NCBI GenBank assembly: GCA_044229975.1
Contig: JBGARZ010000003.1
Span: 32,001 to 96,000, forward strand
Reading direction: 5' to 3'
Origin: Polyangiales bacterium
Lineage (GTDB): Bacteria; Myxococcota_A; Polyangia; Polyangiales; Ga0077539
Length of the DNA stretch: 64,000 bases
The notes under the pieces were generated by a model that was not told where the DNA came from, did not search any database, and saw only the letters and a program-made list of their open reading frames with translations. Each line of letters begins with the position of its first letter. The stretch's first letter is position 1. Position numbers and translations under genes: made by a program. Positions 1-64,000 of this stretch are shown piece by piece.

Positions 1-51
1 GCCGGCGCGGGCCCAGCGCAGAACGCGCGGTCGTCGGGGGGTCGTGGTCAT
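1..51 (-). CDS. 5' end of a gene running off the window edge; probable type IV prepilin leader (MTTTPRRPRVLRWARAG...)
   Basis: ATG at 51 with a GGAGG RBS ~10 nt upstream. The Arg-rich 17-aa peptide ends in A-G exactly at the window edge, like a class III signal peptide. It lies directly downstream of a PilR-like gene. The hydrophobic pilin segment is outside the window. Confidence 0.5.
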   Translation of the reverse strand, partial: MTTTPRRPRVLRWARAG

Positions 52-95
52 TGGCGTGATCCTCCGTGAGCGGTGGTCGAGGCGACGACCGTCAG

Positions 96-111
96 TGCAC
101 GGACGATACCG
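96..111 (-). promoter_or_regulatory. Candidate sigma54 -24/-12 promoter (CGGTATCGTCCGTGCA)
   Basis: Exact GG-N10-GC spacing on the minus strand, ~45 nt upstream of the ATG at 51, in the intergenic gap after a sigma54 activator gene. Confidence 0.45.
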
Positions 112-153
112 CGGGACAACCCTGGCGCGTAAGGGGAGAAGGCGTCGGTCGGC

Positions 154-1608
154 TCAGCGACGATGACGCGGATCGTCGCCCTCGTCGCCGTCGACGTCAC
201 CCGGGTTGGAGTCGCCCGCGGCCATCCCGAGCTTGTGGAGGCGGTAGCGAAACGACCGGAACGTCAGCCCGAGGTGCGTCGCCGCGTGGGTGCGAACGCC
301 CTTGGCGCGCTCCAGCGCCTGCCGGATGAGGCTGCGCTCGATGTCATCGAGGGTCGCCTCCAGTTGAAGCCCTTCGGGGGGAAGGAGCAGCTCGCCCGGC
401 CGAGCGCCGTGGGCGGCGCCAAGCACCTCGGGGGGAAGGTCGTCGCGGATGATGGTGGGCCCCTGCGAGAGCGCGACCGAGCGCTCGACGGCGTTTTCCA
501 CCTCGCGAACGTTGCCGGGCCACTGGTGGGCGAGCATCAGACGCAGGGCCTCCTGGGAGAAGCTCACCAGCGGGCGACCGCTCTCGGCGGCGAAGCGCGC
601 GCGGAAGTGCTCGATGAGCGCGGGGAGGTCTTCGCGACGGTCGCGCAGCGGCGGCAGGTGGAGCCGGAGCACGTTGAGGCGGTAGTAGAGGTCTTCGCGG
701 AAGAGCTTCTCCTTCACCATCTGAGCGAGGTCGCGGTTGGTCGCCGCCACGATGCGCGTGTCGACGGGGATCTCCATCGTTCCGCCGACGGGGCGCACCT
801 TCCGCTCTTGCAGCGCGCGCAGGAGCTTCACCTGGGCGGGCAGCGGAATCTCGCCGACCTCGTCGAGGAAGAGGGTTCCGCCGTCGGCCTGGCGAAACAT
901 CCCGAGGCCCTTGTTGGTCGCGCCCGTGTAGGCGCCCTTCTCGTGGCCGAAGAGCTCGGCTTCGACGAGCTCACCGGGGAGCGCGCCGCAGTTGACCACC
1001 ACGAAGGGTCCCGTGCTCCGATCGCTGCCGGTGTGGATGGCGCGCGCGAAGAGTTCTTTGCCGGTGCCGCTCTCGCCCGTGATGAGCACGCTCGCGCGGT
1101 TGGGCGCGGCCCTCCTCACGAACTCCATCGCCGTCTGGAAGGGCGCGCTCCGCCCGATGAGCGAGCCGCTGGCACCGTCTGGCGTGAGCCCCTTGGTGAT
1201 GATGCGAAGGGAGGTGTTGTCCTTGAGGATCGAGCGCTTCTCCAGCGCCTTCTCCACCTGCACCCTCGCCTCGCTCACGCTCAGGGGCTTCTCCAGGTAG
1301 CAGTAGGCGCCCCGTCGCATGGCGTCGACCGCGGTCTCCACCGAGCCGTGCGCGGTCACCACCATCACCTGCGTCTCGACAGAGTGCGCGCGCGCTTCAT
1401 CGAGCACGTCGAGCCCGGTGCCGTCGGCCATCATCAGGTCGGTGACCACGAGGTCGTATGGAGCCTGCGACGCGGCGATGCAGTCCTTCGCCTCGCGCAC
1501 GCCCGACGCGAGCTCGACGGTGTGCCCCATGCGACGGAGCAGGACGTCCATCATCTGCCGCAGCGACGCTTCATCGTCTACGACCAGGATTCGTGCGGGC
1601 GCGGTCAT
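154..1608 (-). CDS. Sigma54-dependent response regulator (REC-AAA+-Fis HTH), PilR-like
   Basis: Start re-called at MTAPARILVVDD. Motifs GESGTGKE, GAYTGA, LFLDEVGE, WPGNVRE. The C-terminal LGLTFRSFRYRL helix-turn-helix is typical of PilR. Confidence 0.9.
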   Translation of the reverse strand: MTAPARILVVDDEASLRQMMDVLLRRMGHTVELASGVREAKDCIAASQAPYDLVVTDLMMADGTGLDVLDEARAHSVETQVMVVTAHGSVETAVDAMRRGAYCYLEKPLSVSEARVQVEKALEKRSILKDNTSLRIITKGLTPDGASGSLIGRSAPFQTAMEFVRRAAPNRASVLITGESGTGKELFARAIHTGSDRSTGPFVVVNCGALPGELVEAELFGHEKGAYTGATNKGLGMFRQADGGTLFLDEVGEIPLPAQVKLLRALQERKVRPVGGTMEIPVDTRIVAATNRDLAQMVKEKLFREDLYYRLNVLRLHLPPLRDRREDLPALIEHFRARFAAESGRPLVSFSQEALRLMLAHQWPGNVREVENAVERSVALSQGPTIIRDDLPPEVLGAAHGARPGELLLPPEGLQLEATLDDIERSLIRQALERAKGVRTHAATHLGLTFRSFRYRLHKLGMAAGDSNPGDVDGDEGDDPRHRR

Positions 1609-1667
1609 CGCGCGCGAGTGTACGCGATGCCCTCGCGGCGACGAAGCGATCCGTGCGGCGGGAAAGC

Positions 1668-2387
1668 TCAGCCGTCGCGGCGGAGCACGGCGACGAGGAA
1701 GCCGCCGAAGCGAGCGAGCGGAGAGCGCAACGCGAAGTGCTCGGCGCGGGTGAGCACCGGACCCACGACGGGAAGCGTGACGGCGCGCGCCGTGGGCGTG
1801 AACACCCGGACGCCGCGAAGGCCCACCAGCGATGTTCCGCGCGGCACCATCTCGCGCACGCGCTCGGGCGAGTCGAAGCGGGTGTAGACCGCGGCCTCGG
1901 TGCGGGTCTCGGAGACCTTGCCCGCGGGCCCGAAGCGCTTGACCAGATAGCGGAGGCTCTGCGGGTTGTAGAACTCCGCGAGGATGGTTCCGCCGGGGGC
2001 GCAGACGCGGGCCATCTCGGCGAGCGCGGTCTCGATCTCGGGCACGTGCGCCAGCACCTTGAACGAGTACACGACGTCGAAGCGCGCATCGTCGAAGGGC
2101 AGCTTCGTGGCGGGCGCCTCGTGCACGGTGAGCCCGCGCTCGCGGGCCTTCTCCAGCATGCCCGGCGAGAGGTCGATGCCGACGGCCTCGCTCGCCACGG
2201 CGGCGACCCGTTCGAGGATGAGCCCGGTGCCGCAGCCGACCTCCAGGCACCGCTTGCCGCGGGCGTACGGCTCGGTGAGGTCGAACTCCAGGTCGTCGAT
2301 CATCCCGTGGTAGCCGCGGCCGCGCTCGCGCTCGTACCAGCGGCTGAAGTCGTCGTAGTAGGCGCGGGTGGCTTCGTCGCGGCTCAT
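1668..2387 (-). CDS. Class I SAM-dependent methyltransferase
   Basis: LEVGCGTG motif I; GIDLSPGML; LPFDDARFDVV; start re-called at MSRDEAT. Confidence 0.85.
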   Translation of the reverse strand: MSRDEATRAYYDDFSRWYERERGRGYHGMIDDLEFDLTEPYARGKRCLEVGCGTGLILERVAAVASEAVGIDLSPGMLEKARERGLTVHEAPATKLPFDDARFDVVYSFKVLAHVPEIETALAEMARVCAPGGTILAEFYNPQSLRYLVKRFGPAGKVSETRTEAAVYTRFDSPERVREMVPRGTSLVGLRGVRVFTPTARAVTLPVVGPVLTRAEHFALRSPLARFGGFLVAVLRRDG

Positions 2388-2430
2388 ATGGGCGTCGCCT
2401 CTATCACGGACTTCCCGTGACGGGGAGGCG

Positions 2431-3516
2431 TCACCCGCGGGGAGCGAGCACCCGGTCGTACACCTGCTCGTGTGCGGCGGCGACGACCGAGGGGTGGCAC
2501 GTCGCGGCCACCCACTGCCCGCCGGCCGTCGCCATGGCGGCGCGGGTCGCGGGCGCATCGACGAGCGAGCGCACCTGCGTGAAGAGGGCCGCCGGGTCAC
2601 CGGGCGCCAGGGCGACGGCACCGCCCGAGGGCATGATCTCGACGGCCGCCGTGTTGGACGAGACCACCACCGGAACACCCAGCGCGAGGGACTCCAGCAG
2701 CACCAGGGGGAGGTCCATCTTGGCGTGGAGGGTGTCGACGACGAGGGTCGTGAGCGCGGCGCCCGCGACGACGGCGTGGATGTCGGTGAGTTCGCCGAGG
2801 AAGCGCACCTTCGCGCGACGCGACCCGGCCAGCGCCGTGAGCGTGGCGAGGGCCCCCTGGGCGCGGGCGGTCTTGGGGCGCGCCGCAATGACCCAGGTGA
2901 GCGCGCCGTCGTCGAGGGCCGCGGCCTCGATGAAGGTGCGAGCGCCGTCGGAGTGTTCGAGGTCGCCGGGGTAGAGGACGTACGGACCGATGAGGTCATG
3001 CTTCGCGCGAGCTGCCTCGATGGCGGCGGGGCTCACGCTCACGGGCGCCAGTGCCGGAGGGATGACCGTCGCGTGCACACCGACGCCCGCGAGACGACGC
3101 GCGGAGTGTTGGCTCAATGCGATGACGGCGTCGGCGAAGAGCAGCGGGGCGACACGTTCGAGGTCGTCGGGGGCGCTCGCGATGGTGTGCACCGTCGGAA
3201 TGCGACGCGTGGCGCGCGCGACGGAACCGGCGCGGAGGGTCAGCGGGTTGGGCGCGAAGAAGAAGTGCCAGAGGTCGACGGACGGGCCCGCGACGAGGCG
3301 CGCGAGCACGCGGGCGTTGGCGAGGCGGCTCGGCGCATAGGCCCCGGCGGCGGTGTAGATCTCCTCGCAGACCACGCCGGGGAGGCGGGCGCCTGCGGGG
3401 ACCATCACCCGAGGGCGGTAGCGCACGAGGGCGGTCGCGAGGTCGCGCACGAGGTTCTTGTTGGAGTCGGTCCACGGGGGGGCGATGGGCTTGGAGACGA
3501 GGAGCACGTCGCGCAT
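2431..3516 (-). CDS. Glycosyltransferase family 4 (GT-B)
   Basis: C-terminal DLPLVLLESLALGVPVVVS GT4-type motif; VRFLG; start re-called at MRDVLLVSKP. Confidence 0.8.
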   Translation of the reverse strand: MRDVLLVSKPIAPPWTDSNKNLVRDLATALVRYRPRVMVPAGARLPGVVCEEIYTAAGAYAPSRLANARVLARLVAGPSVDLWHFFFAPNPLTLRAGSVARATRRIPTVHTIASAPDDLERVAPLLFADAVIALSQHSARRLAGVGVHATVIPPALAPVSVSPAAIEAARAKHDLIGPYVLYPGDLEHSDGARTFIEAAALDDGALTWVIAARPKTARAQGALATLTALAGSRRAKVRFLGELTDIHAVVAGAALTTLVVDTLHAKMDLPLVLLESLALGVPVVVSSNTAAVEIMPSGGAVALAPGDPAALFTQVRSLVDAPATRAAMATAGGQWVAATCHPSVVAAAHEQVYDRVLAPRG

Positions 3517-3598
3517 GGCAGGACAGCGGCGGTAGCACAGAACGCGCGCTCGTTGACGCCCGGGAGGCGTGGCTCGTACGGTCCGCGGGAAGAAGCCA

Positions 3599-4045
3599 AT
3601 GGACGACAAGAAGCCAGAGCCCGAGGGCACCGAGTCGGAGCGGGCCAGCATCCTCGAACGCTTCGTGAAGAAGGGCATCGAGTCGGGCATCGGCGCCATC
3701 AGCCGGAGCGAGGACACGGTGCGGTCGTTCGTGGAGAAGACCCGGCTCCCCAAGGAGGTCGCGCACGCGCTCCTCGACCAGGTCGACGAGACCAAGAAGG
3801 GGATCTACTCGGTCGTCGCCAAGGAGATTCGCGACTTCTTGACGAGCACCAGCTTCGCCTCGGACATGAAGAAGGTGCTCACGGGCCTCGCCTTCGAGGT
3901 GAAGATGGAGGTGCGCTTCAAGAGCGTGGAGGACGAAGCCGGCGAGGCGACGGTGCGCCCCGACGTGCAGGCCCGCACGCGCATCAAGAGCACCCGCAAG
4001 CCCGCGCCCCCGGCCGACGAGGGCGGCGGCGAAGGCGACGCGTAG
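3599..4045 (+). CDS. Conserved hypothetical helical protein
   Basis: Lys/Glu-rich, protein-like composition and GC-rich third codon positions; no recognisable catalytic motif. Confidence 0.7.
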   Translation: MDDKKPEPEGTESERASILERFVKKGIESGIGAISRSEDTVRSFVEKTRLPKEVAHALLDQVDETKKGIYSVVAKEIRDFLTSTSFASDMKKVLTGLAFEVKMEVRFKSVEDEAGEATVRPDVQARTRIKSTRKPAPPADEGGGEGDA

Positions 4046-5239
4046 TCAGCTCACGAAGGCTTCGAGGTCGCCCAGGCTGACCCGCGCCGACAGAAGCCCG
4101 AACGACACCTTCGCCCCGCGAACGTCGCGCTCGACGATGGCGCCGATCTTCCCGGCGAAGGGGCCCGCGGTGACCTTCACCCGCGCGCCTGGCGTGAGCG
4201 CGGCTTCGGGGTTCACGACGACCGGCGCAGGAGCCGCGACGACCACAGGCGCGGGACGAGGTGCGGCGGGCTTCGGTGCGGGACGCGGCTCGGGTCGCGA
4301 CTCCACGGGGGCGACCACCGCAGCGGGACGCACGAAGGCGGGGCGCGGGCGATCGAGCGCGGCGAGGCGCTCGCGGGTCTCGGTCGCGGCGGCGTCGCGC
4401 CGGAGGGCGATCTCGGCGTCGTGCTGCGTCTGCCACGCGGCGTCGCGCGCGGCGGCCTCCTGGGCGTGGGCGGCGCGCTCGGCCTGGGCGTGGGCGATGG
4501 CCCCGTCGACGGCGATGAGGTCGTTGTCGCGCGACCACGCGACCAGCCGGTAGATGGGAACGAGCGCGCGGAAGGCTTCGAGCATCGGCTCTTCCAGCGC
4601 GCCGCCCTGATCGAGCACCACCGCGCGGGGCAGCGGCCACCCGACGGACCACCACTGCGACGGCTGCGACCAGGCCGCGAGCGCCTCGTCGAAGGTCGCG
4701 TCGGTCACGTCGCGCACCGAGAGTCGCGCGCCATCGGTCACACCGAGCACGAAGTCTTCGGGCAGCGCGCGGATGGCCTCGACCAGGGCAGCGCGGCCCT
4801 CGGTGGAGGCGGCGCGAGCGCGGAGGTTCTTCGCGTCGACCCAGGCGTCACCGTGGACGCGCAGCGAGACCTCGACCCCGTCGGCGTCGACGTGCAGCGC
4901 GAGGAAGGCGTGGCGGAAGAACGGCGTCGGATCGGTGAGCGTCTCCTTCAGCGAGCGACCGCCTTCGAGCAGCCCTTCGAGCTCGCGGCGCGCGTCGGCG
5001 TCGCGCCACAGAAACACCCACTGCGCCGTGACAGAGCGCTTGTTCCAGAGGGAGGGGTGCTCGTCGCTGGCACGCAGTTCGAGAGCAAGACCGAGCGCCT
5101 TCGCGTCGGCCTGCATCACGCGGCCGAGCGTCATGGCCTTCTCCCGCGCTTCGAGGCGCGGGCGGTTGGAGGCGTTGGAGCTGGCCTTTGGCGGCGCGTA
5201 GGCGTCGAACTCCGACGCGCTGAAACCCTGGAAACTCAC
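4046..5239 (-). CDS. DUF1054-like N-terminal domain + coiled coil + Pro-rich linker + C-terminal KOW (NusG-CTD-like) domain
   Basis: GTG start [14 protein letters not shown] resembles the DUF1054/YktB N-terminus; C-terminal [22 protein letters not shown] motif. Confidence 0.7.
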
Positions 5240-5336
5240 GGCGTATCTCCTGGCGCGCGAAGATACGCGCCGCGCTGCACAGGTCAACGCGTTCGTCGGT
5301 TGCCGCGCGCGTCGGCACTCCCCTACGCTCCGCGAC

Positions 5337-7004
<1,668 letters not shown>

Positions 7005-7008
7005 TGCG

Positions 7009-8268
7009 ATGAAGGTCGCGGCCACCCTGCTGTTGCGGCGTGCGCGGGAGGTGGTGACCTGCTCCGGGGTGCTGCCGACGAGCGCGGCGAAGGCGGACTT
7101 CGACCCGGGTCCGTTGGGCATCATCGAAGACGGCGCGGTGGCGATCGCAGGTGACCGCATCGTCGCCGTGGGCCGCTCGGACGAGGTCGAGCGCGCCGTG
7201 TCGCTGACGGACGACGCGACGGTGATCGACGTGGGCGACGCACTGGTGACGCCGGGGCTGATCGACGCGCACACGCACGCGCTCTTCGTGGGTGGCCGCG
7301 CGGGGGAGTACTCGCTGCGGGTGCAGGGCGCGGGCTACGCGGAGATCGCGGCGCGGGGTGGTGGCATCGCGGCGAGCGTGCGGGCGTTGCGAGCGGCCGA
7401 CGACGAGGTGTTGGTGAGCGCGCTGGCGAAGCGGCTCGACGCGATGGCGCGCTTCGGGACGACGACGGTGGAAGTGAAGACCGGCTACGCGCTGGAGACG
7501 GCGCACGAGCTGCGGTGCTTGCGCGCGATGCGAGCGATGGGCGAGCGGGTCGTGCCGACGTTTCTCGGGCTGCACGCGGTGCCGCCGGAGCTGCGAGGCG
7601 TCGAGGGAGGTCGCACGAGCTACCTCGCGAAGGTGGGCGGCGAGATGCTCGACGCGGTTGCAGGAGAGGCGCGCTTCATCGACGCGTATGTCGACGGGCC
7701 GGGGTTCAGCGTGGCGGAGTGCGCGCCGGTGCTCGCGCGGGCGAAGGCGATGGGGCTGCGCGCGCGGCTGCACGTGGGGCAGTTCGAGGACGTGGGCGGG
7801 GCGGAGTTTGCAGCGGCCGTAGGGGCGGCGAGCGCGGACCATCTAGAGCACGTCAGCGATGATGGATTGCGCGCGATGGCGGCGGCGGGCGTGACGGCGG
7901 TGCTGCTGCCAGGCGCGGCGTTTTCGTTGGGCCAGCCGATGCCTGACGCGCGGCGCATGCGGGCGCTCGGCGTGGCGGTGGCGCTGGCGACGGACTGCAA
8001 CCCGGGAACGAGCCACTGCGACGCGCTGCCGTGGATGGCGGCGTTCGGGGTGCGGCAGATGGGGCTGTCGACGGTGGAGGCGTGGTTCGCGATCACGGCG
8101 ACGGCGGGGCAGTGTCTCGAAGCGAGCGATCGCGGACGACTGGTGGTGGGCGCGCGCGCGGACGTCGCGGTGCTCGACCTGCCGGGATGGGAGGCGCTGC
8201 CGTACGTGATCGGCGGACCGCGGGCGGCGGCGACGGTGACGGGCGGCGCGCTGCGGCGCTGGACGTAG
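7009..8268 (+). CDS. hutI: Imidazolonepropionase
   Basis: PGLIDAHTH, GTTTVEVKTGYAL, SADHLE, ALATDCNPGTS; 4 nt downstream of hutU. Confidence 0.95.
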   Translation: MKVAATLLLRRAREVVTCSGVLPTSAAKADFDPGPLGIIEDGAVAIAGDRIVAVGRSDEVERAVSLTDDATVIDVGDALVTPGLIDAHTHALFVGGRAGEYSLRVQGAGYAEIAARGGGIAASVRALRAADDEVLVSALAKRLDAMARFGTTTVEVKTGYALETAHELRCLRAMRAMGERVVPTFLGLHAVPPELRGVEGGRTSYLAKVGGEMLDAVAGEARFIDAYVDGPGFSVAECAPVLARAKAMGLRARLHVGQFEDVGGAEFAAAVGAASADHLEHVSDDGLRAMAAAGVTAVLLPGAAFSLGQPMPDARRMRALGVAVALATDCNPGTSHCDALPWMAAFGVRQMGLSTVEAWFAITATAGQCLEASDRGRLVVGARADVAVLDLPGWEALPYVIGGPRAAATVTGGALRRWT

Positions 8269-8991
8269 CTACGCCTCGGGAATGCGACGCTTGCGACAGG
8301 CTTCTTCGTAGGTGCTCGCGAAGTCCACGGGTACGAAGAGGTCGCCCTGCAATCGAAGCGGCAGCGTGGGCAGCGCGTCGCCCAGCGCGAAGGTCGCCGA
8401 CCACAGGTCGAGCTCCGTGGAGTCAGCGCGGACGACGGGTCGATAGGCGACCGCGTAGAGGCCCGCGAGCGACGACCAGCACAATGACGGCGCGCCCAAC
8501 AGATCGACGATCTCGTTGTGCAGATTGGCCTGCCGGGTCGTCACGACGTCGATCACGATCACGCTGACGCCCTGGTGGAGGAAGCCCGCGCACTTCGTGG
8601 CGAAGGCGCGGCGCTGATCGGGGCGATCCTTGTTGGCGGGGCTCACGAGCGCGATGACGCCGACGAGCGTGGCGCCGCCGACGTCGGACAGCACGCGCAC
8701 CTCGAAGCTGTCGGGAACCGTGAGCGCCGACGTCGACGCGGGAGGCCCCGGTTGCCACGAAGGCGCAGCGTCGCCGGGCGCGAGGCGATGCAGGTCGCCT
8801 TGCACTCGCTGGAAGGTGGCGATGGCGATCTCGAGGCTGGTCCCGGCGTGCGTCTGCTCCTCGGCAACGTACTCGCGCGGCAGCCACCGCTCGTTGAGCG
8901 CGTCCGCGATGCGCGTCGCCCAGTTTGAGTGAAACGACTCCCAGTGATGGACCGGATGGAGCGGCGGTCGGAAGTGGTCGCGCAGTCCCAT
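8269..8991 (-). CDS. DUF4058-family protein (PD-(D/E)XK/Uma2-like fold)
   Basis: N-terminal LRDHFRPPL...WESFHSNWA, VSPANKD, C-terminal LPTLPLRL...VDFASTYEEAC typical of this family. Confidence 0.7.
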   Translation of the reverse strand: MGLRDHFRPPLHPVHHWESFHSNWATRIADALNERWLPREYVAEEQTHAGTSLEIAIATFQRVQGDLHRLAPGDAAPSWQPGPPASTSALTVPDSFEVRVLSDVGGATLVGVIALVSPANKDRPDQRRAFATKCAGFLHQGVSVIVIDVVTTRQANLHNEIVDLLGAPSLCWSSLAGLYAVAYRPVVRADSTELDLWSATFALGDALPTLPLRLQGDLFVPVDFASTYEEACRKRRIPEA

Positions 8992-9079
8992 GACGATGAG
9001 CGCGAGAATGCCACGAACAGGATGTCGAGCGCTCGACGTCCCAATGACGAGCGCTCGACTCGAGGAGGTGAACGGTCAT

Positions 9080-9189
9080 GGAAGGCCGCAAGGGCGCCAG
9101 GGTCGCAAGGGACTGCGGTCCACGAGCAGGTATGGCGTTCTCGCCCGGCCATCCTGACCCTTGCGACCCCTGCGCCCTTGCGGCCCTCC
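9080..9189. repeat. 32-bp imperfect inverted repeat (REP/MITE-like hairpin)
   Basis: Arm 1 at 9080-9111 (GGAAGGCCGCAAGGGCGCCAGGGTCGCAAGGG) matches the reverse complement of arm 2 at 9158-9189 at 29/32 positions; 46-nt spacer. Confidence 0.85.
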
Positions 9190-9219
9190 GGCCCCTCCGC
9201 ATCCCGGCCGGTCTGACCT

Positions 9220-10146
9220 CTACGCCGCGGGTCGCGCGCGCGCTGCGAGCCAGCGGTACACCGGGATCAACCCCAACGTGATGAGCACCGAGATGAGCTG
9301 CGAGGTGCTCAGCCCTAGCAGTCCGCCGCGGTCGTCGTTGCGCAACACCTCCACGGCGAATCGGAGCACCGAGTAGCTGGCCAGGAAGAACACGAACACC
9401 TGACCGTCGAAGCGCTTGCGCGGCGCCACGAGGTAGTAGCCCGCCGCGGCGATGGCGAGCGACCCTGCCGACTCGTAGAGCTGCGTCGGGTGCACGGGCA
9501 GCGCCGCCATCGCCTCGCTTGCGAGGCGGTGCGCGCGAAACTGCGCCTCGCTCGCGGGCGAGTACCGCGGGAACCACGCAGCCCATGGGTGCTCGCACAC
9601 GACGCCAAAGCAGCAGCCCGCGAGGAAGCAGCCCATGCGCCCCCAGGCGAGACCGAGGGCCACCGCGAAGCCCGCCATGTCGGCAGCCTTCCAGAACGGG
9701 AAGCGCTCGCGCCGCAGGAAGTACACGGCGTACCCGGTCGCCCCGATGAGGCCCCCGTAATACGTGAGCCCGCCCGCCCAGAACGCCGCCCACGCGAAGC
9801 AGTTGGCCTCCTTTGGGTGACAGACACCGCGCGTCGCGTCCCACAAACCGTTGACCGAGCTGTGGAGGCAGTGCTCGCGGGTGATGTGCCACGACACCCG
9901 CGCGGGGTCGGTGCAAAGGTGGACGTAGTCCCAGAAGTAGCCGTCGGCGACGACGTGGAGGAGGCGCGATCCGATGACCCCGGCGACCACCATGGCGAGG
10001 CCGAGGTCGATGATGACCTCGCGGTCGTGACCGAGGCGACCGACCCAGCGGGCGCCGATGAAGGTCGCGAGCGCGAAGCCCGTCGCCAGCATCGCGAAGT
10101 ACGCGGGGAGCTCGGCCCCGAACAACGCGACGAGGACGGGTCTCAT
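9220..10146 (-). CDS. lgt: Prolipoprotein diacylglyceryl transferase
   Basis: GSRLLHV, GGLTYYGG, GRMGCFLAGCCFG, HPTQLYE, RFAVEVLRND; ATGA overlap with lspA. Confidence 0.9.
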   Translation of the reverse strand: MRPVLVALFGAELPAYFAMLATGFALATFIGARWVGRLGHDREVIIDLGLAMVVAGVIGSRLLHVVADGYFWDYVHLCTDPARVSWHITREHCLHSSVNGLWDATRGVCHPKEANCFAWAAFWAGGLTYYGGLIGATGYAVYFLRRERFPFWKAADMAGFAVALGLAWGRMGCFLAGCCFGVVCEHPWAAWFPRYSPASEAQFRAHRLASEAMAALPVHPTQLYESAGSLAIAAAGYYLVAPRKRFDGQVFVFFLASYSVLRFAVEVLRNDDRGGLLGLSTSQLISVLITLGLIPVYRWLAARARPAA

Positions 10147-10865
10147 GCGCTCGTCGCCGGCGTCACGGTCGCGGTGCTCGGCCGCGGGGCCTTCTTCGGG
10201 CCGAGGATGTACTCCAGCACCATCAACCCGATGCCGACGGTGATGGCGATGTCCGCGACGTTGAAGGTCGGCCAGTGGTAGCGGGTCTTCCAGTGCGCGT
10301 GGATGAAGTCCACCACGAAGCCCAGACGAACGCGGTCGACGAGGTTGCCCACCGCGCCGCCGAGCACCAGCGGGAGCGCCCACTTCATCAGACGCTGACC
10401 GGGCTCCATCGTGCGGAAGAGGTGCACGATGAAGCCGATGGCGCCGATGGTGACCAGCAGGAAGAACGGCCGCCGCAGCGCCTCGCTCGTGCCGTGCAGG
10501 AAGCCAAACGCGCCGCCGCAGTTCTCCGCGTACTGGAAGTCGAGGAAGTCCTTGATGAGGACGATCTCGCGGTTGGCGATGCGCTGCGGGAGGTAGTGCT
10601 GCATGCCCGCGGGCGGCGTGCAGAGGGGCGGCGGGTGCGAGCTCACGCGCGACAGGTGGCTGAGCGCCCACGCCTTGCTCCAGAGGTCGGCCGCAGCGCT
10701 ACCGATCGCGACCGCCGCGAGGAAGGCCCAGTCGCGGGCCGTCACGGGCTCGACCTCCGGGGTCTTGGGCTTCGACGGCTTCGCCTCGACGACCTCCGCG
10801 GCGGGCTTCGTTTCGGCCTCGACGGCGGCGGTCTCGGCGGCTTCGGTCTGGGTCTCTTCGCTCAT
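10143..10865 (-). CDS. lspA: Signal peptidase II (lipoprotein signal peptidase)
   Basis: GGAVGNLVDRV, GFVVDFI, WPTFNVADIAI; directly downstream of ileS. Confidence 0.95.
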   Translation of the reverse strand: MSEETQTEAAETAAVEAETKPAAEVVEAKPSKPKTPEVEPVTARDWAFLAAVAIGSAAADLWSKAWALSHLSRVSSHPPPLCTPPAGMQHYLPQRIANREIVLIKDFLDFQYAENCGGAFGFLHGTSEALRRPFFLLVTIGAIGFIVHLFRTMEPGQRLMKWALPLVLGGAVGNLVDRVRLGFVVDFIHAHWKTRYHWPTFNVADIAITVGIGLMVLEYILGPKKAPRPSTATVTPATSA

Positions 10866-10880
10866 GGTTCCTCTACGGGG

Positions 10881-13800
10881 TCACGCGCCGCGGGCGCGAT
10901 CGAAGACTTCTACGGCGTGACGACAACGGGGGCATAGACCGTCGTCGCCGACGTCGCCACGACGACGCCAGCAACGGTCACACGCAGGCCCGGACGCGAG
11001 GCTCACACGACTCCCCTCGCCCGCGAGCTTGAGCTCGCCGAGGCCGAGGAGCTCGGCCGCCTGCGGAGCGAGCGGACCCAGCTCGGTCTGCTCGGCCTCG
11101 GTCAACGCGAGCGTCACCGTGGCGTCGCGCGCGTGGTCGATGCGCGCATCGGACCCGAACGCCCCTTCGCCCGCGCCGGGCTCGCGCCCCGCCTTCTTGG
11201 CGGCCTGCTTCTCGACGCCCCACGCCTGCACCACAGGCTCCAGCACCGCGAACACCGCCGTGCGTACCGCGCCCAGGCGGCGCATCGCGACGATGAGCGC
11301 GTCGCCGTCGCTGACCGCAGGAACCGTCGGCCACAGCTCCAGGTGGACGCTGTCGCCCTTGCCCGCGAAGGCCGGGATGTGATCCCAGACGTCCTCGGTG
11401 GAGAACGGGAGGATGGGCGCCACGATGGTCGCGATGGAGCGCACGAGGTGCTGCATCGTCGCGAGCGCCGACTGACGACGCGCCGAATCGGGGGCGTCGT
11501 TGTAGAGGCGGTCCTTGGAGGCGTCGAGGTAGAGGGCCGACAGCTCCTGGCAGAAGTCGAGCACCACCGCGAAGGCTTCGCGGAAGGCGTACTCGCGGTA
11601 GGCCCGCTCGCAGCGCGCGAGCACCTCGCCGAGGCGCACCATCGCCCAGCGGTCGAGGGGCTCCAGCGTGACCTCGGTGACGAGCGGGGCGGGCTCCTCG
11701 CGCAGGGCACCCAGCATGAAGCGCATGGTGTTGCGGATGCGCCGATAGGCGTCGATGGCCTGGTTCAGCACGGCGCGCGAGTAGGGCATGTCGTTGGCGT
11801 AGTCGACGAAAGCCGCCCACGCGCGGAAGAGCTCGGCTCCCTGCTCCGCGATGATCTTCTCTGGCGGGATGTACTCGATGTCATCCTGGGCGATGGCGAG
11901 GGCAACGTCGTCGAGGGAGGTCTTCTTCCCGAGGCGCTTGTTGGCCTCGGCGACCTTCTCGGGCGTCGCCCAGGTGCTCTTCATCGCTGCGAGCGCCGAC
12001 GCCAGGGAATCGCCACGCTCCACGCGTGCGACGAGGTCGTCGCGGCGCGCCTCCTGCCGACGGCGGATCGTGTTCTTGGCGTAGGGATTCCCGTTCTCGT
12101 CGCAGACGAAGCCGTGGGTGAGCACGCCGCGGTAGGGCGCCTCGCCGAGCACGGCGCAGCCCACCAGCAGCGACGAGTGAAACCACCCGCGGTGCTGATC
12201 GCTGCCTTCGAGGTACAGGTCCACCTTGGCGCCGAGGTCAGCCTCGGGCTCGCACACCGCGTAGAACGAGCTCCCCGACTCGAACCACACGTCGATGATG
12301 CTCGGGTCGCGAGCGAACTCTTCGCGCGGCCGGAGCGTTCCGTCGGCGCAGCGGATCTGCTCGGGCAGCACCGTCGGATCGTCGCTGTACCAGGCGTCGG
12401 CGCCGCGCTCGGCGAAGACCTTGGCCACGTGGTCGAGCAGCTCGGTGGTGAGCACCACTTCGCCCGTCGCCTTGTGCTGCACCGCGGGGATGGGAACGCC
12501 CCAGATGCGCTGCCGCGAGATGCACCAGTCGGGTCGCGCCTCGATCATGCCGCGGATGCGCTCGCGGCCCCACGACGGGATCCAACCCCGCGCAGTGCCT
12601 TCTCGCGACGCGCGCTCGCCGTCGGCGGCGAGGCGATCGATCTCCGACAGCGCGCGCTCGCGCAAGGTCGCGTTGAAGAAGCCGGGAGCCTTCATCGGCT
12701 CGTCCATCGCGATGAACCACTGCGTGGTGGCGCGGGTGATGAGCGGGTTCTTGCAGCGCCAGCAGATCGGGTACTTGTGCGTGATCGTCTGGCCAGGGGG
12801 CTGGAGCAGCGCGCCGCGCAGATGCAGGTGCAGCTCGATGACCGGGTTGGCTTCGAAGACGAAGCTGCCTTCGAGGCCCATCGTGAGAGAGGCGGCGCCG
12901 AGCTCGCCGGTGTACCGACCGTCGTCTCCGACGGGCGCGTACGCCTCCAGGCCGTTGGCGCTCCCGAGTTTGTAGTCGTCGCGTCCGTGGCCCGGTGCCG
13001 TGTGCACGAGGCCGGTGCCCGCGGTGCTCTCTACGTAGTCGGCGCCGTAGATCGTCGCCCAGCGCTCCTCGAAGGGATGGTGCGCGCGCAGACCGATGAG
13101 GAGCTCACCCTTGAACGCGGGACCGGTGACGACCTCGGCGAGGCCCGCGGCCTTCGCGACGGCCGCGGCGAGCGGGGCTGCGACGAGGAGTCCCTGACCG
13201 TCGGCGCCCTTGAGCACGACGTAGTCGAGCGCCGGGTGCACGGCGATGGCGAGGTTGGCGGGGATGGTCCACGGGGTGGTGGTCCAGATGACGGCGGAGA
13301 CCGTGGTGACGCCGTCGGGGAGCTTCGCCTGGAGCAGCTCGATGCTCGCGGGGTCGAGCGCGAACTTCACATAGATGGACGGCGAGACGTGCTGCTCGGC
13401 GTACTCGACCTCGGCCTCGGCGAGCGCCGTGCGGCAGTGCCAGCACCACTGCACCGGCTTCTTGCCGCGGTAGACGATCTCGTTGGCGACGAAGGCCCGT
13501 AGCGCGCGGATGATCTGCGCCTCGAAGCCCTTGTTCATCGTGAGGTAGGGCTTCTCCCAGGTGCCGAGCACGCCCAGGCGCTTGCGCTCGGTGCGCTGCA
13601 CGTCGACCCACTTGTTCGCCTCGTCGCGGCAGCGGGTGCGCATCTCCGTGGGGGAGACGTTCTCCTTCTTGCGCTTGGCCTCGCGGTCGACGTTGAGCTC
13701 GATGGGGAGGCCGTGGCAGTCCCAGCCGGGGATGAAGCGCGTGCGCTCGCCGAGCAGGTTGCGCGAGCGCGTGACGAAGTCCTTGAGCGCGTTGTTGAGC

Positions 13801-14006
13801 ACGTGCCCGTGGTGCATGTGCCCGTTGGCGTACGGCGGGCCGTCGTGGAAGACGAACTTCCCCGGGACCTCACGCGCCAGCATCCGCTCGTAGAGCTTCG
13901 TGGACTCCCAGCGGGCGAGCCACTGGGGTTCACGCTTGAAGAGGTCGCCCTTCATGGGGAAGGCGGTCTTCGGCAACAGACACGTTTCCTTGTAATCCCT
14001 GGACAC
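10881..14006 (-). CDS. ileS: Isoleucine--tRNA ligase (type 1, C-terminal Zn finger)
   Basis: LLPKTAFPMKG, HDGPPYANG, PGWDCHGLPIE, WTTTPWTIPAN, GTGLVHTAPGHG, DWCISRQRIWGVPIP, YLEGSDQHRGWF, CDRCW...CPRC; GTG start estimated. Confidence 0.97.
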   Translation of the reverse strand: MSRDYKETCLLPKTAFPMKGDLFKREPQWLARWESTKLYERMLAREVPGKFVFHDGPPYANGHMHHGHVLNNALKDFVTRSRNLLGERTRFIPGWDCHGLPIELNVDREAKRKKENVSPTEMRTRCRDEANKWVDVQRTERKRLGVLGTWEKPYLTMNKGFEAQIIRALRAFVANEIVYRGKKPVQWCWHCRTALAEAEVEYAEQHVSPSIYVKFALDPASIELLQAKLPDGVTTVSAVIWTTTPWTIPANLAIAVHPALDYVVLKGADGQGLLVAAPLAAAVAKAAGLAEVVTGPAFKGELLIGLRAHHPFEERWATIYGADYVESTAGTGLVHTAPGHGRDDYKLGSANGLEAYAPVGDDGRYTGELGAASLTMGLEGSFVFEANPVIELHLHLRGALLQPPGQTITHKYPICWRCKNPLITRATTQWFIAMDEPMKAPGFFNATLRERALSEIDRLAADGERASREGTARGWIPSWGRERIRGMIEARPDWCISRQRIWGVPIPAVQHKATGEVVLTTELLDHVAKVFAERGADAWYSDDPTVLPEQIRCADGTLRPREEFARDPSIIDVWFESGSSFYAVCEPEADLGAKVDLYLEGSDQHRGWFHSSLLVGCAVLGEAPYRGVLTHGFVCDENGNPYAKNTIRRRQEARRDDLVARVERGDSLASALAAMKSTWATPEKVAEANKRLGKKTSLDDVALAIAQDDIEYIPPEKIIAEQGAELFRAWAAFVDYANDMPYSRAVLNQAIDAYRRIRNTMRFMLGALREEPAPLVTEVTLEPLDRWAMVRLGEVLARCERAYREYAFREAFAVVLDFCQELSALYLDASKDRLYNDAPDSARRQSALATMQHLVRSIATIVAPILPFSTEDVWDHIPAFAGKGDSVHLELWPTVPAVSDGDALIVAMRRLGAVRTAVFAVLEPVVQAWGVEKQAAKKAGREPGAGEGAFGSDARIDHARDATVTLALTEAEQTELGPLAPQAAELLGLGELKLAGEGSRVSLASGPACDRCWRRRGDVGDDGLCPRCRHAVEVFDRARGA

Positions 14007-14100
14007 GGCGCATGGCCCTATCACACCCACCGGGGGGGTTCCAGACTGCGCGAGGTCCCGTGGACGCGACTCGCTCGCCTGCGTTAGGCCAGAGACCGCC

Positions 14101-14751
14101 ATGCAACAGCAGCCCGGCCCCTACGCACCGAACCGCTACGGCTACGCACCGCAGCCCGCGCCGATGCCGCCGAGCAAGGGGCCGTCGAAGCTCGCGATCG
14201 GTGCGGGCAGCGTCATCCTCGGCGGGCTCATGGTCACGGCGGCGGTGCTGCACTCGCGCGAGGTCGAGGAGTTCTCGCCCATCGTGTCGGTGTGCGGCGG
14301 AGGGGCGCCGCGGGGGACGCGGGCGCTCGCGGCGGGGCAGCCGCATCGACTCGTCGGCGCGCGGATGACCGGCTCGGCGTGGGTGCCAGATTTCTTCCGG
14401 GTGCCCGGCGAGATGCGGGCGACCGAGGCGGGCGGCGCGGATGTGGTCGCGTGCTTCGGGGACGAGACCAACACGACGCTAGAGACGTGCACGTATCAGG
14501 TGTGGTTCCGCGGGCGGACGTCGGAGGCCAACTATCCGCGGACGCAGGCCCAGCTCCCGGTGCGACTCGTTGCGGCGAGCACGGGGCAGGTCATCTCCCA
14601 GGGCGTGATCCAGGGCGCGGTGCCGCCCGCGTGCGACTCGCAGCGGAGCACGGCGGGGTCGAGCCCCAGCGCATTTCATGTGCAGGGCGCAGCAGTTAGC
14701 GCGACGGACGTGCAGTCTTGGGTGCAGTCGCCCGCGGCGCAGCTCCCATGA
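14101..14751 (+). CDS. Hypothetical membrane-anchored protein
   Basis: Pro/Gln/Tyr-rich N-terminus, one TM segment, Cys-containing extracytoplasmic domain. Confidence 0.6.
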   Translation: MQQQPGPYAPNRYGYAPQPAPMPPSKGPSKLAIGAGSVILGGLMVTAAVLHSREVEEFSPIVSVCGGGAPRGTRALAAGQPHRLVGARMTGSAWVPDFFRVPGEMRATEAGGADVVACFGDETNTTLETCTYQVWFRGRTSEANYPRTQAQLPVRLVAASTGQVISQGVIQGAVPPACDSQRSTAGSSPSAFHVQGAAVSATDVQSWVQSPAAQLP

Positions 14752-14773
14752 CTTCAGGCGACGTCTGAAGGCA

Positions 14774-17290
14774 TCAGGCGATCGCTCGCCCGCCCAGGCT
14801 CGCCACCAGCGCCACCAGCGCCTCGGGCTCCACCGGCTTCGTCATGTGGCGCTGAAAGCCCGACGCCAGCGCCCGCCTCGCGTCCTCCGCCTGCGCGTAC
14901 GCTGTCACGGCCACCGCCGGCGTGCGCCCGCCCTTCTCGGGTGACCGCGCCCTCACCTTGCGGATCAACGCGTGGCCGTCCTCCGTTGGCATCCCGATGT
15001 CGCTCACCAACACGTCGGGGCGCCGCTCGTCGAAGCTCGCCAACGCCGCCGCCACCGACCCCGCGAGCTCGACTTCGGCGCCGTCGCCGCGCAGCACCTC
15101 CGCCAGGAGCTCCCGCGCGTCGGGCTCGTCGTCGACCACCAGGACGCGCAGACCCTTCAGCACTCCCGACACCCGCTTGGGCGCCTGCTCCGTCATCGCC
15201 ACCTCGGGCACCGAGGCGCGTGGCAGCTCCTCGAACTCCAGCGGCAACGTCACCGTGAACGTCGCCCCCCGTCCAAGGCCCGCGCTCTCCGCCGACACCG
15301 TCCCACCGTGCAGCCCGATCAGGTGCCGCGCGATGGCCAACCCCAGTCCGAGGCCACCGTGTGAGCGCGTGCTGCTGCTGTCCGCCTGACGAAAACGCTC
15401 GAACACGTGCGGCAGAAACTCCGGCGCGATGCCCTCGCCGGTGTCCGTCACCACCAGGGTCACGGCCCCGTCCGAGCGCTCGGCCCGCACCGTCACCGTG
15501 CCGCCGCGCGGGGTGAACTTCACGGCGTTCCAGGTGAGGTTCCAGACCACCTGCTGGAGGCGGTCGGGGTCGCCGACGAGGGTGCCGAGGTCACTCGAAA
15601 CCTCCGCGACCAGACCGACGCCCTTCGCCTGCGCGCGCGGCCCCACCGTGTCGAGGGCGCCACGCACCACCGCGGCGAGGTCGACGGTCGCCACGGCGAG
15701 GTGCAGCTTGCCCGTCACGATGCGTGACACGTCGAGCACGTCGTCGATGAGCCGCGCCTGCGCCCGCGCGTTGCGCTCGATGACCTCCAGGCCCCGCTGC
15801 AACGCCACCGGGTCGCCCGCGCGCGCCGGGAGCATCGTCGTCCACCCGAGGATGGCCGTCATCGGCGTGCGCAGCTCGTGCGACACCGTCGCGATGAACT
15901 CGTCCTTCAGGCGGTTCGCCTCGCGCAGCTGCAGCTCCGCGTCCTTCCGGTCGGTGACGTCGACGCACACGCCCAGCATCCGCTCCAGCGCTCCGTCGGC
16001 GCCGAAGACCGGCGCCCCGCGGCCCTCGACCCAGCGCACCGTGCCGTCGGGCCGCACCACGCGATGCTCCATGCGAAGGTCGGTGCGCTCCGCGATGGCG
16101 CGCCGGATCGCGGAGCGCACGGCTTCGCGGTCGTCGGGGTGAAGCGCAGCCTGGTAGTCCTCCATCGTCCCGCCGAAGGAGCCCGGCCTGAACCCGTAGA
16201 TGCTCTCGACCCGCTCCGACCAGCGGACGCGGCCTGCGGGGACGTTCCACTCCCAGGCGCCCATGCCGCCCGCTTCGAGCGCGAGGCGCAGACGCAGCTC
16301 CTCCTCCTTCGCCCGCTCCTCGGCGCGACGGGCGTCGCCCAGCAGCCGCGCCAGCTCTTCGCGCGCCTCCCGCTCGGAGTCGTAGAGCCGCGCCCGCTCG
16401 ATGGCCTGCGAGCACTGCCGCGCGATGGCCGACAGCACCGCGCGATCGGCCTCACCGAAGCGATGCCGGTGGTCGAAGCGGAACGCCAACGCCCCGAGCA
16501 CCCTGCCCTCCAGGGAGAGCGGGAGGCAGGCCGCCGCCATGTCCACGCCGCGCTCCTCGGACATGGCCTCGGCGTCTGGAAACAGCGCGCGGTAGAGGGC
16601 ACGGGACTCGATCCACACGGGGGCGTCGCGGCGCGCGACCTCGGCGATGGGAATCGGAGCATCGAGCGAGACGCGCCCGAAGTTGGCCACCGAAGCCTCG
16701 CGGTACCCGACCTGGGCCAGCATCCGCAGTTCGCCGTCCTCCAGCAGCCAGCATCCGCCGATCGCTGCGCCGAGTGCCGCGATGCCGTGCTCGATGGAGA
16801 CGCGCGCGACGTCTTCCCGCCGGGGCGTCGCCGCGAGGGCCGCCGCCAGCGATTGGAGCTGCTCGGTGCGCACGGTGGACGCCTTGCGCTCGATGCGGTC
16901 GTCGGCCTCCCGCAACGCGCGGTGGACCACCGGGCCGAGGCGCTCCAGGTGGTCCTTGAGCACGTAGTCCGTGGCGCCCTCGCGGAGCGACTCGATGACC
17001 CTCGCCTCCCCGACGGCCCCCGACACGAACACGAACGGGAGATCCGAGAAGCGCCGACGGACCTCCGCCAGCGCCGCGAGCCCGTCCCACGCCGGCAGCA
17101 CCAGTTCGGACAGCACGAGGTCGAACTCCCTCGTCGCCAGCGCGTCGAGGAACTCGCTCCGTCCGCATGCGCGCTGCACGTCGTAGGACGCCGACTCCGC
17201 CGCGAGCAGCGACGCCACACGCCCGGCGTCGAGGTCGCTCGACTCCAGGTGCAGCACCGCGACGCGACGCCCGACGCCGCCCACCATCAC
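14774..17290 (-). CDS. Hybrid sensor histidine kinase (REC-GAF-PAS-HisKA-HATPase-REC)
   Basis: VSHELRTPM H-box, NAVKFTP, DTGEGI, GGLGLGL; PAS GMGAWEW...LHPDD; C-terminal REC VLVVDDE...LVSDIGMP. Confidence 0.93.
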   Translation of the reverse strand: MMVGGVGRRVAVLHLESSDLDAGRVASLLAAESASYDVQRACGRSEFLDALATREFDLVLSELVLPAWDGLAALAEVRRRFSDLPFVFVSGAVGEARVIESLREGATDYVLKDHLERLGPVVHRALREADDRIERKASTVRTEQLQSLAAALAATPRREDVARVSIEHGIAALGAAIGGCWLLEDGELRMLAQVGYREASVANFGRVSLDAPIPIAEVARRDAPVWIESRALYRALFPDAEAMSEERGVDMAAACLPLSLEGRVLGALAFRFDHRHRFGEADRAVLSAIARQCSQAIERARLYDSEREAREELARLLGDARRAEERAKEEELRLRLALEAGGMGAWEWNVPAGRVRWSERVESIYGFRPGSFGGTMEDYQAALHPDDREAVRSAIRRAIAERTDLRMEHRVVRPDGTVRWVEGRGAPVFGADGALERMLGVCVDVTDRKDAELQLREANRLKDEFIATVSHELRTPMTAILGWTTMLPARAGDPVALQRGLEVIERNARAQARLIDDVLDVSRIVTGKLHLAVATVDLAAVVRGALDTVGPRAQAKGVGLVAEVSSDLGTLVGDPDRLQQVVWNLTWNAVKFTPRGGTVTVRAERSDGAVTLVVTDTGEGIAPEFLPHVFERFRQADSSSTRSHGGLGLGLAIARHLIGLHGGTVSAESAGLGRGATFTVTLPLEFEELPRASVPEVAMTEQAPKRVSGVLKGLRVLVVDDEPDARELLAEVLRGDGAEVELAGSVAAALASFDERRPDVLVSDIGMPTEDGHALIRKVRARSPEKGGRTPAVAVTAYAQAEDARRALASGFQRHMTKPVEPEALVALVASLGGRAIA

Positions 17291-17294
17291 GGCC

Positions 17295-17780
17295 CTACTG
17301 GGTTCGCTTGATCACGTGGAAGCCGAAGTCGGTCTCCACGATGTCGCTGATCTGACCCACCCCGAGCGCGAAGGCCGCCTGCTCGAAGGCCGGCACCATG
17401 GCGCCGCGACCGAAGGTGTTGAGGCTGCCGCCCGACGTGGCCGCGCCGGGCTCGTCGCTGTACTGCCTCGCGAGCCCCGCGAAGTCTTCTCCCGCGCGGG
17501 CCCGGCGCAGCACGTCTTCCGCGCGGGCGCGCGCCTCTTCCCGCGTGCGGGTCACGTTGGGCGGAACCCGCTCCGACCGTCGATGCATCACCAGCACGTG
17601 CGACGCGCCGATGGTGGCCGGGCCCGCCGTGGAGGGCCGCGCGGCGCTCCCCGGGGCGGGCGGCGGCGGCGGGAGCGTCGAGGTCGCGGTGCGCGCGCCG
17701 GGCTCGTCGGGCGCACGGTTGCAGCCGACGGCGAGCGCGAGGAGGGCCGAAGCGAGGAGGGTCGGGACGTGGGACTTCAT
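17295..17780 (-). CDS. Parvulin (PpiC-type) peptidyl-prolyl isomerase, lipoprotein
   Basis: Lipobox AVGC; ASHVLV, FAGLARQYSD, MVPAFEQAAF, ETDFGFHVIKR. Confidence 0.9.
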   Translation of the reverse strand: MKSHVPTLLASALLALAVGCNRAPDEPGARTATSTLPPPPPAPGSAARPSTAGPATIGASHVLVMHRRSERVPPNVTRTREEARARAEDVLRRARAGEDFAGLARQYSDEPGAATSGGSLNTFGRGAMVPAFEQAAFALGVGQISDIVETDFGFHVIKRTQ

Positions 17781-17821
17781 GGCTACCGAAGCAGGTAGTG
17801 GGTTCGCTCCGACGGCGCAAG

Positions 17822-19255
<1,434 letters not shown>

Positions 19256-19256
19256 G

Positions 19257-19721
19257 TCAGCGCGCCCCCGCCGTCGCGTCGAAGCGCCCGCTCGCGTGCA
19301 GCGTCATGCGGCCCTGCACCAGCGTGGCCTCGAACTCACCCACGGCGTGGGTTCCGTCCCAGCTCGTGAGCGTGACCCAGCCCTCCTCGGGCCGCGGCTC
19401 CATCGTCTGCCCCGACGCGAAGGTGAAGCGCAGCACCGTCGGCCCGCCCGTCGCCGTGCGCTCGCCCGTCACCGCCGTCGAGGTCTCCAGCACCAGCTCG
19501 CGCACGTTGCCGCGGCTGCTGCGCGCCCGGAAGCGAAGCACCCCGAGGTTGTGGCTCACGTCGCTCGGCCGCAGCGGCATCCGCGACTCGCCCGACGCCC
19601 CGAGCGCCGCGGCGCCCGCCCCGAGCGCCGTCACCGACAGCTCGACGAAGCCCGGCGACTGCGCCTCCGCCGACACCGCCCACAACCCCGCCGCCAACGC
19701 CGTCGTCCACCATGCACGCAT
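19257..19721 (-). CDS. Hypothetical secreted beta-rich protein
   Basis: Signal peptide MRAWWTTALAAGLWAVSAEA; fits between lysC and the regulator in the same orientation. Confidence 0.55.
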   Translation of the reverse strand: MRAWWTTALAAGLWAVSAEAQSPGFVELSVTALGAGAAALGASGESRMPLRPSDVSHNLGVLRFRARSSRGNVRELVLETSTAVTGERTATGGPTVLRFTFASGQTMEPRPEEGWVTLTSWDGTHAVGEFEATLVQGRMTLHASGRFDATAGAR

Positions 19722-19741
19722 GCGCGGCAGACTATCACCGC

Positions 19742-20932
19742 TCACCCGTCGCAGAAGCGACGGTGCAGCGCCCGCGTCATGCCCTCGGCCTGCGCCCGCG
19801 GCACCGCCAGCGTCACGCGAAACGGCGTGCTCGCGACCGATGACGGCGCGCACCCCTCGGCCCGCGCGCAGGCCACCACGGCGCGCAGCACCGAACCGTC
19901 TTCGGTGAGTCCGTCGCCCACCGCGGAGACGCTCGCCACGTCGGCCACCACCTCGACGCCCGCCGCCACGAGCGCCGACGACGCGCGCTCCCAATCCGGA
20001 ACCCTCGGCAGCGACACCCACGCCGTCAGCCGACCGTCCGCCCAGGTCGTCGCCCGCAACGGAACGCCCTGCTCGTCGGCGAGCGCGAGCAACCCTTCGT
20101 ACTCGCCGACGTCGCGCGCCTCGGCCCGCAGGTACGCCGCGAGCACGTCGCCCACCACCGCGCGCACCTTCGTCGGCGCGGGCGGCGCGTCGGCGCGCAC
20201 CACCGTCTGCCGGGCGCTCGCATCCCCTGGCGCGTCGTCGGTGCGGCGCGCGTGGATCTCGATGCGCTCACGCTTCGCGAAGGCCACGGCCTCGGCGTTG
20301 AGCACCTTCGCGCCGACCTCGGCCATCTCCTGGAGCTCGGCGTACCCGAGCGTGGGCAGGTGCCTCGCCTCAGGCACCACGCGCGGGTCGGCGGTGTAGA
20401 CCCCGTCGACGTCGGAGTAGATCTCGCAGCGGTCGGCGCGCAGGGCAGCCGCGAGGGCGACGGCGGTGGTGTCGCTGCCGCCGCGACCGAGGGTGGTGAT
20501 CTCGCGGCGGTACGACATGCCCTGGTAGCCCGCGACGATGACCACGCGACCGCGGGCGAGCTCGTCCTCGATGCGGAACGGCCGCACCTCGATGATGCGC
20601 GCGTCGAAGTGGCGGTCGTTGGTGATGATCCCGCTCTGCGACCCTGTGAAGGAGATGGCGTCCTCGCCGCGGTGCTGGAGCGCGATGGCCAGCAGGGCCA
20701 TGGTGGTGCGCTCGCCCACCGAGAGCAGCATGTCGAGCTCGCGGCGCGCGGGCGTCGGGCTCACCTCGCGGGCCAGCGACAGGAGCTGGTCCGTCGTCTT
20801 GCCCATGGCGCTCACGACCACGACGACCTGGTGACCCGCTCGGCGTTCGGCGACGACGCGGTCGGCGACCCGCCCGAGCCGCGTGAGGTCGGCCACCGAG
20901 GAGCCACCGTACTTCTGCACGATCACGCTCAT
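19742..20932 (-). CDS. lysC: Aspartate kinase
   Basis: [48 protein letters not shown]; degenerate ACT-like C-terminus. Confidence 0.95.
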
Positions 20933-20979
20933 GGAACGACTCCGTTACCCCGCGAGGGCCGTGGGCGTAAACTTGTCGG

Positions 20980-22509
20980 GTGTTCGGCGTCGCGGCGGTG
21001 TCACTCGCGCAGCTCCTGTCGACGTTCCCGGTGCCCGACCCGCCCGCGGCCGCGAGCGCGACGTTTGTGTTGGCCGAGGCCCGCGCAAACTGGTCCGAGG
21101 CCCTCGCCCACAACGACTACCGCGAGGATGCCCCGGCGGTGCGCGCCCTGGCCGACACCCTCGCCCCACAGCTCGTCAGCCTGTGGGGCACGGCATCGGG
21201 CGGCGGCGACCTGCGCGCGCAGCTCCTCGAACTGATGGACGCCACGGCCGGCGACGGCCTCCGCCCCTTGCTGCGCGCGAACCCGCTCCTCGCCGAGGTC
21301 CTCGGCGCCTCGTGGCTCCGCTGGCACGACGAGCTGCCGCTCATCCCGCTCACCGAAGCCGCGCCGCGCATGCTCGGGGTTCGCTCGCTCGCGACGCACC
21401 GTCCCGCCCAGGCCGTTGCGCCGCTCCTCCGGTGGTTCGCCGACACCGATGTCCACTCGCGCGACGGCGCCTGCCAGGCGGCGCTGCTGCTCCCCCTCAC
21501 CCACCGACGGCGCGTCCTCGATGCGGTGCTCCCGCAGCTCACCGCCATCGCGCCCGCCGACAACTGGCCCGCGTGCATCCGCCTCGTCATCGATCACCCG
21601 GTCGGTCGTCGGTGGCTACAAGCCGCGGTGCTCTCCCCGGCCAACGCCCCGCGCACCAACGGCCCCGAACGCTGGCCCGCCCTCGCCGCCACCCTGCTCG
21701 TCGCCTCCGGGCCCGTCGACCCGCGCTTGTCCGCAGCCCTCACGCGTTGGACGACCTTCCTCTCGACGCAGGCCGAGGGTCCCTTCCGCCGGGAGCTCGT
21801 GACGGCGCTGGAGATCCAGTCGCCGCGATGGCCCGACACCGCCCCTGCCCGCCGCCCCGCGGTGCTCGCGCTCCTCCATGCGACGGGCACCGAGGGCGTC
21901 CGCCTCTGGCCGCTGCGCCGCGCGCTCGGTGACCCGTTGCTCTTCCGCGACGCCGTCCACGCGATGGCCTCTCCGTCCCTGCAACCGCCGACGTGGGCGG
22001 TGGCCCTGCGCGTCGTCGGGCTCACGGCACCGCTCGATCCGGCCGGTCGCGCGGAGGCCATCGAGGCGGTCGACCTCCTGCGCTCGCGGCTGCGCTCGTG
22101 GGCCATCGACACCGTGTCTCCGCGCGACATCGAGCGCTGGCGCGCCGCCATCATCGACGCCCGACCCTGCGCGGGGCCCACCTGCGCCGAGACCCTGGAG
22201 CGCGCCGACGATCCGCACGCGGCGCGCACCCTGGCGCTCGGCGCTCCGCTCGAAGACCCGGCGGTCGCTCGCGTGGTGGTGCGACGGGTGGCCACGGCGG
22301 GGGAAGAGTTCGTGTCAACGGACGTGCGGCTGCCGACGCCGTCCGCGCTGGCGATGGTGGCGCTGTCGTCGGTCACGCGCTGCGGGTCGACCCTGCGTGG
22401 CCTCACCTTCGCGCGCCCCACGACCCGCATCGACAGCCACGACCACGCGCTCGACCCCTGGCGCGATCGCCTCGCCGGGTGGTGCGCCAACAGCCCGAGA
22501 CGCCCATGA
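20980..22509 (+). CDS. Hypothetical alpha-helical protein
   Basis: 509-aa ORF with protein-like composition; its stop overlaps the next ATG (ATGA). Confidence 0.55.
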   Translation: MFGVAAVSLAQLLSTFPVPDPPAAASATFVLAEARANWSEALAHNDYREDAPAVRALADTLAPQLVSLWGTASGGGDLRAQLLELMDATAGDGLRPLLRANPLLAEVLGASWLRWHDELPLIPLTEAAPRMLGVRSLATHRPAQAVAPLLRWFADTDVHSRDGACQAALLLPLTHRRRVLDAVLPQLTAIAPADNWPACIRLVIDHPVGRRWLQAAVLSPANAPRTNGPERWPALAATLLVASGPVDPRLSAALTRWTTFLSTQAEGPFRRELVTALEIQSPRWPDTAPARRPAVLALLHATGTEGVRLWPLRRALGDPLLFRDAVHAMASPSLQPPTWAVALRVVGLTAPLDPAGRAEAIEAVDLLRSRLRSWAIDTVSPRDIERWRAAIIDARPCAGPTCAETLERADDPHAARTLALGAPLEDPAVARVVVRRVATAGEEFVSTDVRLPTPSALAMVALSSVTRCGSTLRGLTFARPTTRIDSHDHALDPWRDRLAGWCANSPRRP

Positions 22510-24587
22510 CTCGCGCCGCGTGGGTCTGGTTGCTGGTCGCGTTGGGTTGCGCCGGAGCGCGGGTGGCTCCGGTCCGTCGGCGCACGCCCGCGGTCGCCGT
22601 GACCGCCCGCGTGGCCGCCGCGACGCCGCCGTCGGCCGCGTGGACCCGCATCGCGCCGCGGCACGTCTCGGGGCGCATCGAAGACGTCGCGGCGCTCGCC
22701 GACGGGCACTTCGTGGTGCTGGTCGGAACCTCCCTGCTCGGGGTGAGCCCGCGCGGCGCAGTCACGGAGGCGTGCGACCTCGACCCCAACGAGGAGGTGC
22801 GCGGACTCCACGCGAGCAACACGGGTTGGTGGGCCATCGCGGGCGACGTCGCGGCTCCGACGTTCTGGCGCGGCGACGCCACGAGCGCACCGTGTCGACG
22901 CTCCGTTCTCCCGCCCCTCGTCGCGCGCGACGCCCCACCTGGGGCACTGCACTCGGCCCGCGTCGGCGACGAGGCCATGGTCTGGTCGAGCGCCGGACCG
23001 ATGCTCCGCTCGCGCGACGGCGGACGCACGTGGGAGAGGGTTCCGCCGCTGCCCGACGTGTTGGCGGTGACCGTGAGCGGGGCCACCCTCTACGCCGCGG
23101 CGCAGCTCGGCGGACCGTCGAGCCGATCGCCCTTCGGCTCCACCGGCTACGCCCTCTTCTCCCTCGGCGACACCGACGAACACTGGATCTCCTGGGAGAC
23201 CCCCGGCGATCGCACCGCGCCCGTCGCGCTGCTGCCCCGCGCGGGCGGCGGGGTGATCGGCGTCGACGCGCTCGGCCGTTTCGAGTCCGGGCCACCCGGG
23301 GTGCCTTCCACCGCGGAGGTCTCGGGGCCCCTGTTCACGCGCGATCGTCCGACGCTCCTGATTCCCGCAGGCGACGACGTGGTGGTGGGCCTCGGACCGC
23401 AGTTGTTGTTTGAGCACCGCGACGGGCACTGGCGACCACTGCGTCCGCTGCCCGACGGGCGACGCGCCACTGCCATGGACGCGCGCGCCGACGGAACACT
23501 CGCGCTCACCGACGGACACCAGGTCTGGCAGGTGCACCCAGGCGGCGCCCCGGAGCTGGTGTTGTCCTCGCCGCTCGGGGGCCGACTCCCCGAGAGAATC
23601 GCGGCATCGGGGGCAGTGATCGCCGTGGTCTCGACCCACGGTGCGACCATTCCTCGCGACAGCGCGAGGCGGGATCGCATCCTCGCGGGGCGTGTCTTCT
23701 CGTCGGGCGGAGCGCTCTCCATCACGCGCGACGGCGGCGAGACGTGGCGCACCGAGGTGCTCCCCGAAGGCGCCGCGAGGGAGTCGACGCGCGGCCTCAC
23801 GGTGCTGCCCGACGGCCTGGTGGCGCTCATCACCGGACGATTGGAACAGGACGGACCCGTGGCGAGCCTGTGGGTGAGCGACAGCTCATTGCGGCGCGTC
23901 GACCTGCCGCACGGAGCGAGGGTCTTCGAGCCTTCGGGCGCGTCCTTGCACGCGGTGGGTGATCGCTGGTTGTTGCTCGCGGGCGACGTCTTCGTCTCGG
24001 ACGATCTCGGCGGACGATGGCGTCGCGTCCTCGGCCCGCCGTCTGGTGCCGACCCGCGCTGGAGCGTCGCTGCGCTCGCCACGTCCGCGGGTCGCGAGGT
24101 GTTCGCGCTCGACGCGGCGGGCGTGCTCTGGCGGAGCGACGACGCGGGCGATGAGTGGGTCGCGCTGCCGGGCGCCGCGCCCGCGCCCATCGATGCCAAT
24201 CCGAACCGCCTCCGTAGCGCGTGGCTGTCGTGGGACGGCGGTTCGTCGTTGGTCGGGAGCCGCCAGGGTCAGCTCCGGCGCTACGAGCGTGACGGGCGTT
24301 CGGTGCAGATCGAAACGATGCGGTCGGCCAGCTTCGGGGCGATGGTTGGCGGCGCGGTGGTGGTGGCCGCCGCGAGCAACTCGCGCGAGTGCCCGCGTGA
24401 CGTCGATTCGATGCTGTTCGTCATCGGGTCGGCGAACCCGCCTGAGCACATCGTCGACGCGTGCGACCACACTGGCGTGGCCTTCGCGCGCGACGGCGAT
24501 GCGCTCTACGTCGCCAACGCCGACGGTGTCATCGAGCGCGCCAGCCTCGCCGGCCTCCAGCGCGAGTCCGTCGAGCGCGGCCCGTAG
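22506..24587 (+). CDS. Lipoprotein with BNR/Asp-box repeats (beta-propeller)
   Basis: Lipobox ALGC; Asp-box motifs SRDGGRTW, TRDGGETW, SDDLGGRW, SDDAGDEW. Confidence 0.7.
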   Translation: MTRAAWVWLLVALGCAGARVAPVRRRTPAVAVTARVAAATPPSAAWTRIAPRHVSGRIEDVAALADGHFVVLVGTSLLGVSPRGAVTEACDLDPNEEVRGLHASNTGWWAIAGDVAAPTFWRGDATSAPCRRSVLPPLVARDAPPGALHSARVGDEAMVWSSAGPMLRSRDGGRTWERVPPLPDVLAVTVSGATLYAAAQLGGPSSRSPFGSTGYALFSLGDTDEHWISWETPGDRTAPVALLPRAGGGVIGVDALGRFESGPPGVPSTAEVSGPLFTRDRPTLLIPAGDDVVVGLGPQLLFEHRDGHWRPLRPLPDGRRATAMDARADGTLALTDGHQVWQVHPGGAPELVLSSPLGGRLPERIAASGAVIAVVSTHGATIPRDSARRDRILAGRVFSSGGALSITRDGGETWRTEVLPEGAARESTRGLTVLPDGLVALITGRLEQDGPVASLWVSDSSLRRVDLPHGARVFEPSGASLHAVGDRWLLLAGDVFVSDDLGGRWRRVLGPPSGADPRWSVAALATSAGREVFALDAAGVLWRSDDAGDEWVALPGAAPAPIDANPNRLRSAWLSWDGGSSLVGSRQGQLRRYERDGRSVQIETMRSASFGAMVGGAVVVAAASNSRECPRDVDSMLFVIGSANPPEHIVDACDHTGVAFARDGDALYVANADGVIERASLAGLQRESVERGP

Positions 24588-24646
24588 CGAGAGTCGGCTC
24601 GGGTGCGGGTCACGCCGCGACGGCGGTGGCCGCCGCCGGGCGCTGC

Positions 24647-25420
24647 CTATCGATCGCGCGGTCGCGTCGCGTCGGCACGCAGGCGGGCGAGCTCGGCTTC
24701 GGCGGCGTCCGCGCGAGCTCGTTCGGCGTCCGCGCGAGAGCGCTCCGCTTCGACGCGAGCACGCTCTGCCTCGACGAGGGCGAGTGCGGTCTCCTTGGCA
24801 GCGCGTTCGGCGTCGGCGCGCTCGCCGTCGGTGGGGAGGAGATCATCCCCGTGGGGGCCGGTGGCGACACGCAGCCGGGGGTGACCGCCGTCGTCAACCA
24901 ATCGCACCCACGCTCCGAGCGCCCGCGACTCGACGCGGTCGCCGCCGCCCGCGAACACCCGCACGAACCCCCTGCCCCGCACCCGGCGGAAGACCTGCCA
25001 GCGAACCCGCCGCTGGCTCCGCGGTCGCGCGCCCGGGTCGAAGACCACCACCCCGTCGGCGCGCATCGCCTCGTAGTCGCGCGGGGCGTCGTCGTAGTCC
25101 TTCTGCCACTTCCCGCTGACCACCTCGAGCGCGAAGGCCGGCCGGTGGCCCTCCCAGGTACACCAGCTCGGGCGGTCGGGCTCGCTCGGGGCGACGCCGT
25201 CGACCACGTACACGTCGGGCGCACGGCAGCGCTGCGGATCACCCTTCGCGAAGTACCAGAACTGGTTGCCCGACACGCGGGCCACGCGCTTCTGCGCCGC
25301 GAGCAGCGCGGCGATGAGCGGCACGAGCAGGTGCGCGATCTTGAACTGCGTCTCGTGCTCCCCTTCGTCATCCGACTCCGGGTAGACCACCAGCGCAGAA
25401 CGGGGCTTCGCGGCATCCAT
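24647..25420 (-). CDS. Uma2-family (PD-(D/E)XK) protein with C-terminal coiled-coil repeats
   Basis: APDVYVV, PAFALEVVS, KDY, VVFDP; AERARADAE tail typical of myxobacterial/cyanobacterial Uma2. Confidence 0.85.
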   Translation of the reverse strand: MDAAKPRSALVVYPESDDEGEHETQFKIAHLLVPLIAALLAAQKRVARVSGNQFWYFAKGDPQRCRAPDVYVVDGVAPSEPDRPSWCTWEGHRPAFALEVVSGKWQKDYDDAPRDYEAMRADGVVVFDPGARPRSQRRVRWQVFRRVRGRGFVRVFAGGGDRVESRALGAWVRLVDDGGHPRLRVATGPHGDDLLPTDGERADAERAAKETALALVEAERARVEAERSRADAERARADAAEAELARLRADATRPRDR

Positions 25421-25482
25421 GACGGTCGCTGTATCACGCGCATCGACGCCCGCGCGCTGACCCCGTTCGCGGCCTGCGTGAG

Positions 25483-26268
25483 CTACCAGCCCGCGCGCTG
25501 CACGACCCAGCCCACCGCCGCACGAACGCCCGCGCCCGCCCAGAGCAGCGAGCGCGTCGCCGCTTCCGATGTCGCGCAGACCTCCGTCGTCGGCAGCGCC
25601 GTCCAGCCCGAGGCGTCGAGGCTCGACCGCGCCGACTCGGAGAGCGCGACGACGAAGCGCACCCCCAGCGAGCGAGCATCGCGCTCCAGCCCCATGAGCT
25701 CAAGCAGCGCAGAGGCATCACCCACGGCGTCGAGCGTGAGGTCGAGCAGCACCGCCTCGGCATCGCCACGCAGCAGGCGCGAGGCGGCCCGTGACACGAC
25801 CTCACGCGCTCCCTCCGCGTCGACCGCGCCGACGCCCGACACCAACCAGCGCCGCGGCGCGACCTCCAGCACCGTCACCGTCGCCGCCACCGTCGCGAGA
25901 ATCGCCGCGCGAGCCCGGTCTTCCCTGCCGCGCGCATAACCATCGAGGAGCAGCGGCCACAGCCCATCGAGCACGACCGCCGACTCAGCGCTCACGGCTT
26001 CGCGCCAGGCCAGCATGGCGCCTGCGACCACGCCGGGCGCGTACGACTGATCACCCAGGCGATACGCGAAGAGCAGGGCCAGCGAGCGCGCCTCGCTCCA
26101 GCGAACGTCGGCGGGAGCAAGCCCGTCGCAGCGACGCGCGGACTCCACGAAGGGTCGCAGCTCGTCGCCCAGGGTGACGACCCGATCGGGCGACTCTCCA
26201 GCCAACAAAGGCGAGACCGCGAGCGCCTCGCGAACCCTCTGGAGCGTGGCCTCGGGCTCCGGCTCCAT
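25483..26268 (-). CDS. Degenerate RsbR-like STAS-domain protein
   Basis: C-terminal VGAVDAEGA...AVLLDLT...ARSLGVRFVV matches STAS topology; helical N-terminal domain; starts 5 nt after the GT gene stop. Confidence 0.55.
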   Translation of the reverse strand: MEPEPEATLQRVREALAVSPLLAGESPDRVVTLGDELRPFVESARRCDGLAPADVRWSEARSLALLFAYRLGDQSYAPGVVAGAMLAWREAVSAESAVVLDGLWPLLLDGYARGREDRARAAILATVAATVTVLEVAPRRWLVSGVGAVDAEGAREVVSRAASRLLRGDAEAVLLDLTLDAVGDASALLELMGLERDARSLGVRFVVALSESARSSLDASGWTALPTTEVCATSEAATRSLLWAGAGVRAAVGWVVQRAGW

Positions 26269-26273
26269 GGCGA

Positions 26274-28925
26274 TCAGCGGCTCGCGCTGCCGTGCCCGAG
26301 CGTCGCCTCGACCAGCACGAACTTGTTGCCCTCGGCCTCGGTGCTGATGGTGCGCCCCGTGCCGCCGGTCTGCGTGATAAGCGCCAGCAGGCCCTGCACC
26401 CGCGAGTGCTCGGTGACGAAAAACGCCCGCTGTCCGGGGTGCTCGCGGATCCACTCGGCGGTGGTGCCGGTGCAGTACTTGAGCCCGCACTCCATCGCGA
26501 CGAGGTGGTTGCCGGTGTAGAAGTTCTCGCCCTTCCAGTTCATCTGGTGGGCGATGAGGGGATCGAAGGCGAAGCGCGGGTCGGCGTTGGGCGCCGGGCG
26601 CGGACGCCGCCGGGCGTAGTACCGCTCGAAGAGCGGGCGCTGCGACCAGTGGGGCGTCAGCGCGATCATGTAGTAGTCGAGCGACCAGCCGGCGAAGAGC
26701 ACCGCGAGGCACACCAGCGCCCCAGCCATCGCGCCCCGGATGCGCGGCACCGCGAGCAGCACCAGCAGCAGGGCCGCGACCACCGTGAACGCCAGCAGCA
26801 TCGGCGAGAAGTCGAGAAACCTCGTCGGCCAGGCGCGGTCGTAGTTGTAGACGAAGAGATGGATGAGCCGCTCGCTGCCGGGCGGCGAGCTGCGGCGGGC
26901 CACGAGGTCGCGCCCCACGAGGCCCGTCACGCAAGCGCCGAGGATGCCCAGCGCGCCCAGCATCGAGTCCCAACGCGATGATGCGGCCGGGTCGCGGCGA
27001 TCCATCCGCCAGGAGGCCAGGAGCGCCGTCACTCCCACGCCCACCAGGGCGCCACCGAGCGCGGGGTTGCCGCTCAGGGCGTCGCCGTGCTCGCCGAGAT
27101 GTCCGCTCCACGAGCCCGCGGCGCGCGCGACACCTGCGACGAGCAGGGCCACACCCACGAGCCGGGCGAGCCAGAGGTCCCACTGCGGCGCGGTGTCTTC
27201 CTTCGCCTCGGGCATGAGCCGGTTGAGGAGGAGGCCCACCATCACCGCGGCGCCGGGGAGCGCCGGGAAGATGTAGTGGTGAAACTTGGTGACCATCGCG
27301 CTGAAGAGCACGAAGGCCACGGCGAACCACATGAGCCCGATGCGGGCGACGTCGCGCTGCGCCTGCGTCGCGCTCGCCGGGACCACCACGCGACCGGCCA
27401 TGATGGCGACCGGCACGAGGCCCGACCACGGGAACATCGCGTACCCGAGCTGCCACAGGAAGTAGCGCACGGGCCCCGTGTCGCCGTGCACGCCGACCAT
27501 CGTGCGGTTGATGATGTCGTGGATGATGAAGCGCTGGATGAACTCGTACCCGAGGCGCCCGGTGATGGCGACGTACCAGGGCATCCCGACGAGCAGGAAC
27601 AGCAGCACACCGAGCCCGAGGCGGATCTCCTTGAGTTCGCGCCAGCGCCCCGAGCCCGCGTAGTGGAGCAGCGCAACGGCGCCAGGGATGGCGAGACCGG
27701 CGGGGCCCTTGCCCATCGTCGCGACGGCGCACCACACGTAGAAGAGCGCGAAGTAGAGGCCGCGCTGACTGCGCTCGCGACGGATGCCCCAGAGCGCCCA
27801 CACGAGCAGCGCCGACCAGATGAGACCCTGAAGAACCGACGGGAAGAAGGGCACCGCGCCCGCGAGACGCTCCCAGGCGGGAGAGCCCGGCACGTTGGGT
27901 GCGCCGCCGACGCCAGAGTTGCCTGCGGAGCCGATGTAGAAGGTCTCGACGGGAAACTGGATGGGGCCCAGTCGGTTGGCCGCGAGCATGCGGCCGCACT
28001 GCTGCGCGTTGGCGTCGGCGGTGCAGCCGAGCGCGACGGTGCGGGTGAGGAGGTACGTGACCTGCGGGAGCACGAACAGCAGCACCGCGCCGACGGTGAG
28101 ATGCCAGAGCGAGACCCTCAGCGTGAAGCGCCCGATGCGGATGGCGCGGGCCTTCGCAAGCTCGGACGGGTCGCTCACCACCGCGAGCGTGAACATGCTC
28201 AGGGCGAGCGTGAGCGACGCCACGAAGGGCATGTCGGTCATCGCCTGGTGCGTGAGGAAGAACCACTGCGGCATGGTGGCGAGCACCAGCGCGGCGAGCA
28301 TCCCGGCGCGCGGCCCCCAGGCGCGCGAGACGGCGCGGTAGAGGGCCCAGAGCGCGCCCATCGCGAGCGCGCAGATGGGCAGCCGGATGAACCACTCCTG
28401 GAGGTTGGGGCCCGCGTCGGCCGCGATGCGCACGCCAAAGGGCGCGCCGAGCGACATGCCGAGGGCGCTCATCCAGAAGATGAGCACCGGCTTCGACATG
28501 AACCACCCTTCCTGGGCCCACCAGGTGGTGATCCAGTCGTCGCGGGCGAGGATCTCGCGGGCCACCTCGGAGTAGTGCGTCTCCCACGGGTCCCAGAGCC
28601 CGAACGCCCCGGCCATCGGCAGGTACAGCGCGCCGGTGACGAGCACCACGATGACGCCCTCGCGGCGCCACCACGGGCGAGCATCGATGACGGGCTCGAC
28701 CTCGTCGCCGCGCAGGTCGAGGGGCGAGTCGCCGAGCAGCCCGAGGATGCCCACCACCGCGACCAGCACCAGCGCGATGCCAAGCCACGCGCCGGCGGGG
28801 AAGTGCCCCGGCCAGCGCATCAGCCCGGCGAGCAGCACCAGCGGCGCGATGGTCAACGCGAGGTCGCGCTTCCGTCGGGCGGGCACGTCGTGGGCGGTGT
28901 CGATCTCCGCTTCGCGATACGCCAT
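26274..28925 (-). CDS. GT-C fold membrane glycosyltransferase (ArnT/PMT-like, GT83/GT39), paralog 2
   Basis: LWDPWETHYSEVAREIL, SKPVLIFW, MTDMPF, MGKGPAG, TKFHHYIFPALP; many TM helices. Confidence 0.88.
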   Translation of the reverse strand: MAYREAEIDTAHDVPARRKRDLALTIAPLVLLAGLMRWPGHFPAGAWLGIALVLVAVVGILGLLGDSPLDLRGDEVEPVIDARPWWRREGVIVVLVTGALYLPMAGAFGLWDPWETHYSEVAREILARDDWITTWWAQEGWFMSKPVLIFWMSALGMSLGAPFGVRIAADAGPNLQEWFIRLPICALAMGALWALYRAVSRAWGPRAGMLAALVLATMPQWFFLTHQAMTDMPFVASLTLALSMFTLAVVSDPSELAKARAIRIGRFTLRVSLWHLTVGAVLLFVLPQVTYLLTRTVALGCTADANAQQCGRMLAANRLGPIQFPVETFYIGSAGNSGVGGAPNVPGSPAWERLAGAVPFFPSVLQGLIWSALLVWALWGIRRERSQRGLYFALFYVWCAVATMGKGPAGLAIPGAVALLHYAGSGRWRELKEIRLGLGVLLFLLVGMPWYVAITGRLGYEFIQRFIIHDIINRTMVGVHGDTGPVRYFLWQLGYAMFPWSGLVPVAIMAGRVVVPASATQAQRDVARIGLMWFAVAFVLFSAMVTKFHHYIFPALPGAAVMVGLLLNRLMPEAKEDTAPQWDLWLARLVGVALLVAGVARAAGSWSGHLGEHGDALSGNPALGGALVGVGVTALLASWRMDRRDPAASSRWDSMLGALGILGACVTGLVGRDLVARRSSPPGSERLIHLFVYNYDRAWPTRFLDFSPMLLAFTVVAALLLVLLAVPRIRGAMAGALVCLAVLFAGWSLDYYMIALTPHWSQRPLFERYYARRRPRPAPNADPRFAFDPLIAHQMNWKGENFYTGNHLVAMECGLKYCTGTTAEWIREHPGQRAFFVTEHSRVQGLLALITQTGGTGRTISTEAEGNKFVLVEATLGHGSASR

Positions 28926-28935
28926 CGGTGGGTTC

Positions 28936-31824
28936 CTAACGTGCCGCGGACGGAGCGGCGGCCGCGGGGCGACCGGCGCCCGCCGTCGCCTCGATGAGCA
29001 CGAACTTGTTCTGGTCCCACTCGTCGGTGACCTCGCGCGCGGTGCCGCCCGCGGCGGTCACCTGCGAGACCACGTTGGAGCCGTGCGTGCGCTCGGTGAC
29101 GAAGTACATCCGCTGCCCGCGGTGGCGCTCCAGCCACTGCCGCAGGTGGTTGGAGCAGAACGGCAGGTCGCCGCAGTCCAACATCGCGCAGCGACCGCCG
29201 GTGTAGAAGTTCTCGCCCTTCCAGTTCATCTGGTAGGCGCCGATGGGGTCGTGGTCGTAGCGGGCGTCCTCGCCCTCGCGGCCGTCCACCGAGCGCGCAT
29301 GACGACTGGCGTAGTAGCGCTCGAAGAGTGACCGCTGCGACCAGTGCCGCGACACGTCGACCATGTAGAAGTCGAGGCCCCACAGCGCGAACACGAAGGC
29401 CACGGCCACCATCGCGCGCGCCGCCATCGGTCGCGCCCGGTGCACCACGAGGCCCGCGCATGCGATCACCGCCACGACGCCGAAGCCCACGAGGATCGCG
29501 TGGTAGTTGAACGACCGCGCCGGCCACATGCGCTCGTACTGATAGGTGAAGAGCTGCAAGAGCCGCTGGTACCCGGGCGGCCGCGAGTTGCCGTCGTATG
29601 CGAGGTCGCGCGCCACAAAGGCCAGCACCGCGGCGCCAGCCACGCCCATCGCGCCGAGGCTAATGGCCCGGTACGCGTTGACGTCGCGCCCGAGCGCCAG
29701 CGCCTTCTCGGCTCGCTCGGGCGTATCAGCCTCCTGCAAACCGTAGAGGAGACCGTCACCCTCGATGTCGTCCTCGGAGCCCTTCGCGAACCACCACGAC
29801 GCCACCAGCCCTGCGACGCCGACTGCGCAGAGCACCACGCCGAGCGTCGTGTTGCCGGGCAAAGGCGTGCCCTCGGCCGCGCGCGGGACGATGCCGCGCG
29901 CCGATCCGACGAAGCTCGCGACGCCGACCACCAGCGCCGTCACGCCCACGCCGAGCGACCCGATGGAGGCACCCGCGTTGCGACCGCGGGCGAGCGACGA
30001 CTTGCCGAGCAGCCGGTCGAGCAGGAGCCCGACCATCACCGCCGCGCCCGGAATCGACGGCGCGATGTAGTGGTGGAACTTCGTGATCATCGCGCTGAAG
30101 AGCACGAACGTGAGGACGAACCAGAGCGTTCCGATGCGGGCCACGGCGCGCTGCGCGGCGGTCGCTTCGGGCGGGACGATCTGCCGCCAGCCGACGAGCG
30201 CGACGGGCACGAGGCCCGACCACGGGAACATCGCGTACCCGAGCTGCCAGATGAAGTAGCGCACCGAGCCGGTGTCGCCGTGCACGCCGACGACGGTGCG
30301 GTTGATGATGTCGTGCACCACGAAGCGGTCGAAGAACTCGTTGCCCAGGCGCCCGAGAATCGCGACGTACCAGGGCATCGCCACGACGAGGAACACCAGC
30401 GCGCCGGTGAAGGGGCGCGCACGACGGAGCAGCGACCAGTCCTTCGAGGAGACGAGGTACGCGCCCGCGATGGCGACCGGGATGACGAGCCCGGCGGGGC
30501 CCTTGCCCATGGTGCTGACGGCGCACCAGATGTAGAAGAGGACGAAGTAGAGGTCCTTCGCGCGGCGCTCGCGGCGCAGCACCGAGAGGGAGACCCCGCC
30601 CAGGATGGTCCAGAGCAGCCCCTGCAACACCGAGGGGAAGAAGGGGATCACGTTGAGCAGGCGCTCCCACTTGGGCGAGCCCGGGACGCTGTGCTCCAGG
30701 GTGTCGGCGCTGTTGCCCGCCGACCCGTAGAAGTACGTCTCCACGGGGAACTGCCGACCGCCCAGGCGGTTCATCCGCAGCATCTCCTCGCACTGCACCA
30801 TGCGAGCGTCCTCGGGGCAGGACACCACCATGGCGCGCGTGAGCAGGTACATGATCTGCGGCACGGCGAGCAGCAGGAAGAGCCCGATGGCCGAGTGCCA
30901 GAGCGACCAGCGGAAGCTCAGCCCGAAGAGGTTGACCTTGTAGGGCGCGCCCACGCGATCGCCCGACGTGATTGCCAGCATCAGCATCGACACCGCGAGC
31001 ACCAGCGGCCCGATGAAGGGCATGTCGGTCATCGCCTGGTGCGCGAGGAAGAACCAGTGCGGCATGGTCGCCAGCACGAAGGCCACAAGCATCCCCGCGC
31101 GGCGGCCGAAGGCGCTCGCGACGGCGCGATAGAGGCCCCAGAGCGCGAGCATCGCGAGGAGCGCGATGGGCACGCGGATGCACCACTCCTGAAACTGCGG
31201 CCCGCCGTCGGGCGCGGTCTTCAGACCGAAGAGCGAACCCACGCCCATGCCGAGAGCGCTCATCCAGAAGATGAGCACCGGCTTCGACATGAACCACCCC
31301 TCCTGGCCCCACCAGGTGGTGATCCAGTCGTCGCGCGAGAGGATCTCGCGGGCCACCTCGGAGTAGTGCGTCTCCCACGGATCCCAGAGGCCGTACGCGC
31401 CCGCCATCGGCAGATAGAGCGCGCCCGCGAAGAGCACCACCCAGAAGCCTTCGCGCTTCCACCACGGGCCGCGCGGCTCGTCGTCGACGCTCGATTGCTC
31501 GTCGCCGCGGAGCACCAGCGGCGAGTCGCCGAGCAGACCGAAGAAGCCCACCACCGCGACCACGGCGAGCAGCATTCCGAGCGGAACCCCCACGCGCAGG
31601 TGACCCTGTCGGGTCATCAAGACCGCGAGGCCGACGATGCCGGTGGCGGTGAGCGCCCAGTCGATGGGGCGTGGGCGACGCGGCGTGGCCCGCGGGGAGA
31701 TCACCGGCGGCGCCGTGACCTCGGGCGGAGCGACGTCGGAGGTCGTCGCGGCCACCTCGGGCACCGCATCCGACCCACCCTCAACAACAACGTTCTCGCC
31801 TGCTTCTTCTGTCTCGGCCGACAT
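28936..31824 (-). CDS. GT-C fold membrane glycosyltransferase (ArnT/PMT-like, GT83/GT39), paralog 1
   Basis: Same motifs as the neighbour: LWDPWETHYSEVAREIL, SKPVLIFW, MGKGPAG, TKFHHY, YQMNWKGENFYTG. Confidence 0.88.
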   Translation of the reverse strand: MSAETEEAGENVVVEGGSDAVPEVAATTSDVAPPEVTAPPVISPRATPRRPRPIDWALTATGIVGLAVLMTRQGHLRVGVPLGMLLAVVAVVGFFGLLGDSPLVLRGDEQSSVDDEPRGPWWKREGFWVVLFAGALYLPMAGAYGLWDPWETHYSEVAREILSRDDWITTWWGQEGWFMSKPVLIFWMSALGMGVGSLFGLKTAPDGGPQFQEWCIRVPIALLAMLALWGLYRAVASAFGRRAGMLVAFVLATMPHWFFLAHQAMTDMPFIGPLVLAVSMLMLAITSGDRVGAPYKVNLFGLSFRWSLWHSAIGLFLLLAVPQIMYLLTRAMVVSCPEDARMVQCEEMLRMNRLGGRQFPVETYFYGSAGNSADTLEHSVPGSPKWERLLNVIPFFPSVLQGLLWTILGGVSLSVLRRERRAKDLYFVLFYIWCAVSTMGKGPAGLVIPVAIAGAYLVSSKDWSLLRRARPFTGALVFLVVAMPWYVAILGRLGNEFFDRFVVHDIINRTVVGVHGDTGSVRYFIWQLGYAMFPWSGLVPVALVGWRQIVPPEATAAQRAVARIGTLWFVLTFVLFSAMITKFHHYIAPSIPGAAVMVGLLLDRLLGKSSLARGRNAGASIGSLGVGVTALVVGVASFVGSARGIVPRAAEGTPLPGNTTLGVVLCAVGVAGLVASWWFAKGSEDDIEGDGLLYGLQEADTPERAEKALALGRDVNAYRAISLGAMGVAGAAVLAFVARDLAYDGNSRPPGYQRLLQLFTYQYERMWPARSFNYHAILVGFGVVAVIACAGLVVHRARPMAARAMVAVAFVFALWGLDFYMVDVSRHWSQRSLFERYYASRHARSVDGREGEDARYDHDPIGAYQMNWKGENFYTGGRCAMLDCGDLPFCSNHLRQWLERHRGQRMYFVTERTHGSNVVSQVTAAGGTAREVTDEWDQNKFVLIEATAGAGRPAAAAPSAAR

Positions 31825-31934
31825 GGGGCGCCCGTATTACCAGAATCCTGACGGCGCGGGGCGTCCGCTCGTTGCGGCACTGCGGCATCGCACCAGCGAC
31901 CCGTGGTAGAACGCCGCCGCACACCCCATCGACC

Positions 31935-32019
31935 GCGAGGATGGCGGAACTGGCAGACGCGCCGGACTTAGGATCCGGTGTTTTACGACGTGCGGGTTCA
32001 AGTCCCGCTCCTCGCACCA
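31935..32019 (+). tRNA. tRNA-Leu (anticodon TAG)
   Basis: Acceptor stem GCGAGGA/TCCTCGC, D-arm, anticodon stem CCGGA-CTTAGGA-TCCGG, long variable arm, GTTCAAGTC T-loop, encoded CCA. Confidence 0.97.
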
Positions 32020-32064
32020 ACGCCTCGGACGAGTGACCGCGAACGGAAGAGAAGGGTCGACCCG

Positions 32065-32418
32065 ATGCCCCTGAGCCTCCACTCGGAATACCTGATGGGC
32101 TACCTGGCGGGCGCACGATCGATGGACCCGCGCGCCGCCGCTTCCCTCGCCCAGGCGGGCTGCGAGGACACCACCCAGTCCAAGGCGCTGCTCCGGGCGC
32201 TCGCGCTCGGGATGTCCGACGGGCGCCGCGGTCGCGCGCTACGTGAGGGTCACGAGGTGCGGCTGCACGTGCTCGCCCAGCTCACACGCGAGAGCAGCCC
32301 CGGCCCCATGGGACGCTCGCGCCGGTCGACGGTCATCCCCGCGGTCGACAGCGACGCGCCGAGCGACCCGTCCATCGCCATCGAAGACTTCATCCGCCAG
32401 GCCGCCGAGCTGAAGTAG
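32065..32418 (+). CDS. Small hypothetical protein
   Basis: ATG preceded by purine-rich GAAGAGAAGGG; plausible codon usage; no motif. Confidence 0.5.
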   Translation: MPLSLHSEYLMGYLAGARSMDPRAAASLAQAGCEDTTQSKALLRALALGMSDGRRGRALREGHEVRLHVLAQLTRESSPGPMGRSRRSTVIPAVDSDAPSDPSIAIEDFIRQAAELK

Positions 32419-33025
32419 TCGGCGGGCTCGCGAGGTCGCAGTCCCACAGCTCGACGTCGGCGTGCGCGCGCCGCGGCGCCTCCACCGACTGCGCGTGCGG
32501 CGCCCACGGCGCGAAGCGCCAGCCGTCGCTCGCGAGCACGAGACCCTCCAGCCACGCGGCCCAGCGATGCTCGCCCCGGGCACCCACCACCAGCACCCGT
32601 TCGACCAGCAGCGTTCGGCGCAAGAACCCTTCGCCCCCGCCCGCTTCGACCACCCGCACGCCGCGCGCGCACCAGCCGATCACCGAGCTACCGCGCCAGC
32701 GATCCCACGCAAACCAGCGACGGTCGCGGGGTCCCGGCACCATCCCGACGAAGGTGGCGCGGCCGCGCGTGATGGCCTCGGCGCTCATCCACCCTTCCAT
32801 CTGCGCGTCGGTCAGCCGAAGCGACCGATAGCCGTCGCGACCGGCCTCCGACAGCGCTCGCACCACCCGTGGGAGCCCCTCGTCGAGACGCGCGCGAGCG
32901 AAGGCCGAGGGCGCGATCGCGGGCGGGAGGTCCATGGGTCGCAAGCCCATCGACGGCGGCGCCGACGCGCACCCGAGGGAGAGCGCGAAGATCCACAGGC
33001 CGGCGGGGTCAGCGCCCCGCGGCAC
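32390..33025 (-). CDS. Hypothetical lipoprotein
   Basis: WIFALSLGC lipobox-like segment; Trp-rich domain; last gene of a minus-strand run; start uncertain. Confidence 0.5.
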   Translation of the reverse strand: MPRGADPAGLWIFALSLGCASAPPSMGLRPMDLPPAIAPSAFARARLDEGLPRVVRALSEAGRDGYRSLRLTDAQMEGWMSAEAITRGRATFVGMVPGPRDRRWFAWDRWRGSSVIGWCARGVRVVEAGGGEGFLRRTLLVERVLVVGARGEHRWAAWLEGLVLASDGWRFAPWAPHAQSVEAPRRAHADVELWDCDLASPPTTSARRPGG

Positions 33026-34709
33026 CGTCCGATTCCCAACGCATCCACAACCCCTGGACGCTGCTCCCAGCGCCGCGACGCGCCTCGACCGTGAGCCGCT
33101 CGGCGCCCGCGCCGCAGCGCCGCACCGCGACGCTCCCGCTGGACTCCTCCGACGCAAGCAAGGCCCCCGACGCGTCACGCAGCGTGAGGGCGATGGGCTC
33201 GTCCCCGCCCGCCGCCACGCCCACGCGGACGCATCGACCATCGGGCCGATCGACCTGCTGCGATGCGACGCCGCCCGCTGCCCATTGCACGGGCGTCGGC
33301 GCTCCCGCGAGCCGCAGACCTGCATCGGCGAGCGCGATCATCGTCAGCGCCGACGCGGTGGTCTCCGGAGCGCCAGTCGGCGCCCATGGTGGTGTCGCGA
33401 AGGAGAGCGAGCGCATCTGCACCGCGCCCGATCCACGCTCGGCCATGACGCGCGCCGCGGTGTTGAGCACCGCGGTGCCCGCGCATCGTGCGACCGCCGA
33501 GACGGCGCCGCGTTGGAGTCCGCCCGTGACCCGCGCCGGAACCTCCTCCACCGCCTCGACGCGCACCCGCGCCACGGAAGGAGCACCACCAGCCAGCACC
33601 ATCGCGCACCGCCCCGCGGCGACCGACAGCGGCCGCGCACGCATCTCGCCCGGTTGCAGCGTGATGGGCGCCAACGCTACATCGCTCTGCGGCGCTGCGA
33701 TCTGCGCCGCCGTCAACCGCGTCGTCACCGAGGCGAGCGACTGCTCGACCGTCTGCTGGTCCCCGACGCCACGCCGCACGCCGAGCCACAGCGCTCCTTC
33801 GCCCCCGACGCTCGATGCGTCGGCGTTGAACGCGTGCAGCACCACCGCACCGCCGCCCGACCGTCGCTCGACGCGCACCGAGAGCGGCCCTTCAGCCCCC
33901 GGGCAGAACTGCGCCGCCGCGTCGCGACCACCCTGCGGATCACCCGCGAGCTCGTCGAGGTCGCCGTCGAGGACGCTGACCGTGAGCGAGCTCGACTCCT
34001 CCACCGAAAACGCCGCCACCGTGTAGCAGCGGTCAGGCGTCACCTGGAGCGGGAGGATCATCGACCCCGCGCCGCCGAAGTCCACCGAGCGGGGGTCGCC
34101 GTAGCCCTGAAACCCACGGCGCGCGATGCCGTCGCGAAAGGCGGTGAGGCGACGCTCGAGCGCTCCGTCGGCGCCCGCTGCGCCGGTCGCCGCGCCCGGG
34201 TGTCCACCCATCGCGCGCGCCACGGCGTTGAGCCCCTCCCGGTCGCTCGCAAAGACCAGCACTGCGTAGGCGCCCTGCCCCTCGAAGGCTTCGAGCGCGT
34301 GATAGACCCGGCGCGCCGTCGTGGCGCAGAGCTGCACCGTCGGGTGCGCGTCGACCTCGACGTCCTCCACCACGAGGTCGCCGCCCGGATCGAAGAGGTG
34401 CGCGTCGAGGTCGCGGATGGCCGGCGACCCCACCGCCACGATGGACACGCACTGCCCTGCGGCCACCTCCACCGCGTGCGTCACCTGCCCATGCGGCGCG
34501 AGAAAGCCGCGCGCCAGCACCCGATCGAAGCGCACGCCGCCCACCGCCACGCTCGCGCGCAGCTCGTCGACCCGCCCGCGCAACACATCGTCCTGAACGC
34601 CCGTCGACGCTCCCGTCGCGCTCGTGGTGGTCGTGGTGGTCGTCGACGGGAGCTGCGAGTGGCAACCGAGCGCCGACGCGACCGCGAACCCCAACACCGC
34701 GCGCCTCAT
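33009..34709 (-). CDS. Lipoprotein with four tandem two-Cys beta-sandwich (PPC-like) domains
   Basis: Lipobox ALGC, Thr-rich linker, repeated G-x-C...DLD...D...P-x-V-x-x-C...G-x-G units. Confidence 0.7.
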   Translation of the reverse strand: MRRAVLGFAVASALGCHSQLPSTTTTTTTSATGASTGVQDDVLRGRVDELRASVAVGGVRFDRVLARGFLAPHGQVTHAVEVAAGQCVSIVAVGSPAIRDLDAHLFDPGGDLVVEDVEVDAHPTVQLCATTARRVYHALEAFEGQGAYAVLVFASDREGLNAVARAMGGHPGAATGAAGADGALERRLTAFRDGIARRGFQGYGDPRSVDFGGAGSMILPLQVTPDRCYTVAAFSVEESSSLTVSVLDGDLDELAGDPQGGRDAAAQFCPGAEGPLSVRVERRSGGGAVVLHAFNADASSVGGEGALWLGVRRGVGDQQTVEQSLASVTTRLTAAQIAAPQSDVALAPITLQPGEMRARPLSVAAGRCAMVLAGGAPSVARVRVEAVEEVPARVTGGLQRGAVSAVARCAGTAVLNTAARVMAERGSGAVQMRSLSFATPPWAPTGAPETTASALTMIALADAGLRLAGAPTPVQWAAGGVASQQVDRPDGRCVRVGVAAGGDEPIALTLRDASGALLASEESSGSVAVRRCGAGAERLTVEARRGAGSSVQGLWMRWESDGAAGR

Positions 34710-36046
34710 CGCGACGCCCCCTGTCGATATCCCCACAGCACGAACTCTCCTCGCCCCGACGGCGTGCGCGCGTGAAGGTACGCGGGCGTGGTGCGCGTCG
34801 GGCAGCTCCAGACCTGGGCGGGCGACCGCGCCCCCGTAAATGCCGACAACACGGCTCCGTCACGACGGGTGAGCCAGAGGTCCACCACGCCCGGCGAGCC
34901 GTCCGCCACGGCCGCGAAGCGCTGGCACTCGCCCGCTCGCAAGAGCACCGGGAGCGTGTGCTCGGCGCCCAGCCACGCCGAGCCGATGGTCGGCCGCAGG
35001 GTCATGGTCCAGCCCTCCGCGCGGGCCGATGCGTCGAGGGCGACGGCCGCTGCGCGAAGCCGGTCGGGCACCGTTCCCGCGGCGAGTGACGCGTCGGGCG
35101 TCGGCGCCTCCGCCAACGCGAGCGACCACTCGCCGGAGCCCGAGTAGAGCCGCAGCTCCACCGCGTGCGGCCCGCTGTCGCGCGCGCAGAAGGTCACCTC
35201 CGGCCGCGCGTCGAGACCGAGGTCCTGCCCGAGCACCTCACCCGACGGCGCGCGCACCACGAGATCGATGTCCTCCACGCGCTCACCACCAAACGCGATG
35301 GCCGTGTAGCAGCGACCGCCCGAGAGGTTCCACGGGTGCTGCTCGCTGCGGCCGCGCGGCATGTTGCCCTGCACCACCGCCCCTTCGCGCCGGAAGCCCC
35401 GCGCCGTCATCGCCGCGAGCGCCGTCTCGATGGCCTCGTTGGGTGGCCGCGTAGCCGGGTCGCGCCCGAGCGCACCGCGCGGCGTACGCACCCCGTTGGA
35501 GACGCCTCGCGGCCGGTCGCGCAACACGTCGCCGAGCGGGGGCGCCAGCGTCGGCGGATCGGCCATGCCCAGCACCGCGACCTCACCGCTACCCGCGACC
35601 GACGTCGCCACCACGAACATCGTCACGGGCCCCGCCGCGCAGGCCCGCACGAAGGGGTGCGCGTCGTCGCGCGTGTCGTGACCGAGCTCGACGCCCTCGC
35701 CATTGAGCACCCGCAGGTCGAGGTTGGCCGTCTCCGGCATACCCACCACGGTAAACCCGAGGCACTGCGCCCGCTCGGTGCGAACCGTCACCCCGTGCGA
35801 GCGACCACTGCGCAGGAAGGCAACCGACGCCTCGTCGAAGGGGTGCGCCCCGCGCTCACGAAACGCCGCGCGCACCTGCGCCACCCGCTCGGCGAGCTCG
35901 GGCACCGGCGCGATGGAGACGACGGGGTCGCGTGACACGACGGGCGCGGCGACCGTGGGCGGGCGAGCGGTGGCGCAGCTCATCATCAGCGACGCCATCG
36001 CGAGGCCAGGGGCCGACGAGCGTCTACGCAGCGCGGTGGGCTCCAT
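34706..36046 (-). CDS. Lipoprotein with three tandem two-Cys beta-sandwich (PPC-like) domains
   Basis: LMMSC lipobox-like; same repeat unit as the downstream gene; ATGA coupling. Confidence 0.7.
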   Translation of the reverse strand: MEPTALRRRSSAPGLAMASLMMSCATARPPTVAAPVVSRDPVVSIAPVPELAERVAQVRAAFRERGAHPFDEASVAFLRSGRSHGVTVRTERAQCLGFTVVGMPETANLDLRVLNGEGVELGHDTRDDAHPFVRACAAGPVTMFVVATSVAGSGEVAVLGMADPPTLAPPLGDVLRDRPRGVSNGVRTPRGALGRDPATRPPNEAIETALAAMTARGFRREGAVVQGNMPRGRSEQHPWNLSGGRCYTAIAFGGERVEDIDLVVRAPSGEVLGQDLGLDARPEVTFCARDSGPHAVELRLYSGSGEWSLALAEAPTPDASLAAGTVPDRLRAAAVALDASARAEGWTMTLRPTIGSAWLGAEHTLPVLLRAGECQRFAAVADGSPGVVDLWLTRRDGAVLSAFTGARSPAQVWSCPTRTTPAYLHARTPSGRGEFVLWGYRQGASR

Positions 36047-36061
36047 GCGGCGGATCGTAGT

Positions 36062-37672
36062 CTACGCCGGTCGTTCGAGGCGTTGGAGCTCGACGTCGAG
36101 GCCGCCGAGGTCGACCCGCTGCCACTGCGTGAGCTTGAGCCCGGCGCGAACACCAGCCTGCCGCACCCGATGATCCATCGGGCAGAGCCACACCATGCGA
36201 CCGCCCGGAACGAGCGAACGCGCGACGTGGGAGACGAAGCGTTCCAGCAACGACCCGACGTCCTGACCAAAGCCCACGCGGTGACCCATCGGAGGGTTGG
36301 TGATGATGAGCGAGACGCCCTCCGGCGCCGGGTCGAGGGCGTCGCCCTTCACGAAGCTCACCCGCGCGAAGCCCGTGAGGTTGAGCCGCGCGGCGTCGAG
36401 CGCCTTCGCGTCGAGGTCACGACCTTCCATGCGCGCGTACGGACCCAAGCGGCCGCGCTCGACGAGCTCCAGGCCAGACCCGACGAAGGGGTCCCACACC
36501 ACGTCCTCGGCGAAGGCGCCCGCGACACGGGCGAGCGACGCCGCGACCGTCGGGTGCGAAGAGGCGGCAACCTCCGCCCGTCGATAGCCGAAGCGCGGAT
36601 CGTTCAAGCGCCGCGGCCGCAGGAACACCTGCACCCGGTCGGGCATGTCGCGCACCTCGATCTCCCAGGTGGAGTCCTTCGGGTCGTTGACCAGTGCGGG
36701 ACAGAGCGCCGCGATGCGCGACACGCAGCGCCAGGTGAGCGCGCGCTGGTGGCCGCCCTCCGCCCACGCGAGGCGGTAGCGGATGGTGCGGACGGTGAAG
36801 CTCTCCAGGATGCGCAGCGAGCCCTGCGAGAGCACCGCCGCGACGACGGCGTCGGCGAGGTCACCGCCCGGCTGCTTCATCACCGGCGGAATCACGAACG
36901 CGAGGCTCTGGAAGATGCGCGACCGGAAGATGGTCTCCAGCGATCCCGACAGCATCACGCGGACGCGCCCGGGGCCCACCACCACGGGACCCCACGACGC
37001 GTCGAACTCCGCCGCCAGCAACGACTCCAGGCCCCGCTTGCAGGTGAGCTCCACCGTCGCCGCCGCGCGCGGAACGCCTCGGCCCTCCACCGTCGACCCG
37101 GTGCCCCGGTGCATGGTGCGCTCGACCATCAGCGTCGCCTGCTCGATGGCCTTCTGCAGCCGCGGATCACCGCTCGCCACCCGCTGCATCAGCGCGCGCG
37201 TCTTGATGCCCCCGACGCGCCCGAGCGACGTCGCGATGGACACCCGGTGGTCGATGCGCTCCTCGCGATCCCACGCGGCGAGCAGCGCGTCCTCGGCCTC
37301 GGGCACCGTCGAGCGACCCAGCGCCAGCACCGCGTTGCGCCTCGTCTTGGCGTCCTCGTCTTCGAGCCGCGCGATGACCCAGCGCCACATCTCGTCGGCG
37401 CGCGCCCCCAGCGTCGGCACCGCGAGCAGCTTGCCGATGAGCTTCACCAGCCGTCCCCTCAGCGGAGGCTTCGAGCCCGAGAAGCGCTCCAGCGCCCGGT
37501 CGAGCGCCTCTTCGGGGTGCGCGAGCACCGCCCGCAGGATGTCTTCCACGGCGTCATCGTCGTCGGTGCCCAGCGACGCCACCAGCGGGTCGATGTCCTT
37601 GCGCTTCGGGGTGAACCCCTTGTCGCGCAGAGCCACCAGCAGCGCCCTCCCCTGTCGTTGCGCGAGTTCCAT
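36062..37672 (-). CDS. HEAT-repeat + THUMP-like + class I RNA methyltransferase (RlmL/Trm11-like)
   Basis: HEAT-like RRNAVLALGR and IATSLGRVG; TCKRGLESLLAAE; VWDPFVGSG motif I; ITNPPMG motif IV. Confidence 0.75.
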   Translation of the reverse strand: MELAQRQGRALLVALRDKGFTPKRKDIDPLVASLGTDDDDAVEDILRAVLAHPEEALDRALERFSGSKPPLRGRLVKLIGKLLAVPTLGARADEMWRWVIARLEDEDAKTRRNAVLALGRSTVPEAEDALLAAWDREERIDHRVSIATSLGRVGGIKTRALMQRVASGDPRLQKAIEQATLMVERTMHRGTGSTVEGRGVPRAAATVELTCKRGLESLLAAEFDASWGPVVVGPGRVRVMLSGSLETIFRSRIFQSLAFVIPPVMKQPGGDLADAVVAAVLSQGSLRILESFTVRTIRYRLAWAEGGHQRALTWRCVSRIAALCPALVNDPKDSTWEIEVRDMPDRVQVFLRPRRLNDPRFGYRRAEVAASSHPTVAASLARVAGAFAEDVVWDPFVGSGLELVERGRLGPYARMEGRDLDAKALDAARLNLTGFARVSFVKGDALDPAPEGVSLIITNPPMGHRVGFGQDVGSLLERFVSHVARSLVPGGRMVWLCPMDHRVRQAGVRAGLKLTQWQRVDLGGLDVELQRLERPA

Positions 37673-37675
37673 GGA

Positions 37676-39349
<1,674 letters not shown>

Positions 39350-39517
39350 CGGTCTTTCGCCTCTGCGGGGGAGTATCTCCGGTCGTCTGGCGAACGAGCC
39401 CGTCGCCCTCCCGGGACCGTGTTTTCTATCACGACTCACGTCGGCCCCGTCCAACCCGAACGCAACCCCCGAACGTCCCGCACACCCTTTCACGCGGAGC
39501 GCGCTTCCGGGACGGAG

Positions 39518-41005
39518 ATGAGTCATCCTCCGGCCTGGAGACTCAACCCACCCGTGCGCCACACGCTCGTCATCTCGGATGTGCATCTGTGCGAGGGCGT
39601 CCCCGGCGACGACCTCTGGATGCGCTGGCGTCAGAACCCGTACTTCCCGGACACGGAGTTTGGCGCCGTGGTCGACCACCTCCTGGGCTCGGCCCTCGAC
39701 GATGGCGACCTCGTCGACCTCGTGTTCAATGGAGACCTCTTCGACTTCGACGCCGGCCGCGTGATGGACGGCAAGGCCCAGTTCGAAGACCTCCCGCGCA
39801 CCGAGTCCATCGCCATCGACCTCATCGATCGCATCCTCGTCGACCACGAGGGCTACGTGGCCGCCCTCGGTCGCCTGCTGCGCGCGGGCCATCGGGTGAT
39901 CTTCGTGTCGGGCAACCACGACCCGCAGCTCGGCTTCCCGGGCGTCCGCATCCGCCTGCGCGAGAGGCTCGCCGCCGCCGCCGGGCACGCCCGCTTCGGC
40001 GATCAGGTGCTCTTCCGCGCGTGGTTCTGGCAGGGGCCCGACGGCATCCACGTCGAGCACGGCAACCAGTACGACACGTACTGCTCGTTCCGGTACCCGA
40101 TGGCGCCCTTCCTGCCGCCTGAGCGCGGCAAGGATCGCGAGATCCACGCCACCGTCGGCTCCATGGCCTTCCGCCTCCTCGGTGCGCGCCTGGGCTTCCT
40201 CAACCCCCACGTCGACACGTCCTTCCTCATGGACCTCGACGAGTACCTGCGACACTGGATCAAGCACTACCTCTTCACCGACCACTCGCTCGCGGTGACG
40301 TGGTTCAAGGGCGCGTACACCATCGCGACGCGCGTCGCGCTCGGTCGCGACAAGGGCTCGCCCGACCGCGCCGACCAGGACGTGCAGGCCGCCTCGCACG
40401 AGACCGGCGCCGACGTCGACGACATCGCCCAGCACCGCGCCCTCTTCGCTGCGCCCGCCGAGGAGTCGTTTCACCGCGTGCTGCGGGAGTTCTGGGTCGA
40501 CCGCATGACCCTCGGCGCGCTCTCCACCATCGCCATCGTGACGCCGCTGCTCTTCCGCAACCGCACGGCGGTGGGCATCGCCGTCGGCCTGCCGCTGCTC
40601 TTCGCGGCGTACGAGCTCGCGACGCCGAAGATCACCCTCGACGACAACTACCGGCACATCGCCACACGCGCCGAGACCATCCAGAAGATCTACCGCTTGA
40701 AGGCGGTGATCTTCGGCCACACACACGTCCCCTACGGGCGCTGGCAGGAGGGCGTCTTCTACGGCAACTCGGGCACCTGGTCGGCCGCCTACCGCGACCT
40801 GGAGTGCAGCGTGCCGGTCGACCCGCGCGGCAAGCCCGTCATCTGGCTGCGCGCCGACCGCGGTCGCCTCTCCGGCGGCCTCCACCGCTGGAACGGCCAC
40901 GCCCTCGTGCCCGACTTCGAGAAGATCGCGCCCGTCGACCACGCGCACTTCAGCGAGTCCGTTCCGCCGCCGCCCGATGGCGAGCCCGTGACGGTGCCGA
41001 CGTGA
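39518..41005 (+). CDS. Calcineurin-like metallophosphoesterase (LpxH-like) with two C-terminal TM helices
   Basis: ISDVHL, NGDLFD, GNHD, EHGNQYD and FGHTH motifs; hydrophobic hairpin before the last motif. Confidence 0.85.
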   Translation: MSHPPAWRLNPPVRHTLVISDVHLCEGVPGDDLWMRWRQNPYFPDTEFGAVVDHLLGSALDDGDLVDLVFNGDLFDFDAGRVMDGKAQFEDLPRTESIAIDLIDRILVDHEGYVAALGRLLRAGHRVIFVSGNHDPQLGFPGVRIRLRERLAAAAGHARFGDQVLFRAWFWQGPDGIHVEHGNQYDTYCSFRYPMAPFLPPERGKDREIHATVGSMAFRLLGARLGFLNPHVDTSFLMDLDEYLRHWIKHYLFTDHSLAVTWFKGAYTIATRVALGRDKGSPDRADQDVQAASHETGADVDDIAQHRALFAAPAEESFHRVLREFWVDRMTLGALSTIAIVTPLLFRNRTAVGIAVGLPLLFAAYELATPKITLDDNYRHIATRAETIQKIYRLKAVIFGHTHVPYGRWQEGVFYGNSGTWSAAYRDLECSVPVDPRGKPVIWLRADRGRLSGGLHRWNGHALVPDFEKIAPVDHAHFSESVPPPPDGEPVTVPT

Positions 41006-41535
41006 AGTTCGAGTCCATTGCAACGCTGGCCGCACCGCGCGCGCGGGTGTTCGCGATCTACCGCGACGAGATGCAGGCGCTTCAACCCTACCTGCCCAAC
41101 ATCCGCAGCATCACCACCACCGAGCGTCGCACCGACGGCGCCATCACCCGGATGAGCAGCGACTGGGCCGCGAGCGCCGAGCTCCCCGCCATCGCGAAGC
41201 GCTTCGTCGACGGCAACGCCACCGGCTGGACCGACCACGCCACCTGGGACGAGTCGCGCTGGACCTGTACGTGGCGCACCGTCCCGCACGCCTTCCGCGA
41301 GGCGGTCACGTCCAACGGCGGCCACGTCTTCGAGGCGATCAACGACAACGAGACGCGCGTCACCGTGACCGGGATCGTCGAGGTCGACGTCGCGAAGATC
41401 GCGGGCGTCCCGCGACTGCTCGCGGGGACGATCCGGCCGGTGGTGGAGACCTTTGTGGTGGGGAGCGTGAGGGACAACCTCGACGCCTTCGCGAAGGCCG
41501 TCGCGCGCTACCTCGCCGAACACCCGGCGAAGTAG
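41002..41535 (+). CDS. SRPBCC/START-fold (DUF2505-like) protein
   Basis: GTGA overlap with the upstream gene; helix-grip pattern APRARVFAIYRD...YLPNI, beta strands, long C-terminal helix. Confidence 0.7.
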   Translation: MKFESIATLAAPRARVFAIYRDEMQALQPYLPNIRSITTTERRTDGAITRMSSDWAASAELPAIAKRFVDGNATGWTDHATWDESRWTCTWRTVPHAFREAVTSNGGHVFEAINDNETRVTVTGIVEVDVAKIAGVPRLLAGTIRPVVETFVVGSVRDNLDAFAKAVARYLAEHPAK

Positions 41536-41548
41536 CCGCGGCGCGGGC

Positions 41549-44269
<2,721 letters not shown>

Positions 44270-44413
44270 GACGGGGCGGTGTCTAGCGTCCGGCGCGGTC
44301 CTGCGTCAACGGACCGTCCCCCCTGAGCGCTCCCGCCCAATGCTGCGGCTGGCTCTCGAAAAACCTCCCCTTCAATGAACCATCGAGCGATGCGGGGCAT
44401 CGACGTGCTCCTG

Positions 44414-47347
44414 ATGAGCACGCGCGCGCTGGGGCTGGGCGGAGTGTTTTTGATCCTCCTCGCAGGTTGCGGGTCCGACCCAGCCGCGATCGCAGAGGGG
44501 ACGATCGGCCCGGCCGGAGGCACGCTGCGGGCAGGCGGAGCGGTGCTGACCGTGCCGGCCGGCGCCTTGTCATCGACCACGGCGTTGACCGTGCGCTGCG
44601 AGGGCTCTGCCCCCGCCGGGTTCGCGAGCAACTCGGCGCTCTGTCACTTCGGGCCCGACGGAACCCGCTTCTCGCTGCCCGTCACCGTGCAGCTTCCTGT
44701 CACAGGCGACACCGCCGCGGCCGCGGTCTGGTGGTCGCGCGACAGCGGCGAGGGATACGACCCGCTGCCGACGACCTTCTCGGAGGGTGCGGCCACGACG
44801 CTCGTCACGCACTTCAGCACCGGCTTCGTCGGGCGCAGGTCGGCCGATGCCGGAACCGACGCTGGGATCGACGCTGGGATCGACGCCTCGATCGACACCA
44901 CGATCGATGCCACCTCGGACGCCTCGACGGACACGCCGATCGATGTCCGAACCGACGTCCCCGTGGGCACCGCCGCGGCGCCGAGGGTGATCGGGCCGCG
45001 CTCTGGATCGCGGGCGATCTCGAACCGACCGCGCGTGCGGTGGGCCTTGCCCGCGGGCGTCACGACGGCCCGGCTGATCTTCTGTCGCGACCACGCGTTG
45101 ACGATGGGATGTGTCGACACGGAAGTGGCTGCCGAGCAGGGCCAACCCGCGACGGCGCTGTCGCCCGGCGTCTGGTTCTGGGGGCTTCGTGGGGTCGCTG
45201 GAGGTCTCCCGGGCGCCGCGCTCAGCGCCGTGTGGCGGCTGACGGTCCCCTCGTCGGCGGGCACGGCCCAGGGCTTCTCGGGGGGCGACTACGACGCCAA
45301 CGGCGACGGCTACGCCGACCTGCTCGACCCCCGCTCCTTGCGTGCTCTCACCGTCGACGTCCTGCTGGGCGGCCCGGGTGGCGTGTCGAGCACGCGGGTT
45401 GTCCGGGTGCCGCAGCCGCTGACCGGCAACGTCGGATCGAACACCGCGGGCGCAGGCGACTTCGATGGCGACGGCTACGGCGACCTCGTGTTTCTCGACG
45501 CACGCGGGCGCCTCCTCGTGATGCGCGGATCGGCCTCCGGCCCCGTTGGCCCGATCGCCACGGTGGTGAGCGACCTGACGGTCCCGGCGGTCGCGGTGAC
45601 GACCTCCGACCTGAACGGCGATGGCCGCGACGACGCGATCGTGGGCAGCACGCTCTGGTTTCCCGGGAGCGCGACGGGCCTCTCGGCCGCGGGGTCGATG
45701 ACGGGGTTCGGCGAGATTCGCCTGCCGGGAGACATCGACGGCGACGGCTTCAACGACCTGCTGGGCCGCGCGACCACCGGGTGGCGGTTGGTCCGCGGCG
45801 CCGCGTCGATGCCCGACTTCGCCACGTCCATGGCCGTCGGCGGCGTTCCCTTCGCGGCGGGCGATTCCAACAACGACGGCTTCGCGGATGTCGTCGTCGA
45901 CGACGTCGTCCGATACGGCAGCGCTGGCGGCCTGGCGCCCGCGAGCTCCGCCAGCCCGCGCACGGGCGTGCCGACCATCACCAACTCGCTGCCGCGGGTC
46001 GCAGACGTCGACCGCGACGGCGACGACGACCTGCTCTGGACCGCGTTCAACACGTACCTCGTACTCGGCGACGCCGCAGGCCGGATCGAAACCCGCGGCG
46101 CGACCACGGACCTCGCAAACCCGGTGCGCTTTGCCGGAGACCTCGACGGCGACGGACAGATCGACCTCTGGCGCAGCGACGTGAGGTCCGACGGGCCGTT
46201 CGAGTTCTCGGTGTTCAGCGGTCCGTTCGACCTGGGCGCGGTCGGCTCAGCCGTGGTGCGCCTTGCACCGCGTATCGACGAGCCGCAGGTCGCGGTCGTC
46301 AGCGTCGGCGACGCCAACGGCGACGGGCGCGCCGACCTGGCCATCGGGCCCGGGCCCGGCGAGACGACGCTTCAGTTCTTTGCCGGCACCGCGACTGGCT
46401 TCGCCGCCCCGCTCGCCATCACCGTGCCCGCGCTTCCCGCTCCCGCGCATGTGATCGCCGCGGGCGATCTCGATCGCGACGGCCTCGCGGACGTCGTGAT
46501 CTCCACCGGCCCGGCCGCGGTTCGCGTCGTCTACGGCGCGCGCAGCAACCTCGGCGGCCGCGCGCGAGACCTCGCGGCGGGCTCCGCCACGACGGGCCTC
46601 GCGATTCCCGTCATGTTGGGTGACGTCGACGGCGACGGGCATCGCGACCTCGTCGTCCTGCCCGGCGGCGACGCGACGCGTGTCCTGCTCTATCGCGGCA
46701 CGGCGACGGGCCCGGCCACGACCGCGACCGACGTCACGGTGTCGTTCACGGACACCCGGACCTGGCTGGGCCGGATCAACGCCGTGGGGGCCGCCGGTGA
46801 CCTCAACGGGGATCACTTCAACGACGTGGTGTTCGACATCCAGGTGGCCGGTACCTTCGGCTTCAACGACGCCTATGTGTTCTACGGGTCCGCGACCGGA
46901 CTGACCCAGGGCCCCAGAGTCGGCACGGATGCCTTCGGCTATGCCCCGTCGCGGGCGCCCGGCCCGCTGGGTGACATCGACGGCGATGGCCGGAGCGAGG
47001 CGATGGTGAGCGGGCGCACGTATGGCGTCGAGGGCACCACGCAGCCCGACTTCGCGGGCGCCATCACCGTGCCCGCGGGGGACTTCGACGGTGACGGCGT
47101 CGACGATGTGCTCCTGTCGTCGTCGGGATTGCAGGTGCGCGCGGGAGGGGCCGGTCCGCTCACGCGCGTTCTCCGCGAGTGGCCGAGTGGCGCCACGGCG
47201 ACGGCCCGCTACCCGCAGCCGATGACGACCGTCCCCGACCTCGATGGCGATCACCGTCCCGAGGTCGTGGCCACGACGCGGTTCGGGACCGAGCTCCTCT
47301 ACTCGCTGGTCCCCGCGGCCCAGGCCGCGTGGCGTTCGCTCCCGTAG
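44414..47347 (+). CDS. FG-GAP/VCBS-repeat lipoprotein with ZU5-like N-terminal domain
   Basis: Lipobox LAGC; TIGPAGGTL...VPAGAL...FGPDGTRF...HFS ZU5-like segment; more than ten GDxDGDGxxD Ca-binding repeats; alternative start at 44375. Confidence 0.85.
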   Translation: MSTRALGLGGVFLILLAGCGSDPAAIAEGTIGPAGGTLRAGGAVLTVPAGALSSTTALTVRCEGSAPAGFASNSALCHFGPDGTRFSLPVTVQLPVTGDTAAAAVWWSRDSGEGYDPLPTTFSEGAATTLVTHFSTGFVGRRSADAGTDAGIDAGIDASIDTTIDATSDASTDTPIDVRTDVPVGTAAAPRVIGPRSGSRAISNRPRVRWALPAGVTTARLIFCRDHALTMGCVDTEVAAEQGQPATALSPGVWFWGLRGVAGGLPGAALSAVWRLTVPSSAGTAQGFSGGDYDANGDGYADLLDPRSLRALTVDVLLGGPGGVSSTRVVRVPQPLTGNVGSNTAGAGDFDGDGYGDLVFLDARGRLLVMRGSASGPVGPIATVVSDLTVPAVAVTTSDLNGDGRDDAIVGSTLWFPGSATGLSAAGSMTGFGEIRLPGDIDGDGFNDLLGRATTGWRLVRGAASMPDFATSMAVGGVPFAAGDSNNDGFADVVVDDVVRYGSAGGLAPASSASPRTGVPTITNSLPRVADVDRDGDDDLLWTAFNTYLVLGDAAGRIETRGATTDLANPVRFAGDLDGDGQIDLWRSDVRSDGPFEFSVFSGPFDLGAVGSAVVRLAPRIDEPQVAVVSVGDANGDGRADLAIGPGPGETTLQFFAGTATGFAAPLAITVPALPAPAHVIAAGDLDRDGLADVVISTGPAAVRVVYGARSNLGGRARDLAAGSATTGLAIPVMLGDVDGDGHRDLVVLPGGDATRVLLYRGTATGPATTATDVTVSFTDTRTWLGRINAVGAAGDLNGDHFNDVVFDIQVAGTFGFNDAYVFYGSATGLTQGPRVGTDAFGYAPSRAPGPLGDIDGDGRSEAMVSGRTYGVEGTTQPDFAGAITVPAGDFDGDGVDDVLLSSSGLQVRAGGAGPLTRVLREWPSGATATARYPQPMTTVPDLDGDHRPEVVATTRFGTELLYSLVPAAQAAWRSLP
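44858..44930 (+). repeat. Degenerate 12-bp tandem repeat encoding DAGI/DASI linker
   Basis: GACGCTGGGATC GACGCTGGGATC GACGCCTCGATC GACACCACGATC... Confidence 0.8.
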
Positions 47348-47348
47348 T

Positions 47349-48656
47349 TCAGCCCTGGGCGGGCAGGAAGCGCGCGAGCCCCTGATGCCGCGGGGTGAGC
47401 TTGCCGCCCGCCACCACGACCGCGTTCTGCAGCGCGGACGGGAGTCCGCCGACCCCGTCGGAGTACGTCGCCTCGTAAAACGTCTTCACGTAGGGGATGA
47501 GCGCGCGGCTGAAGTCGAAGCTCGCGTCGCGGGGTAGCGCGCATGGCAGGTTGTCCACCGACATGATCGCGACGCCTTCGCCCGTCACGCCCACGGTCGC
47601 CTTGCGGGTGGCCGGGTCGTAGACAAACGCGGGCTCGTCGTTTTGCGTCGCCATGACGGTCCACTCGATGCCGCCATCGATGTCGCAGGACACGTCGCCC
47701 AGCGCGGGCGGGAGTGTCCCCTCGGCGTACATCCGCCGCAGCGTGGAGTCGTCGAGGATGCGCGGGAAGCGCGCGTCCCAGTAGATGCCGTTGATCACCG
47801 CGCGGCAGTACGGCAGGTACATCGCGCCGACGTTGAGGTAGCGGCTCGGGTGCGCGAGGTAGTGCTCGAAGTCGAAGCGCCGCGTGCCCGCCGTGACGAA
47901 GAGGTCACCGCCGTGCACGTGCATCACCCGCAGCGTGCGGTCGTCGGGAGAGTCCGTCGGCAGCGAGATGGCCTCGTTGACCGTGCACGGAATGGCGCCC
48001 ACCAGCTCCAGGTACTCCAGCGCGCCCTTGGACACGCGGCCGTCGCCGGTCACCGCCACCACGAAGGGCGTCAGCGCCGCAGGGCCTTCCTTGCGCAGCT
48101 CGGCGAGGAGCCCCTTGGTGTGCTCCACCATCTCCGCGAGGTCGCGGTACTCCACCGCGTGGCGGATACCCGTCAGCGGCGACGGGTGGCCCAACGCGGC
48201 CAGGCGGTGCGCCAGCGTCCACAGCGTCTCGTGGGCGCCCGCGAGGCCCGCGTAGCGACCGAAGGCCACCTGCCGAACGCCCGCGTCGTCGACGATCACC
48301 TCGTAGTCGATGAGCGTCGAGCCCTGGTCGATGAAGTGCTGGAGCAGCGGCATGTTGTGCGACTGCCCCTTGATGGTGTGCGAGAAGCACATGACCACCT
48401 GCCCGGGCTTCACCTGCGAGGTCTTCACCTCCTTCACGCCGATGATGAAGCGGCAGTCCGTCGCGTCATCGACCAGCGTCGCGCCCGCGGCCTCGAACTC
48501 CGCGTCGACCAGCGCCCGCGTCGGCGAGCGCTCGACCCGCACCGCGATGCCGCCCGCGACGAGGCCCCGCACCTCCGCCGGCACGAGCGGAACGCGCCGC
48601 TCCCACTTGTTCTTCGTCTCTCGCAGGATCCCGATCGCGTTGCGCAGTTCGCTCAT
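47349..48656 (-). CDS. Lysine-ketoglutarate reductase/saccharopine dehydrogenase-like enzyme (AlaDh/PNT fold)
   Basis: RETKNKWERRVPL, GVKE, FSHTIKGQSHNM, LIDYE, AFGRYAG, NGIYWD..FPR, DVSCDIDGGIE, VDNLPCALPRDAS. Confidence 0.88.
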   Translation of the reverse strand: MSELRNAIGILRETKNKWERRVPLVPAEVRGLVAGGIAVRVERSPTRALVDAEFEAAGATLVDDATDCRFIIGVKEVKTSQVKPGQVVMCFSHTIKGQSHNMPLLQHFIDQGSTLIDYEVIVDDAGVRQVAFGRYAGLAGAHETLWTLAHRLAALGHPSPLTGIRHAVEYRDLAEMVEHTKGLLAELRKEGPAALTPFVVAVTGDGRVSKGALEYLELVGAIPCTVNEAISLPTDSPDDRTLRVMHVHGGDLFVTAGTRRFDFEHYLAHPSRYLNVGAMYLPYCRAVINGIYWDARFPRILDDSTLRRMYAEGTLPPALGDVSCDIDGGIEWTVMATQNDEPAFVYDPATRKATVGVTGEGVAIMSVDNLPCALPRDASFDFSRALIPYVKTFYEATYSDGVGGLPSALQNAVVVAGGKLTPRHQGLARFLPAQG

Positions 48657-48689
48657 GGCCGCGGCACTGTCACCAAGCTGCCCCGTCGG

Positions 48690-49004
48690 TCAAGAGCCCT
48701 GCTTCGTTGCCTCGCGCGCCGCGACCGGCGGGTGCTCGTGCCCGTGGTCCTGCCCGTCGCCGTGATCGTGGTCCGCGACGGGCTTCGCGCCCTGCGGCTT
48801 CAGGCTGACGGACGTCCCCTCGGGCAGCGACCCCAGCGGCATCCCCAGGAGCTCCTCGGCCATCTCCTTCAGGTCATGCCGGTGCTCGTGGGGCATCTCG
48901 TCCTCCGGAACCTCCACGTCGATGACCAGCGACACCTTGCCCGTCACCGCGTCGTGCCGGTAGCGCAGCGTCACCCGCCGTTGGTTCTGTCGGCCTTCCT
49001 TCAT
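48690..49004 (-). CDS. Small protein resembling FtsH ternary system domain X3
   Basis: LRYRHDAVTGK...EDEMPHEH motif; His-rich tail; ATGA overlap with the upstream gene. Confidence 0.6.
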   Translation of the reverse strand: MKEGRQNQRRVTLRYRHDAVTGKVSLVIDVEVPEDEMPHEHRHDLKEMAEELLGMPLGSLPEGTSVSLKPQGAKPVADHDHGDGQDHGHEHPPVAAREATKQGS

Positions 49005-49585
49005 GCCTTCACCACCACCGTGACCTCGTAGCCACCACGAACATCCCCCCGCTCGTCCACGCTCTCCACCTCGCCGAGCTGCCGCGCCCGCTCCTCCAGC
49101 GCCCGCCGGTACACCCGGTTGAGGGCCTCTTGAAGCGCCGCGCGCACGGCGGGCTCTTCCTTCGTCAGCGCCGCCGCGTTGTCCGCCTCGATCTTCGCCT
49201 CGGCGCGCTTGCGCTCCTGCTCCAGCGCCCTCTCGGCCGCGGAGTTGGCCTTCGCGAGGGCCTTCTTCTCGTCGCCGTCCCTCACCGTCGCCGAGCCCGA
49301 TGCCGTCACCGTCACGTCGCCCGCGCGGCGCACCGTCACCGTCGTCGCCGCGGCGTCGAGCGAGGCCGTCACCTCGCCAAACACCCGGGTCATGGTGCCA
49401 TCGGCCTGAGCCTCCCAGCCCTGCGCGGCGAGCACCTCCCGCAGCGTCACGCCCATCGCGTCGCCCGCAAGTAGTGGGAGCATCCGCACCGCGATCTCCA
49501 CCCGGTCCTCGACGTGAACGGTGTCGGTCAGGTTGTCGGAGCGCACGGTGCGGGCCAGGGGCTCCCACTCCAGATCGAGCAGCAT
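49001..49585 (-). CDS. Protein resembling FtsH ternary system domain X5 (alpha/beta + coiled coil)
   Basis: MLPLL...LREVLAAQGW, C-terminal ALNRVYRRALEERARQLGEVESV...VTVVVKA; start uncertain. Confidence 0.6.
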   Translation of the reverse strand: MLLDLEWEPLARTVRSDNLTDTVHVEDRVEIAVRMLPLLAGDAMGVTLREVLAAQGWEAQADGTMTRVFGEVTASLDAAATTVTVRRAGDVTVTASGSATVRDGDEKKALAKANSAAERALEQERKRAEAKIEADNAAALTKEEPAVRAALQEALNRVYRRALEERARQLGEVESVDERGDVRGGYEVTVVVKA

Positions 49586-49685
49586 TCCACACGTCATGGC
49601 GTCGACGTCCGCGGTACCACGCAGCCGCGTTCGTCGCACGCGACCGGTGGTGTCCGCGGTGCCTCCCACAGTACAAATGCGCCCC

Positions 49686-50387
49686 ATGTCCGACGAGACC
49701 ACGGCCCCCGCGACGCGGCACCTCCGCTACTTCGACCTCATCGTCGGGGTGTTCGTCACCGCGCTCATCACGAGCAACCTGGTCGCGGCCAAGGTCGCGC
49801 AGATCGGGCCCTTCGTGATGGGCTGCGGCATCTTCGTCTTCCCCATCTCGTACATCTTCGGCGACGTCCTCACCGAGGTGTACGGCTACGCCCGCAGCCG
49901 CCGCGTCATCTGGATCGGCTTCGGCTGCGGCGTCCTCACGTCGCTGGTCTTCTTCGTCGCCGACGTCATGCCCCCGGCCCCGGCGTGGCACGACCAGGCC
50001 GCGTTTCACACCATCCTGGGGCAGCTCCCGCGCGTGGTCGCGGCGAGCCTCGTGGCCTACGTGGTGGGGGAGTTCTTCAACAGCTTCGTGCTCGCGAAGC
50101 TCAAGGTGCTCACCAAGGGCAAGCACCTGTGGATGCGAACCATCGGCTCGACGCTCGTGGGCCAAGGGGTCGACAGCGCGGTGTTCTATCCGCTCGCATT
50201 TATCGGGCAGTGGCCGCTCGCCACGGTGATCACCGTGGCCTGGCACAACTACCTCATCAAGGTCGCCGTCGAGACGCTCTTCACGCCGCTCACCTACCTG
50301 GTCGTCAACTATCTGAAGCGCGCCGAACACGAAGACGTCTTCGACACCACGACGGACTTCAACCCCCTCAAGCTCTCGTCGGATTGA
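49686..50387 (+). CDS. Queuosine precursor transporter (YhhQ/VUT family)
   Basis: SNLVAAK, FPISYIFGDVLTEVYGY, ASLVAY, RTIGSTLVGQGVDS. Confidence 0.92.
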   Translation: MSDETTAPATRHLRYFDLIVGVFVTALITSNLVAAKVAQIGPFVMGCGIFVFPISYIFGDVLTEVYGYARSRRVIWIGFGCGVLTSLVFFVADVMPPAPAWHDQAAFHTILGQLPRVVAASLVAYVVGEFFNSFVLAKLKVLTKGKHLWMRTIGSTLVGQGVDSAVFYPLAFIGQWPLATVITVAWHNYLIKVAVETLFTPLTYLVVNYLKRAEHEDVFDTTTDFNPLKLSSD

Positions 50388-50483
50388 CCACGGTCACGGA
50401 GCGAGACTCGCGGCGCGACGCAATCTGAGGTACTCGCTTCGTCGCGCCCGAACTCCTTCTCCTGCCGACGGTAGCCAAGACCC

Positions 50484-51326
50484 ATGCGCTCCACCTCCTC
50501 TCTTCGCGTTGTCCTGATGTGCCTCGGTGTGCTCGGGGGCTGTGGCTCCACCGCGGGGACAGGCTTCCCTGAAGACGACGCGGCCATGGGCGACGACGTG
50601 GCCGCCGACGCAGGCGATGCGGGGAGCGCGGCCGACGATGCCAGCGCCACTGATGATGCGAGCATCGCCGACGATGCGAGCGACGCGGCCGACGCCGCGG
50701 TGGACGCGCGCGACGCGGGCGCTGATGCCGGCGACGCGAGCGACGCCACCGATGTCATCACGCCGACCATCGACCTCGGACCGTTTCCCACCGACCTCGG
50801 CACGCCGACGAGCGACCGCGGCAGCGCGACCAACGATCTCGGCAGCCCGACGGACGGAGGCGTCATCGGCACCGACGTCGTGGTCTCCGTCGATTCGTCG
50901 ACGACGGACGACACCGGACCGATCACCTCGACCGACGGCGGCATGTCCATGGTCGACACGGGCCCGGTTGGGCCGACCGATCGCGGCCCGATCCTGATGT
51001 GCCCGTCGACGTGCGCCACGGACGTTGACTGCAACCCCTGCCGCACCTCGGCCGATCCGCCGAGCGTTCGCTACTGCTGCCTGAGCGCGCTCTGCATCTC
51101 GATGACCGGGATGTGCCCCGAGATGGGCGATAGCGGCACTCGCGACGGCGGCATCGGCACCGACGGTGGCATCGGCGGCTTCGATGGCGGCATCGGCGGT
51201 GGTCGCGACGGTGGCATCGGCGGCGTGGACGGTGGGCTTGGCGGCCTCATCGACAGCGGCCTGGGCGGCGGCGTCGACGGTGGCCTCGGCGGCGGCCGCG
51301 ACGCGGGCGGCGGCGGTCCGGGCTGA
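50484..51326 (+). CDS. Low-complexity lipoprotein: Asp/Ala-rich stalk, 7-Cys mini-domain, GGxDGG-repeat tail
   Basis: Lipobox LGGC; DAA/DAG repeats; CPSTCATDVDCNPC...CCLSALC...C; C-terminal DGG repeats. Confidence 0.7.
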   Translation: MRSTSSLRVVLMCLGVLGGCGSTAGTGFPEDDAAMGDDVAADAGDAGSAADDASATDDASIADDASDAADAAVDARDAGADAGDASDATDVITPTIDLGPFPTDLGTPTSDRGSATNDLGSPTDGGVIGTDVVVSVDSSTTDDTGPITSTDGGMSMVDTGPVGPTDRGPILMCPSTCATDVDCNPCRTSADPPSVRYCCLSALCISMTGMCPEMGDSGTRDGGIGTDGGIGGFDGGIGGGRDGGIGGVDGGLGGLIDSGLGGGVDGGLGGGRDAGGGGPG

Positions 51327-51332
51327 GGCGCT

Positions 51333-52304
51333 CTACGGCGGCGCGACAAAGCGCGCGCACGCTCCCTCGATGACTCCGAGAGCGTCCCGGAAAAACGCCG
51401 AGTAGTCGCTCGAACACACGTCCCCGACGAAGCCGTTGTCTCCAAAGCGCCGCGTGAAGCCCAACAGGCGCGCGGCCGGAACGGCGCCGCACGGATTGTC
51501 CGCCCGCCGCCCGATGAGCGACAGCACGACGATGTTGTCGCTCATCCCTCCGCGCGCGGTGACGAGCTCGCGCACCCAGTCGTCGGGGGTTCCGCCCGAG
51601 GCGTTGGACATGCAGCGGGTGCCGTCGCAGCCGTCGGGTACGTCGTCCTCGTCGCTGATGAGCACCACCACGAGCAACGAGCCGCGCCGCGCAAAGCCCT
51701 CGTTGCAGGCACCCGGCGCGTTGATGGCGGGACGCACGGCGTTGAGCAGCGCGCGCATCATCCGCTCGTCGTCCGAGCCGCCCACCCCGACCTGTGCCGC
51801 GCAGGCGAAGCGGGCCGTGAGGTCGGGTTCGGCCTCGGTGAGGTACGCGCCGCCGCTCGCGAAGGGCCCGCACACCCGACGGCTCGACTCGGGCCCGGTG
51901 GTCTGCGTGACGAGGCTGCCGATGCCCTCGCAGCCCGCGCGGGTGCCGTAGTAGTCGTCCGACGGGACGACCCCGATGTGGTAGTTCGACGCGAAGCGCA
52001 GCCGGTCGCGCACCCCTTGGATGAAGCCCGGGAAGCTCGCGATGAGGCTGCGCTGGTTGTCGGCCATGCTCCCCGAGTTGTCGATCACGAAGAGCAGGTC
52101 GACCTGGGTGCATGCGTTGATGCGCCCGAGGTCTTCGGCGCCGCGATCGGGCACCGCGATGGCGTCGCGGGTCACCGCACGATCGTCGACGGCGAGCGCA
52201 TCGACGGCGCCCCCGTCGCGCGCGACGAAGCCCGCGGGATCGTCGGCGCAAGCGAGCAGCAACGACGCGACACAACCAGTGAGCGAGAGCGAACGCACAC
52301 CCAT
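51333..52304 (-). CDS. VWA-domain lipoprotein
   Basis: Lipobox LLAC; MIDAS VDLLFVIDNSGSM; LVVVLISDEDD; multiple Cys. Confidence 0.82.
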   Translation of the reverse strand: MGVRSLSLTGCVASLLLACADDPAGFVARDGGAVDALAVDDRAVTRDAIAVPDRGAEDLGRINACTQVDLLFVIDNSGSMADNQRSLIASFPGFIQGVRDRLRFASNYHIGVVPSDDYYGTRAGCEGIGSLVTQTTGPESSRRVCGPFASGGAYLTEAEPDLTARFACAAQVGVGGSDDERMMRALLNAVRPAINAPGACNEGFARRGSLLVVVLISDEDDVPDGCDGTRCMSNASGGTPDDWVRELVTARGGMSDNIVVLSLIGRRADNPCGAVPAARLLGFTRRFGDNGFVGDVCSSDYSAFFRDALGVIEGACARFVAPP

Positions 52305-52389
52305 GGTGACCCTCGCGGCGAGGATACCCACTCGCGGGCGCGCGGTGCGAGCGCTTGACGCCGCCTGTCGACGGTGACCGACTCGCCTG

Positions 52390-53010
52390 ATGAGCGAAGC
52401 ATCGTCACCGCGCACCGAGGCCAGCGCCCCCGTCGAAGAGAAGATGGTCACCGACCCATCGCGGGTGCGGCACCGCGACAAGCACGTCGCCCGAACCGCG
52501 GCGGTGCTGATGATCCCGATGGCCCTGCTCGCGCTGCTCGCCACCGTGGCCGTCGCGAGCGGCGCCGACCCGGCCGCGCCCCGGCTCGCCGCGCTCATCC
52601 CCTTCGCTGGCTTCCTGGGAACGCTCTACATGCTCCTCACGCGGATGGTCGTGCGCAGCGCCGTCACCCGCGACGAGGTTCAGGTGCAATGGGGGCTCAG
52701 CGAGCACCGCATCCCGCTCGCCGCCATCACAGCGTGCGAAGCGAAACCCGCGACCGGCGGACCGACCGCTGCCACGGGCGCGGGCTGGGCGCTCTTCGCC
52801 AACCGCGGCTCCGTGCTGATCACCTGGAGCGAAGGCGGCACCTCGAAGTCACTGTCCTTCCCCGCCAACGACCCCGTCACCGTCGCCGCGCAGATCGAAG
52901 CCGCGCGCGGCGGACAGGCGTCGGGCGTGCGGGTCGCCGCGGATGCCGACGAGGCCCTCGCCGTGGAGGCAGGGGCGGAGGCATCGCGCGAGGCCCGCGC
53001 GCGTCGTTAG
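52390..53010 (+). CDS. Two-TM membrane protein with bacterial PH-like C-terminal domain
   Basis: Two hydrophobic helices followed by VTRDEVQVQWG...RIPLAAI pattern. Confidence 0.6.
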   Translation: MSEASSPRTEASAPVEEKMVTDPSRVRHRDKHVARTAAVLMIPMALLALLATVAVASGADPAAPRLAALIPFAGFLGTLYMLLTRMVVRSAVTRDEVQVQWGLSEHRIPLAAITACEAKPATGGPTAATGAGWALFANRGSVLITWSEGGTSKSLSFPANDPVTVAAQIEAARGGQASGVRVAADADEALAVEAGAEASREARARR

Positions 53011-53038
53011 GAGGAGAGAGAAGGGGAGAGACGGTCGG

Positions 53039-54154
53039 TCAGTGCGGAGCGCCGCCGGCGCCCTGCTGCTGCATCTGGCGGCGGATCTGCTCCATGAGCT
53101 CCGGGGGAATCTGCGGCGACCCGCCAGGGCCACCAGCGGGCATTCCCATCGGAGGCGCCGCCGGGGCAGCCGCGGGCGCCGACGCGTCAGCCGCCGTCCC
53201 ACCGTCCACCGGGAGCGGCGTCTGGAAGGCCGTGACGGCGGGGTTGATCGCCTCGACCGCGGCGCGCGTCACGACGAAGATGGTGTCGGTGCCCTCGCGC
53301 TGCGCGAAGGTCTCGTTGTCGCCGCTGTTGTTGCCGAGGCGCACGGTGACGGTCTGCACCGCCGCGTCGCCGCCGCCAGTGGTGAGCGTCACGCGGGGGC
53401 TGTCGGCCCCGACGCCGCTCGCGGTGCCTTCGGGCGCGAAGTCCGTCGCCTGGAGCCCGCTGAGCGAGCTCACCAGCGAGTCGATGCGCGCCGTGTCGAG
53501 CCGCGCGACCGTGGTGCCCGCCGCGGCGGTCCACGTGTTGTCGACGCGGTTGAAGTGGAAGGTGCCGTTGCGGTTGACCCACTCCACGGACTGAACGCCG
53601 CTGAGACGCGTGATCTGACGATCGCGCCAGTCGCGCGCCGAGCGCTGCACCGCCGACGAGATCGACTGGTCGACCTCGAAGGTCTCCGGCCGCGACGGGA
53701 CGCGCACCGCCGTGCCGCCCCCGACGCCCGTCCCGACGAAGACGTCGACCACGGTGCTCGCGCCGCTCTTGAGCGTCACCCGCACCGCGTGCTCGTCGTC
53801 CACCTCGAAGGTCGCGTGGCTGCTCGGGTTGCGCCCGCGCACCATGGTGACCTTCATGTCCGCGAAGTTGCGCACCAGGTCTTCGACCGTGGTGCCCGCC
53901 GTCGGGCCGCGGCCCGGCGCCGTCATGATCCAGTGACCATCGCGCTTCTCCAGCTCGATGACGCGCTGGTTCTCGGGGCCCGTCTGACGCCGTAGCGTGA
54001 GGTGATCGACCCGGGCCGCGTCGATGCGCGACCAGGGGTTGCTCACCGGCGCCACGCTGCTCGAATCCGCCGGCTGGGCGCGATAGACGTAGGCCGTCGC
54101 GCCCCCCAGCACCACCAGCACACCGAGCCCGATTCCAATGCCCTTGGAGTTCAT
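53039..54154 (-). CDS. DUF4340-domain membrane-anchored periplasmic protein
   Basis: N-terminal TM helix, duplicated domain, WRDRQI motif; downstream of a GldG-like gene. Confidence 0.75.
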   Translation of the reverse strand: MNSKGIGIGLGVLVVLGGATAYVYRAQPADSSSVAPVSNPWSRIDAARVDHLTLRRQTGPENQRVIELEKRDGHWIMTAPGRGPTAGTTVEDLVRNFADMKVTMVRGRNPSSHATFEVDDEHAVRVTLKSGASTVVDVFVGTGVGGGTAVRVPSRPETFEVDQSISSAVQRSARDWRDRQITRLSGVQSVEWVNRNGTFHFNRVDNTWTAAAGTTVARLDTARIDSLVSSLSGLQATDFAPEGTASGVGADSPRVTLTTGGGDAAVQTVTVRLGNNSGDNETFAQREGTDTIFVVTRAAVEAINPAVTAFQTPLPVDGGTAADASAPAAAPAAPPMGMPAGGPGGSPQIPPELMEQIRRQMQQQGAGGAPH

Positions 54155-54185
54155 TCGCTGTCTTCTTGTCTCTGGTGTCTGACTA

Positions 54186-55826
54186 CTAGAGGGTCATCTC
54201 GGCGCGCTTGCGGGCGCGCAGGGACATCAGCACCACGCCCAGCACCCCGACGAGGAGCGGCAGGCCCACGATGCTGCCCCACTTGAAGAGCTGCTTCTTG
54301 GTGTCGGTCACCGCCTGGAGGCTCGGCTCCGAGACGTCCTTCGCGCGAACCGCGAGGAGGTCGGGGTCCTGGCTCAGCCAGTCGAAGACGTTGAGCAGCA
54401 TCTGCACGTTGGTCGGCATGCCGTTTTGCACCGGCGCGAGCGCGCGGAGCTGGTCGATGTGAAACGCCTTGCCCGTGCCCACGATGAGCAGCCGCGCCGG
54501 GTGCTCGCGCGTGGCGTGCGCCGGCGGGTGGTCGGTGTCGTTGCCCGCGAAGGCGCTGCGGAGCTGGCCTTCGAGCGCCGCCGCGACGACGTACGAGCCG
54601 CGCGCGTTGCCGAAGAGCTGCCGACGGTTCTGGAGGATCTCCAGGGCGTCGAGCTCGAAGTTGTCGCGGCGCAGCACCGAGCGCTCGCTGGTGCGGCCGA
54701 TCTCCGTGTAGACCGTCCCGTTTTCGCGGGCGCGACCGTTGTTGATGGTCAGCGTCGACACGAAGGGCAGGATCACGCCCGGCAGGCGGAACACCGCCGG
54801 ATGCGACGTGTCGATGCCGGGGCCGCCGGCCTCACGCCGCTCGAGGAGCGCGGGGAAGGCGTGCATCGGGATGCGCGCGCGGCCCTGCTCGATCTCCTCG
54901 ATCGCGTCGGCGCCCTGGAAGTCGAGCACCACGTCGGGGTTGAGCGTGACGCCGTAACCTTCGAGGAGACCGTTGAGGCCGTGCTCGGCCCGCGCCGCGG
55001 TGGGCCGCGTGTCGGTGCCGGTCACGTTGACGCCGCCCGCGAAGATCGCGACCGAGCCGCCGCGCATGAGGTACGCGTTGATGCGGCGCAGCTCGCGCTC
55101 GGGGATGGCGCGCGTCGGGCCCATGATGACGAGGCCCTTGATGTCGGTGGGGATGTCGTCCTCGCCGCCGTGCAGGTCGACCGTGCGGGTGGTGTACCCG
55201 AGGTGGGCCTCCTGCATGATGCGCGAGAGGTACGGCAGCGCCTGCTCGGGCGAGCCCTCGTCGTGGCCCGTGAGGAAGCCGATGGCCCGCTCGGGGTCGA
55301 TCATCTTCTTCACGATGGAGGTGATCTGGTACTCCATGCCCTCGGCGCCGGGGTTGACGAAGGGGATCTGCTCCGTCGAGCGGAGGTACGAGAAGGTCAC
55401 GCAGCGGTAGACCTCGGCGAGGTTCGCCTGGTCGGACTGCGTGTTGACCGTCTGGAGCATGCGCTTGGTGCAGCTCGCCCCCTCGGCCGCGCGCTTGCGC
55501 TCGTCGTTGTCGGTGCGAACCCAGCGCACCACGAGGCGGCCGCGGGCGGCGGCCACGTACTCGTCGAGCTGCTCGCGGAGGAGCCGCTCGTCGTCGTTGG
55601 CCGGCGCGGGCTGGTCGGGGGTCCAGTAGACCGTGATGGTGAGGTTGTCGGTGAGGCGTCCGAGCGTGCGCTTGGTGCCCTGCGACAGCGAGTACAGCCC
55701 GCGCTTCGTGAGATCGATGCGGAGGTGCAGGGCCTTCACGGCGATGATGTTGAGGAGCACCACCGCGACGATGGCGATGGCGACGAAGATCCCGGTCTGG
55801 GCGCGGGCCTGGCTACGACGTTCCAT
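54186..55826 (-). CDS. GldG-family ABC auxiliary component (GIFT domain)
   Basis: RIDLTKRGLYSLSQGT, EYQITS, IGFLTGHDE, YLMRGG, LNVFDWL; N- and C-terminal TM helices. Confidence 0.88.
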   Translation of the reverse strand: MERRSQARAQTGIFVAIAIVAVVLLNIIAVKALHLRIDLTKRGLYSLSQGTKRTLGRLTDNLTITVYWTPDQPAPANDDERLLREQLDEYVAAARGRLVVRWVRTDNDERKRAAEGASCTKRMLQTVNTQSDQANLAEVYRCVTFSYLRSTEQIPFVNPGAEGMEYQITSIVKKMIDPERAIGFLTGHDEGSPEQALPYLSRIMQEAHLGYTTRTVDLHGGEDDIPTDIKGLVIMGPTRAIPERELRRINAYLMRGGSVAIFAGGVNVTGTDTRPTAARAEHGLNGLLEGYGVTLNPDVVLDFQGADAIEEIEQGRARIPMHAFPALLERREAGGPGIDTSHPAVFRLPGVILPFVSTLTINNGRARENGTVYTEIGRTSERSVLRRDNFELDALEILQNRRQLFGNARGSYVVAAALEGQLRSAFAGNDTDHPPAHATREHPARLLIVGTGKAFHIDQLRALAPVQNGMPTNVQMLLNVFDWLSQDPDLLAVRAKDVSEPSLQAVTDTKKQLFKWGSIVGLPLLVGVLGVVLMSLRARKRAEMTL

Positions 55827-55829
55827 GGA

Positions 55830-56600
55830 TCAGCTCCACCGCCGGCTGTCGAGTGAGCGCGCGGTCGCCAGCAGGCAGACGAAGATCACGCTGCCGAAGT
55901 AGATGATGTTGCGGGCGTCGAGGACGCCGCGGGAGATGCTCGCGAAGTGGTAGTCGGGGCAGAGGTACTCGATCACCGAGGCCGCGCCGCCGAAGAAGAT
56001 CAGCGCCTTGTTCATGAGGAAGAACACCGCGCCGACGATGAAGCTCACGAAGAACGCCGTGATCTGGTCCTTGGTGTAGGACGAGACCATGACGCCGAAG
56101 GAGACGTAGGCGCCGCCGCCGAGCAGCAGGCCGAGGTAGCCGCCCGCGACGGGGCCCCAATCGAGCTCGCCCATGCGCGAGATGATGAGCGGGTAGCTGA
56201 AGGTCGCGACGATGCAGACCGCGAGCAGGCCGAGGGCGCCGAGGTACTTCCCGAGGATGACCTCCCAGTCCCGCACGGGCTGGGTGATGAGCATCTCCAG
56301 GGTGCCGGTGCGCGACTCCTCCGCGAAGGTGCGCATCGCGATGGCGGGCGAGATGAGCGGCAGCAGCCACGAGATGCTGTTGAACATCGGCTGCAGCGTC
56401 ACCTTCCCCAGCGTCAGGAACGCGAAGGGGATGAAGAACAGGAAGCCCACCAGCAGCAGGAACATCCCGATCACGATGTAGCCGAGCGGAGACGAGAAGT
56501 ACGAGACAAACTCCCGTCGCGCGATGGCGAGGGTGTTGCCGATGGGCGTCCCGATGGACCCGCGGGTCAGCGGGGCCGCCTTGGTTTCCGTGTCAGACAT
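55830..56600 (-). CDS. ABC-2 permease, GldF-like
   Basis: IARREFVSYFSSPLGY, MRTFAEESRTGTLEML.T.PV, VILGKYLG. Confidence 0.9.
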   Translation of the reverse strand: MSDTETKAAPLTRGSIGTPIGNTLAIARREFVSYFSSPLGYIVIGMFLLLVGFLFFIPFAFLTLGKVTLQPMFNSISWLLPLISPAIAMRTFAEESRTGTLEMLITQPVRDWEVILGKYLGALGLLAVCIVATFSYPLIISRMGELDWGPVAGGYLGLLLGGGAYVSFGVMVSSYTKDQITAFFVSFIVGAVFFLMNKALIFFGGAASVIEYLCPDYHFASISRGVLDARNIIYFGSVIFVCLLATARSLDSRRWS

Positions 56601-57633
56601 CGTTCGATGACTCCTTCGTCGCAGTCGCAGTCGCCGCCGGGGCCTTCGTGCCCGCGTTGCGACGCGGGGCTCCCTCACCCACCGTCAGCTGCCGGAAGAC
56701 CTCCTCCAACTGCACCGCCTCGCGGCGCAGCTCCAGCAGGTCCCACTTGTTGTCGACCGCCATGCGGAAGAACTCCCGGCGGTGGTCGCTGGAGCCCTTC
56801 ACGCTCACCTCGACCGTCGTCGCCTTCTCGTCGCTCGGCAGCTCCTTCACGGTACCGCCCGACACCACGCGCTTCACGGCGTCGACCACCGCGGCGGACT
56901 TCCCGTCGTCCTTGCCGGCGTCGACGGTGAGCACGTACTTCACGCTGCCGCTCTTGGCCGCGAGGTCGCCCGGCGCGCCGTCGGCCACGACCTTGCCGCG
57001 GTTGACGATGAGCACCCGCGCACAGGCCTCCTTCACTTCCGCGAGGTCGTGCGTGGAGAGCATGATCGTGCGCGTCTTGCCGATCTCCTTGATGTACGAG
57101 ATGACCTCGGCGCTCTCGTTGGGGTCGAGGTCGGCCGTGGGCTCGTCGAGGATGAGAATGGCCGGGTCGTGGATGAGCGCCTGGGCGAGACCCACGCGCT
57201 GACGATAGCCGTACGAGAGCTCGTTGATGGTCTTGGCGAGCACGTCCTTGAGCCCGCAGATCTCGACCACCTCCTTGATCTTCGCGCGGCGCTTGTCCTT
57301 CGCGATGGCGCGGAGCTCGGCGGCGAAGTCGAGGTACTCCACCACGCCCATCTCGGGGTACAGCGACGCGCGCTGCGGGAGGTACCCGATCATCGAGCGC
57401 ACCGAGAGCGGGTCGTCGAAGACGTCGAACCCGCCCACCTTCGCCGTCCCCTCGGTCGGCGAGATGAAGCACGTCAGGATCTTCATCGTCGTGCTCTTGC
57501 CCGCCCCGTTGGGACCGAGGAAGCCCACCACCTCGCCCCGGCGGATCTCGAAGCTCATCCGGTCGACGGCGCGTTGCGCGCCATAGACCTTGGACAGCTC
57601 CCGGGTCTCGATCATCACGTCACTGGTCGCCAT
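56593..57633 (-). CDS. ABC transporter ATP-binding protein, GldA-like
   Basis: GPNGAGKSTT, LSYGYRQRVGLAQA, LILDEPT. Confidence 0.92.
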   Translation of the reverse strand: MATSDVMIETRELSKVYGAQRAVDRMSFEIRRGEVVGFLGPNGAGKSTTMKILTCFISPTEGTAKVGGFDVFDDPLSVRSMIGYLPQRASLYPEMGVVEYLDFAAELRAIAKDKRRAKIKEVVEICGLKDVLAKTINELSYGYRQRVGLAQALIHDPAILILDEPTADLDPNESAEVISYIKEIGKTRTIMLSTHDLAEVKEACARVLIVNRGKVVADGAPGDLAAKSGSVKYVLTVDAGKDDGKSAAVVDAVKRVVSGGTVKELPSDEKATTVEVSVKGSSDHRREFFRMAVDNKWDLLELRREAVQLEEVFRQLTVGEGAPRRNAGTKAPAATATATKESSNDV

Positions 57634-57817
57634 TCGGTCTCTGCCTTCGGTGAAGCCAACATTCGCCGTTCGCCCCGGCGGGCGCGCATCCTATTCAGGA
57701 GGGCCCCCAAGTCAACGAGGGAGAACACTCCCTGTGCGCGCGACGAACTCCCTGGGATTCAGGGCTATTCCCACGTTCGCGCCCACCGCGCGCGAGGCGG
57801 AAAGGTACCCTCCGCGC

Positions 57818-58237
57818 ATGTTCCGCCACCGACGCCCGGTCCGCTTCGCCGAGGTCGATGCCGCCCGCATCGTCTACTTCGCGCGCCACCTCGACTTCTG
57901 CCACGACGCCCTCGAAGCCCTCTTCGCTCCCCTCCCCGGCGGCTACGCCCACCTCACCATGGTGCGCGGCGTCGGCGTCCCCTCGGTGCGTGTCGAGGTC
58001 GACTACCTCGCGCCGCTCCGGTACGGCGACGTGGCCCTCATCGACACGACCGTCGAGCGCCTCGGCACCCGCTCGGTGACCTTCCGCCACGCCCTCACCC
58101 GCGAAGCCGACGGCGTCGCGTGCGCCAACGTTCGCCAGGTCGTCGTGCTCTGTCGCCTCGACGACCTGGCGTCCGTCGACATCCCCGCCGACGTGCGCGA
58201 CCTGCTCGCCCCGCACCTCGTCTCACCCGGAACATAG
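57818..58237 (+). CDS. Acyl-CoA thioesterase (4HBT/hot-dog fold)
   Basis: VRFAEVDAARIVYF, VDYLAPLRYGD. Confidence 0.85.
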   Translation: MFRHRRPVRFAEVDAARIVYFARHLDFCHDALEALFAPLPGGYAHLTMVRGVGVPSVRVEVDYLAPLRYGDVALIDTTVERLGTRSVTFRHALTREADGVACANVRQVVVLCRLDDLASVDIPADVRDLLAPHLVSPGT

Positions 58238-58279
58238 TCCGACCCGCCCTCGGCGTCGTACACTCCGCACACCCTCGCG

Positions 58280-59425
58280 ATGGACTCCACACGCCGTCAC
58301 CTGCTGACGCTCGGTCTCGGCGCCGTCACCCTCGGCGCCGCCCGCGCCGCCGCGCAGCCCATCCCGTACGTCAACGGTGCTGTCCCCGCGAACCCCTTCG
58401 GCGAAGACCCACCCGCGCGACCCGCCGCCGCCGACGCGGGGACGCTCACGACGCCCGACGCCACCGTCGACGCTGGCGCCGCGCCCGATGTCCCTGCCCC
58501 CGATGTCCCTGCCCCCGATGTACCCGCGCCGACACCCGTCGTCGCAGTCACCGAACCGACCCCGCCTGCGGTGCCGCCCAACCCCTTCGAGTCATCGATC
58601 CGTCGCTACGGCGAGCTCCCCGAGGAGGACATCGTCCGCGCTCTGACCACGGGCTCCATCCTGTCGGCGCGCAACGTCGGCAACACCTCGGTCAATCTCC
58701 GCTGCGACCTCGACGGGCCCATCGATGGGGCGTTCAAGCCCGCCGAGACGCGGCACGTCGACCACTGGCGCGCCGAGATTGGCGCCTTCCGCGTGGCGCA
58801 GCTCCTCGGCCTCGACCGCGTGCCGCCCGCCGTCTTCCGACGCGTCGCCCGCACCGAGCTCGCGGGCGTCGAGGCGGGGCGTCTCCTCTTCCGCGACGGC
58901 TGGGCCCGCGGCGCGATGATCTACTGGGTCCCGGTGCTGCGCCGCGCCGGCATCTTCTCGGGCGCCGCGCTCACCGAATGGACCAACCACCTCGTGGTCG
59001 GCGTCGACATCCCGCCCGACGGCCGACGCCGCGCCGAGGAGATCTCCACCCTCATCTCCTACGACTTCATCATCGGCAACTGGGACCGCTGGCACGGCAC
59101 CAACACCCTCGTCGATGCCCGCGGGCAGCTCTGCTACCGCGACAACAACGGCGGCTTCCTCGAACCCATGCCCCGCTGGAAGATGGAAATCATCTTCTCG
59201 TTCTTGCAGCGCTCGCAGCGCTTCTCGCGCACCTTCGTCGAGCACGTGCGCGCCATGTCCCTCGCGGGCCTGCGCCGCGCCATCGCCGCCGACGCCGACG
59301 GCCGGGAGCCGCTGCTCAACGAGGTCCAGCTCCGCGCCATGGTGCGACGGCGCGCGACGTACCTCGAATACGTCGACGCCCTCGTCGGCATCCATGGCGC
59401 CGCCGAAGTGCTCTGCTTCGACTGA
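58280..59425 (+). CDS. Tat-exported atypical kinase-fold protein, FAM20C/Four-jointed-like
   Basis: TRRHLL twin-Arg signal; AFKP, AEIGAFRVAQLLGLDRVPP, YDFIIGNWDRW, YRDNNGGF. Confidence 0.72.
   Translation: MDSTRRHLLTLGLGAVTLGAARAAAQPIPYVNGAVPANPFGEDPPARPAAADAGTLTTPDATVDAGAAPDVPAPDVPAPDVPAPTPVVAVTEPTPPAVPPNPFESSIRRYGELPEEDIVRALTTGSILSARNVGNTSVNLRCDLDGPIDGAFKPAETRHVDHWRAEIGAFRVAQLLGLDRVPPAVFRRVARTELAGVEAGRLLFRDGWARGAMIYWVPVLRRAGIFSGAALTEWTNHLVVGVDIPPDGRRRAEEISTLISYDFIIGNWDRWHGTNTLVDARGQLCYRDNNGGFLEPMPRWKMEIIFSFLQRSQRFSRTFVEHVRAMSLAGLRRAIAADADGREPLLNEVQLRAMVRRRATYLEYVDALVGIHGAAEVLCFD
58484..58528 (+). repeat. 15-bp tandem repeat x3 (CCCGATGTCCCTGCC) encoding PDVPA linker
   Basis: Two exact copies and one degenerate copy, read directly. 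Confidence 0.85.
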
Positions 59426-59429
59426 TGCC

Positions 59430-59846
59430 TCAGGCCACGAGTTGGCGAAGCTCGCCGCGGTGACGCTCGGCGTACACCGACAGCACGTCGAGGGCGTCGC
59501 GCATCTCGCTCGCGTCCATGTGCTCGACAGGAAACTCCACCGAGAGCACCACGTCGCCGTCTTCGTCGAGGGAGAAGCGGGCGAGCAGCATCTCGCCGTT
59601 GAGCCGCAGCAGCCGCGCGTACAGCTTCTCGGCCTTGTCGGCGTCGGCCGGCAGCCGGACGATGGGCAGCACCATCAGCCGACAGAAAGCCCCTTCGGCC
59701 TGGATCACCAGCGGAAAGGTCCCCCGCCGCGCCCGGAAGCTCGACCGCCAGGTGCGCTCGGAGAGCGAGATCACCGGCCACCCCAGCGCCTTCAGGTGGC
59801 CTTCGATCTTCGTGGCCGCCTGGGAGTCGGTCGTCGCGTCGCTCAT
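59430..59846 (-). CDS. YbjN/type III secretion chaperone-fold protein
   Basis: Small protein with LYARLLRLNGEMLLARFSLDEDGDVVL, the CesT/YbjN-type signature. Confidence 0.7.
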   Translation of the reverse strand: MSDATTDSQAATKIEGHLKALGWPVISLSERTWRSSFRARRGTFPLVIQAEGAFCRLMVLPIVRLPADADKAEKLYARLLRLNGEMLLARFSLDEDGDVVLSVEFPVEHMDASEMRDALDVLSVYAERHRGELRQLVA

Positions 59847-59968
59847 CGTGCGACCCCGAGACTATCGTCGCGACGCCTCCCCCGACAAGCAGCATCCCAT
59901 TCGGCGCCGTGACGACGTGACCCGACCGGGCCATCATCGCTGCGCCCACCTCCATCGAGAGAGCCGAC

Positions 59969-61435
<1,467 letters not shown>

Positions 61436-61442
61436 GGGACCG

Positions 61443-63458
61443 ATGACTCCGTGGCTCACCCCCGCGGCGCTCTTCTCGGTGGTGGTCATCGCCATCCTGC
61501 TGCGGCGCATCCGTCGCGACGCGGGCGGCCGGGCCGACACCCGGTACTTCCAGCGCGTCGGCTGGAGCTACGCCGCAGGCGTCCTCGCCCTCACGCTCGC
61601 CCACCTCGGCGGCGCGCCCGTGGGCCATCCGCTCGTGGTGATCCCGAGCGCCCTCGCCACCTACGGCTCGGCGTACTTCCTCACGCTCTTCGCCTACAGC
61701 TTCCCCCGCGACCGCGTCGCGCCCACCCGCCTGCGCGTCCCGCTCCTCGTCGCGACGGGTCTGTTCATCGCATCGACCGTTCGCATGAGCCTCCACTCGG
61801 GCCGCGAACCCGCGTGGACGCTCCTCTACATGCTTCCGTACTTCGCCCTCTCGGCGCGCTTCGTCACCCGCAACTGGCGACGCGCGACGCTCCCTGGAGA
61901 GTCCGCCCCGAGCGCGCCCGTCTCCGTGGTGCAGGTCGCCATCCTCGCCCCATGGGTGCTCTGCCTCGTCACCCTCGGTGCGCTCTACTTCGTCGGCAAC
62001 GATCACCTCCCGCCCTGGATCGACCTTGCCCAGTGCGTCGCCATGGCCGTCATCGTCGTCGGTTCGGTCGGCGTCGCCATCCTCCGCTACCACCTCTTCT
62101 CGGTGCGCGTGCTCGTCGCCGAGGCGGTCATCACCACCGGGGCCGCGGCCATCCTCGCGGGCTACCTCGGGCTCGTCGCTCCGACGCTGCACCCCGCCCT
62201 CGCGGCCCTCTCCACCGCCGGGCTCGCCACCGTCGTCGTCGCCGGCCTGCCCACCTTCCTCCTCCAGGGGACCTTCGAGGCCCTCGACCGCTTCATGGGC
62301 CGCGCCGGCTCGCGTTTCACGGCCGGCCCGTCTCCCCGCGACGCGCTGGAGCGAGTGCTCTCAGCCACCGCGCGCACCGTCGACCCCGACGCTGTCATCA
62401 CCGCCACCCTCGCCGCGCTGCGCGACGCCACCGGGGGCGACGCCCGCTTCCTGCGCCACGGGGTCATCCCGCAGGGGCACGCCGACGAGCTCCCCGTCCA
62501 CGTCGCCGCGCAGCTCGACGCCCCGGCGCGGCGCTTCCACTCGCTCGACCACGCGCCCGAGCTCGACCCCACGTTGCTCGCCTGGATGCAGTCCGAGCGC
62601 GTGCAGCTCGTGGTCCCGGTGCGGAGCGAGCAGGCGTTGCGCGGGGTGCTGCTGGTGCGCGCCGACCGCCTCTCCCGCGACGTCACCATGCTCTGCGCCA
62701 CGCTCGCCGAGCACGTCGCGCTGAAGTTCGAGAACCTCGCCCTCTACGCCGAGCAGACCCGCCTCGGGCGCGAGCTCGAAGAGTCCCGGCGGCTCGCGGC
62801 CCTCGGCTCCTTCGCCGCCGCCATGGCCCACGACATCCGCACGCCGCTCACGTCCATCGCGATGAACGTGCAGATCCTCCGCGGTCGCGCGTACCTCCCC
62901 GACGACGACCGGGAGTACCTCGACATCGCGAGCGAGGAGATCGCCCGACTCAACACCTCGGTGGCGGAGATCCTCGACTACGCGCGGCCGCTCCAGCTCC
63001 GGCGCGAGCCCGTGGCGCCGCGCGAGCTGCTCGACGACGTGGTTCGCACCATGGCGCCGGTGCTGACCGACCGCGGCGTCGGGCTCGACGTCGAGCTCAC
63101 GGAGTCCGACGACTCGGCGCGACCGCTCGCCGACCCGCGCGCCCTGCGTCAGCTCCTCATCAACCTCATCGACAACGCCGCTGACGCCTCGGCGCGCGGC
63201 GCCACCGTGAGCGTGCGCGCGGCCGTCGACGAAGCCCGCCTCGTGCTGCGCGTCGTCGATCAGGGAAGGGGCATCGCCCCGGAGAACCTCGACCGCATCT
63301 TCGAGCCGTTCTTCACGACCCGCGCGGACGGGACCGGGCTCGGCCTCGCCATCGCGCAGAAGATCGTCCGCGGCCACGCCGGGGAGATCACCGTGCAGAG
63401 CGTGCTCGACGGCGGCACCACCTTCGAGGTGACCCTGCCGAGCTCGGTCGCCAACTGA
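61443..63458 (+). CDS. Multi-TM sensor histidine kinase with GAF-like domain
   Basis: About 8 TM segments, MAHDIRTPL H-box, NLIDNA, DQGRGI, FEPFFTT, GTGLGL; 7 nt after the regulator gene. Confidence 0.92.
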   Translation: MTPWLTPAALFSVVVIAILLRRIRRDAGGRADTRYFQRVGWSYAAGVLALTLAHLGGAPVGHPLVVIPSALATYGSAYFLTLFAYSFPRDRVAPTRLRVPLLVATGLFIASTVRMSLHSGREPAWTLLYMLPYFALSARFVTRNWRRATLPGESAPSAPVSVVQVAILAPWVLCLVTLGALYFVGNDHLPPWIDLAQCVAMAVIVVGSVGVAILRYHLFSVRVLVAEAVITTGAAAILAGYLGLVAPTLHPALAALSTAGLATVVVAGLPTFLLQGTFEALDRFMGRAGSRFTAGPSPRDALERVLSATARTVDPDAVITATLAALRDATGGDARFLRHGVIPQGHADELPVHVAAQLDAPARRFHSLDHAPELDPTLLAWMQSERVQLVVPVRSEQALRGVLLVRADRLSRDVTMLCATLAEHVALKFENLALYAEQTRLGRELEESRRLAALGSFAAAMAHDIRTPLTSIAMNVQILRGRAYLPDDDREYLDIASEEIARLNTSVAEILDYARPLQLRREPVAPRELLDDVVRTMAPVLTDRGVGLDVELTESDDSARPLADPRALRQLLINLIDNAADASARGATVSVRAAVDEARLVLRVVDQGRGIAPENLDRIFEPFFTTRADGTGLGLAIAQKIVRGHAGEITVQSVLDGGTTFEVTLPSSVAN

Positions 63459-63462
63459 GCCC

Positions 63463-64000
63463 CTACGCGCGCTCGAAGACCGTCGCGATGCCCTGCCCCA
63501 CGCCGATGCAGAGGGAGGCCGCGCCGTAGCGGAGGCCCTGCCGTCGCATGCGGTGCAGGAGCGTGGCGACGATGCGTGCACCCGACGACCCGATGGGGTG
63601 GCCGAGCGCGATGGCGCCGCCGTCGGGGTTGACCCGCGCGGGGTCGAGGCGGAGCGCGTCGATGCAGGCGAGCGCCTGCGCCGCGAAGGCTTCGTTGAGC
63701 TCGACGGTGTCGAGGGCGTCGACCGCGAGACCCGCGCGCGCGAGGGCCTGCGTCATCGCGGGAATGGGGCCGAGGCCCATGAGCCCAGGCTCGACGCCCG
63801 CGACGGCATTGGAGACGACACGCGCCAGTGGTGTGAGCCCGTGCGCGCGGACGAAGGCTTCGGACGCAACGAGCACGGCCGAGGCGCCGTCGTTGATGGG
63901 CGACGAGTTGCCCGCCGTGACCGAGCCGTCCTTGCGGAAGATGGGGGAGAGCTTCGCGAGCTGTTCGAGGGAGGCGTCGGCGCGCACCGACTCGTCGGCG
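63463..64000 (-). CDS. Thiolase (acetyl-CoA C-acyltransferase), 3' part; start outside window
   Basis: TAGNSSPINDGA, ELNEAFAAQ, GGAIALGHPIG, LCIGVGQG. Confidence 0.95.
   Translation of the reverse strand, partial: ADESVRADASLEQLAKLSPIFRKDGSVTAGNSSPINDGASAVLVASEAFVRAHGLTPLARVVSNAVAGVEPGLMGLGPIPAMTQALARAGLAVDALDTVELNEAFAAQALACIDALRLDPARVNPDGGAIALGHPIGSSGARIVATLLHRMRRQGLRYGAASLCIGVGQGIATVFERA

Follow-up and report, generated by a model that had tools for sequence, protein, structure and literature searches.

A FAM20-like kinase with an intact-looking active site and a predicted export signal, from an uncharacterised myxobacterial family

The window analysed here, a stretch of 64,000 nucleotides, is part of a genome of 10.0 Mb (71% GC, 93%-complete); the records of the closest named relatives carry the labels Myxococcales or Polyangiales. 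The gene under study starts with ATG and encodes 381 amino acids followed by a stop codon, and the four motifs that had been read from the letters (AFKP, AEIGAF...RVPP, NWDRW and RDNN) indeed occur in its product in that order. GC at the three codon positions (0.73, 0.52 and 0.91) follows the pattern expected for a real gene at this genomic GC content. For the kinase domain, the 36 pairs that can be formed from nine close orthologues have dN/dS ratios of 0.07-0.38; nine further pairs, each including one more distant orthologue, have ratios of 0.27-0.71, at a dS that is probably saturated; the gene and its family are under purifying selection. A promoter and terminator scan returned nothing for the kinase gene. 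One soil RNA run contained a relative's contig, differing at 72 positions over 818 bases, that also covers the convergent neighbor and is therefore not taken as proof of transcription. The kinase gene is flanked by a co-oriented thioesterase gene and by the convergent YbjN/CesT-like gene, and a divergent cluster of GldA/F/G-like ABC transporter genes adjoins (Table 1).

Table 1. Features of the kinase locus (window positions) and related genes elsewhere in the source genome (labelled positions)
Feature	Position	Strand	Basis or remark
Exported (predicted) FAM20-like kinase gene	58280..59425	+	ATG start, 381 aa plus stop
Predicted cleavable signal peptide, aa 1-25	58280..58354	+	sequence; export route inferred
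Twin Arg, aa 5-6	58292-58297	+	leader sequence
Pro/Ala-rich low-complexity linker, aa 26-105	58355..58594	+	sequence composition
P-x-N-P-F/Y motif, aa 36-40	58385-58399		within linker
15-bp tandem repeat	58484-58521		within linker
P-x-N-P-F/Y motif, aa 99-103	58574-58588		within linker
FAM20-fold kinase domain (predicted), aa 106-381 (276 aa)	58595..59422	+	AlphaFold2 model, Foldseek, VIA-align
Lys153, predicted ATP-binding beta3 lysine	58736..58738	+	aligned to FAM20C FKP lysine
Glu166, alphaC glutamate	58775..58777	+	alignment; Glu in 150/150 best representatives
Asp269, predicted catalytic base	59084..59086	+	equivalent to hydra Fam20 Asp299; Asp in 147/150 best representatives
Asp288, predicted metal-binding aspartate of DN motif	59141..59143	+	Asp in 149/150 best representatives
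YbjN/CesT-like chaperone-fold gene	59430-59846	-	convergent, 4 bases from kinase stop
GldA/GldF/GldG-like ABC transporter cluster and DUF4340 gene	53039-57633	-	below NCBIfam Gld cut-offs
Four other paralogues in the source genome	C35:62177-63100; C19:85403-86518; C23:253112-255493; C23:405352-406422		three lipoproteins and one Sec-type
Sole NTT-like gene of the source genome (about 1030 aa)	C32, L125:9015-12116		directly upstream of gene with Ser/Thr kinase-like start

The leader proceeds from S-T-R-R-H-L-L through a hydrophobic stretch to A-A-A, with a basic residue in the c-region and Q as the predicted first residue of the mature protein. The S/T-R-R-x-hydrophobic pattern recurs in 14 further close orthologues, that is, in 15 of the 16 closest proteins, which are kin and not independent. 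TatC is encoded in the source genome (E 3.5e-66); the Tat-signal models of Pfam and NCBIfam gave no match to the protein at E<=1. By our leader heuristic, 30 of the 7649 ORFs of the source genome are Tat-like, the kinase ORF among them. Gln is found at position +1 after most non-lipoprotein leaders of this branch, which suggests that the mature protein could be capped by pyroglutamate.

The linker of 80 residues is rich in Pro, Ala and Val (22 P, 16 A and 10 V) rather than in Pro and Asp (7 D), as the preliminary description had it. It includes a short tandem repeat and, in an otherwise variable sequence, two copies of the motif P-x-N-P-F/Y. This motif is present, often in 2-4 copies, in 50 of the 52 closest proteins, in none of the next 68 and in one of 144 other representatives; possibly, it is a binding motif specific for the sub-clade.

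The AlphaFold2 model of the domain that follows the linker has a pLDDT of 95.3 and a pTM of 0.93, and a Foldseek search with this model retrieved FAM20A first (E 7.5e-12), all listed rows to rank 28 being FAM20 chains. In a fold comparison with VIA-align that was exhaustive over 48,161 chains, hydra Fam20 (Z 22.2, rmsd 3.5, 264 residues) and zebrafish Fam20C (Z 22.1) were on top, and the lower matches included PI4KII (Z 17.4), CtkA (14.4), actin-fragmin kinase (12.5), HipA (12.0) and CotH (11.8). When the single domain was compared with PDB sequences, FAM20A was found with E 6.3e-6, and five of the six sequences at E<=10 were FAM20 proteins. A family profile of 49 domains matches human FAM20C end to end (E 2.7e-19) and hydra Fam20 with E 6.6e-13, and PI4K II only with E 0.085. 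Deeper bacterial branches are nearer to FAM20C: with a profile of eight sequences, the E value is 9.5e-32, and PI4KII is absent at E<=10. The likeness to FAM20 is beyond chance, and by sequence and by comparison of the predicted structure, the FAM20 kinases are the best matches, ahead of all other kinases.

With the Pfam Fam20C model (PF06702), the kinase protein alone scores 13.5 bits (E 0.059), below the gathering cut-off of 26.8 bits, which is passed by four of the 18 distant relatives scanned (best score, 64.6 bits); a search of the source genome and 14 control genomes with this model matched nowhere and is uninformative. One all-bacterial cluster of the ESM Atlas bears the automatic name Fam20 domain-containing. 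TIGR03843 (SCO1664 family) gave weak matches (E 1e-4 to 0.05) in four of seven family proteins. The CotH model PF08757 did not match the kinase protein at E<=1, nor was CotH found in the source genome at its 93% completeness. The FAM20-type fold proposed from the sequence is thus borne out by Foldseek and VIA-align, for a domain of about 276 rather than about 260 residues. The outcome that would have spoken against it, best matches to PI3/4-kinase- or HipA-like families with signal-less homologues, was examined as well: the top matches are FAM20 kinases, and the homologues carry export signals.

Conservation in the active site and the leader classes were tallied on the best 150 representatives at 50% identity, out of 474 clusters at E<=1e-30 and 3549 at E<=0.001. 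Of the 149 filled rows, 146 have K or R at the beta3 position, and of the 149 gap-free rows, 146 retain the full set of four catalytic residues: beta3 Lys/Arg, alphaC Glu, catalytic Asp and metal Asp. Five residues ahead of Glu166, Asp161 aligns with the ion-pair acid of FAM20 (Asp152 in hydra); the loop is short here, and the position is not conserved family-wide. Asp269 is followed by Arg and then by an aromatic residue in place of His301, with W, F or Y at +2 in 139 of the 150 representatives. A nearly invariant Asn, Asn275 in the window kinase, lies six residues past the catalytic Asp; FAM20 has Glu at +5, and this Glu of the catalytic loop binds metal. The Lys in the Gly-loop of FAM20C is replaced in the bacterial family, and the Cys-bearing insertion in the N-lobe of FAM20C and its long beta3-alphaC loop are missing, about 21 and 13 FAM20C residues, respectively, being without counterpart in the profile. 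In 79 of the 150 domains, there is no Cys whatever. The catalytic set, which the preliminary description had taken to be intact, is intact by sequence, with K153, E166, D269 and D288 aligned to FAM20, and kinase activity is predicted.

The acceptor side is less well preserved. According to a passage in PMC5865150, the Gal-Xyl pocket of hydra Fam20 is made up of Thr114, Gln115, Tyr148-Tyr151, Tyr214, Tyr253, His301 and Lys321. In the bacterial kinase, Thr114 is kept, Gln115 is replaced by Ser (as mapped through FAM20C), His301 by Trp and Lys321 by Gly, and the loop and the insertion that bear the tyrosine platform are absent or shortened. Given these three replacements and the missing platform, the pocket is not kept.

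Of 301 Myxococcota genomes, 88 contain a match to the family profile; apart from the source genome, these are 37 of the 48 in its order, seven of 10 in the rest of its class and 43 of the 242 outside that class. In many Myxococcota families searched, there was no match (e.g., 0/23, 0/18 and 0/14), and the kinase family is found in genomes as small as 1.8-4.5 Mb. Among the 80 named loci that were kept of 123 relatives found, Labilithrix luteola DSM 27648, with one copy seen at locus L063, is the only cultured strain. Among the matches listed in word-index and representative searches, no protein was labelled as eukaryotic, and 19 pattern matches in viral contigs included no relative. One homologue (L079:4597-6819) is split over two frames, which may reflect an assembly error or a broken gene.

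The source genome encodes five paralogues, of which, with leaders read by eye, three have a lipobox Cys, one is of the Sec type and the window kinase is Tat-like. Two of the other four paralogues carry active-site motif variants, F/Y-D-R-W-N and G-W-F. Among the best 150 representatives, 75 have a lipoprotein leader (lipobox), 40 a Sec-type leader, none a Tat-like one and 14 none; 21 are too short to score. On the 7649 ORFs of the source genome, the heuristic yields 12% lipoprotein, 35% Sec-like and 0.4% Tat-like leaders, and on internal control windows 1.7%, 29% and 0.2%, respectively. A lipobox is present in 58% of the scorable family rows vs 12% of ORF starts in the source genome and 1.7% of internal windows, so that the excess of lipoproteins is solid; because 29% of the internal windows pass as Sec-type, that class is weak by itself and relies on inspection. 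Of the 120 closest proteins, 15 have a Tat-like leader, and every one of these belongs to the nearest 16. In a quick ML tree, calculated without bootstrap from 105 domains after exclusion of one frameshifted locus and labelled by eye, the Tat-like leaders have two origins, nested in Sec-type clades, and the five leader labels change 12 times. Tat export with pre-loaded ATP was considered as the mechanism of the family and rejected, given the zero of 150 representatives and the two separate Tat-like clades among Sec-type ones.

Judging from these leaders, the rule for the family appears to be the location outside the cytoplasm, with routes that change and with Tat as a local detail of the sub-clade. 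The export proposed in the preliminary description is accordingly upheld as a prediction, by the leader of the window kinase and by the export signals of its homologues; secretion by Tat agrees with the leader and the presence of TatC in this genome and does not extend to the family, which is mostly of lipoprotein or Sec type. Some distant members (L086, L087, L099 and L104) show a zinc ribbon, a long linker, a hydrophobic segment, TPR and the kinase in this order (the zinc-ribbon matches are weak, with none for L086), a layout in which the kinase would again sit outside. In another distant member (L098), the kinase is fused to an FGE-sulfatase-like domain. A second sub-family (L105-L119) has an insertion close to the C-lobe and is found upstream of the same two genes, agmatine deiminase-like and nitrilase-type amidase-like by eye, in 13 of 20 loci.

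A survey of 85 loci revealed neighbors that differ between the sub-clades. The most widely shared specific neighbor is the YbjN/CesT-like gene, found in 20 of the 85 loci and three sub-clades, in convergent orientation in 17; the thioesterase and the Gld-like ABC transporter are syntenic with the kinase in 9-10 loci of close orthologues, an alpha/beta hydrolase occurs in 22 loci and a CcmB-like gene in eight, and a GT2 family gene lies 5-6 genes off in nine loci, all of one clade. Conservation of these neighbors is confined to the sub-clades, and they resemble housekeeping genes. Across the sub-clades, the 85 loci show no consistent linkage of the kinase to a substrate, a phosphatase, an immunity gene, a secretion-system partner or an ATP transporter. 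An operon or dedicated system was rejected on this basis, and the phosphorylation 'system' of the preliminary description found no counterpart in the gene neighborhoods, with no substrate, phosphatase or ATP-transport gene linked across sub-clades.

We also considered an ATP/ADP translocase of the NTT type as the ATP supply, which was not supported by co-occurrence or linkage. PF03219 is found in 123 of the 301 genomes, namely in 50 of 88 with the kinase and in 73 of 213 without it, the related genomes not being independent. This model missed the source genome, where a custom profile found one unlinked NTT-like gene. An NTT-like gene is present in nine of 20 loci of other sub-families, these nine having been picked for that proximity and eight of them coming from one family; in these eight loci, the transporter lies within about 15 kb of a kinase of the second sub-family. 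As for possible substrates, S-x-E sites of the FAM20C type show no enrichment in proteins with predicted export, at 2.2-2.7 per 1000 aa vs 3.2 in the rest, and this candidate was dropped. The motifs D-S/T-G and D-A-G are about two to three times more common in the predicted lipoproteins of the source genome than in leaderless ORFs, and Thr is 1.4 times as frequent; it is possible that lipoprotein linkers serve as modification sites.

The gene can be described as encoding a real, FAM20-like kinase, intact-looking by its sequence and predicted to be exported, of an uncharacterised myxobacterial family. Because the catalytic residues are in place and an export signal is predicted, the protein is likely to act outside the cytoplasm and to phosphorylate molecules of the cell's own envelope. 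The reading that we favor, although we would not quite bet on it, is an ATP- and metal-dependent kinase that works in the periplasm on envelope proteins of the cell itself, most likely at Ser/Thr. The window kinase would leave the cytoplasm, in its sub-clade likely by Tat, and cleavage of the leader would place the domain on a flexible linker in the periplasm. There, ATP would be bound through Lys153 and Glu166 and a divalent metal through Asp288, with Asp269 acting as the base, and the five paralogues, three lipid-anchored and two released, might split substrates or locations among them. The stable housekeeping neighbors within each sub-clade and the dN/dS well below 1 are in keeping with a house function rather than with a polymorphic weapon, and the sugar pocket of FAM20B not being kept is suggestive of an open acceptor site. 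CotH, as stated in part of PMC12189002, already provides an example of a Fam20-like protein kinase in bacteria. The ATP would have to be drawn from the small pool that has been reported for the periplasm of Gram-negative bacteria, and the ATP source is the weak link of the periplasmic-kinase reading: in the relevant passages of PMC7432876, E. coli given external ATP has a periplasmic ATP content of 24 +/- 3 uM per 10^10 cells, and this ATP is described as rapidly hydrolysed and without a known exporter. Also against an own-envelope protein kinase are the lack of a linked substrate or ATP transporter in the 85 loci, the lack of S-x-E enrichment, the unconserved position of Asp161, the spacing of the Asn and the replaced Gly-loop Lys.

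The same exported enzyme might instead be a FAM20B-like glycan kinase whose acceptor is a sugar on envelope glycoproteins, LPS/O-antigen or exopolysaccharide, with the phosphate serving as a mark of maturation or quality control; we regard this reading as unlikely while giving it real weight. Hydra Fam20 ties for the top fold match, xylose kinase activity of the FAM20B type is described in a portion of PMC7948968 as the ancestral FAM20 function, and positions that line the sugar pocket are strongly conserved, namely Thr136, Ser137 and the aromatic residue at the His301 position (139 of the best 150 representatives), which could stack on a sugar. Nevertheless, Gln115, His301 and Lys321 are replaced, the tyrosine-platform loop and insertion are absent or shortened, and no glycan-synthesis locus is consistently adjacent, GT2 being confined to nine of 85 loci in one clade. 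The ATP problem would be solved if the kinase were an exo-enzyme on the surface or on outer-membrane vesicles that used the ATP of lysed or invaded prey to phosphorylate prey molecules, and Myxococcota are rich in predators. The family is mostly lipoprotein, H. pylori CtkA (Z 14.4) and Legionella MavQ (Z 10.5) share the fold, and vesicles are reported to hold ATP (PMC7432876, in part). We still hold action on prey to be quite improbable, considering that the family lacks a conserved immunity-like or secretion-system partner, is under purifying selection in stable synteny with housekeeping genes, and was not found in many Myxococcota families searched, yet is present in genomes of 1.8-4.5 Mb.

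Of the two readings to which we assign very little probability, one is a lipid kinase akin to PI4K type II, with a head group of an envelope lipid as acceptor. After FAM20, PI4KII ranks next by fold (Z 17.4), an Atlas cluster named as PI4-kinase family (PF00454 on 12% of the members) scores 0.91 with a distant member, and lipid substrates are proposed for families clustering with FAM20/CotH in the relevant part of a Legionella survey (PMC9758233). By sequence, however, PI4KII is far weaker (E 0.085 vs 2.7e-19, and no match at E<=10 when the profile of the deeper branches is used), and many members, the window kinase included, have no membrane anchor, which leaves a lipid target the least probable of all. 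Hardly more credible is nucleotide binding without turnover, as in a pseudokinase or sensor, or a brief cytoplasmic action that precedes Tat export: the family as a whole does not conserve the ion-pair acid of FAM20, the spacing in the catalytic loop differs, and Tat substrates fold in the cytoplasm, but 146 of 149 rows retain all four catalytic residues, and most members are Sec-type or lipoproteins, which cross unfolded, so that action before export cannot be the function of the family.

We know of no established process of protein or glycan phosphorylation in the Gram-negative periplasm. The route of ATP into the periplasm is called an open question in a passage of PMC7432876, and PMC13584744 contains, in the part available, a single mention of a 'periplasmic kinase RtkS'. 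A large, intact and, by prediction, consistently exported kinase family would be a direct handle on periplasmic phosphorylation, with a domain of 276 residues, few cysteines and L. luteola as a cultured carrier. Open-access full texts, which leave out most subscription papers, yielded no study of the bacterial kinase family. Myxococcota homologues of FAM20 have already been noticed in print, and the open-access literature yielded no description of their export, of their active site or of what they do: in an excerpt of bioRxiv 10.64898/2026.05.08.723234, FAM20B figures as one of up to five possible contributions of Myxococcota to endomembrane functions, with a signal 'not always unequivocal'. 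In the passages concerned, FAM20 is treated as conserved in animals, across which it occurs, with the FAM20B type ancestral (PMC7948968), and the FAM20 cluster is called eukaryote- or Metazoa-specific, four Legionella families clustering with FAM20/CotH (PMC9758233).

The bacterial family may bear on the question of where the animal FAM20 enzymes came from, and it would test the proposed contribution of Myxococcota to the endomembrane system. A bolder proposition, which we find doubtful but worth stating, is that this exported kinase family serves Myxococcota as the basis of a phosphorylation system in the periplasm and is also the bacterial stem of the eukaryotic Golgi FAM20 kinases. If so, extracytoplasmic phosphorylation would be older than the Golgi, the topology of the enzyme having been kept from the periplasm to the lumen of the secretory pathway, and the minimal bacterial version would reveal which features (insertion, dimer, sugar pocket) came later.

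Compared with the known kinases, the bacterial protein shares with FAM20C, the Golgi casein kinase (PDB 5yh3, 5yh0 and 4kqa), the fold (Z 18-22), the order of the motifs, the Lys/Glu/Asp/Asp set and the predicted extracytoplasmic location, at about 17-23% structural identity. In contrast to FAM20C, it lacks the Cys-bearing N-lobe insertion, and with it the insertion carrying the FAM20C dimer motif, its beta3-alphaC loop is short, and it has D-R-W for D-R-H and Asn at +6 for Glu at +5. The xylosylkinases FAM20B and hydra Fam20 (PDB 5xom and 5xoo) include the top fold match, and equivalents of Thr114, Asp152 and Asp299 are present, whereas those of Gln115, His301 and Lys321 are Ser, Trp and Gly, and there is no tyrosine platform. 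The pseudokinase FAM20A has Gln at the position of the ion-pair acid, where the bacterial kinase has Asp161. Four-jointed/FJX1, a Golgi protein kinase of the same branch, is likewise not known to carry the FAM20 insertion. PI4-kinase type II, the SCO1664 family (TIGR03843) and HipA belong to the same atypical-kinase superfamily and work on the cytoplasmic side; unlike the FAM20 kinases, they are much weaker matches, and the bacterial family carries export signals. The spore-coat kinase CotH (PDB 5jda) is, as one section of PMC12189002 has it, a bacterial atypical protein kinase similar to Fam20C, but is a distant fold match (Z 11.8, 7% identity), without a match to the Pfam CotH model. With both the Cys-bearing insertion and the FAM20B sugar pocket missing, the bacterial protein is best placed, on the modelled structure, in a sister branch of FAM20 rather than as a member, and we classify it as a stripped-down relative of FAM20A/B/C outside FAM20 proper.
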